NCBI RefSeq assembly: GCF_003918875.1
Contig: NW_025767346.1
Span: forward strand, 1,178,001-1,242,000
Length of the DNA: 64,000 bases
Direction: 5' to 3'
DNA from: Haliotis rubra
Taxonomy: Eukaryota
This document shows positions 1 to 64,000 of the stretch, piece by piece. Under the pieces are notes generated by a model that was not told the origin of the DNA, ran no database searches, and worked only from the letters and a program-made list of their open reading frames with translations. Within the stretch, counting starts at the first letter, position 1. Each line of letters starts with the position of its first letter. The position numbers and the translations under genes are program-made.

Positions 1-79
1 TTTAACATTCAGGTAACGCTTACGACGGTTTCACAGAGACAGTTCGCTGTTCGCTGAGGGGCAGTGTTGGCGGTTTTGG

Positions 80-1105
80 GCCGATCAGTCCACGAAGGCA
101 ATGGGCTTAACAATGTAAGTTGATCAGGTGGCTTCAAGGATAAGTGATTGCGGTGGTTTCAAATATGAAGTTGAGGTGGCTTCAATGATGTAAGCAGTTG
201 AGATAGGTTACATGTGGAAGCAGTTGGGTTTGCTTGATAGATGTAAGCGAGCTTCAATATGTAAGCACTTAAGATGGCTTAAAGTTGTAAGCAGCTAAGG
301 TTGCTAAGACCTGTTAGCAGTTAATGTGACTTAAACATATAAGCAGGTAAGGTGGGTTTAACATGTAAGAGGTTAAAATGGCTTCAACATGTAAGGAGTG
401 AGTGAGTTTAGTTTTACGCCGTACTCAGCAATATTCCAGCTATATGGCGGCGGTCTGTAAATAATCGAGCCTGAACCAGACAATCCAGTGATCAACAGCA
501 TGAGCATCCATCTGCGCAAATGGGAACCGATGACATGTGTTAGCCAAGTCAGCGAGCCTGACCACCCGATCCCGTTAGTCGCCTCTTACTACAAGCATTG
601 GTTACTGAAGGCCAAAATTCTGACGCGGATCTTCACGGGTCAAACATGTAAGGGGTTGGGGTGGCTTAAACATGTAAGCTGTTGGGGTGGATTTACGGTG
701 GCTTAAGAATTTAAGCACTTAGCTGGATTAAAAAATACCAGCAGTTATGTTGGATAAAATATATCAGTAGTTAAGCTGGATTAAAGATGCCAGCAGTTAA
801 GGTGGCTACAAATATGCAAACGGTTAAAGTCGTTTCAATGATGTCAGCGGTTAATGTTGATTAAAGATGTCAGCAGTTAGCTGGATTAAAGATGTCAGCA
901 GTTGAGTTGGATTAAAGGAGTCAGCAGTTAAGCTGGATTAAAGAAGTCAGCAGTTAAGCTGGATTAAAGAAGCTAGCAGTTAAGGTGGCTTCAAATATGT
1001 AGGCGGTTAAAGTGGTTTCAATGATGTCAGCTGTTAAGGTTAATGAAAGATGTAAGCAGTTTAGTTTGATTAAAGATGTAAGCAGTTACGGTTGCCATGG
1101 CTTTG
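80..1105. repeat. Degenerate ~25-26-bp minisatellite (approx. GTTAAGGTGGCTTCAACATGTAAGCA), interrupted by a family B insertion
   Basis: ATGTAAGCAGTTAAG(G/C)TGG(C/A)TT and GATGTCAGCAGTTAAGCTGGATTAAA recur about every 25 bp on both sides of 397-640. Confidence 0.8.
397..640 (-). mobile_element. Family B non-autonomous retroposon (tRNA-less SINE-like), full length
   Basis: Minus strand reads ACCCGTGAAGATC...GCGTAAAACTAAACTCACTCACT; TSD AACATGTAAGG at 386-396 and 643-653. Confidence 0.9.
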
Positions 1106-1609
1106 AGGTTCTGGAAGGCGGAGGCTACATAGTAGGTACAGGCGGTGTAGAGAATTAGGCGGTGAAAGCGAAACATATACATGCATGTCCACAATGTAAC
1201 TGGTACAGGATGTTGTATATGGGAAGCGGTGTTGATGTTGTGGGCGATGAGGAAGTTGCTCCGTTGACGATGTAGACAGTCTGGCTGAAGGCGATGTAAG
1301 CGGTAAACGTCTCGGCTGTAGGCGTGTATTGACATCACCTAAACGACATCTGCTGGATAATGGCTACTCCTGGCTGTATGATAAATGGCACGCCAGAAGT
1401 CATTACCTTAACCCGTTCACATGCACCAACAACAGCGCCCCGTCACGACGCTCCGTAAGTAACCCACCCTGATAAGTAATACAATCTGTTATAATGAAAA
1501 AACACACAAAAAAAACAGAACAATTTCCGTCATTTTTGTCATTTGTTTGAGTTATGTTCAATTATCTTAAGGTTATGCGACACCAGATCGGTTCAGCTCT
1601 TTCTGTGAT

Positions 1610-1853
1610 TGAGTGAGTGAGTTTAGTTTTACGCCGCACTCAGCAATATTCCAGCTACATGGCGGCGGTCTGTAAATAATCGAGTCTGGACCAGACAATC
1701 CAGAGATCAACAGCATGAGCATCGATCTGCGCAAATGGGAACCGATCACATGTGTCAACCAAGTCAGCGAGCCTGACCACCCGATCCCGTTAGTCGCCTC
1801 TTGCGACAAGCATGGGTTACTGAAGGTTCATTCTAACCCGGACCTTCACGGGT
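1610..1853 (-). mobile_element. Family B retroposon, full length
   Basis: Near-identical to the copies at 30662 and 46369; head ACCCGTGAAGGTCCGGGTTAGAATGAACCTTC; (ACTC)n tail. Confidence 0.9.
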
Positions 1854-2796
1854 CTGATCTGGCTGTACTGTGGCGTTGGGGAGAGTCCGCACGTGAGGGA
1901 GTGTGGAGCTGTGGTATTTGATCGTGGGTGGAAATGTGGGAGCTTGGGCCTGGTACGGGGTGGGTCGTGTTGAGGGTTCGGTTGTCATTGACATGGGTAA
2001 GAATGGGACGAGTATAGGTGTGAGTAGATACTCACCTCATCTTAGGATCGGATGGGGTGAGTATGTTGTGGGTGTGTGTTGTGTTTGCTGGGGACTAGAG
2101 CTGAGACTGAAATAGACGTTAAGGGATAGCGGTTAAGGAGAAGGAATGTTGAATAGTGGTGTAGATTTGTAGGGAACGAGGTGTTTTTGAGTGGCAGTGG
2201 GATGTGACAATTACAATGGAGGCCGGGTCTCAGTAATCTGACATCAGCATTCTGACTACTTCTCCTGCTAAGGTACTATACATAAAATATCACACTGAAG
2301 CACATCATCATCGCGTTTACCGCTGCTGATGGCGACGTTATTCGCCATCCTCTCCTCGTCACCCTCTGAACTTCATGGAGTGTCTGTGGTCCGACAAAGC
2401 ACAAATCACGATAAACCATCATGAGTTTCTACGTTTAATACACAGTATATTGCATGATGTATGCTCTTATATGACAGATGTGGCATTGAAGAAGCTTCCT
2501 GTCACAAGCCAAGTCCGACGACGGATAATTTCGGAATTATGACACGGGATGCAGACATCCCAGATGAAAGGCGATCCGTCTCTTTATCCAATTGGAAATC
2601 TCCGATGGGAGACGAGGAACTCAGGGTGAACTCCTTCAGTAATGACTTGTTTGTACCACCATGAGTTTAAACTAATAAGGCGTAAAGTCCACATTTTTCT
2701 AAACTTTAAATTACATATAAAACCAACAAATTGATATTTAGTGGTGATATTTTTTATACAAATATTATGATGATGTTTGGCGACTGTTTTCAGCCT

Positions 2797-2955
2797 GTGA
2801 GTGAGTGAGTTTACGCCGCTTTTAGGAATATTCCCGCAATACCACGACGTGGAACATTAGAAATGGGGTTCACACATTGTACCCATGTGGGGAATAAAAC
2901 CCGGGTCTTCGGCGTGACGAACGAACGCTTTAACCACTAGGCTACAGTACCGCTC
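2797..2955 (-). mobile_element. Family A tRNA-derived SINE
   Basis: Reverse complement has A box TAGCCTAGTGG, TCGTCACGCCGAAGACCCGGGT, the shared body and (ACTC)n tail; flanked by TCAGCCTGT direct repeats. Confidence 0.85.
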
Positions 2956-4096
2956 TTTACTTATCAGCCTGTTATGTGATGATAATGTTTATATACTTTG
3001 CATAAAATCCGGTTTTCACGTGTATAATTTCTTTTGTGGGTCAGTTTGTTTGTATGTTGTTTTACGCCGCACAGGGCAAAGATTTGCCAAAGATTTACCA
3101 AATTTACCATGAGATCCCAGATGACGATTCGACATTATACGCGCAAGGAGAACTAAAATCTGACATACGTAATGACGTAGCCGAGTAGTTGAAGCGTTGA
3201 CTCGTCACATCATTCCAGGGTTCGATTCCGTTATTGGTAACAATGTGATTGACTTTTCAACGTGTCCTCCGCTGTGCTTGTTCAGTCATGTCTGAAAAAT
3301 GGCGCAAAGTCCTACTCATTCTTTCAAAGAACTGTGCAAAAATATCTGATCTTCAGTGGAGTTGAATGCTTTAGAGTCGATTCTGTACCACGATCGAAAT
3401 GTTACTCAGATGCTTTTTAAAAAAGTTCAATTGACATGTTCAGAAATGGAAAGATTAATGGGTTATATAAGCTACGCCGTCAGCAAGGATCAAGCTCATT
3501 CATGCGTCCTGTGCACTAGATGAACGGAAGGAACCAGTTATAGAATAATAATATTGATTGCAATTTTCATACACTCATCTTAAAACTGGAATTGTGTAGA
3601 TTAAACACTGGAGGAGTGGATGGCGTGACCAGTCTTGGCCATCAGCTGGACATGGCCGGAGTGGGATGAGTCTCGTTGTAATACATCACAGTGCCGGCTC
3701 GTATTGATAGGATATCAAAAGTACAATCGTTGTTTGATTGGGATATGATTACTTCATCTGAGAATAGCTGCCCACGTTAATAGGCCTGGCAGGATATCTG
3801 ATCAAGAACGAGCGGCTCAGCTTTGTATTACATACATAATTGTAGTGGAGATGATTGTCAGTGCAGTTTCGGGGTAGCTCCGGGGAATCATTCTTCAAGC
3901 GAGCTTAGCTGCTATGGTTTTCAGAATTTGGATGACCGCTTTTGGGAGGATGACATGTATTTATGATGCAATATTGAGTGTACAGCTGGTCCGTTGTGTT
4001 TGACGTTTACCTTGATGTTCAGTTTGATGTTTAAGTATCTATTCAGGTTGGTTTTCAGTTAGATGGTCAGGTTTTATTTTCAGTTTGATGTTCGAT

Positions 4097-4375
4097 ACAT
4101 GGGTACAATGTGTGAAGCCCATATCTGGTGTCCGCCACCGTGATATTGGTGGAATATTGCTACAAGCGGCGTAAAGCCATACTCACTCACATAAACTAGC
4201 AATAATATATTTGAACCCAGTCACCGAATTAGCGATCCCAAAGTGCCTTGAGACGTTACGCTCATTAATATCAAACACCATTGAATTAACATTTAGCAAT
4301 ATTATTAGCCACCGTCTGACATGGCTGTATACTTTCTTTTGTTCGTCAGTTTAATTATATATTCCATTATTCCAT
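4097..4375 (+). mobile_element. 3' half of a family A SINE plus downstream AT-rich sequence also found at 39565-40110 (SINE nested in a larger repeat)
   Basis: ACTCACATAAACT(A/G)GCAATAATATATTTGAA(C/A)CCAGTC and CACCATTGAATTA..CATTTAGCAATA...GTATACTTTCTTTTG...CAGTTTAATTATATATT occur at both loci. Confidence 0.7.
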
Positions 4376-4398
4376 TACCAAACTCATTCACTCACTCA

Positions 4399-5810
4399 CT
4401 GATGTTCAGTGTGGTGTTCAGAATGATGATCAGTTTCATGTTCAGTGTGGTGTTCAGAATGATGATCAGTTTGATGTTCAGAGTGGTGTTCAGAATGATG
4501 ATCAGTTTGATGTTCAGAGTGGTGTTCAGAATGATGATCAGTTTGATGTTCAGTGTGGTGTTCAGAATGATGATCAGTTTCATGTTCCGCGTGGTGTTCA
4601 GAATGATGATCAGTTTGATGTTCAGAGTGGTGTTCAGAATGATGATCAGTTTGATGTTCAGTGTGGTGTTCAGAATGATGATCAGTTTGATGTTCAGAGT
4701 GGTGTTCAGAATGATGATCAGTTTGATGTTCAGAGTGGTGTTCAGAATGATGATCAGTTTGATGTTTAGTGTGGTGTTCAGAATGATGATCAGTTTCATG
4801 TTCAGTGTGGTGTTCAGAATGATGATCAGTTTCATGTTCAGAGTGGTGTTCAGAATGATGATCAGTTTGATGTTCAGAGTGGTGTTCAGAATGATGATCA
4901 GTTTGATGTTCAGTGTGGTGTTCAGAATGATGATCAGTTTGTTCAGTGTGTTGTTCAGAATGATGATCAGTTTGAGTGGTGTTCAGAATGATGATCAGTT
5001 TGATGTTCAGAGTGGTGTTCAGAATGATGATCAGTTTGATGTTCAGTGTGGTGTTCAGAATGATGATCAGTTTGATGTTCAGTGTGGTGTTCAGAATGAT
5101 GATCAGTTTCATGTTCAGAGTGGTGTTCAGAATGATGATCAGTTTGATGTTCAGTGTGGTGTTCAGAATGATGATCAGTTTGATGTTCAGTGTGGTGTTC
5201 AGAATGATGATCAGTTTGATGTTCAGAGTGGTGTTCAGAATGATGATCAGTTTGATGTTCAGAGTGGTGTTCAGAATGATGATCAGTTTCATGTTCAGTG
5301 TGGTGTTCAGAATGATGATCAGTTTGATGTTCAGAGTGGTGTTCAGAATGATGATCAGTTTGATGTTCAGAGTGGTGTTCAGAATGATGATGATGATGTT
5401 CAGTGTGGTGTTCAGAATGATGATCAGTTTGATGTTTAGAGTGGTGTTCAGAATGATGATCAGTTTGATGTTCAGTGTGGTGTTCAGAATGATGATCAGT
5501 TTCATGTTCCGAGTGGTGTTCAGAATGATGATCAGTTTCATGTTCCGCGTGGTGTTCAGAATGATGATCAGTTTGATGTTCAGTGTGGTGTTCAGAATGA
5601 TGATCAGTTTGATGTTCAGAGTGGTGTTCAGAATGATGATCAGTTTCATGTTCAGTGTGGTGTTCAGAATGATGATCAGTTTGATGTTCAGAGTGGTGTT
5701 CAGAATGATGATCAGTTTCATTTTCAGAGTGGTGTTCAGAATGATGATCAGTTTGATATTCAGTGTTGTGTTCAGAATGATGATCAGTTAGATGTTCAGT
5801 GTGGTGTTAA
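4399..5810. repeat. 36-bp minisatellite TGATGTTCAG(T/A)GTGGTGTTCAGAATGATGATCAGTT, about 39 copies, built from three 12-bp subunits
   Basis: Highly homogeneous tandem copies; degenerate 12-bp relatives at 4010-4095 and 5810-6370. Confidence 0.97.
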
Positions 5811-6878
5811 AGTTCGGTTCAGGTTGATGATCAGTGTGTGAGGTTCAGTTAGAGGTTCAGTTTGATTTTGATTTAAAGTTCGACTGAGGTTTTGCCTTCA
5901 GGTGGAGCATAGGTTTGGGATTCAAGTAGAGCTCAGTTCACAACAGGTTCAGTTAGATCGAAAATTAAGGTTTACGATTTTATTGCAGTTTGAGGTTCAC
6001 TAATGGTTAATTGCAAATTCAGACTGTAGTTTCAAATGCAGCTTCAATTTCAGTTTTAGATTCAGTTAGTGATTTAGTTTGATGTTAAGTTTGAGATTCA
6101 ATTATGATTCAGTTTAAGATTCAGTTTAGAGTTATATATCCAGTTTGTGGTTCAATTTCACATTCAGTTTAATGTGCAGTTTTAGATTCAGTTTCATTTG
6201 TGGTTCAATTTCAGGTATCATTTTCAGATTCAGTTTGACATTCACTTGCATGTTCTAGTTGAGATTATTGTTGTGGATCAGTTTGTGGAATCGATCATTT
6301 TGAGATTCAATCCAAGATTTAATTTGAGGTTAAGTTCCAGATTCAGTTATGGTTCAATTTCAGGTTCATATTCCACATATGGTTGAGATGATACCTCAGT
6401 TATGGGTTCCTCTACGCGAGACAGCTTCGGGCTCAGCGTATACTGTCGTGTATGATGCTCTTGAATCCTGTGATTCAGTCCACATCCTGCCCACAGGTAT
6501 TGATTCAGCCTTGTTGCTACAGTCACAATTAGTCTAACTTCCCGTGAAGCGCTCGCTGCACTTAATGAAGAACATATCGATCTTCTCTTAGTTTGTAAAG
6601 TTCGGTGTTTTTTAATAAAAACGGCTGTTTGGATGCGAAAAACGACCACATTTCTTAGACTTACGTTTCATTGAAATGCAAGATTGATAAAGATTGTTTT
6701 TGTTTTGTAAAAGAAACACAGGACGCATTGATTGCAAAGTAGGCGTGGCGGTCCTTCTTTGTTGGAGACTTCAGAGCAAACATGTTTTCATATTCCTGTG
6801 CTTTTTGAAAGGCAATTTGTTTGGCCCTCAGAGTGTAAGAAGTGTGTTCTCGAATGACAATATACAAATATAGCTGTG

Positions 6879-7037
6879 GAGTGAGTGAGTTGGGTTTGAC
6901 GCTATTTTTAGCAATATTCCAGAAATATCTCAGCGAAAGAAACCAAGAATTGTTTTCACACATTTTACCCATGCGGGAATCGAACCCGGGCCGGCTGCGT
7001 GACGATCGAACGCATTAACCACTAGGCTACCCCACCT
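6879..7037 (-). mobile_element. Family A SINE (diverged)
   Basis: GGAATCGAACCCGGG (B box, reverse complement) and AACCACTAGGCTACCCCACC (A box, reverse complement); tail GAGTGAGTGAG. Confidence 0.8.
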
Positions 7038-7277
7038 CCTGTACCTTGTAAAATGCAAGAAAAACGGAAACGCTGTCAATTACCTGATAAAATTGATTCA
7101 GTTGCAAAGCGATATGAAATCGTTTTAGCGTACAAATTGACTGAGTGATACACCATAGACCACTACACCGCCGCACGCTGTGCGGAGTTACCCCACTTTG
7201 GTTAACTAGGATCTACTGATTATGGGCACAGCACCAGATTCCCCCGGAACATGTTCCTTAGTTAGTTTATATCATTT

Positions 7278-8290
7278 AAACAACTGTGATATACTTGTCA
7301 TACTGATGATGACAGACATGGTATAACAGTCATATTGTTGACCTTAAGCTACCGTAATATAACAGTCATATTGTTGACCTTAAACAACTGTGATATAACT
7401 GTTACGTTGCTGACCTTAAACAACTGTGATATACTTGGCATACTGATGATGACAGACATGATATAACAGTCATATTGTTGACCTTAAGCTACCGTAATAT
7501 AACAGTCATATTGTTGACCTTAAACAACTGTGATATAACTGTTCCGTTGCTGACCTTAAACAACTGTGATATACTTGGCATACTGATGATGACAGACATG
7601 ATATAACAGTCATATTGTTGACCTTAAACTACCGTAATATAACAGTCATATTGTTGACCTTAAACTACCGTTATATAACAGTCATATCGTTGACCTTAAA
7701 CAAACGTGATATAACTGTTACGTTGCTGACCTTAAACAACTGTGATATACTTGGCATACAGATGATGACAGACATGATATAACAGTCATATTGTTGACCT
7801 TAAACTACTGTGATATACTTGTCATACTGATGATGACAGACATGATATAACAGTCATATCGTTGACCTTAAACTACCGTTATATAACAGTCATATTGTTG
7901 ACCTTAGACTACCGTTATATAACTGTTACGTTGCTGACCTTAAACAACTCTGATATACTTGTCATACTGATGATGACAGACGTGGTATAACAGTCATATT
8001 GTTGACCTTAAACTACCGTTATATAACTGTTACGTTGCTGACCTTTAACTACTTTGTCATAACTGTCAAATTGTTGACATTATATAACCGTGATAAAACG
8101 GTCATATTGTTAGCCTGAAACTACCAAGGGATGATAATATTTATCATTTTGCTGACCTTAAAGTACCGTTATGTGACTGTCATTTTTGGTTTTTTTTAAC
8201 TTCCACTACAGTGATAAAACTGTGAAATTGTTGACATTTCACAACCGTGATATAACGGTCATATTGCTAGCATTACACTACCATAATGAA
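7278..8290. repeat. 36-bp-monomer satellite with a 140-bp higher-order unit (36+36+36+32), decaying toward 8290
   Basis: Monomers start at 7323, 7359, 7395, 7431 and 7463; AAACAACTGTGATATACTTG recurs at 7278, 7418 and 7558. Confidence 0.9.
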
Positions 8291-8803
8291 GTACCGTTAT
8301 GTAGCTATCATAGTGCTGATCTTAAAGTACAGAGATGTTGCTCAGTTGAAACTACTGTTACCAGCAAGACAGATATATCAAAGACCTTTAGAGAGAATAA
8401 TAGAGACAAAGACACAAAATGACAAATACTGTCTGTATTTTTTATTTCGCCAAGTTAATAGCCCCAAAAGCGACGCAATACGATTCCTGCGAGTCAGGAA
8501 CAATTTGTGATGGGTTGTTTACAGGTTGGTGCGTCTGCGTCCTTTTAAAGAAACACTATCCCTGCCCACTCAGGATTTGCCCAAATGGTCAACGAAACAT
8601 AACAGTTTCCTAACGCCAAGATCCCTAAAGTACAGTTCATTGGGTCTGCAAATTAGCATGATGATGTTTTCTTTTGGCGTCCACTAATGGGACATGCTCC
8701 TCCTACATGGACTATTCCTCGACTCGACGCCTCCGTCGTGTACACTAAAAGCAGTGGCGGTCGGCGAATTGCCAGTCCCATGTGTGGACGGTAAGTTCAA
8801 GGG

Positions 8804-9149
8804 ATGATGATGATGATGATGATGATTTGGAGAATTAACGTGGGCTTTCCAACATAATGCGTATTTTGCACGCGAATTATGTCACGTGTGAATGATGATT
8901 ATGATGATGGTGATGGTGATGATGATGATTTGGAGAATTAACGTTCGCTTTCCGACGTAATGCGTATTTCTTACTTGAATAATTTGACGTGTGGATGATG
9001 ATGATGATGATTTGGAGAATTAACGTGGGCTTTCCAACATAATGCGTATTTCTTACTTGAATAATTTGACGTGTGGATGATGATTTGGAGATTTAACGTG
9101 CGCTTTCTAACATAATGCGTATTTTGCACGCGAATTATGTCACGTGTGA

Positions 9150-9183
<34 letters not shown>

Positions 9184-9401
9184 GGAGAATTAACGTTCGC
9201 TTTCCGACGTAATGCGTATTTCTTACTTGAATAATTTGACGTGTGGATGATGATGATGATGATTTGGAGAATTAACGTGGGCTTTCCAACATAATGCGTA
9301 TTTCTTACTTGAATAATTTGACGTGTGGATGATGATTTGGAGATTTAACGTGCGCTTTCTAACATAATGCGTATTTTGCACGCGAATTATGTCACGTGTG
9401 A

Positions 9402-9432
<31 letters not shown>

Positions 9433-9500
9433 GGAGAATTAACGTTCGCTTTCCGACGTAATGCGTATTTCGCAGGCGGGTAATTTCACGAGTGGGTGAT
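8804..9500. repeat. Compound array: 8 copies of a ~66-bp unit separated by variable (GAT)n tracts
   Basis: GATTTGGAGA(A/T)TTAACGT...TAATGCGTATTT...ACGTGTG(A/G)AT repeated with variable-length GAT tracts between units. Confidence 0.92.
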
Positions 9501-9875
9501 TTGTAAACATACACATATTCAGTAGGCGTTTCAGCCACACAACAAATAAGCGTGAATATGACACAGAAACAGTTGGTTTAACTCGGTTAGATTGCTCCGT
9601 CATTACAAATCACCTTGAAGGACACCCAGCTGTTTTTGGTTCTCGCCTGCGTGTCTGTTGCCAAGTTCCAGAAACTCCAGGAACATTAGTGTTGCACGTA
9701 TTAACGCTGCGCTGTTGGGACAACTGCCTGGTGGTCAGTGCGGGTGGTCTGTTTGTGGTCAGTGCACGTGGTCAAGCTTCCGTTGCTGCTGATGGTGGTG
9801 CAGTTGGTAAGTGGAAGCTGTTGTAAAAATGGATGTAGTTTTCGAGTGTACGTTTCCTCTGAGTTAAAGTAAGTG

Positions 9876-10429
9876 TGAGTTTGTCTTACGTCATTTTAAT
9901 GACATGTAAAGGCCGGGGTTCACCAGAAATAGGCTTCACATATGTGGGAATCAACCCCCATGTCTTCGGCGTGACGAGCGTGACAGGTGGGCCGCCCCAC
10001 CGCAGGCCCTTTAAGCTACAGGTGTGAAGCCCATTTCTGGTGTCCCCCGCCGTGGTTTTGCTGGAATATTGCTAAAAGCGGCGTTAATCCATACTCACTC
10101 ACTCACTCACTTTAAGCTACAGGCACGAGGTCAGTGGAAATAGGCTTCACGCGTTGTACCCATGTGGGGAATCAAACTCATGTCCTAGGCGTGACGAATG
10201 ATTTAACACAAATGAGCTACCAAAGGCCATCGTAAGCTACAAGAAATGGAGGGTGGGGGGTGGGGTGGTATTCAGGTGGTTACAGCTCGTCACGCCGAAG
10301 ACCCGGGTTCGATTCCCCACACGGGTACAATGTGTGAAGCCCGTTTCTGGTGTCCCCCGCCGTGATATTGCTGGATTATAGCTAAAAGCGTCGTAAAACT
10401 AAACTCACTCACCCACTCACTACAAGAAA
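9876..10429. mobile_element. Cluster of four family A SINE copies or fragments (about 9876-10002 -, 10022-10110 +, 10140-10220 -, 10265-10420 +)
   Basis: Family A body and tail; TSD CTTTAAGCTACAGG around the 5'-truncated copy (10009-10022, 10110-10123); CTACAAGAAA around the last copy. Confidence 0.85.
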
Positions 10430-10439
10430 GGAGGGTTAC

Positions 10440-10847
10440 TGGTGGTGGTCCGATTAATTCAAATAATCGACGATTGGTCGCAGTGACTAAACGGCTAAGC
10501 AATCGGTCATGTTTTCTCATAATCGAACACAAACAATTCTGGAACACTTGTTTTCATTGACAATATTTTTCACAAGGTTGGTTTTGTCTGTTACATTTCA
10601 TAAGCACTACAAGCTCGTTTCAAGTCATGATTGAATTTATCTTAAAGACTCCAAGAAATATATGTTCCTAACATACTAGTCATGCTTTAAAGATGTGAAA
10701 TTTTGCCCAAAAACCCCAAAAGAACTACATGTTTTTTCCTTATTTTTATGTGCATTAACGAATTTCATAAAACCAATTTGTTTCGATGATTGATCGTTTG
10801 TAATGAACCAATCATCAATTATAAGATTTTAGCAATTCCGGACACTA
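10440..10847. mobile_element. Possible hAT-type MITE inserted into an old family A SINE
   Basis: Ends TGGTGGTGGTCCGATT...AATTCCGGACACTA; 8-bp TSD-like AGGGTTAC (10432-10439) / GGGGTTAC (10848-10855); TIRs are degenerate. Confidence 0.45.
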
Positions 10848-11130
10848 GGGGTTACTAGTAATATAAGTCACATATTGTATCCATGTAGGGAACGTTTTAA
10901 ACACCAGGCTTCCCGAGAATCCCTGTAAACTACAAGCACAAGCACAAACACAAAAGCGGCGTGCCTTGATTATTATTTCAAGTTAGCCAGCACTACGGTT
11001 GTCATGGGTTTTACCAAAGTGGTTGTCGAAAAGCATCAAATCGGGCTTACCAGCAGAATTGAAGCAATACGTCGATATACAACTGAATGCTGCTGTCAGA
11101 AGAAACCAACCTACTCACTAATCACCAACA

Positions 11131-11290
11131 GTGAGTGAGTGTAGTTTTATGCCGCTTATAGCAATATTCCAACAGCACCGCGGCGGAAGACACAAGAAAT
11201 GGACCACACACTGCGCACCTATGTGGGGAATCAAACCCGGGTCTTCGGCGTTACGAGCGAAAACATTAACCACTAGGCTACCCCACTGCC
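11131..11290 (-). mobile_element. Family A SINE
   Basis: Full head, body and tail on the minus strand; AATCACCAAC on both flanks. Confidence 0.85.
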
Positions 11291-11329
11291 TCAATCACCA
11301 ACGCGATACTCATGAGTTCTTTGGAAAAT

Positions 11330-11500
11330 GGGCGGTGGGGTAGCCTAGTGGTTAAAGCGTTGTCTCGTCACGCCGAAGACCCGGGTTCGAATCCCCACAT
11401 GGGTACAATGTGTGAAGCCCATTTCTGGTGTCCCCCGCCGTGGTGTTGCTGGAATATTGCTAAAAGCGGCGTAAAACCAAACTCAGTCAGTCAGTCAGTC
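11330..11500 (+). mobile_element. Family A SINE, young, (AGTC)n tail variant
   Basis: GGGCGGTGGGGTAGCCTAGTGGTTAAAGCG...GGTTCGAATCCC; TSD TCTTTGGAAAAT. Confidence 0.92.
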
Positions 11501-11854
11501 TTTGGAAAATAATGCAAACAGTATTTTTTCAATGACATTTGGTTGTGTTTGAGGATTTGTGATACTGCTTCTAAGAATGTGTTTCTGGAAATGCTTGCTT
11601 TGAATCTTGAAGTGATTGTCTTGCATTTGTGTCAACAGTCTTCAGAGAGTGACACATATCTGTAACTTTGTGTAACTGTATTTTCTTGTGTCTTCATGCT
11701 CATGTCCATAAACGAAGGTCTATGCAAGACATGATGACGTAGATTCCTATGTAGAAATACATGTAGGTTAACAAAAAAATCACATGTTTAGTCATTGACT
11801 CTTCAAGTGTATACATCGATAAGAATTAACGGATTTTCTTCAGTTAAAAGAAAA

Positions 11855-12022
11855 GGGGCGGTGGGGTAGCCTAGTGGTTAAAGCGTTGGCTCGTCAGGCC
11901 GAAGACCCGGGTTCGAATCCCCACATGGGTACAATATGTGAAGCCCATTTCTGGTGTCCCCCGCGGTGATGTTGCTGGAATATTGCTAATGCGGCGTAAA
12001 ACCAAAACACTGTCAGTCAGTC
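11855..12022 (+). mobile_element. Family A SINE, young
   Basis: Intact A and B boxes; flanking repeat TCAGTTAAAA. Confidence 0.92.
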
Positions 12023-12162
12023 AGTTAAAAAAAGAAAAAATTAATAACTCCATTAAAACAATATTCTCCTCATTCACGTAGCTTATATCTGTGTAGGATT
12101 ATAAATTTAAATCGAAACAATATTGTTTTCTTAGCTGTATACACGCCATTGAATCCCTTGCA

Positions 12163-13144
12163 CCCGTGTAGGTCCGGGTTAGAATAAACCTTCCGTAACC
12201 CATGCTTTATCTTCCCCGTGAAGGTCCGGGTTAGAATGAACCTTCCGTAACCCATGCTTGTCTTCCCCATGAAGGTCCGGGTTAGAATGAACCTTCCGTA
12301 ACCCATGTTTTGTCTTCCCCGTGAAGGTCCGGGTTAGAATGAACCTTCCGTAACCCATGTTTTGTCTTCCCCGTGAAGGTCCGGGTTAGAATGAACCTTC
12401 CGTAACCCATGCTTGTCTTCCCCGTGAAGGTCCGGGTTAGAATGAACCTTCCGTAACCCATGTTTTGTCTTCCCCGTGAAGGTCCGGGTTAGAATGAACC
12501 TTCCGTAACCCATGCTTTATCTTCCCCGTGAAGGTCCGGGTTAGAATAAACCTTCCGTAACCCATGCTTTATCTTCCCCGTGAAGGTCCGGGTTAGAATG
12601 AACCTTCCGTAACCCATGCTTGTCTTCCCCGTGAAGGTCCGGGTTAGAATGAACCTTCCGTAACCTATGCTTTATCTTCCCCATGAAGGTCCGGGTTAGA
12701 ATGAACCTTCCGTAACCCATGCTTTGTCTTCCCCATGAAGGTCCGGGTTAGAATGAACCTTCCGTAACCCATGCTTTATCTTCCCCGTGAAGGTCCGGGT
12801 TAGAATAAACCTTCCGTAACCCATGCTTTATCTTCCCCGTGAAGGTCCGGGTTAGAATGAACCTTCCGTAACCCATGCTTTATCTTCCCCGTGAAGGTCC
12901 GGGTTAGAATAAACCTTCCGTAACCCATGCTTTATCTTCCCCGTGAAGGTCCGGGTTAGAATGAACCTTCCGTAACCCATGCTTGTCTTCCCCGTGAAGG
13001 TCCGGGTTAAAATGAACCTTCCGTAACCCATGTTTTGTCTTCCCCGTGAAGGTCCGGGTTAGAATGAACCTTCCGTAACCCATTCTTGTCTTACCCGTGA
13101 AGGTCCGGGTTAGAATGAACCTTCCGTAACCCATGCTTGTCTTC
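12163..13144 (+). repeat. About 19 tandem copies of a 51-52-bp unit equal to the 5' head of family B
   Basis: Unit CCCGTGAAGGTCCGGGTTAGAATGAACCTTCCGTAACCCATGCTT(T)(G/A)TCTTC; runs directly into a complete family B copy at 13145. Confidence 0.97.
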
Positions 13145-13388
13145 CCCGTTAAGGTCCGGGTTAGAATGAACCTTCAGTAACCTATGCTTGTCGTAAGAGG
13201 CGACTAACGGGATCGGGTGGTCAGACTCGCTGAATTGGTTGACACATGTCATCGGTTCCCACTTCCGCAGATCGATGCTCATGCTGTTGATCACTGAACT
13301 GTCTGGTCCAGACTCGATTATTTACAGACCGCGCCATATAGCTGGAATATTGCTGAGAGCGGCGTAAAACTAAACTCACTCCCTCACT
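13145..13388 (+). mobile_element. Family B retroposon, full length; shares one TSD with the upstream head array
   Basis: TSD CATTGAATCCCTTGCA at 12147-12162 and 13389-13404 encloses the array and the element. Confidence 0.95.
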
Positions 13389-13481
13389 CATTGAATCCCT
13401 TGCAGTTTAATTATTTCAAAATATACATAGCAGTCACAAATTGCAGCCACGTCAGAAATATTTCAGGTAAGTGACATTATG

Positions 13482-13616
13482 AGCACCGATTTACGTAGTT
13501 GGGATACGGGACATGTGTCAACCAAGTCAGCGAGCCTGACCACCCGATCCGGTCAGTCGCCTTTTACGACAAGCATGGGTTGGTGAAGAGCAATTCATAC
13601 CCGGATCTTCACGGGT
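13482..13616 (-). mobile_element. Family B, 5' half
   Basis: ...ACCCGGATCTTCACGGGT head on the minus strand with the TGTCAACCAAGTCAGCGAGCCTGACC body. Confidence 0.85.
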
Positions 13617-13797
13617 TCACACGTGGTAGAGTACTGAATGATCTCCCCCTGTGTAATGAAACCAAACTCGGGGCAGAGCATGAATTATTCAGCAGATGTA
13701 TGGATTTCTCCACGCAATGGTCAGTGTACCTGGCACAATTTGGCCGCAAGGTCATCGCCGAGAAACTGTGTTCGAGTTGTGGACCCTCTATCAGAAG

Positions 13798-13962
13798 GGT
13801 GGTGGGGTAGCCCAATAGTTAAAGCGTCCACCCATTACGCCGAAGACCCGGGTTCGATTTCCTACATGGGTACAATGTGTGAAGCCTATTTCTGGTGTCA
13901 CCCGCCGTGATATTGCGTGAATATTGCTCAAACTGGCGTAAAACCATACTCACTCACTCACT
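13798..13962 (+). mobile_element. Family A SINE
   Basis: GGTGGTGGGGTAGCCCAATAG...GGTTCGATTTCC...ACTCACTCACTCAC. Confidence 0.85.
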
Positions 13963-14796
13963 ATGAGAGACCTTAAAATGATATGTCGACTCTGCCTATA
14001 TACTCACGATCAGAATAAACGGATGTAGCCTCCACGTAATCCGTGATATAAACCAGTACATCATTTCTTTTAAACAGGATATATATTAACAAATATTGTC
14101 ACAGAATTTACATGCTAGTGGTCAGTTTGAATGATAAGTGTATTCAGGACAATCGTGTTCGACTTCCCGGCTGCAAATCCGTGTTCGATTCCAGCGTCGG
14201 TCGTGGCTTCATACCGTTTTAGGGAATGAGTATACACATGCCCTCATACGCTGTGATGTAATGCGAAGAATGTGGTGCGTGTTGCATGTCCAAAGATCAC
14301 TAGGAATTTACTTCCTCTTTCACACCGATGTAAAACACTCACTGACATAATCAAAAAGAAAGGATCTCCCGAAGAAACAGTCTTCCTATCCAGTGTGTTT
14401 CCACCTGTTATCGATGTTTGGCCATGTTATAAAGTGTGGTTCTCCTATGGGGTTTCAGACACTAACTTTCAGTAGGAAAATCACTCTTCGGTAATTGCTC
14501 GGGACCGTGATCAATGAGAATATTCACTTCGAGAATACTTTTTGATAGTGTTGTTTTGTCGACATAGGCTGTGCGTGTTTCTGAGACAGAACCTCCTTGC
14601 CTTTTGTAGTCACAAGAGATTGCTGCCCCAATGTAACTTTCCAAGATAGATAGAGGGGTCTGTGTTTCTGTTATCAAACCCGTCTTGTTTGACACCAGTG
14701 AAATATATCTCGACTTTATGGATCTCGGATGTCAAGTCGTTTAAGGTCCTAGAACTTGTCATACAAAGTTGCTCACCATAATCAGAAGCCTACGAG

Positions 14797-15018
14797 ACCC
14801 GTGGATATCCGGGTTAGAATTGGTCTTCAGCATCCATGCTTGTCGTAAGAACGGGATCGGGTATTCAGGCTCGCTGACTTAGTTGACACATGTCATCGTA
14901 TCCCAATTGTGTAGATTTTTGCTCAGGCTGTAGATCACTGGATTGTCTGGTGCTGACTCGATTATTTGCTGCCCGACGAATATAACTGGAATATTGACGT
15001 TAAACAACAAACAAACAA
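14797..15018 (+). mobile_element. Family B retroposon, diverged, (AAAC)n tail variant
   Basis: ACCCGTGGATATCCGGGTTAGAATTGGTCTTCAGC head, body and tail. Confidence 0.85.
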
Positions 15019-15519
15019 AAATCCCAAATCTTGTTCAGTACAAATATTATATCAAATATTGGGTACAGATTAATGCAAACGCAATATGCATTGCCACAGA
15101 CTGGATCAAGAAAGGCATTCATTCCCCGGGCTAAGTCTCCCAACCTAAGTTCTGCAATCGAATGCAATTAACATTGGAAAATATTTATTTTTACATGACA
15201 GGCAGTAATAGTGATAGTACCTTTCAAAATTGTCAAATTCCTTCCACGCACGGTAAATTTAGAGAGAATTTTCACTTCACAATTATTTCTGATTGTTTCA
15301 AAAAGTTGTTGTTTTCTCTGAGACCTTTCCCATTCTGAGAATCGTTTAGTATCACAGCCCTTAGTGACAGTCTTTATCATGTCTTTATCATGTCGAATGT
15401 ACTGAAATCGTAAATTCACATTCTTCTAAACGAACTGTTTTCACAAATGTACACTTTCCTATCAAAAGAGCTTTTATGCAATCCTACGAAATCTCAAGCA
15501 ACCTGAAGCAAGACGTAAA

Positions 15520-16440
15520 TATGGAAAGCAGTCCCAAAAATGTATAAATATGGTTCGCTATCTAAAGCTGTATGCATATAGAAATCTATGCAAAGCAATA
15601 TATAATGATGGAAAGCAATCCAAAGCAATAATTGAATATGGAAAACTATCCGAAGCTATATGCATTAGGAAATCTATCCATGTAATAATGGAAAGCAGCC
15701 CAGAGCAATATTTGAATATGGAAAACTATCCGAAGCCTTATGCATTAGGAAATCTATCCCTGTATTGATGGAAAGCAATCCAGAGCAATATTTGGATATC
15801 GAAAACTATCCGAAGCTATATCCATTAGGAAATCTATTCATGTAATAATGGAAAGCAGCCCAGAGCAATATTTGAATATGGAAACCTATCCGAAGCCTTA
15901 TGCATTAGGAAATCTATCCCTGTAATGATGGAAAGCAATCCAGAGCAATATTTGGATATGGAAAACTATCCGAAGCTATATGCATTAGGAAATCTATCCA
16001 TGTAATAATGGAAAGCAATCCAGAGCAATATTTGGATATGGAAAACTATCCGAAGCTATATGCATTAGGAAATCTATCCATGTAACAATGGAAAGCAGCC
16101 CAGAGCAATATATTAAATTGAATTCAAAGCAATAAATATTGATGGAAAGCAATCCAAAGCAATATATAAAATGAAAGCAATCCAATTCAGTAATATTTAA
16201 TGATGGAAGGAATTCCAAAGCAACATAAGTGGTAATAAAAAGCAACTCAAAGCAATATATACAACGTAATTCAAAGCCATATATAGTGATGGAAAGCTAT
16301 CTAAATCAATATATGATATGGAATGCAATACGAAACAATATATAAAATGGAAGCAATTCAAAGCAATCTATAAGTATACAAAGCAAAACACAAAACAATA
16401 TATGAATTTGGAAGCAGTCGAAAGCACCATATTTGGTAGC
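15520..16440. repeat. 80-bp satellite (about 6 homogeneous copies, 15608-16110) inside an older degenerate ~27-30-bp ATGGAAAGCAATCCAAAGCAATAT array
   Basis: ATGGAAAACTATCCGAAGC recurs at 15638, 15718 and onward at 80-bp spacing. Confidence 0.9.
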
Positions 16441-17478
16441 AATCTAGCGCAGCCCTACACAATCCACATTTAGAATTATTTATAGGGAAAATCATTTCGC
16501 TTTTTGACGTTAAAGGTATTTGGACTTCTCTTGAAATATGCTCGTAGTTAATATCCACGTTGTACTTTCCACGTTCGGAAAATAAAACCTTTTCTCTTGG
16601 TGCATGCTGGACAACCCATTCACCGGCGATAAATCAATGATTGATTTCCGGCACTAATTACTGACCAATAGAGCATGTCATGGACCTCTTCAGTGGCTAA
16701 ATAATTAATTCTATTTCCTAAACCCAGCGTGTCCATCACCGCTGTTCTAGCAAGACCGGCATCAGTTGACCCAGAAGTTGAACGTCTGTCTTTAGGAAAA
16801 TAGTCTTTTTAATATTTCCTCTGCACGGATAAAACATGTAAATCTGTCCCAGCATGCACAGCCACGGTAATGTTTTCCTAACGTATTGGCCGATGAATTA
16901 GTATGTCCTGAGCTCAGACAAGATTATATGGACAAAGGCTCCAGAAAACGAGTTATTCTGTGCCATTATTTAAATATTACTTTCCTCACGGCGTATTTTG
17001 CTTGACCGGTGATATGAGCCGTCTGTGGAGAAGCACGAAAGAACAGCTGTAGTATGCTTAATCATGACATTTGCTCATTGAAGCTTCCCGTTCCTATGAT
17101 CTTAGCCCATATCATGGCTTGGTCATCTTTTTAAGGTATTGGCACAGGAGAGAGAGCATCTTCTCTGTGAGGCAAAACATTTTAAGCCCCTCTAATACCT
17201 GGATAGGTTGCAAGTACGTTTACATGTCCAGACGCGTATACGAGTTGTTGTTTTTTTATATTTTGTTTGTTTGGATTTGTTGTTTCTTTTGGTTTTTTGG
17301 GGGTTTTTTGGGGGGTTGTTGTTGTTGTTGTTGGGGGTGGGGTAGTTTAAAGAATCAGATAGAGTTTTGTGTTGAAAGGGAATGTTACCTATCTTTGAGA
17401 TTCATTTCGAAAATAATTTCAGGCTTTACCAAATTATATTAATTTAGCTCAGCATTTCAGTTCAATTTATGAATTGAG

Positions 17479-17780
17479 AGTGAGTGAGTTGGGTTTTACC
17501 CCGCTTAGAGCCTTATTCCAGCAATATCACGGCGGGGGACACCGCAAATGGGCTTCCATGTGGGGAAGGGAACCCGGGTCTTCAGCGTGACGAGCCAACG
17601 CTTTAACCACTACGCTACCCCACCGCCCCTGCAGCACTCAGCAATATTCCAGCTATATGGCGGCGGTCTGTAAATAATCGAGTGATCAACAGCATGCGCA
17701 TCGATCTACGCAATTGGGAGCCGATGGCATGTGTCAACCAAGTCAGCGAGCCTGACCGTTAGTCGCCTTTTACGGCAAGC
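17479..17780 (-). mobile_element. Family A SINE (17479-17628) abutting a deleted family B copy (17632-17780)
   Basis: Both consensus sequences recognisable on the minus strand. Confidence 0.85.
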
Positions 17781-18398
17781 ATGTGTTGCTGAAGATCAAC
17801 GTTGCACCAAACTCACTCAATGTTTCATACGCTTTTGCAGCGGGCAGGAGTTGAGACGTTGACCGTTAAATCGGATCCATTACCGGACAATTAGAGCAAA
17901 AAGACATATAAGTACTCTACCAGTTATGGTTGCCTATTGATTCATCATAGTACTAAAGGTTTTCTTTTAAATTAATCGAGGCCATGGAATGGCAGGCTTT
18001 TCAGAGGCCTTCATCCTTAAACCGGTCATGGATGAGTTAACGTGGCGTACCAGGATCTCCATCGAAGCATGTCCAAATTCCATTATTTTACACCCATTGT
18101 TCTGGATAATAGGACCATGGGTTTGCTAACTACCCAGAGAAAACTACCGCCTTAGGAGTTACGTCCCTTAACCGTGACAGGATTCAGCACAAAATATCAG
18201 GATTGTTGCAATAAATGTTGCATTGTGGTATTTTGTATCAATGGATTACTTTGATTATTGTTGTGTTACAGTTACATTGGACACTTGGGTCAATGGTCTG
18301 ACCTTTGGAAGCTTGGTTAGATTAAGAATCTCAAGTTCTTGTTAAATAGCAGCAAACATTAGTTAAGAGCACGACAACCACTTTCCCATGTTCTTGAA

Positions 18399-18557
18399 TG
18401 AGTGAGTAAGGTTTTACGCCGCTTTCAGCAATATTCCAGCGATATCACGGCAAGGGACACCAGAAATGGGCTTTACACATTGTACCCATTTGGGGAATCG
18501 AACCCGGACCTTCACCCTGACGAGCGAACGCTTTAACCACTAGACCACCCCCACCGC
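18399..18557 (-). mobile_element. Family A SINE
   Basis: GGGGAATCGAACCCGG and CGCTTTAACCACTAG; flanks share CCATGTTCT. Confidence 0.85.
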
Positions 18558-19329
18558 TCCTCCATGTTCTGACCCCCCCTCCCCCCTGATGTCTTCCCGT
18601 TTTGAATCCAGAAGTCATCACCCAAATTGTCAAAATATGTCATAGCATTTGGTTCGGTTGAGGTGCGTCCCCTTACCGTGTCAGGATATTCTTTCTCGGA
18701 TCCTAATCTTAAATTATGATCCTTGGTCTACAAAAAAAAGTACAGCTTTTGTGGACTCTTTTGACCAAAACGCCAACGTTGACAATAAAGGCATTATTCT
18801 GCAGCAACATCTCGAATATTTATCTTTTCACGATTTTATGGCCAAAGCACCGTCTTAGTTTACAGGGTGGCACTGTAATTCAAAACTATGATAAATCTGC
18901 GTTTCGTCGCCTTAACAGACAAAATACGATTCCATTCGGAATATGAGGAAGATGAGAGCTTGGCTTCCAGCTCCTATCTATCATATTCCTTGTCACCAAA
19001 ATCGATGGTCATATTGTATTCGTGCTGGCATATAACCAGCTACCACAATAGGCAGTGGTATCTTTAGACTGTCTCTGTCGCGCGTTACTGGAACCATATT
19101 TATGTGTCTTTTCATTGATCGACGGTGCTCGTCTGAAGACAAGGCTATTACCTGCCTTTGTTTGCCCATTTAGACGGTTCTGTTACGCTATATTTCTTAC
19201 TTAGTTTCGTTATTATGAAAGATATTATGATGTATGGTTGGTGGTTAGTGGGAATCAGGTTGTCTTTGGTATTCTGAATCAGTGCAACGATATTTTTTCC
19301 ATAACGGAGTTGAACGTATTGAGTACATT

Positions 19330-20230
19330 TGTCTGAATATGTGGTGTGTTGTGTAAGGTTTTGGTATATTCTGGTCTGTCCTGTTAAATATTGGAATCTT
19401 TTGTAACATTAAATTGTATTGTGTAATGTTGTGTTATACATTGGTCTATTCTGTTAAATATTGGCCTGTTATGTTACATTGTAATTTGTTGTGTTTCGTT
19501 ATGTTATGTTTTGTTACATCGAGGTATGTTGTGTTGTATTGTAGATTGTTGTGTTACATTGTGTTCTCTTGTGTTACATCAAGATCTGTTGTGTTATATT
19601 GTGGTTGGATGTGTTACATTGTCGTGTCTTGTGTTATATTGTTGTTACATTGTGTCCTGTTGTGTTGCATCAAAATCTGCTGTGTTATAGTGTGGTCGGT
19701 TGTGTTCCATCGTGGTCGGTTGTGTTACATTGTTGTGTCTTGTGTTACATTGTGGATTGTTGTGTTGCATTGTTTCTTTTGTGGTAGATCAGGGTCTGCT
19801 GTGTTACATCGTCGTCTCTTGTGTTATATTATGGCCTGTGGTCTTATATCGAAGTCTGCTGTGTTACATTCTGTTACACTCTGGTTTTCCAATTAAAGAT
19901 TGACCAGTTATGTTACATTATGGTCTGTTATGTTACATTATGGTCTGTTATGATACATTATGGTCTGTTATGTTACATTATGGTCTGTTGTGATACATTA
20001 TGGTCTGTTATGATACATTATGATATGTTCTGTTACATTATGGTCTGTTATGATACTTTATGATCTGTTCTGTTACATTATGGTCTGTTATGATACTTTA
20101 TGATCTGTTGTGTTACATTATGGTCTGTTATGATACATTATGATCTGTTATGGCACATCGTGGTCTGGTCTATTACATCTGCTGGATTGTATTGTAGTTT
20201 GACATGTTATATTGTGATGGGTTGTGTTGC
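19330..20230. repeat. 20-bp minisatellite TGGTCTGTTATG(T/A)TACATTA; homogeneous core about 19910-20160, degenerate flanks
   Basis: Exact 20-bp periodicity visible in the sequence lines. Confidence 0.92.
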
Positions 20231-21563
20231 GCCCTTGCTTGTTGTGCTGCTTCGATAGATCTTATGGTACATTGTAACCTTACATTGTGCGCTGTAGTCC
20301 GGTTTACTGTATTTGGTTCCTGAAAAATCTAAACGTTCCCAAGCAAATTAGAGGTTCCAGAAAAGTCAGGAAGGTTTCCGAAAGCACTAGTTGGTTGTTT
20401 TTACAGCTGTTAGTTTAGTACCAATTCCAACAGAATCTATCTGACATACATCACAACGCAGGACAACAAAATGGAACAAACTATTCCTCCTTGCGGATGA
20501 ATATAAAAAGCAGTCGTGGAATTTCGTCCTTCAATGACAAACGATCTGACGAGGCCATGGCGTAGGCAGCCTCAAGGTTAAGGTGTTCGCACACCACGCC
20601 TAGAAGGAAGTTCGTTTCCCAGCATGGTCACGTAAGACGTCAGTTCACCTGACGTGGTGATCTTCTGACGGCGTAAATATACATTCACGAAGTGATTTTA
20701 CAGAGTTTTCAAATATTGTTACATGTTTTTTTGTGACTGTTAGTGAAATAATTATGTTGTCCATTATCATCGAAAGGAAAAGATATACAATAGGTTTAAA
20801 TGCATCTGAAATACTTGTTTGAAAGCAAACTAATGCCTCCCTGACAACATTCAATATATATATATGTGCACACACAGCCTCACACAACACAAGGTATCTA
20901 CATTGAATAAAAATATCTTTCCACTACACACCTTTGTGAAGACAGCTTCAAAACATGTTTCTGGAGCCATTACAGAGTTGTAATATGTGTGACGCACAAA
21001 AAGATTTTTTGTTCCACCTAACGATTCAGCTACCTTTACAAACCGCCTGTCTCTAGCCTGTATTCGATTACCAAAACATGTCCTTTAAGAGATTTTTAAA
21101 TATAACGAGTACAGGATACGTTGCATCCCCTCTCAGGAGTTCACCTTAAAACTAACACGGGGATGTTTAACTACTAATGCTTATCGACTTTGGTGATTAT
21201 TTAGTTTAGTCTTAGCGCTGATATTGGTATTATGTTCTTAGTGTCGGAGTGTGAACTAATGTATTTTGCCCGAAGATGTCTTTTTCTTTAAAAGAGGTTT
21301 TAATGAAACAATATTTTTTTTGCAAAAGACATGACAGTGTGACGTTTCTTTGACAATGTCTGTTACTTAGTGTCAATGCCTCGAAACACGGGAGTATTAG
21401 TTGTGATAAAAACGTTAAGATTTGGGTGGCCTTGAACTGTCAGGTTGAAACGTCGCCATTGTCTCAGATGAATAATTGCTTAAACACTTTCAATCCTTAC
21501 CAGTTTTGTCCTTTTGTTATCAACATATAACTATGGATGATCAACATGTAACTCTGAAACGTT

Positions 21564-21733
21564 AGGGGCGGTGGGGCAGCCTAGTGGTTAAAGCGTTGGT
21601 TCGTCACGCCGAAGACCCGGGTTCCATTCCCCACATGGGCACAATGTGTGAAGCCCATTTCTGGTGTCCCCCGCCGTGATATTGCTGGAATATTGCTAAA
21701 AGCGGCGTAAAACCAAACTCAATCACTCACTGA
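21564..21733 (+). mobile_element. Family A SINE, young
   Basis: Full consensus; TSD CTGAAACGTT. Confidence 0.92.
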
Positions 21734-21923
21734 CTGAAACGTTTGGCTTGAATCGAATGTTTTTCAAATTGTATGTGTATCTAGTTACTACCATTAGCTG
21801 TACCAGGATCCGGTGATTGGACACCAGATTCTACTAGATTATTGCTCTAGTGTCTCAGCATTCCCGTAAGTTTAATTGAAGTGGTATTGTAACCTGCATC
21901 ACTTTGGGCTTTTCTTCCTCGTT

Positions 21924-22092
21924 AGGGACGGTGGGGTAGCCTAGTGGTTAAAGCGTTGGCTCGTCACGCCGAAGACCCGGGTTCGAATCCCCACATCAGT
22001 ACAACGTGTGAAGCCCATTTCTGGTGTCCCCCGCCGTGATGTTGCTGGAATATTGCTAAAGAGCGGCGTAAAACCAAACTCAGTCAGTCAGT
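21924..22092 (+). mobile_element. Family A SINE, young
   Basis: Full consensus; TSD TCTT(C/A)CTCGTTA. Confidence 0.92.
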
Positions 22093-22364
22093 CTTACTCG
22101 TTAAGCTACCATTGTGAAAACAAAAATCAGTTACAAACGGCCTTAAAATATAGAACGTCATTGCAGAGGAAAACCCAGCCATGACTATCTTCAGATAGAA
22201 ATTCCTCTTGATGTAAAGGGAAAATGGTGGTGAAAATATATGTACTCTGAATAATTGAGAATCAGTAATGACACCAGGTGAAGCTCAGATCACTCACTCA
22301 TCCACTGCTTTTCTTTGAACGTCGCATCATTTCGACAGCATTAATTAATCTTCTTCCTGTCTAT

Positions 22365-22582
22365 CCCGTGAAGATACCCTTTAGAATTGGTCTTCAGCAA
22401 CCCATGCTAGTCGTAAGAGGCGAGTAACAGGATCGGGTGGTCAGGCTCGCCGACTTGGTTGATATATGTCATCGTATCCCAACTGCGTATATCAGTGGAT
22501 TGTCTGGTCCAGACTCGATTATTTACAGACTGACGTTAATAGCTGGTATTGCTGATTGCGGCGTTTAACAACAAACCAACAA
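22365..22582 (+). mobile_element. Family B retroposon
   Basis: Starts CCCGTGAAGAT; TSD CTTC(C/G)TGTCTAT at 22353-22364 and 22583-22594. Confidence 0.88.
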
Positions 22583-23502
22583 CTTCGTGTCTATATATTT
22601 TAAGTTCGATTTTTACGGATCCACTATGTTGAATTATAATAAAACAGAATAAGATTTATCCTTCTTAACGCCAGGCTGCCAATCAAAGGATACTGGCGCG
22701 CCCAAGGGACGCAACTCCGGAAAGCCGTGCTACCACAATCTGATTGACTTTCCCTGCTAACGGAGTCCATTTAGATGGTATTAAACGTGTACTGGATAGT
22801 GTGCATCAAATACGTATAATGATCTTTCTATTGCTAAAAGCAAATTAATTATGTTTATTGCTTAACCAGAAACATATGTCTCATTTGGAAATCTGGATTA
22901 TGTTATGATAATCCCCGTAAAGGAAATAAATTTCATTTTTGTTAATAAACTTGCACAGAAAACCACAGCAAATGTTGAGGTTGTTTGGGTCAATAATCAA
23001 AAGTACGTATTTCATTGTTCATTACGATGTAATTTAGTGCATAGTTACGTTGAGTGTATTTGAGGTAATATATTTGAAACGAAGGAGACGATGATATGAT
23101 TATATTGTTTACTTCAGATATAACATTTTTGCACACGTGAAAAAACTTAGGTTACGGAATTAAACGTTTGTTTGTTCCCAACTTTTCGTTACATCTCGTT
23201 GCTAATTATCCATAAACACATGCTCATAATGTCAACAGAACCCAACAATAGGCCGAATGTACAGCGGGTTTTTCAGATGATTATGATCATTATTACCTAT
23301 ATTCTACATATATATATATATTGCTAGTTTGCTTTATATGAAGAATATGTTGCATTATTGAAATACTGTTAACACAGGCGTTTCTGCTTATGTTCCGCGA
23401 AGGACTGGGGTTCAGTGGTCCAAGGTGCCGCAATTCGCTTTGGAGACTTGCATTCCTTGGCCGGGCAGGTACCTATTGTTGTTGGTTCGGTTCCTGGTTA
23501 GA

Positions 23503-23810
23503 TGGACCTCCCCGAGGAAGGTATGGTGAGGCGTCCGGGACTCGAGCTGTTTAATATTGATGCCACCATGTTGGATCATCATCAGGAGGATCATCATCAC
23601 TTGTTAATATGGCGGAGATAGTTGAAATCCTTGTGCGCATCCGTGAACATGTGGTACAGTAATCTGGATAGTCTGTTGGAAGATGGCTCATAGTGATTTT
23701 GTCACTATTTTTAGGGCATATACTCCTGAATATCTCAGTTTGTTATTGGCTGCCAAGTGATTAAGAACATGGGATTATTAGAATGGCATGAATTCCATTG
23801 GAGCTGCTTT
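23503..23810. repeat. Unclassified dispersed repeat; second copy at 29765-30080
   Basis: Shared GGACCTCCCCGAGGAA..., TGTTTAATATTGATGCCACCATG, AACATGTGGTACAG, AGTCTGTTGGAAG and TGATTTTGTCAC. Confidence 0.8.
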
Positions 23811-23818
23811 TCTAGCAT

Positions 23819-23992
23819 GGGCAGTGTGGTGGCCTGGTGGTTAAAGCGTTCGTTCGTCACGTCGAAGACCTGGGTTCGATTCCCCACAAGGGTACAATGT
23901 GCGAAGGGCATTTCTGGTGTCTCCCGCCATGATAATGCTGGAATGCTGTTACGAACGGCGTTAAACCAAACTCACTCACTCACTCACTCACT
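23819..23992 (+). mobile_element. Family A SINE
   Basis: GTGGTTAAAGCGTTCG...GGGTTCGATTCCCC...(ACTC)n. Confidence 0.85.
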
Positions 23993-24566
23993 CGGAATCA
24001 TAATTATAGAAATTTTTCGAATGATGATATAACTCAGAATATATTTTAGTATTGCATTGGAAGGATTGTTTGTTTGCGTCAGCGAAATAATCACCTTGTT
24101 TATACGACCGCAAGCATGTGTTGTCAGGTTTGAATGTATTTCATGTGACACATGTTATCACCATGAACTGATTCAAAGGACGCTCGGTTTAACAGCGATC
24201 CTCTAAACATCAATGTCGTGTCTACGTTCCCATCATCACCGACATCTGTGCATCGCTCCAAGGCTGTGTCCACAGGTTCTGCGTATATTGGGTAATTCGA
24301 CGATCCAAAAACTTGTAATCAGGTTATATCTCATTTCAAATTAGTTCTTCTCGAATTTCTTTTTTCTGAGGGGCTCATCTAAGTTAAGATGTGTTATAAA
24401 ATGCGTGAATGTCCCCAGGGTCGTCTTAAATGCAGATAGTCTGAAATAATTGAATAATTGTGTTCAGCTTGACAATGGGAAACGATGTAGGAGATCATTG
24501 TTTTGTTCTTGAACTGTCCTTGAATTTGTCTTTGCTACTTCTATAGTGTTTGTATTGCCCCTGTAA

Positions 24567-25354
24567 TTATTCCCCGCAACACGTTTTGCAGGGGTATCAA
24601 AATGGACTCCGTCCGTCCGTCCGTCTGTGCGTGCAAATTCGTCTTCTCCATAGCGGAACACAAAAACCGCTCAAAATTACTTCATTAAATTTGGCACATA
24701 GGTAGGTCTGTTGTGAGCTGGTGCTTTTTGATTTACGAATAAAATATGTTTTGCGTTTCCATGGCTACAAGTTTGACTTCGACTGAAATTGGTGTTGGTG
24801 CTTTTTTCCGGAGCAGAACATTCAACCCATTTATTATTTCTTCACCAAACTTGGCACATAGATAGGTCTGGCTGTGAATTGGTGCATTTTCTCAGTTTTG
24901 GATTTCTGAATAATGTTTTGGGTTTTTTGGCGTTGCCATGGCCTATTGACATTATCTGAAATTGGTGGTAGTGCTCTCTTCCTGTGCAGAACTTTAAAAC
25001 CGTTCAATGTTTCTTCACCACATTTTGCACATAGATAGTTCTGCGGATGAAATGGGTTTTCGTTATTTTTGAATAAAATATGTTTTGCATTTCCATGCAA
25101 CAAGCTTTTTCTGTGACTGAAGTTGATGGTAGTGCCCCTTTCGGGATCAGAACTTAAAAACCTTTCAATACTCTCTTTCCAGTTTGCGGGTATCCAAGAA
25201 CCTAATGACATAAATCAACCTTACCACTCTATTTCCAGTATCAACATTACTGAGGTACATTAAACCATACATTTGACACAGTCTTATCTAGTTGACACAT
25301 TCATGGAGAGTATTTTACCAATGCGGGCCATATTGATGACCGTGTCTTCTTGTT
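24567..25354 (+). mobile_element. DINE-1/Helentron-like non-autonomous element with three internal ~165-bp core repeats
   Basis: 5' inverted repeat CCCCGCAA..TTGCAGGGG; (GTCC)n microsatellite at about 24608-24625; repeats AAA(T/C)TTGGCACATAG at 24687, 24847 and about 25020; 3' end GCGGGCCATATTGATGACCGTGTCTTCTTGTT. Confidence 0.75.
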
Positions 25355-26449
25355 GGTCGACTATCTAATCTATTGCAACCTGGAGTAATTATACTTTTAA
25401 ACAATTTCAATATGATGTCATTTTGATATGTGCATGTATATATTTCATTTCATCACAGTCAATATCATTTCGAAGAAATCAAAAAGACTGAAAGCAATCA
25501 TGATTAAGGTTTCCGTAAAATCGGCTTCGACCCCAGAGAGCGACGAAAGCAGCCTGACCAATGAAAGCAAGGAGAGCAATCTTCTTCTCACCCCTTCCCC
25601 CTTCAGCCATAAAAACGAGTGCCTGACAAATATATTCGCAAAAACACCCCCAACAAAAACCAACAGCTGTCAAACCAGATGAGCTAATCTCATCTATGAA
25701 CCTTGACATTTTTTTAGAAAACACCTTTCAACAAAGCATTTTGGCGACAGACACTGTTCTTTCTGCAGTTTCCAGCAAAGTTTTTTTTTCAAACATTTGC
25801 TGGGACAATATATTTTTTTACTTACTCCAGCTCCTTCGAGCTCGTCATGTTATTGCTTAAATAATGTTGATGCGTAATTAAATATTTAATCACTCACCAT
25901 ATGCCTGATTGTCCTGTCGATGCATTACGATAGCAGTTGGGTTGAATACTCCCCGGGGAGTTGAAAGTTCGACTGGAATGCACACCCATTAGAAGACTGA
26001 GGTTTTAAATCATGGCCATTAAGCCTACCCCAATATAAAGTGGTGGCGTACACGACGAAAAGAGCCCATTCGTCTTAATTCTAGTGATGCTATTGATGCA
26101 GGCCACGGTGTACAGTTTTAAACTGTAATTTGTTATTTATTAATAATACACTAGAAGCAATCTCAAACATCAGCCTTGCTAGTAGTATCGGAAAACATTT
26201 CTCATCATAAATCTAAAATTATCTTTTGATCTTGCACATTTGGATTACTTCTCTTGGATTTACTGAATGGCTTCAGTTGGCGCTTATGACACATTAAGGA
26301 AAGGTGTCTTCATTTCTGTTTGTATCACCACTCACAACCTCCGTGGTGTAGTACAAAGAGTTGAAGTTTCCTCCATTACGCAATATTTCCTGCGTGAGGT
26401 TTAAAACATCTTAGTTGGCTGGCGCTTTAAAACTGGCACTCACAGATAG

Positions 26450-27320
26450 ACTGCAACTGTTTCACTCTCTGACGCTGCAAGTGTTTCATTGTCATACCCT
26501 GCTATTGTCTTTATTGTGTCTCCCTGCAACTGTTCTCTTCTCTGACGCTGCAACTGTTTCATTGTCATACCCTGCTATTGCCTTTATTGTCTCTCCCTGC
26601 AACTGTTTCATTGTCATACCCTGCTATTGTCTTTATTGTCTCTCCCTGCTACTGTTTTACTCTTTGACGCTACAACTGTTTCATTGTCATACCCTGCTAT
26701 TGTCTTTATTGTGTCTCCCTGCAACTGTTTTACTCTCTGACGCTGCAAGTGTTTCATTGTCATACCCTGCTATTGCCTTTATTGTCTCTCCCTGCAAGTG
26801 TTTCATTGTCATACCCTGCAATTGTCTTTATTGTCTCTCCCTGCAATTGTTTTATTCTCTGACGATGCAACAGTTTCATTGTCATACCCTGCTAATGTCT
26901 TTATTGTCTCTCCCTGCAACTGTTCTCTTCTCTGACGCTGCAACTGTTTCATTGTCATACCCTGCAATTGTCTTTATTGTCTCTCCCTGCAACTGTTCTC
27001 TTCTCTGACGCTGCAAGTGTTTCATTGTCATACCCTGCTATTGTCTTCATTGTCTCTCCCTGCAACTGTTCTCTTCTCTGACGCTGCAAGTGTTTCATTG
27101 TCATACCCTGCTATTGTCTTTATTGTCTCTCCCTGCAACTGTTCTCTTTTCTGACGCTGCAAGTGTTTCATTGTCATACCCTGCAATTGTCGTCATTGTC
27201 TCTCCCTGCAACTGTTCTCTTCTCTGACGCTGCAACTGTTTCATTGTCATACCCTGCAGTTGCATTTATTGTCTGTCCCTGCAACTGTTTTATACTCTGA
27301 CGCTGAAACTGTTTTACAGT
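26450..27320. repeat. ~73-bp satellite made of three ~24-25-bp CTGC-starting subunits, with occasional subunit loss
   Basis: CTGCAA(C/G)TGTTTCATTGTCATACC-CTGCTATTGTCTTTATTGTCTCTCC-CTGCAACTGTTCTCTTCTCTGACG repeated. Confidence 0.93.
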
Positions 27321-27916
27321 CTGATCATGCAACGCAATTCTACTTCCTCACCCTTCACTTGATGTTTATCATTTCGAAGAGACAAGAGGATGACACTCTG
27401 TTTTCAGTAAAGGGATACAAAGATTGACACATATATCTTGTGTTTGCATGAACTAGCAACGTCTGACAGACACAAATAACTTCCCTGTCGCTCCGTGGCA
27501 ATACTTGTCAACTGAAATCCGTGTGACACATAAGGACTGGGTTTGAGTTGTATTGTGTTGTGTGTCAGAAGCAATCAGGCGAGGTTCACACAAAATGTTA
27601 GAGGGTTATAATAAAATGTAAAATGCTTTTGTATTTTCTTCCCTGGGAGGGTCATGAAAACATTAAAAGCAGATGGTCAGGGTGACCCCCAAAATATGCC
27701 AAGTACCAAGGGGGAGGTGTGTGTGTATGACTCTTAAATGAACATTTTTACAGAAAAAAAAGCTCATAGTAAAAAAAACTGAAATATAATATAATGAAAA
27801 GGAGCCCTGAGACTTTCCTCATTTCCTAAAGCTGTGGAAATCTAGACTTGCCACAGTTTCGAGACTTGCGTGGGCTTTCATGGATATATTTGCTTCAGGG
27901 TCTGTATGACAGACTC

Positions 27917-27990
27917 TGTGTGTGTGTGTGTGTGTGTGCGTGCGTGCGTGTGTGTGTGCGTGCGTGGGTGCTTGCGTGCGCGTGTGTGTG
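27917..27990. repeat. (GT)n/(GCGT)n microsatellite
   Basis: Direct inspection. Confidence 0.95.
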
Positions 27991-28266
27991 TTACTTTCAG
28001 TCCTCCATCAGAAACCTCCGTTTTACCTTCTTTGTACATACCCATTTAATCTTACGATAGGGATACAGCTGTACAATACAATATAATACAAATTCCACAT
28101 TGTATTCCGATTTCTGTACTGCACGACCGCCGGATTTATTTGAACTTCAGTATTCTTGAAACATATTTGAAAGGCGGTATGATTTCTAAAGTGTAATAAT
28201 GACATCTGTGAAACATTATAGATATTAAATGGAAGTTATCTTCTGTTTTGTTGGTTTCGTGACCAG

Positions 28267-28383
28267 GCCAGCTATTCTCGAAACGTTCGTAGCCCTACGA
28301 ACTTCTTAGGACAATTCTTAACACATTGGCTACGATCAAAGTTAAGAATTCTTAGGGCTAAGAACATTTGGAAAATAAGGGCC
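28267..28383. mobile_element. Palindromic MITE related to the 36260 family
   Basis: Imperfect TIRs ...TATTCTCGAAACGTTCGTAGCCCTA / TAGGGCTAAGAACATTTGGAAAATAAGGGCC; CAG and CTG flanks. Confidence 0.65.
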
Positions 28384-28520
28384 CTGATTGTGGCACTTGA
28401 TTGATGATATGTGTCATATCAAATTTCAACTTCGTCGTGTTCGTGCAGCACGTGCACTACAGTCACTCCGACTCAGGGTGGACGACATTGTATATAGTGT
28501 AGTTGCCTGACTGTAGAGCT

Positions 28521-28702
28521 GGGCCTCCATCCACAAAGGTGAGGTGAGGTGAAATTGGGTTTAACGTCGTGCTTGAGAATATTTCGCTCTCCATCCACAA
28601 AGCACTAAGGTGATCGTAAGTCACTAAGGTAACCTTAGTACAATGTTAAAGAATGGGAGTTAAGGTTAACCTTAGTAAAGGTTGCTTTGTGAAAGGAGTC
28701 CC
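28521..28702. mobile_element. MITE of the 36260 family with a short SINE 3' tail inserted in its left TIR
   Basis: Core ATGTTAAAGAATGGGAGTTA; CTCCATCCACAAAG duplicated around a GTGAGGTGAG...TTTAACGTCG...AATATTTC insert. Confidence 0.65.
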
Positions 28703-29070
28703 TGGACGTCAAGCCGGGTATGATTGATGCAGAATTCAAACTTTGACAAACAACTCACGAATTTACTTGCGACAAGCTACAACAATATTTTCGTTTTTGT
28801 TTCTGAAAGATTTGTAATCCAAAGTAAAATTTATTCACAGTAATTGGGTTATTCGGGAACGTGTTTAAGTATGCAAATGACATAAAACTGTTAATATAAG
28901 CAGATTTGAATTAAAATTCTAACTTTAATTTTTCATCAATAAAATTTATCTTTGACATGGTTACTATTTAACTGGGCTCATCATCCACATAATTAAACAC
29001 TAGAAATCAAGCAATTTTCGAAGAAAACAATATTTTTGTAGCATTAACTAAAACACAGTTTTCGGAATAA

Positions 29071-29237
29071 GAGTGAGTGAGTGAGTGACATTTTGCGCCG
29101 CTGTTGGCAATATCCCAGCAATATCACGGCTGTGGACACCAGAAATAGGCTTCACACATTGTACCCATGTGGGTAATCGAAGTCCGGCCTTCATCGTAAC
29201 GAGCGAACGCTTTAAGCAATGGGCAACCTCACGGCCC
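29071..29237 (-). mobile_element. Family A SINE
   Basis: Consensus match; TSD TCGGAATAAGA. Confidence 0.85.
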
Positions 29238-29272
29238 GTCGGAATAAGACCTAAGTCTTCCCTTTTCTAAAT

Positions 29273-29520
29273 ACCCGTGAAGATCCAGGTTAGAATTGAT
29301 CTTCAGTAACACATGCTTGTCGTCAAAGGCGACTGACGGGATCGGGTGGTCAGTCTCGCTGAGTGATTTGACACATTTCATCGTACCCCAATTGCGTAAA
29401 TCGATGCCCATGCTGTTGATCACTGGATTGTCTTGCCCATACTCGATTATTTACAGACGACCGCCACATAGCTGGAATATTGCTGAGGGTGGCGTAAAAC
29501 TAAACTCACTCACTCACTCA
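29273..29520 (+). mobile_element. Family B retroposon, full length
   Basis: ACCCGTGAAGATCCAGGTTAGAATTGATCTTCAG head through (ACTC)n tail. Confidence 0.9.
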
Positions 29521-30120
29521 AGTATTAATAACAGCGCCACATTTGTTCTCACAACATCAGTTCCAAGTCAGTGGTGACATTATAACCAGCATCGAAGAGT
29601 GTCAATGCAATTCGTTCTCGTTGATCGTGTGAATAAACAGTATGTCGATACGTCAACACTAAACCAGCGAACATGTTAATAATTCACCATGCCAGCTGTC
29701 CGAGGCTACTTTATAAAGTCTCCGGTCCAATCATAAACAGATGAAAAGTAGCTTCACACTCACTGGACCTCCCCGAGGAACGTATCGTCAGGCAGCGTGG
29801 CTCGGGATGTTTAATATTGATGCCACCATGCTGGATAGTCAAGGAGCATCATCGTCACTAGTTAACATGGCGGAGATAGAGGGAATTACTTACAGTTGGA
29901 ATCCCTGGGCGCTGGAGCGATATTTATCACATGCGTAAACATGTGGTACAGGTATCTGGAAAGTCTGTTGGAAGCTGGTTCATAATGATTTTGTCACCTG
30001 GTATTCTGTTGAATATCTCAGGTTGTAATTGGTCAAGTTTGGGATTATTTGATTTTCATGGATCTCATTGGGAACTTTCTCGTAATTGCTGGTTTACATT
30101 TTATTGGGTATATAGTTCTT

Positions 30121-30245
30121 AGAGGTGGGGTAGCCTAATGGTTACAGCATTCTCCCGTCACGCCGAAGACCTGGGTTCGATTCCCCACCTGGGTACAATG
30201 TGTGAAGCACATTTCAGTTGTTCCTTGCCGTGATATTGCTGGAAC
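30121..30245 (+). mobile_element. Family A SINE, 3'-truncated
   Basis: GGTGGGGTAGCCTAATGG...GGGTTCGATTCCCC. Confidence 0.8.
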
Positions 30246-30660
30246 CCTCAAATGCAAATTTCAGCACGACTAGATATATCTTTGGAATCGAACCCGGAAT
30301 GGTAAGCAGGTGTCTGATACGTGAAACGGGTTTAAACGTTATTGACCATGCATAGTGAATTCGCGTGCCTGCGTGTGCGTGCATTTGTGCGTCTATGCGT
30401 TTGTGCGTACGTGTGTTTGTATGGTAGCCGGACTAATGTAGGTTTCAATAATTATATCAGCCATGAATTACCATATCTCATTGACACCTACGAGGAGACC
30501 AGAACCAGTTTCGCCTTCACAATGCCGACCACAGGCGTGGTAACAATAAGTTCCGCCTTTTAACGTCTTCCCGTATGGCAATGATCGATTATGTACACGA
30601 GAAACGAGCGCACTGCCATTTGAACAGCTGCCCTTAATCAAAAGGGTACATTGGCAATAC

Positions 30661-30913
30661 ACCCGTGAAGGTCCGGGTTAGAATATTGATCTTCAGCAAC
30701 CCATGCTTGTCGTAAGAGGCGACAAACGGGATAGGGTGGTCAGGATCGCTGACTTGGTTGACACATGTCATCGGTTCCCAATTGCGCAGATCGATGCTCA
30801 TGCTGTTGATCACTGGATTGTCTGGTCCAGACTCGATTATTTACAGACCGCCGCCATATAGCTGGAATATTGCTGAGTGCGGCGTACAACTAAACTCACT
30901 CACTCACTCACTC
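30661..30913 (+). mobile_element. Family B retroposon, full length, near consensus
   Basis: TSD ACATTGGCA(A/T)TA at 30648-30659 and 30914-30925. Confidence 0.93.
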
Positions 30914-31567
30914 ACATTGGCATTATTCCTCTAGTGTTTTTCTATATTTAATAGGCCGTGTCAACATTTCTTCTCCCACAGTTGCCCATCTATTTTAGTA
31001 TCTGATGTTGACATACTTTACCCTCGGTGATATTGTCACTGTAGTCCCGTATTGTGCAACCGACACAACTGTCAAACACTCGCATGTATATCGCAATCGT
31101 TATGAAGATTAACTATTCATGAGTTACGCTTTCTCAATTCACCTTCTATGACATTTTATCAATAGATTATCTCCATGCAAACAATATATTGATTATATTA
31201 GGTTAGCAGGTGCGCTATATAGATAGATAACGGCAGTTCAGGAAAATCTGTATCATTAATCCATAAATCTGAAAAGGTGTGCCAAGAAACTCGATACTGT
31301 TAGCTTTTCCGTAGTCGGTTCATACTGGCTGTTTAGCGTCTCACTCGATAATATTTAACTGATGTGACAGCCATGTTTCATCACATTTGAACATCGTAAA
31401 CCAGTGATTGGTATCATGAGCATACCACAATCAACAAGAAAACGAGGCTGAGCCTATCCATGTTGTCGCCTCTTAATCAATAGCAGTTTGCTGAGGAGCT
31501 ATATGCTTGCCCGGATCTCCATGGTTTTCTTGGCTAAACATAAACAGGTTCTGTTTTAGCTACAGCG

Positions 31568-31776
31568 TCATGCTGTTGATCACTGGATTGTGGTCAGGGT
31601 CAGGGTGGTCAGGGTCGCTGACCTGGTTGACACATGTCATCGGTTCCCAATTGCGCAGATAGATGTTCATGCTGTTGATCACTGGATTGTCTGGTCCAGA
31701 CTCGATTTTTTACAGACCGCCGCCATAGAGCTGGAATATTGCTGAGTGCAGCGTAAAATAAAACTCACTCACTCAC
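31568..31776 (+). mobile_element. 5'-truncated, 5'-rearranged family B copy
   Basis: 18-bp TSD TCTGTTTTAGCTACAGCG at 31550-31567 and 31777-31794. Confidence 0.9.
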
Positions 31777-31789
31777 TCTGTTTTAGCTA

Positions 31790-31962
31790 CAGCGAGTAAT
31801 GCATAAAACTACTTTATAACGAACAAGCTTTTAACGAACTGACGGATATCCCGAACAGATTTTGTTGTCCTGACCACTTTTCGTTTATTATAATCGAAAT
31901 GCGTAAACTAACTACTCTTATAACGAATTGAACGCAGTTTTCGATATAACCCTAGCTTACTG
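31790..31962. mobile_element. Possible degenerate Tc1/mariner-type MITE; related fragment at about 44965-45030
   Basis: TA-CAG...CTG-TA ends with repeated TTATAACGAA motifs; TIRs poorly conserved. Confidence 0.3.
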
Positions 31963-32328
31963 TATATTTAGAAGGTGTATTAATATTCGAGAATGTTACC
32001 GGGCGGCCAGTTACCAGGCGGACGCTGGGATTTCGTATTATGATGTATTCGGACTTTGTGAATCTGAACGTTACCGTGTCTTGTAGAAATCGTGTGTGTT
32101 TCTAATTTAATCATTTCTAAAAAAACGCCCGCTTGACTCGGTGCCTGTCTACATAAACGTATAGACAGTGAAAAGCAGATGGCTCGTAGGCTCTGATTGG
32201 ACTACACTAAACATGCCATTCATTGGTTACTAATACGAGTAAAATTAAATGGTTGACAACGTGAAATGTGTGTGTGAAGAAACAGTTTCACTAAAATTAA
32301 CATAAACAGAGCAATAGTTTATCTTTAG

Positions 32329-32437
32329 ACATGTATATTACATGTATATTTCATGTATATTTCATGTATATTACATGTATATTACATGTGTATTTCATGT
32401 ATATTTCATGTATATTACATGTGTATTACATGTATAT
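32329..32437. repeat. 11-bp minisatellite (A/T)CATGT(A/G)TATT, about 10 copies
   Basis: Direct inspection. Confidence 0.92.
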
Positions 32438-33012
32438 TTTGACCAAATGCATACTCACCACGATATTTTGGGTAACAGCTCAAAGCTTCTTTTGTGAGCT
32501 AACCACATGACCAGTTTATCATATCTCAATCATTGATAACCTGTGCGATCAAGGATAACGAAGGGCAGTACCTGGAACAGTCGCCGTTGTACATTTTCTA
32601 CTTAATACGAGTAGAACAAGTGGAATGTTCAAAGTGGCGCGTCAAACATCAAACAGAGATGCATAATTACCATCAAAGCTGCAGTATTGATTCAAAATTA
32701 TTCATCTCAACAATCGAAAGTTAAATTTACCTGACGCATATTAGAATACTTGATACTGTCAATACCTGGTAAATTATATTCATTAAAATGCTTTTATTCA
32801 TGATTGAATAACTATATTGATCTAATTATCTGAAACGATGACCTTACACATGAAGGCTTTGAACCAGAGCACCAGAGCACCACAGCACCAGAGCACCACA
32901 GCACCACAGCCCGGGGGCTCAGTAGGCGTTGGAAGCTCAGATCAGCCGAGAATGACGTCAGTGGGTTAAATATGATAACACAAGTTAACACACCAACGTT
33001 AACCTGGTTATA

Positions 33013-33168
33013 GGGCGGTGGGGTGGCCTAGTGGTTAAAGCGTTCGCTCGTCTCTCCGAAAACCCGGGTTCGATTCCCCACATGGGCACAATGTGTGAAG
33101 CCCATTTCTGGTGTCTCCCGCCGTGATGTTGCTGGAATGTTGCTAAAAGCGGCGTAAAACTCACTCAC
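33013..33168 (+). mobile_element. Family A SINE
   Basis: GGGCGGTGGGGTGGCCTAGTGG...GGTTCGATTCCCC. Confidence 0.9.
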
Positions 33169-33410
33169 TCTTACTCCGAAAGCTTAAAGTACTGTTTTCT
33201 TAAGAAATTACTTGATTTCTAGTGTTTAATTATGTTGAATATGAGCCCAGTTAAATGGTAAACATTTCACGCACTTACTCACAAGGGAAGGCAAAGGATT
33301 TTGCATGCGCAATGGCAGTAGGACCAACACCGCTTCCCAACGATAATCGTCGAGAATAGGCAGTTTCTGGATTCAGAAGGTTCAGACTGATAGAGTTTTC
33401 CTGTTTAAAA

Positions 33411-33901
33411 TGAGTGAGTGAGTTTAGTTTGACGCCGCACTCAGCAATATTCCAGCTATATGGCGGCGGTCTGTAAATAATCGAGTCTGGACCAGACAAT
33501 CCAGTGATCAACAGCATGGGCATCGATCTGCGCAATTGGGATACAATGACATGTGTCAACCAAGTCAGCGAGCTTGACCACCCGATCCCGTCAGTCGCCT
33601 CTTATGACAAGCATGGGTAACTGAAGATCTTCACGGGTGCTGGTACAGGGATTCTCTCACAATTCATAACCTGATATAAAATACTAGTTTAATCAGGTAA
33701 AGTTTGCCAGAAATGGGCTTTACTCATTGTACCCATCAAACCCAGGCCTGTGGCGTGACGAGCGAACGCTTTAACCACTGGGCTCCCCCACCGCCCCTCT
33801 TGTAATATGAAGTATAAAATGTATATACATGTATCCCGTTAGTCGCCTCTTACGTCAAGCATGGGTTTCTGAAGATCAATTGTAAACCGGACCTTCACGG
33901 G
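33411..33901 (-). mobile_element. Composite: family B head (33901-33834), family A fragment (33797-33707) and family B copy (33637-33411)
   Basis: All three on the minus strand; enclosed by TTCCTG(T/C)TTAAAA at 33398-33410 and 33902-33914. Confidence 0.75.
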
Positions 33902-34689
33902 TTCCTGCTTAAAAGACCAGTCGGGTGGTCAAGTAGTTGAAGTGGGAATTGTTCACGCTGAAGTACCGGCTTCAATTAACGACTATATCTGAATCTCATA
34001 TTGGTAGACTGTCTCACAGTCCCTTTCCCATTTTAATTCTGTGATGGAGAAGTCCTTAATGAAGCAGGTCTAGATTTTATCAGCTTCAGGCCCTCCTCGC
34101 GGGATTCCTTTTCGATACAAATGGAGTTTTTGTTTCGATCAAAATTATTTATTTTCAGAGACAAAGCGTTGGTATATGTCCTTGTGATTAGTCTGTCCTT
34201 GTTGTTATCGCTGGGATGTTGCTGAAAGCAGGTGAATTAACATTACTCACGCAATCTCGTAAAATTATCCTTCAAATTAGTACATTTTATTATTAATTGC
34301 CCGCATTTGACCGCCTTGCTTTGATGAGATACGTGTGTGCGCGCGCATCGCACATAATCCGGATGCTAGTTCATAGGTACCCTGCTACCCAGCGGACTAT
34401 TAGACCGTCCGACCTTCTATAGGGTAGTGCCATTGTTGCGTAACTTATGACCCTAGGTATATACAAATATACAATGTTGTAAGCCTCGCTCATAGGTTTT
34501 TAAAGTAAATCATCTATGATTGAATCAACGGATCATAGTCATGTCATCAGTCGGTAAGGCATACTGTGTCTTAACATTCACCCAAACCGTAATTTAAATC
34601 TTTAAAAGAAGCAAGTCTAGATTATTTTCTTTCTGTTCAGGAGTCTCACATCTCTCTGTGGCGCATTTTTAATTTAAGCCCCTCTTCAG

Positions 34690-34815
34690 CCCCCACACAC
34701 ACACACACACCCCCCCCACCCAACACATACACACACACACCGCCCCCTTCAAACCCTCCAAAACACACTCACAGACACACGAACGCACACGCACGCACGT
34801 ACGCACGCACGCACA
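34690..34815. repeat. (CA)n/(CGCA)n low-complexity tract
   Basis: Direct inspection. Confidence 0.9.
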
Positions 34816-35848
34816 AAGAGCTTCCCCACAGGAGGTGGGAGACTATTGTCGTCAGGGGAACCCCGACCCAAGCCCCATCCCCGCCACTTTCCTCTGATCA
34901 GGGTACCGTTATTTCCCTAACAACGAGGAGAAGCGATTATCTTGATGTCCATTCATCTCAGGTACACTCGCTCATTCCCCATTCATCGATAGGAACTATT
35001 TTTACTGAAAACGCAAATCAATTTGAACTAAGATAGAGCAAAAGATTGATTTCAATTTAAACAAACACACTCGTCATACATTTCCGCCAGAAATAAAACG
35101 GAATTTTTCATGTATGTGTACTGAGAATTCCTCTTAAATAGAAATAACGGTTGTTGTTATCATGGCGCTTCCTTGACAACAGTAAACACCAAAATCAATG
35201 ATATCAACGATCTCAATAAAACAAAGCTCAGTATCCATTCTTCGTCTCTATCCACTTCTTTTGTCTTGTATATTACGAATACAGGGAACGATATTGTGGT
35301 ACGGTGGCACAGTGGACAAGGCTGTGAGAGACAATCCGAGTTTAGATCACCACATAAGTACAATGCTTTATTTCAATGTCCGTAACACGTGTTATATTCG
35401 GGATTACACTTCCTCAGTAAAGTACAAATGCTAGTTTTATTGGGTTGAGTCTAATCTGGGATTCGAACCCATACCCCAAGAGTCAGGCACCAGATCACCT
35501 AATCCGTGTTCCCGCTGTGAAACACTGACATTCCGCTAAAACAGCTATGCATAATGGTTGTACTAATTTTTCTTTTCAAAATCAACGAAGCAGTCAACAA
35601 TATTCCAAAAATATACATACATTCAACAATATTCTAACCGTATGTCGTGGTCTGATAACAATCGAATCTACACTACAAAGTACAGTAATTGATACCATAA
35701 GCATCAATTTCTGTAACTGGGAGATAATAGCATGTGTCATCCAAGTCAGCGAACTTGACCAACCGATCGCGTTCGTCGGCTCTCGGACAAGTACAGGCTC
35801 TGACGGTTCTTCAAAACTGTGAAAAATCTTGACCGTGCCCTATTTCTA

Positions 35849-36022
35849 GGGGGCGGTGGGGTAGTCCAGTGGTTAAAGCGGTCGTTGGTCGCGCCGAAGA
35901 CCCGGGTTCGATTCCCCACATGGGTACAATGTATGAAGCCCATTTCTGGTGTACTCCGCTGTTATATTGCTCGAATATTGCTAAAAGCGACGTAAAACCA
36001 TACTTACTCACTCACTCACTCA
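35849..36022 (+). mobile_element. Family A SINE
   Basis: Consensus match; TSD CCTATTTCTA. Confidence 0.9.
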
Positions 36023-36259
36023 CACACCTATTTCTATGATCGGATTAAACTTATTGATTACTGCAATAGTTGAAACACAATGTAATTGAAAAGAAGAAGA
36101 ATTTCAGTGCGTTAGGTCATATGGTACAAAAACACGCCCTAACCATATCGCATCTTGACTACATCCTAACTATTTTGCATCATGACTACAGCCATACAAG
36201 GGCCAGTAAAGACGGAGATTCGATGATATGTCAGTATCACCAGTTCCGGGTTAGAACTG

Positions 36260-36366
36260 GGCCCCGTTCCTCAAAGCGATCGTAGCGCTACGACAGTCGT
36301 AAGTCTATGTTAAAGTATGGGAGTTACGATCACCTTAGCTCCACGATAGCTTTGAGGAACGGGGCC
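36260..36366. mobile_element. 107-bp Harbinger/PIF-like MITE inserted into the head of a family B copy (about 36245-36575)
   Basis: 18-bp perfect TIR GGCCCCGTTCCTCAAAGC extending imperfectly to about 31 bp; CTG/CAG (CWG) flanks; removing it restores CCGGGTTAGAA-CWG-GTCTTCAGTAACCCATGC. Confidence 0.85.
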
Positions 36367-37399
36367 CAGGTCTTCAGTAACCCATGCTTGTCGTGAGAGG
36401 CGACTAACGGGATCGGATGGTCAAGCTCGCTGACTGCGTTGACAGATATCCTAACGGCGTACATCGATGCTCATGATGTTGATCACTGGATCGTCTAGTC
36501 CAGACTCAATAAAGTACAGACCGTCGCCATAGAACGGCCATGGAATTTTGCTGATACAGCGTTAAACACCAAACATATATTACATAACATATATCTAACA
36601 TATATTAGCTCACCTTTACAGTTTTAAGTGTCGAACAAAATAATGTACACGCTTGTAAATATAATTAGACAAAAATTACAAAAGTTTACAAAACGTTACT
36701 GGGCTGAAAACAGTCACCGAAACCCTGTATGGTCAACGTCCAAAGCACATCTTTGACACGGAATCAATACAAAACCATTTCTTGCTTGTACCAGTGGTAC
36801 CGTTCCAGTATTTGCCACATCAGCCGTAATGGAGATTTCTTTTCATGCTGCAGTTAAGATAAGTTTCGGATGGCTGCAAAATCGATCTAATTAGACACAA
36901 GGAAATGTTTTAGTTTAACAATAGCATTAATTACAACGACTAGACCGTGGCTGATATGCCTAGCGAAGCGTGGAGAGACGACTCCCTGAAAGATTAAAAC
37001 AAGGGCGGATACACTCATGTTTGGACAGCAAGTTGCCTCACGATGCTGTTAGAGGGACAAAGCGGAAGTGTGGGAAATAATTCATGTTTCAACTTAGTCA
37101 CGCTACCTTAACATGAAACGGGAGAATCCGTAATAAAATTAAAATATCAAATATTTATCTAAAGGAGATGACTGTGTCATAAATGCAGTATCGCTGGCAC
37201 TGAGGGACATAATATATGGTATTCTGGGAGGGTATGGAATTACTTTCAGTAATGTGTTCCATAAAAATGTGTCTCAGAGTTTACAGTCTGATAAATGTTA
37301 CAAGTTCTCAACAGAACTTGCGGAAACAAATTTAAAATACTCCGAATCTTAAGAGAGCAAAGATAAATGAATCTCTTGTAGACTTGGCCGAAACTATCG

Positions 37400-38240
37400 T
37401 GTGATCGTAATTCCTTACCTAAGCACAGACTTACGTCATTCGTAGCGCTAAGGTAACCGTAACTCCCATACCTTGATATAGACTTACGTCAGTCGTAGCG
37501 CTCAGGTGATCGTAATTCCTTACCTAAGCACAGACTTACGTCAGTCGTAGCGCTAAGGTAACCGTAATCCCATACCTTGATATAGACTTACGTCAGTCGT
37601 AGCGCTAAGGTAACCGTAACTCTCATACCTTAACACAGACTTACGTCAGTCGTAGCGCTAAGGTAACCGTAATTCCCATACCTTGATATAGACTTACGTC
37701 AGTCGTAGCGCTCAGGTGATCGTAATTCATTACCTAAGCACAGACTTACGTCAGTCGTAGCGCTAAGGTAACCGTAATCCCATACCTTGATATAGACTTA
37801 CGTCAGTCGTAGCGCTAAGGTAACCGTAACTCCCATACCTTAACACAGACTTACGTCAGTCGTAGCGCTAAAGTAACCGTAACTCCCATACCTTGATATA
37901 GACTTACGTCAGTCGTAGCGCTCAGGTGATCGTAATTCCTTACCTAAGCACAGACTTACGTCAGTCGTAGCGCTAAGGTAACCGTAATCCCATACCTTGA
38001 TATAGACTTACGTCAGTCGTAGCGCTAAGGTGATCGTAATCTCATGCCTTAACACAGACTTACGTCAGCCGTAGCGCTAAGGTGATCGTAATCCCATGCC
38101 TTAACACAGATTTACGTCAGCCGTAGCGCTAAGGTGATCGTTATCCCATGCCTTAACACAGACTTACGTCAGCCGTAGCGCTAAGGTGATCGTAATCCCA
38201 TACCTTAACACAGACTTACGTCAGTCGTAACGCTAAGATT
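37400..38240. repeat. 52-53-bp satellite, about 16 copies, derived from the MITE internal core
   Basis: Unit CGTAGCGCTAAGGT(G/A)A(T/C)CGTAACTCCCATACCTT(A/G)A(C/T)A(C/T)AGACTTACGTCAGT matches 49536-49588 and the reverse complement of about 36281-36345. Confidence 0.95.
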
Positions 38241-39497
38241 GCCTTGTACAACGGCAACCTGAACGGCAAGCGTGAAGTGCTGAACCGCACGTCCTCTTAA
38301 ACGCCCTCCATACAACCAACAGTCCTTATAGTAATGGCAGCATCACAGAGACGGTAGACTGGGAGAAGCACGTTCCATATCAAAAATGGTTAGAATGTGA
38401 ACTCCGCGTTTATTGTCTTCGGTCTTCCGACAACTGGAATATTGCTCAAGTTAACATAAAACCTAAACCGCTGACCAAACAAATCTAATATCGAGGCTAT
38501 GAAAACATAACGGGATAGTCTCGTTCCAAATATCAATTTCACGTACCATTAGAAATAGTTTATCGACCAAAATATCATAAACAAGACGAAACAACAAATC
38601 TCGCTCATGCATAAAGGTGGAGAAAAACATCGATTTGTTTTCTCCTGCAGCCGTTGTACCGGTCGGCAAAGCAGACAATACAAGCCACTCCTAACCCAAC
38701 CGAACAAACCACACATATCGTCGCCAGTCACGACTGGTCAGAATGCCAATTCCATCCTATGAGCCTTTCTTGGCAACCGGGCCGCGTTCGATAAGACGCC
38801 AGTGTCTCTTGTTAATTCGACAACGTTGCCCAGCTGAGTCGAAATACGTACACAAAGACATTCTTGAAGCACCGTTATGGAAGCGGGTAGTCCGATGGCT
38901 TTCCTTAATATATACACTATCTGTTCCAAGCCTTATCTACTCTTGATTAAAGGCTTTTAGAAGAAACTGATTAAGAGGAATATTATGGTGAACCTTCGCC
39001 GGACAAGTGCTGAAGTCGATACTAATTGGTATGTATGAGTTTGCTGGAGATTGTCTCTCTATCGTTCTTGATTGTCTCTGTAAGATCTGATACAGTGATA
39101 ATAATGGATGTCGTTAATGCTGGTGGATGCAGTCATTAAGTCGATATAACATTCTGTGTGTATAAATATAGTTCGGATGAACATAAACCTTTGATGTTGC
39201 GCGTGTTGTAGATACCATGTCGTGTAAAGTGTATCCTTTTCATTGCCCATTCCATTGGCTACTTAGTAAGGACATACGTAACCATCATCCGCACCAGCAT
39301 CGTCGCTAGATGAGGATCGTGTGTACACGTATTGCTGACATTACAGCAGGTTGGGTGCTCTGTGTGGTGTTCGATAAATTGATATAGTTGTAGATGAGAT
39401 TTTTGAACTGACGAAATTCGCTTTTATCAAGTTATCGTATTGATTTTATTATATTCTTTTAATATCACTACAACCTATATATATATACAAAATCTAG

Positions 39498-39662
39498 CGG
39501 GTGGTGGCTAGCCTAATGGTTAAAGCGTCCGCTTGTCACGTCGAAGACCCGGGTTCGATTCCCCACATGGGCATAATGTGCGAAGCCCATTTCTGGTGGC
39601 CCCCATCGTGATATTGCTGGAATACTGCTAAAATCGGCGTAAAACCATACTCACTCACTCAC
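39498..39662 (+). mobile_element. Family A SINE
   Basis: TAGCCTAATGGTTAAAGCG...GGGTTCGATTCCCC; 3' flank shared with the 4190 locus. Confidence 0.88.
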
Positions 39663-40394
39663 ATAAACTGGCAATAATATATTTGAAACCAGTCGCTACA
39701 TACATAGCATGATGAGGGTTTACTGAGGTCAATACATAAATTAAGTAATGGTGACGTACAGTCTATTTAGAATTGCATAATATAGAGCGACAAAAAGTTG
39801 AGAATTTAATCAAATCCGAGACATTTTTACATTGAAATAAACTATCATTTCAAATACAGATGATCTCTTGATGTACAGTGTTGGTAGTTGTTTCGTTCTC
39901 AGATCGTTGAAATAGTTACAGTTGAACAAGAAGTGTTATTAATCTCCAATATCATCTGAAACACATAGGGTACATTTTCTATAAAATTGTGAACCATCTA
40001 CCCGTATCAAACACATCACCATTGAATTATCATTTAGCAATACTTTTAACCACCATCTAGCATGGGTGTATACTTTCTTTTGCTATTCAGTTTAATTATA
40101 TATTGTATTATTTTGGCCTTTTCATTGTGTTTCGTGATTATTGACGTTTGTCAAAAAGGAAGGCCGTCTTAGAAACTGTGTCATGAGGCAAGTACTTAAG
40201 TAAAAATCATCCATTATCTATTGATAATTGAATAGACGGTTTCACGCATGAACGATAATTATGACAGTCGGCTAACGATCCAGGTTGGACAACTCCTCGT
40301 GTTATTGTTGGTGCGTTCTATTTGAAACTCCCAGTAAACTCTATTCAAGGTCGTGAATTCTCACTCAACCTTTCAGCGCTGCAACAGCGTTTAT

Positions 40395-43300
40395 TCGATT
40401 TGAAACCTCTGGTAAGCTTCATCCCAGTCCGTGCAACTTCTCTCACCCTGTCAGCCCTGTAACTGCTTGTGTTGGATTTGAAACCCTACTGTCTGGTCAA
40501 CTCCATCCCAGTTCGTGCAGCTTCTCTCACCCTGTCAACCCTGTAACTGTCTGCGTTCGATTTGAAACCCTACTGTCTGGTCAACTCCATCCCAGTTCGT
40601 GCAGCTTCTCTCACCCTGTCAACCCTGTAACTGTCTGCGTTCGATTTGAAACCCTACTGTCAGGTCAACTCCATCCCAGTTCCGTGCAGCTTCTCTCACC
40701 CTGTCAGCCCTGTAACTGATAGTGTTGGATTTGAAACCCTACTGCCAGGTCAACTCCATCCCAGTTCGTGCAGCTTCTCTCACCCTGTCAGCCCTGTAAC
40801 TGCTTGTGTTGGATTTGAAACCCTACTGCCAGGTCAACTCCATCCCAGTTCGTGCAGCTTCTCTCACCCTGTCAGCCCTGTAACTGCTTGTGTTGGATTT
40901 GAAACCCTACTGTCAGGTCAACTCCATCCCAGTTCCGTGCAGCTTCTCTCACCCTGTCAACCCTGTAACTGCTTGTGTTGGATTTGAAACCCTACTGTCA
41001 GGTCAACTCCATCCCAGTTCCGTGCAACTTCTCTCACCCTGTCAGCCCTGTAACTGCTTGTGTTGGATTTGAAACCCTACTGCCATCTCACCCTGTCAGC
41101 CCTGTAACTGCTTGTGTTGGATTTGAAACCCTGCTGCCAGGTCAACTCCATCCCAGTTCGTGCAGCTTCTCTCACCCTGTCAACCCTGTAACTGTCTGTG
41201 TTCGATTTGAAACCCTACTGTCAGGTCAGCTCCATCCCAGTTCCGTGCAGCTTCTCTCACCCTGTCAGCCCTGTAACTGCTTGTGTTGGATTTGAAACCC
41301 TACTGCCAGGTCAACTTCATCCCAGTTCGTGCAGCTTCTCTCACCCTGTCAACCCTGTAACTGTCTGCGTTCGATTTGAAACCCTACTGTCAGGTCAGCT
41401 CCATCCCAGTTCCGTGCAGCTTCTCTCACCCTGTCAGCCCTGTAACTGATAGTGTTGGATTTGAAACCCTACTGCCAGGTCAACTCCATCCCAGTTCGTG
41501 CAGCTTCTCTCACCCTGTCAGCCCTGTAACTGCTTGTGTTGGATTTGAAACCCTACTGCCAGGTCAACTCCATCCCAGTTCGTGCAGCTTCTCTCACCCT
41601 GTCAGCCCTGTAACTGCTTGTGTTGGATTTGAAACCCTACTGTCAGGTCAACTCCATCCCAGTTCCGTGCAGCTTCTCTCACCCTGTCAGCCCTGTAACT
41701 GATAGTGTTGGATTTGAAACCCTACTGCCAGGTCAACTCCATCCCAGTTCGTGCAGCTTCTCTCACCCTGTCAGCCCTGTAACTGCTTGTGTTGGATTTG
41801 AAACCCTACTGCCAGGTCAACTCCATCCCAGTTCGTGCAGCTTCTCTCACCCTGTCAGCCCTGTAACTGCTTGTGTTGGATTTGAAACCCTACTGTCAGG
41901 TCAACTCCATCCCAGTTCCGTGCAGCTTCTCTCACCCTGTCAACCCTGTAACTGCTTGTGTTGGATTTGAAACCCTACTGTCAGGTCAACTCCATCCCAG
42001 TTCCGTGCAACTTCTCTCACCCTGTCAGCCCTGTAACTGCTTGTGTTGGATTTGAAACCCTACTGCCAGGTCAACTCCATCCCAGTTCGTGCAGCTTCTC
42101 TCACCCTGTCAACCCTGTAACTGTCTGCGTTCGATTTGAAACCCTACTGTCAGGTCAACTCCATCCCAGTTCCGTGCAGCTTCTCTCACCCTGTCAACCC
42201 TGTAACTGCTTGTGTTGGATTTGAAACCCTACTGCCAGGTCAACTTCATCCCAGTTCGTGCAGCTTCTCTCACCCTGTCAACCCTGTAACTGTCTGCGTT
42301 CGATTTGAAACCCTACTGTCAGGTCAACTCCATCCCAGTTCCGTGCAGCTTCTCTCACCCTGTCAGCCCTGTAACTGATAGTGTTGGATTTGAAACCCTA
42401 CTGCCAGGTCAACTCCATCCCAGTTCGTGCAGCTTCTCTCACCCTGTCAGCCCTGTAACTGCTTGTGTTGGATTTGAAACCCTACTGCCAGGTCAACTCC
42501 ATCCCAGTTCGTGCAGCTTCTCTCACCCTGTCAGCCCTGTAACTGCTTGTGTTGGATTTGAAACCCTACTGTCAGGTCAACTCCATCCCAGTTCCGTGCA
42601 GCTTCTCTCACCCTGTCAGCCCTGTAACTGATAGTGTTGGATTTGAAACCCTACTGCCAGGTCAACTCCATCCCAGTTCGTGCAGCTTCTCTCACCCTGT
42701 CAGCCCTGTAACTGCTTGTGTTGGATTTGAAACCCTACTGCCAGGTCAACTCCATCCCAGTTCGTGCAGCTTCTCTCACCCTGTCAGCCCTGTAACTGCT
42801 TGTGTTGGATTTGAAACCCTACTGTCAGGTCAACTCCATCCCAGTTCCGTGCAGCTTCTCTCACCCTGTCAACCCTGTAACTGCTTGTGTTGGATTTGAA
42901 ACCCTACTGTCTGGTCAACTCCATCCCAGTTCCGTGCAGCTTCTCTCACCCTGTCAGCGCTGCCACTGCTTGTGTTGGATTTGAAACCCTACTGTCAGAT
43001 CAACTCCATCCCAGTCCGTGCAGCTTTTCTCACCCTGTCAGCGCTGCCACTGCTTGTGTTGGATTTGAAACCCTACTGCCAGATCAACTCCATCCCAGTC
43101 CGTGCAATTTCTCTCACCCTGTCAGCCCTGTAACTGCTTGTGTTGGATTTGAAACCCTACTGTCAGATCAACTCCATCCCAGTTCCGTGCAACTTCTCTC
43201 ACCCTGTCAGCCCTGTAACTGCTTGTGTTGGATTTGAAACCCTACTGTCAGGTCAACTCCATCCCAGTTCGTGCAGCTTCTCTCACCCTGTCAGTCCTGT

Positions 43301-44520
43301 AACTGCTTGTGTTGGATTTGAAACCCTACTGTCTGGTCAACTCCATCCCAGTTCGTGCAGCTTCTCTCACCCTGTCAGCGCTGTAACTGCTTGTGTTGGA
43401 TTTGAAACCCTACTGTCAGATCAACTCCATCCCAGTCCGTGCAGCTTCTCTCACCCTGTCAGCCCTGTAACTGTTTGTGTTGGATTTGAAACCCTACTGT
43501 CTGGTCAACTCCATCCCAGTTCCCTGCAACTTCTCTCACCCTGTCAGCCCTGTAACTGCTTGTGTTGGATTTGAAACCCTACTGTCTGGTCAACTCCATC
43601 CCAGTTCGTGCAGCTTCTCTCACCCTGTCAGCGCTGTAACTGCTTGTGTTGGATTTGAAACCCTACTGTCAGATCAACTCCATCCCATTCCGTGCAGCTT
43701 CTCTCACCCTGTCAGCCCTGTAACTGCTTGTGTTGGATTTGAAACCCTACTGTCAGGTCAACTCCATCCCAGTTCGTGCAGCTTCTCTCACCCTGTCAGC
43801 CCTGTAACTGCTTGTGTTGGATTTGAAACCCTACTGTCTGGTCAACTCCATCCCAGTTCGTGCAGCTTCTCTCACCCTGTCAGCGCTGTAACTGCTTGTG
43901 TTGGATTTGAAACCCTACTGTCAGATCAACTCCATCCCATTCCGTGCAGCTTCTCTCACCCTGTCAGCCCTGTAACTGCTTGTGTTGGATTTGAAACCCT
44001 ACTGTCTGGTCAACTCCATCCCAGTTCGTGCAGCTTCTCTCACCCTGTCAGCGCTGTAACTGCTTGTGTTGGATTTGAAACCCTACTGTCAGATCAACTC
44101 CATCCCATTCCGTGCAGCTTCTCTCACCCTGTCAGCCCTGTAACTGCTTGTGTTGGATTTGAAACCCTACTGTCAGGTCAACTCCATCCCAGTTCGTGCA
44201 GCTTCTCTCACCCTGTCAGCCCTGTAACTGCTTGTGTTGGATTTGAAACCCATTCAACTCCATTCCCGTTCGTGCAGCTTCTCTCACCCTGTCAACCCTG
44301 TAACTGCTTGCGTTCGATTTGAAACCCATTCAACTCCATTCCCGTTCGTGCAGCTTCTCTCACCCTGTCAACCCTGTAACTGCTTGCGTTCGATTTGAAA
44401 CCCATTCAACTCCATTCCCGTTCGTGCAGCTTCTCTCACCCTGTCAGTTCTCTAACTGCTTGTGTAGGATTTGACACCCTACTGCCAGGTCAACTCCATC
44501 CCATTCCGTGCAACTTCAAT
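40395..44520. repeat. 84/85-bp satellite, about 48 copies, with higher-order structure
   Basis: Unit GATTTGAAACCCTACTG(C/T)CAGGTCAACTCCATCCCAGTTC(C)GTGCAGCTTCTCTCACCCTGTCAGCCCTGTAACTGCTTGTGTTG. Confidence 0.97.
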
Positions 44521-45211
44521 CACGTTCGATTCGAAAACCTAGATACCCCTTTCAGAACTGTCATTCGATGTAAAAACCCTCGACGCTCGCATCCCTGGGC
44601 CTAGTTAACTCTTGGTGACGTAACCCCAGTTAACCTTGGCTTTGGCGGGCCAATGTAAACCTTGGCCTTGGCTGGCCAATGTTACTTCATGTAAGCTCAT
44701 TTAGGTCAAAACGTCGGTTTCCCTATGTTGCTCACAACTACCCTTCCCTTAGGGGTATAGTACGTCATCGGTAACGGCAACCAGTGTCATGTATCAATAC
44801 AATAATACGAAAAGGCATTTTGAATAAATTTGGTACTGAGAGTGTATGTGTAGTCGTACAGGCATCAGGAAAAATATACTTTCCATAACTGCTGTTTATG
44901 TTTAGAATCAACGATGCAACTCTTTTTATTATCTGATCATCATGCATCTCTTTAATGTTACAATTGTTAAACTTCGGTTATAACAAATTTATAGGGACCA
45001 CCAACGTTAGTTCGTTATAAGCGAAGTTCGTCTTGTCCAGACTCGATTGTTTACATATAGATGACTGGAATATTTCTTAACAAACAAATATACAAAACCT
45101 ATAGAGTGTCATACATACAGTGACAGTGTTTGTCTCAGAACACACTAATAATAATTCAATAGGTAAATTGGTTGAGAATTACAATATTTCATTTTTCCCT
45201 TTAATAGTACA

Positions 45212-45650
45212 AAAGCACATGTGCAAGAAAACATCCAATGTAACACCAATATTGACGAATCTCCACTGGCTCCCAGTACAAGATAGAATCGAGTTCAAAG
45301 TGTTATCCCTGACCTACAGCTGTTACCATGATGTTGCAACAGGATATCTGAAAGAACTTCTCCAGAAATATACTTCATGCAAAAACCTGAGATCCAATGA
45401 TCAACTTTTATTTACCATCCCCAGGACCAATCTCAAATCCTTCGGCCAGAGATCATTCTCATTCTGTGCTCCTTCTCTCTGGAACTGTCTTCCTTTTGAT
45501 ATCAAAACCTCCCCATCTTTAGCTGTCTTCAAGTCCAAACTTAAAACCCATCTCTTCTCCAAGTTCTATCCTTGATACCTGCGCTTTGAGCAACCGCAAC
45601 GGATGGGAAATAGCGCAATATAAATGCACTTATTATTGTTATTATTATTA
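45212..45650 (+). mobile_element. 5'-truncated L2/CR1-group LINE: C-terminus of ORF2, 3' UTR and (TTA)n tail
   Basis: VTPILTNLHWLPVQDRIEFKV...LRS...FGQRSFSFCAPSLWNCLPFDIKTSPSLAVFKSKLKTHLF is the typical L2-clade ORF2 end; followed by GCGCTTTGAG...GCGCAATATAAATG and (TTA)n. Confidence 0.9.
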
Positions 45651-46032
45651 TGGATTAACCTCTCGTTTCAAGTCGATGTTTACATTTCTTCTTTGTTTTC
45701 ACCATCTGATGGTGACGTTGTTCAAGCTTGTATCAGTTTTGTGATGAATATTTGCTACTCCCAATTGGACCTAATTTTCTTTCCAGTAAATTGGGTTTTT
45801 TCTCCCTCGGTGCTTTCTATCTCTTTGAAGACACAGGTAGTAATCAATTCGTTAATTAGTTACAACCAAGCAGTGTACACAATACATGCAACCCTGATAG
45901 TAATAGACCAAACATGAAATTATTGTTGTATCTGACACCCTTGAGGAGGGTCACATTATTTACAAGAGTTCGAAGTTGTCCTGTGTATGTGAGATAGCAG
46001 GAAAAATGCAATACACAGTTCTTTGGTTTTTT

Positions 46033-46167
46033 GGCAGTGGAGTAGCCTTGTGGGTAACGCGTTTGCTCTTCACGTCGCAGACCCAGGTTCGATTCTCCAT
46101 ACGGGTACAATCTGTGAAGCCCATTTTTGGTGTTGCCCGCCGTGATATTGCTGGAACTAAAACTCAC
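46033..46167 (+). mobile_element. Family A SINE (diverged)
   Basis: GTAGCCTTGTGG...GGTTCGATTC...TGTGAAGCCCATTT. Confidence 0.75.
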
Positions 46168-46368
46168 TCTTTGGTTTTATGTTTGTCCGCGTGGGGCACG
46201 GGAAGCCAAGTGAGTTATGCCCAGGTTTTTGAGTTCGAATCCCTTGGTGGTGGTGATAATATTTTGTTTACATTTGCAAAGTCTGCATCCTATCCATAGT
46301 CGGGTTCTCCAAAGAGGAAAACACTGAGACCTGTGTTATTTCGGGTTCTTCTCTCATATCATGCGGGA

Positions 46369-46612
46369 TCCGTGAAGGTCCGGGTTAGAATATTGATCTT
46401 CAGCAACCCATGCTTGTCGTAAGAGGCGACTAACGGGATCGGGTGGTCAGGCTCGCTGACTTGGTTGACACATGTCATCCGTTCCCAATTGCGCAGATCG
46501 ATGCTCATGCTGTTGATCACTGGATTGTCTGTTCCAGACTCGATTATTTACAGACCGTCACCATAGAGCTGGAATATGGCTGAGGGTGGCGTAAAACTAA
46601 ACTCACTCACTC
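46369..46612 (+). mobile_element. Family B retroposon, full length
   Basis: Consensus match; TSD-like CTCATA(T/G)CATG(C/T)GG on both sides. Confidence 0.92.
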
Positions 46613-46664
46613 ACTCATAGCATGTGGACACCTCGTGATATTACTGTAATACTTTTAAAATAGC

Positions 46665-46840
46665 TCAAACTCACTCACTTAACAACTTACTCACTCAGTA
46701 GGTCACTGACTCACTCACTGATTGACTCACTCACTGACTCACTCATTGACTCACTCACTGACTCACCCACTCAACTGCTAACTCAACCGCTCAACCATTC
46801 ACTCAACCACTCACTCAACCATTTACTCAACCATTCAACC
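46665..46840. repeat. (ACTC)n-derived simple repeat tract
   Basis: ACTCACTCACTG and CTCAACCA repeats. Confidence 0.85.
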
Positions 46841-47594
46841 ATGCCAACATTTATCACGTATAAACACTCATCCTCTGCGTCGTCAGTGAGTTAGCCAAAT
46901 GGTTAAAACGGGCGCCAACCAGTCACATCGACGACCAGGTTCTATTTCCTACATGGGCCCATCCCTACATGTGAGAGCCAGTCCACATAATTTATACCAC
47001 ACCTTTTCACTATTAAAAGTTAGCAAGGAGCGGCGCAAATCAAAACTCATTCAACGGCAATTCGATTTCGGCGTCTGGAAACAGATGTGCAACGATTGTA
47101 TGTCAAACACTGACTGTGTGTGTTGAAAGTCAAGCAGTGGTGATTCAGATGGCGACATATTGACGTGGCGAGGTGTCAGACTCACGGTCACACTGTCCTG
47201 AGTGGAAGTCGATCTACTTACGATATGGTCAGTGGAATCCCCCTTGACGGTCAACACTGACCATCTCAGCCCAATCCTGTACCACTGGAACTCTTTCTCC
47301 AAGATCTCAGAGAATGAATAATTAATCCAACTCCACTCCAGTTTGGCAAGTTCAGATTGTCCAAGCCATAGCTCTGATATTGATTAGGAAACCATTTTAA
47401 GGATACATTATAATTGTGCATGTTTCTGAAAAGGATGACTTTAAGTCTGTTAGTGTGAATGCAAGTCAAGTGGTTGTATTGACGTAGAGGGGATTGGGAA
47501 GGGATTTTTATGTCTTATTTGCTTCTGTATATATAGATTTTTTGTGTTGCATTTTGTTTATTTTGAATATTGGAGGTCGGGGCATTTGGAGGAG

Positions 47595-48068
47595 GAGTGA
47601 GTGAGTGAGTATGGTTTTACGTCGTTTTTAGCAATATTCCAGCAATATCACGGCGGGGGTACACCACAAAATGGGCTTCACACATTGTACCCATGTGGGG
47701 AATCGAACCCGGGTCTTCGGCGCGACGAGCGGACGCTTTAACCATTGGGCTAACCCATCGCCCCTGATGTGGAGGACACAGAGCGAGTGAAGGGTAGGGT
47801 GTTGGGAGTGGTTGAGCGTCGTATGGACTGGGGTAATACATCATTACAGCATTGTAGCGTGTACAATGACCAAAACCTCGAAATGTTACTGTGGCGGTGG
47901 GGTAGCCTAGTGGTTAAAGCGTTCGCTCGTCACGCCAAAGACCCGGATTCGATTCCCACATGGGTACAATGTGTGAAGCCCATTTCTGGTGTCTCCCGCC
48001 GTGATATTGCTCGAATATTGCCAAAAGCGGCGTAAAACTAAACTCACTCACTCACTCAGTCACTCACT
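47595..48068. mobile_element. Head-to-head pair of family A SINEs (47595-47764 -, 47893-48068 +)
   Basis: Both match the consensus. Confidence 0.9.
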
Positions 48069-48955
48069 ACAGGTCTGAGAACATTCGCCGAAAAAAGCTT
48101 CAAATTTTATCTCCTAACCACAACGATGATTTATATATACATAGCCAGCAAATAACGTTTTGTTTGAAGTCACCATCAAACATAGGTGCATACTCTCTTT
48201 TGTCCTTCAGTTTATTTCGTTGGCATAACACTAGTAAAGAAAATATGCCAGCAAATGTAGTATCATTAATTTGTTCGACTGGTATTTTGTATTCAGGCTT
48301 TTGTTTAACATTTCACCATTTAGGTGACGTTTAAGTTCCATACCACTTGCTCGTCTGTTCTCATTTTTGAATTCACGTTGGGACTCTTGACAAACACCAA
48401 TATAATACCTTTGTACAACCGAAATGCAGGCAAATCAAAGAAGTTTGCCTCGTTTGAATCCCCGAGATTTTAAAAGTCTTCTAAAACTCTTTGATCAGAC
48501 CCGTATTTGAGTGAATGCTATCGTTCGCCGTATTCACCAATACTGAAGCTATAATATCGATTTGTCCTGTTAAATCAGTAGTTCAATTAAAGGAACCCAT
48601 CGATCGATATCTAAAGGTTGGAGTACGTAATGCACATGTGATCTTTGTACATCATGATTCCTTCTCTCCACATGGCCCCAGGGATTTAACTACTTTATGG
48701 ACTGATGTGTAAATTGCTCACTGATGTACAAATAACATGATAATTGATGCATCGTTGTATCTTCCCCAGGGAGTTGAAAATGAAAGCTGAGTGCACACTG
48801 ATCCATCACCGGGTTAATTGTGTAAGCTTTGAGCAAGCTGTAGAGAGAGGATTTGACTGTTCGAGCCAAGATAGGCACTGATTTTCCTATCTCGAAGTCG
48901 ATATACCCAATAAACAATCGAAATAAGTGGCTTGAAATATTATTTAACAGTGTTA

Positions 48956-49125
48956 GGAGCGGTGGGGTAGCCAAGTGGGTGCGGCGTTCGCTCGTCACAC
49001 CGAAGATCCGGGTTCGATTCCACACATGACATGGGTACAATGTGTGAAACCTATTTCTCGTGTCCCCCGCCACGATATTGCTTGAATACTGCTAAAAGTG
49101 TCGTAAAACTAAAGTTTTAACTCAC
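48956..49125 (+). mobile_element. Family A SINE
   Basis: GCGGTGGGGTAGCCAAGTGG...GGTTCGATTCC. Confidence 0.85.
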
Positions 49126-49241
49126 TTACCCATATAACAGCGTGTTTGTGTATCAACGCTTTACGCTTAATCGTATACGAGTAGCAATATTTAAGCTTTA
49201 GAGTACCACCATCCAATCAGCGGATCCACGCATTCGCGTAC

Positions 49242-49700
49242 CAGGGTCCCGATCCACGCATTCGTAACGTTACGACCTGTCGTAACTCCATAGACTTGCC
49301 ATAGACTTGCCAGCGTTGTAACTCTACGAACGCTTTGTGGATAGAAACCCTGCATCTTAGAGTATGTGTATGAGATACGCATTAACGTACCAGCATCGTA
49401 GCATACGTAAGTGCATTAACACAACCACGCATTAGCGTACCAGCATCGTAGCGTATCTGTATCAACAAATTCATGCATTAGCGTACCAGTATCGTAGCGC
49501 ATGTGTATCAACACATCCACGCATTAGCTACCAATCGTAGCGCTAAGATGATCGTAACTCCCATACTTTAACCTAGACTTACGACAGTCGTAGCGCTACT
49601 ATCGCTTTGAGGAACGGGGCCCATCATCGTAGCATCCACGCATAAGTGTACCAGCATCGTAGCGTAAGTGTATCAACACATCCACCCATTAGCGTACCAG
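49242..49700. repeat. ~46-50-bp tandem repeat (GCATTAGCGTACCAGCATCGTAGCGTATGTGTATCAACACATCCAC) interleaved with two MITE copies (49245-49349, 49535-49622)
   Basis: Repeat units at 49378, 49428, 49475, 49520, about 49640 and about 49688; MITE right TIR GCTTTGAGGAACGGGGCCC at about 49604-49622. Confidence 0.8.
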
Positions 49701-51477
49701 CATTCAAGAATTTTATTCTATATTATCATCATTATTGGTATTGGTAATCCGTTGTAATCCGTTTTGAAATACTACAGTCTTTTCTTAGATTTATCCGTAT
49801 TGCTTCCATGACAACTATCAATTCATCTAATAGTTCCCAGAATGTTTAGGCCCAGCTATTCGAAAACTGATAAAACTGTCGCCATATCTTGAACAGGACA
49901 TTAGTGCTGGCATGCCTATTAATTCAACCGTGCCGGCGAATACTGTTAAACATGTAAAACACGTTATAATATATTCAGCAAAAGCAGCGAAGACTTGAAG
50001 ACCCCAAAAATGCCAGCTGATTCTTTTCGAGAATAACAGTAACCGAGGTCTGTTTTAGGATAAAGAAACCTAAGATGTAATATTGGAACCATAATACATG
50101 AATGTATTCCATTATACCAACCTCTGCTGCAGCGTTCAGCATGCCTTGTTAAGTGAGATTTGATAGTGCGTGCATGGAGATATTTTAGCAACTGACACAG
50201 TGTACTTTCCTGAAATACCGCAATAATCTCATCTCGATTATTGATTTCCATTTCACGTATCACAACCATTCCAGATCAGGCTTCATAGGAACAAAGAATG
50301 AAATAACATTTGAACGTCTTAGCTTTTAATACCGGTTTGAACTGGGGTGGTGTTGGCGACTTTGATGTTTGAACGCTAAGAGGTCTACACACTGTCATAA
50401 TACGTCATTGAATAAATATCCTTCCTCCAGGCTTAACTCATAACAAATTAAACTAAACCCCATCAAAGTCAGCTGACGAGAAAAGGAGACAAGACGTTTC
50501 ACGCCACGACAGCCAAACAAGGCCATAACAGGGATGAAATTAAATACAACTCCTTTGCCGTAAACGCCGTATGTTGACTTTTCATCCGACCCGTGCGGAA
50601 GCACAAAGACGAATCACGGCTCTGCGCTAGTTGTATTCATCCGCAACGGCAAACGTCCTTGGCGGGTTAATGTAAAGATGATGAAGATTAAAAGCGGTCC
50701 GTGGTTTGATGGTATCAATGCGTCATCTTTCTGTACCCATCATTGGTCTGCAGAAGGACAGGCTTGACGGCAGGTAATTCAATCATTCTCGTCGAGCCGC
50801 TGTGTTCGTGAAAAAAATCCCATCGAGATTAAGTCGCCATAATTCCCGTCCACGGCACCAGTTTATGACTGATCATTATGTCCGAGACTGGACCAAGAAT
50901 ACCATTAAATACCAATTTTTCTTTTTGTATCTCATGCGCGTGTATTGGGTAGTGATGATGTAGGGGGGCGGCCATTATGTCCAAACCGGATTACACTCAC
51001 GACACGGTTCTTAAAGTTATCACCCACGTCAAATAAAGATTAACTTTAAGACCAGTCTGATGTTAGCACTGTATAGTTTTGGCCTGTCCCCACAAATGAG
51101 GAGGTAGTGATTGATATGATTAATAGGTCTGGTCTTGTGAAGAAGCAATTATGAAAACGTATCAAGTCGATGTACCGTGTTGGACGTCGATCACAAATGT
51201 CTGCGCTAAAAACTTCCTGGAAGAAAGTTTCGTAAAAGGTTTTGTAAAATAGATTTTACAAAAAGTAATTTTCGAGAATGTAGGATCTCACAAGTCTCTC
51301 GGTTCAAAGCTGCGAACATGCATTGGCTGATAGAGTAAGTGAGTGAGTTTTAACGGCACTTTGAGCAGTATTCCAGTGATGTTATGCCGTGTCAGCTGCA
51401 TGGGGAGGGAAACCCGAAGTAATGCTGGTGCTAATCGTTTACTATTTTAGAGAAATTTGGTTATAGTGCTCACAAAC

Positions 51478-52215
51478 GCCACCCGATCCCGTTAGTCGTC
51501 CTACAACAAGTATGGGTTGTTGAAGATCAGGTATAATACGGATCTTCAGGGTGACACTGCTCTCTGGTTTCTACATAATGGGGATGTCCATACCTGCGTC
51601 ACCCGTGCCTTTGTTCGTATCGCGAGTTAATACGACGGGATATAACTGAGATACTCGTCTAAGCGGACTGAACCCAACTCACTGACTCACTCACACACAC
51701 ACTCACTCACTGACTCACCCACACACTCACTCACTCACTCACTCACTCACTTACCCACCCACCCACTCACTCACTCACTCACTGTAGATACCCTGTGAAG
51801 ATCCAGTGCAAATTGATCTTCAACAGCTCATGCTTTATCATGAGGCAACTGACAGGTGGTCAGCCTCGCTGACATGGTTCATACAGATCAACCTATCCGA
51901 CAGTCTGTATGACTCGAAAATGTCCCCATGAATTGCTAAATATATATTTAGAAAGGTAGTTGATAAATATTACGAGGCAAGATGTTCATGAATAACCTAT
52001 GCCCAAACACCTTTTCATCTATTAGAAATTGTCATGCATCACAGAAAAAGTTGTTTAACAAACTATCATCATTATAAACATGATTGTTGACAGTTGGCGC
52101 GGATCCACGCTCATGATGTCAATCACTGGATTGTCTTGTCCAGACTCGATTATTTACAGACCGCCGCCATATAGGTTGTATCTACAAACAAACAAACAAA
52201 CAAACAAACAAACAA
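51478..52215. mobile_element. Family B fragments (head 51478-51552 -; split copy 51791-51890 and 52095-52215 +) and an (ACTC)n tract at 51677-51783
   Basis: Diverged consensus matches. Confidence 0.7.
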
Positions 52216-52603
52216 GTAAACACTCACTGCCTTTGTTTGGAGCATCAAAACATTCTGCTTACCGCACGTGCCCGTCAAGCACCTGGCATCTCCCGAGTAA
52301 TGAGTTTTCAAAGAAAGCTATTCTTTTTAACTGGAACGTTCATTAGGCAGATAGTTTGCCTTTTCCTGCACTGACTGGAAAGCACGGCTTCTGACATTTC
52401 AAAAGTCTATTTTCTGATCGAGTAATTACGCCGTTTTGACAGGGAGACACTTTGTTTTCTGAAGGAAATTTACTTGTCAAGACGATGTCCTCGAGACTCA
52501 AATATTTTAAGACACACGGTTCGTATCCATGCCTCCTGGCTGGTCTTTATTAAATGTAAATGGACATTTGAAAAGAAAGTTTGAATTTAGTTAATTTCTA
52601 AAT

Positions 52604-53914
52604 TAACGGTAAATGTATGTATTACATTTATCTCTTTGTGGTTTCGCCTGGTACAAGACCCAATAGTTCCACAGACAAAACTGAATCAATGCAACCCGGC
52701 GTTAAAGGTAGCCATTAAGCGGCACGTAAAGGCTGGAAGACCATGCGGTCACACGTGACCTACCACGTCACAATGGGATGGTTTGACCGGCCTTTTTGCA
52801 CACGATGTTTGTTGGTTGTTTAACGCCGCACTCTGCAATATTCCAGCTACAGGGCGGCGGTTTGTATATAATCGAGTCTGGACCAAACAATCCAATGATC
52901 AACAGCATGAGCATCGGTCTACTCAATTGGGACGCCTGAGATCCCGTCTTTCAACAAGCAGGGTTGCTGAAAACCAGAATTATATCCCGGATCTTCACGG
53001 GTTTGCACACGATGTAAAATGTGTCGGGACTGAACTTATTGCCCTAAACAAGGCCTTAAAGTAGTTCGATAACTTAGCTATTGGTATCTGAGGCTTAATA
53101 TAACGTTTATTCGCTATCTCGTTGACTGGATTGTTGTTGATCGTCCGCCCACAGTAGCGTCGCTTTGAATTTAATCTCTGTAATCTGACACGTGTCTTGA
53201 AGACACGTTGAAAACAACAGCTGTCATTCCTCAATAAGTGTTGACAAATCCCTGCAGACAGACTTCACAAACCATTGTTCGTATTATGATTGAGTGAATC
53301 GAGGGAAGAGTGCATATGTGGGCGACATGTGACAACAGCAACAATGCATTTGATTTTCAAATGTTGAAATTTATTAAAAAGAAGGCGTTTTCAAATCCTC
53401 CTCGCCTCTCACAAGACAAGTTTGTTCAATAAGGAGGTCTTGATATTCAAACATTACATCCCTGGGCCATGTTTCACAAAGCGATCTTAGCATTAAGGCA
53501 ATCGTAACCTCCTCACTTTAGTCCAGACGTACGACGACATTGTAGCAGTACTGTTTCTTTGTGGAACCGGACCGTGGGCATCGTATCCCAATTGCGTAGA
53601 TCGATGATCATGCTGTTGATCATTGGATTGTCTGGTCCAGACTCGATTATATACAAACCGCCGCCCTGTAGCTGGAATATTGCAGAGTGCGGCGTTAAAC
53701 AACCAACAAACATCGTGTGCAAAAAGGCCGGTCAAACCATCCCATTGTGACGTGGTAGGTCACGTGTGACCGCATGGTCTTCCAGCCTTTACGTGCCGCT
53801 TAATGGCTACCTTTAACGCCGGGTTGCATTGATTCAGTTTTGTCTGTGGAACTATTGGGTCTTGTACCAGGCGAAACCACAAAGAGATAAATGTAATACA
53901 TACATTTACCGTTA
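52604..53914. repeat. Long inverted repeat: 329-bp arms (52604-52932, 53586-53914) and a 653-bp spacer; each arm is about 200 bp unique DNA plus the 3' half of family B
   Basis: Arms are reverse complements with only about 4 mismatches by eye, all near the inner ends. Confidence 0.95.
53465..53573. mobile_element. Diverged MITE of the 36260 family
   Basis: CTGGGCCATGTTTCACAAAGCGATCTTAGC...CTTTGTGGAACCGGACC. Confidence 0.65.
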
Positions 53915-53994
53915 CTTGTTCTAAGCTTAGTTTATCGTACTAATGTGTTACCGTGATAGGTTTATTGTGTAATTAGCATTGTACTTTGTTTGCC

Positions 53995-54308
53995 TTGTGG
54001 TTAAAGTTTTCGATTGTCACGCCAAGACCCAGGTTCGATTCTCAATTCGATTCCCGATTCGATGTGTGAAGCCCATTGCTCGCCGTGATATTGAATTTAC
54101 TAAAAGCAGCGTAAAACCCAACTCACTCATTCAATTTTGTTATGAGATGAGTGAGTGAGTATGTTTTAACGCCGCTTTTAGCAATATTCCAACAATATCA
54201 CAGCGGGGGACACCAGAAATGGGCTTCACACTTTGTACCCATGTGGGGAATCGAACCCGGGTCTTCGGCGTGAAGAGCGAACGCTTAACCACTAGGCTAC
54301 CCACCGCC
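53995..54308. mobile_element. Tail-to-tail family A SINE pair (53995-54130 +, 54149-54308 -)
   Basis: Consensus matches. Confidence 0.85.
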
Positions 54309-55271
54309 TGATAAGAAATGAATTGGCCCATAATTCGAAGAAACGTAGATTATCTTAAGCTCACCTAAACACGTGACCCTCATTATCAATAAGCCTAATA
54401 AGGCTTTACTGCAACTAGTGCCCATTTGCATTCCCTTAACACGACAGTAATGAGTGGAGAAATTAAATCTTCGTTGTCTCTTTGTCTGGTACAGTTAATT
54501 ATCAAGAGAGATTTGATCTGAAGGGAAGCCCTTCCGTGCTTGCAATGAGTGGAGAGAGGGCAGACCATCGTTAACGAAATATTTATATACTTATTTGGGG
54601 CTAGTACAAAGATATTCGTATTAAAATATTTTAGTACTGTTTGATGGAATAAATTGTTTCATTATTAGGGATTGATGACGGTTTGAGTGGGAGTATAAAC
54701 CCTTGTGTTTCGATGGCAGATACGCTGATCTTCTTCCGACGAAAATAAACCGCCAGTGTGTTTCCGCAGCATAGTTTTGATCATTAATAGGCTTGGCTAT
54801 AGTATTAAGTTGAGAAGGGGAGGCGAAGATATCCAATTAGATGACTACTATTGGACTTGTATGTCTGGGTTTGTGCAAAATATACGCCGTGACGTCATCG
54901 TGATAGTCACGTGGTCACGTTATGACTGCAGACAATGATATGCTTCTTGTATAGCAGTGATGAAAACCATTTTGACGGACCCACAGCCAATTGCAAACTT
55001 GTTATTCAGCCTGTTTTTCTCTTCAGGAGTTATGTCCCTTTGTTACATGAAACATGCACTGGTTGCATAGCAACTTCTTTGATATAGGGATCGGTAGCAT
55101 AGAATGGTGGGGAAACCACTTGTTCGTCACGCTTACGTCCCTGGTTCGATTTCTCAGATGGATATCATGTTTTGAATCCGATATGTCGTGTCCCCTGTCG
55201 TAATAGTGCTGAAAAATTGCCAAAGGCGGCGTAAAACCTCACTCACTCGTTGCTCTTACCCTACTTCTTTC

Positions 55272-55437
55272 GGGGCGGTGGGGTAGCCTAGAGGGTAAAG
55301 CGTTCGCTCGTCGCCGAAGACCCGGGTTCCATTCCCCACATGGGTACAATGTTTGAAGCCCATTTCTGGTGTCCTCCGCCGTGATATTGCAAGAATATTG
55401 CTAAAAGCGGCGTAAAATTAAACCTACTCACTCACTC
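55272..55437 (+). mobile_element. Family A SINE, preceded by an older copy at about 55095-55248
   Basis: TSD CCT(A/G)CTTCTTTC. Confidence 0.9.
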
Positions 55438-56633
55438 CTGCTTCTTTCAGGTTTGAGAGAGTAAGTTTGGTTCTAGAACGTGTTTGTCTGTCAGATGCAC
55501 TTAGAGTTATCTCACCACGCGTTAGTTTACAAGAAAAGGGAACAGCTAAAGAGACGCAAGTCAAAGACGCTGCCATTTTCACCAACGGCAAAGAGTTGAA
55601 GGAACCTTTGTTTCAAGTCTCTTGTCGGTTAAAATATAACTTGTCGGATCTTCAGATCCCACGTGATCAATGACGACTCTCTGACAAGTTTAAGTACTGC
55701 ATATTGGATGTTGGGACGGTCGTTTATCAACGTTAAAGGGTCTTCCAGAGTCAATTAATGGACGTCTTGGAGGAAGAAAAACTCCCCAAATCCATCGTGA
55801 AGAGATAAGACTGTTCCCTCAAACAGTCACTTACACCGAACGGGCCAACGAAACAGGGAAGTTTTCATTGAAATAATCGAAGACAAAAACTGGCCCCCAC
55901 AATACAAGAGGGAATACCGCATTCAATTTGAGGCAAGGGGAAGAAAGCTTACTACCCATCATCGATCTTCGTATGTTTCGCCGTTGAACGCATCCCGGTC
56001 TAATAGCGGTCTGCGTTCATGATTGAAAACTATGTTTGTGGAAATCTGTTTTTAACACCTGTCGAACAAGATTCAGTAGAGGTTGCCTGGGGGTGAATAC
56101 TAACGATTTTCTATAGACAGAGGACTTTGATAAAATCCTCATCACTGGCAGAAAGCAAATTGTCCGTACGCGTGATAATTAATTGTGTCTCTCGAGTGTT
56201 TTTGACTTCCGGAATGGAGTATTTGACGATACCAGATGAGGTGTATACGGAGCTCGTCAAGTAGTACTTAGTCGTATTATTTTGCCTTTGAATGAGTACG
56301 TAGGTTTAAATTAGATCAACAGGGGGAAAGGAAGGTTGTGACGTGATGTTTTTTGTGTTGATGGTTTGTTTGTCGTTGGATAAACAGATGATCAAACGGG
56401 CAACTGGATTAATGAAGAAATTAGCTGATGCATAAATACATACTTATAGTGAGTGAAACAGTGAGTATAGGGTAACGGTTAGCTTTCGGAAGCATTCCAG
56501 CAATATCACAACGGAGGTTGAAAGGAATCTCATATATTTTACCCAAGTTGGGAATTTGGGATTCGAACACTATATTCTAGGTGAATAGCAAACGCATGAA
56601 CAAGTAGGCCAAATCTGTGATTTTATTCAAGTA

Positions 56634-56795
56634 GTGAGTGAGTTTGGTTTTGCGTCGCTTTTAGCAATATTCCAGCAATATTACGGAATGAGACACCAGA
56701 AATGGGATTAACACAAAGTGCCCATGTGGGGAATCGAACCCTGGTCTTCAGCGTGACGACCGAACGCTTTAACCACTAGGCTAACCCCATCGCCC
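56634..56795 (-). mobile_element. Family A SINE
   Basis: Consensus match; flanks TTTTATTC(A/T)AG. Confidence 0.85.
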
Positions 56796-58042
56796 TTTTT
56801 ATTCTAGGAAACCCCGATATTACGGACAGTAGGCTTTCCATAGAATTCATCCTAAATACAGCTGATTCGTACCTACAGAAGGGTCTGAATTTTGAAAACC
56901 CTTCATGATGAGTGAACCAGCATTACCTGTATTCCCCTTCGCTTGCCTATCAGAGAACTTCCGGATTTAGGAATCATTATTCATTGGCACATTATTCCCA
57001 ATCGTTCATAAATAACTCACATATTGCTGGATTAAATGGTATTTTGTTCTTTCCCACAATTAAAGAAAAACGCCCCTTGTTCCAGGTTCAGCTTGCGTAG
57101 AGACTAATGTTTTACTTACAGAACATAATGCGTCTTTTAATGACAGTCATTTTCTGTTACACTTGACCACAGCATCTCCAACCGGAAGTATGCAATCAAA
57201 CTGGTTTAATTATGTACATACGCTTCCTCTTATCCGTTCTGTGTCCAAGCTCTTCAACTAAAAGACCCCAAATTCAATTACTCGGAATCTTCACAGTGCC
57301 ATATCCCAGTGCGCCAATTCTCAATGTCACAACTACTTACCTGGGTAGACTCTAATTAAATACCTATTTACCGTTCTACTTGGCCAAATCCATTCACAAA
57401 CACCCGTTCCATAGAAACGCCTCACGTAATAACCCAAAGCTGACGTCATCTACATCCAGACCAAAACCTAATGCCCAACGCAGCCCAAAGAATGCAAGGT
57501 TATTTGCATCGAGCATACAGTCGCATTTTCACCTGTTGTATTGGGGAAATGAAATGCGTCTAAGTTGTCGTTACCGTTCGATCGGGCCTGGTGATTTACA
57601 AAATGGGTGGCGTATTGAACATAAAGGTCTTTTATCTGTTGAGTAGAAGTTGTCAGATGAGCGATCGGCCCGACTCCAATTGATCATTGCAATCCGTTCC
57701 ATCAACCGTTCCGTGCCGACAAACAATCGTGTTTTCGAGGTACGTTTCGCACTTTAATCACGTTGTCTGCGGTAGTCATGCAAGGGCGCCGTCTCTGTCT
57801 GTTGTTATTTAGTGCAACTGAAGAGTATTCGGTACAGGAGCCAGTTTGTCGCAGTGAGTCGATATCATTGAGAGATTATATAATCATATACTGCTCAACA
57901 GCTATTTCATAACTATTCCAGTATTATTTGGGACAGATTGGGGTTAATACTGACAGTAACGTTTATTTTTCAAGCTTGGCTATGTTGCTGCAAGTTAATA
58001 ACATTTACTGTCTTATTCGGTCGTTTTTAATGTAACTGTGTT

Positions 58043-58245
58043 CCGTGAAGATCCGGGTTAGAATTGATCTTCGGCATCCTATATTTGTGGAAGGAGGCGA
58101 GTAATGGGATCGAATGATCAGGCTCGGTGACTTGGTTGACACATCGTATCTCGATTGTGTAGATCACTTGTTGATTGTCTGGTCCAAAACCGAGTATTTA
58201 CGGACTGACGTCTGTAGCTGAAATACTGCTGCGTAAAAGAACAAA
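58043..58245 (+). mobile_element. Family B retroposon, old
   Basis: CCGTGAAGATCCGGGTTAGAATTGATCTTC head with decayed body. Confidence 0.8.
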
Positions 58246-58447
58246 TAACGTAGCTATGTATACACATGATTACATCATGATAACAGGTACTTTTATGGAC
58301 AAAGAATAGTGTTACATTATTCAATGAATGTGGTTAAAATGTATTGCACACTGACAATGTTTGAGTTATTATAATGTTAAAGTTTTAATATGCGGGTGTT
58401 CAGTGCTGAAAAATAACGGTTTTAGTTATCCAAACATGTACAGACCC

Positions 58448-58578
58448 TGAGTGAGTGAGTGAGTGAGTGTGGTTTTACGCCGTTTTAAGCAATAGCCCAG
58501 CAATATCACGGCAGGGGACAACCAGAAATGGGCTTCACAGATTGTATCCATGTGGGGAATCGAACCCGGGTCTTCGGC
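58448..58578 (-). mobile_element. Family A SINE, 5'-truncated
   Basis: Tail, body and B box. Confidence 0.85.
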
Positions 58579-59721
58579 TTGGATGCAATGGATGACTTGA
58601 TATTCTTCATTAATTTGTTGCGTATATTTTCGGAATATGTCACAAATTAACACTTGCTGGTATTATCCGGATCAGACTATCATTCAATAAGACGGGGCGG
58701 TTTTGATCTTACGTATGTGCAGTCATAATGATGAAATGTACTTTGTGTACACTTTTACAATTACGAAAAAAATGTATATTTTGTAATTTATATTATCCCA
58801 TTTTTTCTCAAGTTGCTGAAATGTTTTCGGACTGAAATCAATTATTGTGTCGGCTGGAATGGGGTATTTAGTGGAAACGCCCAGCCATAGAACATCACCT
58901 TGCGTGACCCCGCTTCAAGCTGGCCCCTGTACAGGAAACTGAAAGGTCATTCCTGGAACACGGTACATTGTTTTGCCAGCCTCTGTCTAATGGTGATTGA
59001 TGGACCACGTGCATTTTGCATACTCATGCTGATAGTGTTATGATTGATATGTTCATTATGTTCACAGCTTTTGAAATGTACATGTGGCAGCTGTTCTCAT
59101 TTTTCACGAGTCTCGGTGACTGCATACGATCTACATGTTGATTAATGAGGGAATTTTCGTGTCATCTTGTGTTCTAAAGCTTGTGAACTCCGCTGCCGTT
59201 TACCGTACAGAGTTGTGTCCCTTGCTTGTGCCAGGAAAGGTTGGTCTTTGGTTCGAATCTCAGATGGATCATGGTCGTGATGTGTCAGTACTATAGACTC
59301 TAGTGATCTATATTACTATAAACGTCAAAACACGTATATAGTACACGTAGTAGAGTTGTGTTTCCTTAGTTGTGACAGGATCTGAAGATTATGTTTTTCT
59401 AGTTACATTAGTGGCTGGGAGTCACTACACGTGAATAATGCCTAAGTGAGTGATTAACATCAAAGATTGCAACCACAGCTACTCTGCGCCGCTTTCCTCC
59501 AGCGGTAAAAGAATACGTGTGACACAGTCTGCATTGTGTAACATTGACAGGTTATTACAGCCCCGCGCGCCTCTAGCACTCCCTTTTCTTACTCTCTGCC
59601 CCTCTATCTCTGTCTCTAACTATCTCTATCTCTCTCTTACTGTGTCTTCTTTGTCTCTCTGTTTTCTGTCTCTTCTCTCTTGCTCCCTCTCTCGCTGTCT
59701 CCTCTGTTTCTGTCTCTGTCT

Positions 59722-59917
59722 NNNNNNNNNNNNNNNNNNNNNNNNNNNNNNNNNNNNNNNNNNNNNNNNNNNNNNNNNNNNNNNNNNNNNNNNNNNNNNN
59801 NNNNNNNNNNNNNNNNNNNNNNNNNNNNNNNNNNNNNNNNNNNNNNNNNNNNNNNNNNNNNNNNNNNNNNNNNNNNNNNNNNNNNNNNNNNNNNNNNNNN
59901 NNNNNNNNNNNNNNNNN
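59722..59917. other. Assembly gap (196 N), preceded by a CT-rich tract at about 59590-59721
   Basis: Run of N. Confidence 0.99.
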
Positions 59918-60937
59918 CTGTGTTTATACCACTGATTTCACACCACAAACGGCTACATCAGGTCTTTTTGGACTTAAATCAATATGCACAAATGAGTTGC
60001 CGTGATTGCAACAGCTCTCATGATGGTATTCGTTCAGCTACCAGGTATCATCTCAGCAGATTTCCATTGTTACTTTGTTGTTATGATCAGCCATCGTTTC
60101 AGCAAGTCATCTTCTCCTGCATCTGAAGCCCCCTCTTAATGTTCCTCGCGCAATATGATCAGTGTATTACTCACTCACGTTAATTGGACTTAATGGATTT
60201 TTCATCTAACCCCTTGTTTTAAAACTTCAATCAATAAAGATGCCAATCATCTCAATGGTGAAACTGACAAGTTTATGTTTCTCTGTAAGTGGCACGTTAA
60301 CATTTGATAACGGGAATTACACCGTAACTCTAACGGTATCGTTAGACTGACCGTATCGAAAGATTTAATGGAAATTTGGTTTTATTCGGAAAGGAGTTTA
60401 TGAACGTTTTTAAAATCAACACATGCTGTTCATCAAAGAAGTTCATGGAGTCCGTTCCTGGAAGGAGAAACATTATCGGTAATCAAGCGTAGCGAGAGCC
60501 AATTGTACTCATCAAGAAACATTCCTGATTACGTCTTGCTAAACAAGCAGGTAGTATCGCAGTGTGTTAATTCCCTACGTCAATACTGACACAAGCTGCG
60601 TTCCAGTTATAGTGGGAACATCTTTGTCGATGAAATATACACTGGGAGATATTTCATCCTTCTGGTATACATTACACATGTGCATTGCACATGTTCTACT
60701 TGTCGTAAGATCGATGGAATTTCTATGAAAGGATTTCGTGAATTCCATGCACCTGGCGAAGGTGTGTTTGCTAACGTTTAGCTGCAAACTCAAACATAGG
60801 AAAACAAAACACTCGTAAAGTAGATCGTGTCAGTGGGTGCTTTCAAAGGCATCTCTAAATCTTAAGTTAACGATTGTGATGTCAGGTAAACATGATCTTG
60901 TTGGTAATCAAAAACCGGAGAGGTTTTTGTTTTCAAT

Positions 60938-61035
60938 CGTTTCCGTTCAGTGAACGTTTCTGTTCAGTTAACGTTTCCGTTCAGTCAACGTTTCCGTTCA
61001 GTCAACGTTTCCGTTCAGTCAACGTTTTTTTCAGT
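60938..61035. repeat. 17-bp minisatellite CGTTTCCGTTCAGTCAA, about 5 copies
   Basis: Direct inspection. Confidence 0.9.
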
Positions 61036-61145
61036 TTGTTGTTTATTTACCGTCAGTTTTACGCGCCTGTTGGTCCCTATCCACAAAGCGTTTGTATCGT
61101 TACTTGTCGTAACTCGAGAATTAATCATAGATGGATAGCGCGCGG

Positions 61146-61307
61146 AGTGAGTGAGTGACTTTGGTGAGCTTTTATAATTATTCCAGCAATATCACGGCAA
61201 GGGGACACTAGAAATGGGCTTCACACATTATGCCCATGTGGAGAAACGAACCCGGGTCTTCGACGTGACGAGCGAACGCTTCAACCACTAGGCTACCCCA
61301 CCGCCCC
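61146..61307 (-). mobile_element. Family A SINE
   Basis: AACCACTAGGCTACCCCACCGCCCC head on the minus strand. Confidence 0.88.
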
Positions 61308-61796
61308 GTAGAGCGATGAACGTTTGTGAATCGTTTCCCTGGACCTTACAGTCCAGTGTTTGACACCATGAGCATCAAATCACTGCGTGATGATTCGCAG
61401 TTGATTAGTTTGACCACCAGTCAATGCAGTCGACTATATCGACCAATGTAGTCTTCCGCTATGAACCAATTCCAATCCGGAATTCCCGAGAGAATCTCCA
61501 GTAGCAGAACATAATCCCCATTTAGGTGAAAATTAAATTATACATGTGACTGACCGAGTATAGTTTTACGCCGTTTTAAGCCATTCACCAGGATTTCAAT
61601 CATGATGTTTAGTCATCTTTAAATTGGGCAACCGAAGTACGTGAGTTAGATTAGTTTAACTAGTTTAAACATTGTTTTAAAGCAACACCACGGCATATCA
61701 GATTGTTGGTGGGTTTGTTTAACGCCGGTTAAACAGTATTTTACATATCCTAAGTTAAATGGGCGAGAAAAACTTCATGTGAGGCAGGTCTCAATT

Positions 61797-61957
61797 AGTG
61801 AGTGAGTTGGGGTTTGTTCCACTTTTAGACATAATCCAGGAATATCACGGCGGGGTACACCTGAAATGGGCTTCACACATTTCACCCATGTTGGGATTCG
61901 AACCCGGGTGTTGGGTGTGACCCGCGAACGCTTTAACCACTAGGTTACATCACCACC
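61797..61957 (-). mobile_element. Family A SINE
   Basis: GGGATTCGAACCCGGG and CGCTTTAACCACTAGG. Confidence 0.85.
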
Positions 61958-62149
61958 CAAATTGTACATATATTCATATTAGCTGGTCATTCATGGTCAT
62001 AGCTATAGCTGTCCTTGTAGCGAAATATTGACTCTGAAGGTCCAATTGGTATTTTGCTGCGGAGTAAACGCGAAGCAATAGAGTTGAAAAACAAGGCTTC
62101 TTAATTCAATGTACATCTTATACCCATTTTTGTGATTACTATTATTATT

Positions 62150-63060
62150 ATTTACTGACCACATAGTTATCCTTCACAATACCCCTCCACCCAATTCCTC
62201 TCTTAATTACCAAACGATCCCGTTTGTTAGTCTTGGATGAAGATTTTCCGAATCCGATCTAAAATTTTTATCTTCACATTTTCCTCAAGAAGCTGATCAC
62301 ACGATCGCGTAATAATCTTCCCTTTTGACCAACCGATCCCCAAATCTAAACCAGTGTCAATGTTTACCCCAATCACCATATTTGACCAACATTGCTCACC
62401 GTTCTCATTGTCCTTTTTGACCAACCGATCTCCAAACTTAAACCATTTTCAATGGTCACCCCAATCACTATACTGGACCATTGTGAACATTTCACACATT
62501 AAAATCTCCCTCTTGACCTACCGATCTCCGCGACTAACGGGATCGGGTGGTCAGGCTCGCTGACTTGGTTGACACACGTCATCGGTTCCCAAATGCGCGG
62601 ATCGATGCTCATGCTGTTGATCACTGGATTGTCTGGTCCAGACCCGATTATTTATAAACCGCCGCCATATAGCTGGAATATTGCGGCGAATAGTGCGGCG
62701 TAAAACTATACTCACTCACTCACTCATCACATTTAACCAACAATGTTCACCTTTATAATCTTCCCTTTTGGCCAACCCATCTCCAATTTGAACCGATATA
62801 AAGCTCACCCAATCATCATGTTGTATTTGCATTCCTCATCACCAAACCGAGGGGTGGGTGTGGGGTGTGGGGTGTGTGCGTTCGCTCGTCACGCCGAAGA
62901 CCCGGGTTCGATTTCCCACATGGGTACAACGTGTGAAACCCATTTCTTGTGTCCCCTGGTGTCGTATTGCTGGAATATTGCTAAAGGCGGCGTAAAACTA
63001 TGCTCACTCACTCAACACCAAACCCTTCCAGAAGGGCTGACCACCCGATTCACAAAACCA
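62150..63060. repeat. Degenerate ~90-100-bp tandem repeat (CCTTTTGACCAACCGATCTCCAAA...CCCAATCA) with a family B (62530-62725) and a family A (62870-63012) insertion
   Basis: TTGACCAACCGATC-like cores at about 62207, 62325, 62417, 62513 and 62768. Confidence 0.7.
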
Positions 63061-63829
63061 TCATAACTGGCCACAAAAAATCATCATGCCCAGGTTGTGG
63101 ACACACAAGGACCACATGGATGAATTTCCAAATATCTTATTATTTTTAAAAATGCAATTTGTCTGCACTTCAATTTAATTTCACTTTTTTTATTTCAGAA
63201 AAGAATGTGAAAAGAGACATGTTTCCTACAGGACCTTAGGAACAGTAAGTAAATTTTATTATTATGTTATACATTTTAATTCCCCAACCGGTGTGTCTCT
63301 CTCTCTATATATATACATAACCTCGATAAATAAGCATTCAAAGCATTCATCACATTGCACGTTTTGTTCGCCCAACACTTTCAATGACCCAACCAGTGAC
63401 TATGTGAGCGGACGCGTCAAGGAAATATTTTATGATTAACTCGCGTACAAAAAAATACGTTTAGTAAGTGAATGGTCTTCGATCGAGAGTGAACCAGGGT
63501 CAATCACTATATAAACAATGACTGTCCGTATCTAGCGAGGCCAAGTATCGATATTCCTGTCACCTGTGCGATAAGGTGCTATGATTTATGGGCTCTGTTA
63601 TAAGGATGTCGGTCATAAAAAATATGCTTTCATTCCCTAATTTATTTATCTTCCCCTCGTGTCATCTACATGCATATAGTTGTGCAGTGTATTTCGACTG
63701 TTCTTCCAGAGACTCTAGACTTGGAACGGGAGTTAACGGTATTAGCATTGGCTTAGGGTGCAGAAAAAAATACATATATACGAACCTATCTCCAATGCTT
63801 TAACATAGGCTTACGCTCATCGTAGCGCT

Positions 63830-63996
63830 GGGGTAGCCCGGCGGTTAAAGCGTTCGATCGTCACGCCGAAGGCTCGGGTTCGATTCCACACATGGGTACA
63901 ATATATTAAACCAATTGCTGGTGTCCTCCGCCGTGATATTCCTGGAATATTGCTAAAAGCTGCATAAAACCCAACTCACCCACTCACTCACTCACT
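63830..63996 (+). mobile_element. Family A SINE
   Basis: GGGGTAGCCCGGCGGTTAAAGCG...GGTTCGATTCC...(ACTC)n. Confidence 0.85.
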
Positions 63997-64000
63997 AACT

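Follow-up and report, generated by a model that had tools for sequence, protein, structure and literature searches.

SINEs are normally defined by an RNA polymerase III (Pol III) head, a rule that the LP-type SINEs break, and to our knowledge nobody has shown how LP-type SINEs obtain a defined 5' end. MetaSINE/MESC elements are recognized by a 66-bp Meta central domain located 3' of a tRNA head. The closest described elements are the LP-SINEs: according to the accessible part of the 2016 account by Matetovici et al. (PMC4758252), they have a head of ~68-70 bp in common with the first bases of the 5' UTRs of Nimb-clade LINEs, occur in Littorina, Haliotis, oysters and scallops, and end in tails in common with tRNA SINEs, and a promoter function was suggested for the head. 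A comparable arrangement is Pr77, a module of ~77 nt at the extreme 5' end of the L1Tc/ingi LINEs and of the short parasites NARTc/RIME/SIDER, which acts at the DNA and RNA levels and is inactive in some copies (PMC3383444, PMC4035085). In the R2 SIDEs of Drosophila, non-autonomous elements mobilized by a LINE, a LINE 5' RNA module is joined to the LINE 3' end (PMC3414825). The 5' ends of LINEs are known ribozyme sites (PMC3414825, PMC3185411, PMC8501958).

We analyzed a SINE family, denoted family B, in a 64,000-nt stretch of the Haliotis rubra genome (hereinafter, the window). Family B has no tRNA, 5S or 7SL head and no Pol III A or B box, its first ~70 nt are homologous to the extreme 5' end of RNase H-bearing LINEs, and it combines target site duplications (TSDs) of variable size with a 3' tandem-repeat tail that is common with a tRNA-derived SINE. 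It is probably an LP-type SINE with a head derived from a LINE, an assignment made by matching it to Matetovici et al. by description and not by sequence; judging from the accessible part of that paper, the element type as such is probably already known, having been described in 2016. Family B and the LP-SINEs of that account (PMC4758252) are alike in the lack of a tRNA head, the variable TSDs, the presence in abalone and an ACTAAA-like hexamer before a short tandem-repeat tail. They differ in that the accessible text treats the head as a sequence block and putative promoter, whereas here it is a covarying RNA fold, and in that the abalone partner LINE described below has an HDV-like ribozyme before a truncated copy of the module. 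Pr77 differs from the family B module in its HDV-like fold, with proven cleavage and promoter activity, whereas the family B module lacks the HDV core and is a candidate only; the host phylum and the LINE clade differ as well. The R2 SIDEs, which have retained an active HDV-like ribozyme, are rare and site-specific in their insertion; family B, in contrast, lacks a ribozyme core, occurs in enormous numbers and inserts throughout the genome. Unlike family B, the published Haliotis MESC SINE, as far as its accessible description goes, contains a (CA)n microsatellite and terminates in (CACCT)n.

Copies and termini of family B

Family B is a SINE of ~250 bp (consensus length 250 nt, from 24 young copies) that consists of a head, a body, a LINE-type 3' tail and an (ACTC)n repeat, with TSDs flanking the copies. 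The stretch at 30661-30735, to which the earlier note had drawn attention, is the 5' end of a 255-bp element on the plus strand (30661-30915), identified by BLAST and comparison with the 24-copy consensus as a full-length copy with all four parts. Its upstream TSD, ACATTGGCAATA (30648-30659, plus strand; 12 bp with one mismatch), ends 1 nt before the head and pairs with the downstream TSD, ACATTGGCATTA (30914-30925, plus strand). The segment at 30848-30915 (plus strand) comprises the 3' tail, which is common to family A and the 3' end of the partner LINE (~80% identity), and the (ACTC)n repeat. Directly before the tail repeat, family B carries the hexamer ACTAAA, which resembles a variant of the poly(A) signal. 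The last ~65 nt of family B are also common to the second SINE family, the tRNA-derived family A.

A BLAST search with the 30661-30915 copy detected ~25 further family B copies or fragments in the window, many of them 5'-truncated. The full-length copies include one that is 95% identical (46368-46617, plus strand), one from a subfamily with a G-C variant in helix P2 (1605-1853, minus strand) and one from an older subfamily with an A-U variant in P2 (29273-29520, plus strand). At 12163-13189 (plus strand), 19.9 tandem copies of a 52-nt unit corresponding to head positions ~2-50 form an array that runs into a full family B copy, and the array and the copy lie inside one 16-bp TSD.

The 5' start of family B is fixed as ACCCGTGAAG. 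At least 12 full-length heads in the window open with (A)CCCGTGAAG, and their upstream flanks are mutually unrelated, which bears out the common start point described in the earlier note; the 9-mer of the head start occurs 36 times in the window compared to 8.7 expected occurrences. The TSDs around the window copies are 11-16 bp long, within the 11-18 bp claimed previously. Start points at or near the TSD, also claimed previously, were seen in 18 of the 19 young genomic copies with a TSD, in which the duplication either abuts A1 directly (nine copies) or lies 1-2 nt away (nine copies). Capped L1 RNAs can leave an extra 5' G. Among these same 19 copies, no recurrent extra G of this kind was found.

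A rough first-look count with the head covariance model gave ~6 × 10^5 head candidates in the 1.38-Gb assembly, and the copy number of family B may lie, roughly, between 10^5 and 10^6. In a table of 59 heads, the changes at the level of individual copies were mostly scattered single ones, which looks like neutral decay after insertion. In public sequencing runs, available as Logan contigs whose type is uncertain, the depth over family B declines in the 5' direction, a trend that 5' truncation and the tail in common with family A would lead one to expect. A pattern scan of metagenome DNA yielded only two more copies of the family B SINE and one chance match, and two pattern scans of viral DNA yielded nothing or chance phage matches.

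As the earlier note had stated, family B has no Pol III boxes: neither an A nor a B box was found within two mismatches, whereas family A in the same window, a plain tRNA-derived SINE that served as the positive control, has both. ARAGORN and the Rfam tRNA model detected nothing in the family B head. It is barely credible that the head goes back to a Pol III head of tRNA origin that was acquired from a family A-like SINE and has since degenerated, with GGGTTAGAAT as a B-box relic. A 19-nt stretch of the head does resemble the T-arm region of family A (15/19 bases; chance estimate ~0.01-0.02), but GGGTTAGAAT departs from the B-box consensus at three positions, one of them the invariant C, no A box accompanies it, and the negative tRNA searches also argue against this origin. 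Moreover, GGGTTAGAAT is made up of the G-run of the module and the UAGAAU linker, which are conserved in LINEs that have no tRNA part. A tRNA origin is thus contradicted by the LINE homologues, the absence of A and B boxes and the lack of a match to the tRNA model, and a tRNA relic or chance resemblance as the source of the head appears highly improbable.

Fold of the head and its LINE homologues

The minimum free energy (MFE) fold of 30661-30735 is a four-helix cloverleaf (-22.8 kcal/mol, z = -2.08), the same as the fold proposed in the earlier note. All its parts lie on the plus strand. The 5' C-run C1 (ACCCGU, 30661-30666), which stays a C-run in all LINE homologues, can pair with the G-run G1 (stem S1) or with G2 (P1). 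P2, equivalent to stem S2 (GAAGGUC/GAUCUUC, 30667-30694), encloses a loop formed by G1 (CGGGU) and the conserved UAGAAU linker. It is followed by the P3 hairpin (AGCA/UGCU, 30695-30707) with the C-rich loop C2 (ACCCA), by the P4 hairpin (GUCGU AAGAG GCGAC, 30708-30724), which is the most conserved segment of the module, and by the 3' G-run G2 (ACGGGAU, 30726-30732), the partner of C1 in the cloverleaf reading. Among 21 abalone copies, there was no excess of covariation (0.120 compared to the shuffled mean of 0.121), and only the P2 series A-U/G.U/G-C stood out; on the abalone copies alone, the fold would stay a plausible prediction only.

Homologues of the head were found in LINEs of other assemblies. 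When the abalone ORF2 was used as a protein query, hundreds of relatives with 48-62% identity were recovered, and eleven loci were taken from ENA assemblies. A covariance model built from the abalone SINE heads only (R1) gave sense-strand matches 5' of ORF1 in LINEs with an ORF2 that is 48-54% identical to that of the abalone LINE; the scores were 40.1 bits (E ~1e-8) for L062 and L070, 29.1 bits for L065, and 20 and 16 bits for two L063 elements. A second model (R2), built from the SINE and LINE versions, added three copies, two in L066 and one in L067, at 35-37 bits. The P4 hairpin, its loop and the following UAA are identical in the abalone SINE, the L062 LINE and the L065 LINE. This P4 segment, for which a Meta domain had been guessed previously, is part of the LINE-derived module.

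When independent LINE copies were compared (L062 with L070; the plus- and minus-strand copies of L066 with L067), their flanks were unrelated up to the first bases of the module, so that the module is the 5' terminus of these LINEs. It occupies the extreme 5' end in two LINE lineages, with no ribozyme before it. The homologous LINEs bear RNase H and are I/Nimb-like. A separate SINE of ~300 nt at L062:9031 has the same head, together with a 15-bp TSD and a (CACT)n tail. By these homology searches, the same ~75-nt module that heads the SINE is present in the 5' UTRs of I/Nimb-like LINEs, and the SINE head originates from a LINE 5' terminus. The earlier note had regarded a LINE head upstream of ACCCGTG as evidence against its reading; unexpectedly, the head itself turned out to be the LINE head. 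The description of a tRNA-less, LINE-mobilized element with a precise 5' end nevertheless agrees with the lack of Pol III boxes, the LINE-type 3' tail and the fixed start.

Covariation became apparent with the LINE homologues included. In alignment A7, which was fitted to the model structure and comprises 24 rows from ~7 independent lineages, the covariation score was 0.310 compared to 0.130 ± 0.014 in shuffled alignments, and 57 cells were changed on both sides of a pair compared to 21.4 ± 4.0 expected; these values were reached by none of 500 shuffles. Of the cells in A7, 84.9% were paired, compared to 72.5% in the shuffled alignments and 39-47% for slid partners. Across the ~7 lineages, P2 has seven or, in some cases, six pairs, and five of its positions change on both sides in a pair-preserving manner across at least five lineages. 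The closing pair of P3 varies by lineage (CG 8, AU 7 and UA 3 in A7), and the P4 stem is GUCG/CGAC in most lineages but GGGG/CCCC or GAGG/CCUC in L066 and L067, with the UAAGA loop kept. RNAalifold, run on an unfitted MAFFT alignment, recovered P2 and P4, with compensatory changes in P2. For the pseudoknot, the MAFFT alignments A3 and A4 are out of register for pair counting, and the stems were parsed by script. The covariation that had been claimed among the copies is accordingly not seen within abalone and is seen for P2, P3 and P4 once the LINEs are added. Judged by these pair-preserving changes, the first ~72-75 nt of the element are a real structured RNA module, and the way in which P2, P3 and P4 change indicates selection at the RNA level rather than on linear DNA motifs.

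The long-range pairings are less uniform. P1 is predicted in the MFE fold, in keeping with the earlier proposal, but it is a weak helix (74.5% paired across lineages in A7), and C1 may pair with G1 or with G2. Similarly, the complementarity between GGGU in the P2 loop and ACCC in the P3 loop, on which the proposed kissing loop was based, exists, but GGGU is equally complementary to the 5' ACCC. All four combinations of a C-run with a G-run are complementary in most lineages, both C1:G1 with C2:G2 and C1:G2 with C2:G1 are possible in nearly every lineage, and RNAalifold prefers the C2:G2 pairing. In these models, two C-runs and two G-runs could pair equally well in two ways, P1 together with the kissing loop being one of them: the head can be read as a cloverleaf with a loop-loop contact or as an H-type pseudoknot at the 5' end combined with another long-range pairing.

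The abalone partner LINE and known ribozyme families

Among the 20 reverse-transcriptase loci examined in the same genome, nine carry a 3' stretch of ~57 nt that is ~80% identical to the SINE tail (nhmmer E ~1e-6 for the SINE tail and the partner LINE 3' end). The partner LINE, recognized by this common tail, is 6.2 kb long, has APE, RT and RNase H domains, and has a 5' end that is common to all copies. This 5' end shows a weak match to RF02682 (25.4 bits, E 0.0098, below the gathering score) and a likewise weak one to RF00094, and the HDV-like P2 has two independent compensatory variants among the copies. The LINE copies begin at G1 of the ribozyme and not at the module. Directly 3' of the ribozyme lies an H-type pseudoknot in which a 7-bp C/G stem is interlaced with GUGGACC/GGUCCAC; the first 34 nt of the SINE have the same topology, with ACCCG/CGGGU interlaced with P2. 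Model R2 places the homologue in the partner LINE at positions 64-136, after the ribozyme (17-26 bits). The P3/P4 half of the module is lost in the abalone LINE, and the pseudoknot half is intact in 12/12 LINE copies. From these sequence features, the partner LINE begins with what we take to be an HDV-like ribozyme, after which comes a truncated copy of the module, and we infer that it makes its own 5' end through this ribozyme on read-through transcripts. That a truncated module persists 3' of the ribozyme would agree with some role besides end formation, or with simple inertia.

Sequence-only comparisons of the SINE head with the 5' UTR of the partner LINE, by nhmmer and by strict local alignment, were negative or marginal. 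A colinear alignment with long deletions permitted, in which the SINE head was compared with the first 199 nt of the LINE (consensuses of this 5' UTR stretch and of the SINE were used for the alignment tests only), gave a score of 22 compared to ~7 ± 3 in controls, a value reached by none of 864 LINE-internal windows and by none of 3000-6000 shuffles. The first 40 nt of the SINE resemble both the P1/P2 strands of the ribozyme and the second pseudoknot. This double resemblance bears on the possibility that the head is a dead, functionless remnant of the HDV-like ribozyme of the partner LINE, with P1/P2 kept and P3/L3 and the catalytic C deleted. SINE positions 1-14 match LINE positions 4-17 in 13 of 14 bases (L042/L048 subfamily), P2 of the SINE is one compensatory pair apart from P2 of the ribozyme, the best match of R1 in the LINE 5' UTR places the head on the ribozyme (6.8 bits), and only one of 2000 shuffles scored as high as head positions 1-40 against the ribozyme. 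Against such descent, the same 40 positions fit the second module at least as well (0/2000 shuffles), R2 places the LINE homologue after the ribozyme, nothing in the ribozyme corresponds to P3 and P4, and LINEs from other assemblies carry the complete module at the 5' end without a ribozyme. We consider a dead ribozyme remnant very improbable and the module to be the counterpart of the head.

The head does have features in common with HDV-like ribozymes (R2, RTE and L1Tc; RF00094 and RF02682), namely placement at the RNA 5' end and the strand order C1, P2 5' strand, G1, linker and P2 3' strand, which corresponds to P1/P2. It differs from them in lacking P3/L3, P1.1, P4 and the catalytic C. The nested double pseudoknot of HDV is not formed, because only P1/P2-like stems are present in the head; nothing intervenes between the P2 5' strand and G1, where P3/L3 would stand, and a conserved C is missing from the linker UAGAAU(AUU) in every subfamily and LINE homologue. 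The head could not be threaded onto the HDV fold, with no P3 and no catalytic C. With P3/L3 missing and the linker 5' of the P2 3' strand devoid of cytosine, the head cannot work as an HDV-like ribozyme. Other known families fared no better. Permissive cmscan searches (E up to 10) of 351-nt and 301-nt stretches found no ribozyme or other Rfam family on the SINE head or on the LINE version of the module, in line with the earlier statement that the fold lacks the hammerhead core and does not fit HDV or twister; specifically, there was no covariance-model match, at E up to 10, to hammerhead, twister, twister-sister, hatchet, pistol, hairpin or hovlinc. Across the Rfam scans (gathering scores for the whole window, permissive ones for the SINE head, the abalone LINE 5' UTR and a foreign LINE module), the only matches were tRNA, in family A, and the weak HDV matches on the LINE 5' end.

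Proposed role of the module at the 5' end

Taken together with the LINE homologues, the fold would be compatible with a module that acts on RNA as its 5'-terminal part and defines and/or protects the exact 5' end of the element. The folded head would let the SINE imitate the 5' end of the LINE RNA, and the SINE could then be copied by the LINE machinery through the common 3' tail. We give an RNA-level, 5'-terminal role of some kind, including a share for a non-catalytic mechanism, slightly better than even chances. It is favored because we infer that the fold is selected at the RNA level, because the SINE lacks any known type of promoter, and because the partner LINE would use an HDV-like ribozyme on read-through transcripts; the loss of the P3/P4 half of the module in the abalone LINE also speaks for it.

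The module could instead act mainly at the DNA level, as an internal RNA polymerase II promoter from whose first base transcription would begin, with the RNA fold being secondary. This corresponds to the LINE promoter idea in the accessible part of Matetovici et al. (PMC4758252), so that the promoter substitute suggested in the earlier note had already been published as a hypothesis for the LP-SINE type. Such a promoter would explain a fixed 5' start in a family of ~10^5-10^6 copies without Pol III boxes; in L1Tc, a single stretch of 77 nt serves as promoter and as ribozyme (PMC3383444), and the ACTAAA hexamer before the tail repeat is suggestive of a poly(A) signal. The pair-preserving changes in P2, P3 and P4 point, however, to selection on RNA, the abalone LINE starts at G1 of the ribozyme, so that the truncated module does not set the start there, and, as weak evidence, a recurrent extra 5' G is lacking. 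A mainly DNA-level promoter is unlikely on this balance, if still a substantial possibility.

A self-cleaving activity, as raised previously, would make the module a new ribozyme that cuts at its own 5' edge and frees LINE and SINE RNAs from read-through transcripts. The module coincides precisely with the 5' terminus in SINEs and in LINEs of several assemblies, the TSDs abut it with no recurrent cap-derived G, and its helices covary while UAGAAU, UAAGAG and the C- and G-runs stay fixed, a pattern that is ribozyme-like. The P3/P4 half was lost in the abalone LINE, where an HDV-like ribozyme was added upstream, as if it had become redundant, and ribozymes are known from LINE 5' ends, as noted above (PMC3414825, PMC3185411, PMC8501958). 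On the other hand, neither the SINE nor the LINE version matched an Rfam family at E up to 10, an HDV-like mode of action is precluded by the missing P3/L3 and linker cytosine, and the pseudoknot half is intact in all 12 abalone LINE copies even though the HDV-like ribozyme would cut there. The self-cleavage claim is weakened in particular by the lack of a conserved C at the place of the HDV catalytic C and by the partner LINE, whose 5' end would be cut by an HDV-like ribozyme upstream of the truncated module; we regard a new ribozyme as doubtful. In a wider formulation, the module would represent a previously unrecognized class of 5'-end-making RNAs, either a new self-cleaving ribozyme or a fold that directs or blocks a nuclease of the host, common to I/Nimb-like LINEs and the SINEs that parasitize them in several lineages, and functionally interchangeable with the HDV-like ribozyme that replaced it in the abalone LINE. 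This generalization is rather unlikely.

Three points appear to be new, as far as can be told from the accessible part of PMC4758252 and from Rfam 15: that the head is a structured RNA that covaries across distant LINE lineages, that the module is located at the first base of LINEs, and that one LINE has an HDV-like ribozyme before a truncated module. With an RNA-level role as the preferred reading, the promoter guess of 2016 becomes a set of testable alternatives, namely initiation, self-cleavage, stalling of a nuclease and binding of a LINE protein. Because family B may comprise several hundred thousand copies in a 1.4-Gb genome, its biology matters for the annotation of abalone genomes and for the processing of read-through transcripts.

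HDV-like ribozyme at the start of the partner LINE

A compact HDV-like ribozyme is present at the very start of the partner LINE, the abalone element linked to family B by a common 3' tail; it was identified at L037:2136-2194 (G000:C2702) and in 11 further LINE copies in loci L005, L038-L049, and L053. Its P1 helix consists of 7 bp with a G.U pair at the base, L3 is UCCUCGU, the junction is GCUAAG, and P4 is nearly absent. Two compensatory variants of P2 were found among the copies, GAAAGGC/GCCUUUC and GAAGAGC/GCUCUUC. The 5' strands of P1 and P2 in the L048 and L042 copies, ACCCGTGAAGAGCC (LINE positions 4-17), are near-identical to the start of the family B head (window 30661-30674), the folded module that opens this tRNA-less SINE. 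In the related LINEs of other assemblies, the start of the module homologous to this head, located in the 5' UTR, resembles the same ribozyme strands. The ribozyme may have been derived from a duplicated module, or the module from the ribozyme.

LINE 5' UTR and the body of the SINE

Two more blocks are conserved 3' of the module between LINEs of different assemblies, GTTTGCCGTGGG(T/C)TGCGAC and GAGGACGGGATCCTGGTGGTTGAG (L037:2232-2300, L062:1988-2080, L065:2340-2420, and L066:2158-2240). Positions 66-85 of family B are similar to the second block, GAGGACGGGATCCTGGTGGTTGAG, which implies that the SINE has undergone an internal deletion of ~60 nt. In locus L005 (G000:C2711, minus strand, ~1680-1780), a LINE 5' end, comprising the ribozyme and the pseudoknot, directly abuts position ~183 of a family B copy; this junction represents either a LINE insertion into a SINE or a chimera.

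A separate SINE of ~300 nt, sharing the LINE-type head of family B, was detected in another organism (L062:9031-9330; ENA ERZ26168041). It is flanked by a 15-bp TSD, CTCCGTTAATGGTAC, and ends in a (CACT)n tail, with additional copies or fragments at L062:8569, L062:11163, and L070:68-153 (minus strand). In the same assembly, a predicted SCAN-domain gene (L070:7899-8492) adjoins the LINE, which is odd if ERZ26168041 is a mollusc assembly.

Head array, diverged relatives, and tails in the window

A tandem array of the head unit (window 12163-13189) contains 19.9 repeats with 95% similarity to one another, the 52-nt unit corresponding to family B head positions ~2-50. The array is continuous with a full family B copy, and a single 16-bp TSD encloses both. 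The array could reflect either repeated template jumping at the structured 5' terminus or a subsequent tandem amplification.

Ancient and diverged family B relatives lie on the minus strand at 31451-31526, 61416-61491, 35761-35818, and 51481-51553, and the one at 61416 carries the variant GUCGA/UCGAC in helix P4 of the head. In these relatives, the block GATGCTCATG...TGATCACTGG from the middle of the body can still be recognised and could thus represent a conserved central domain.

The tRNA-derived SINE family A (21930-21998; A box TAGCCTAGTGG, B box GGGTTCGATTCC) has its terminal ~65 nt and its (ACTC)n repeat in common with family B and the LINE 3' end, with ~25 tail matches in the window (e.g., 47861-48063). 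Older family B subfamilies (22364-22564 and 14797-14996) have a (CAAA)n-type tail, …TTAAACAACAAAC…, in place of (ACTC)n, which hints at a former switch of tail or of partner LINE.
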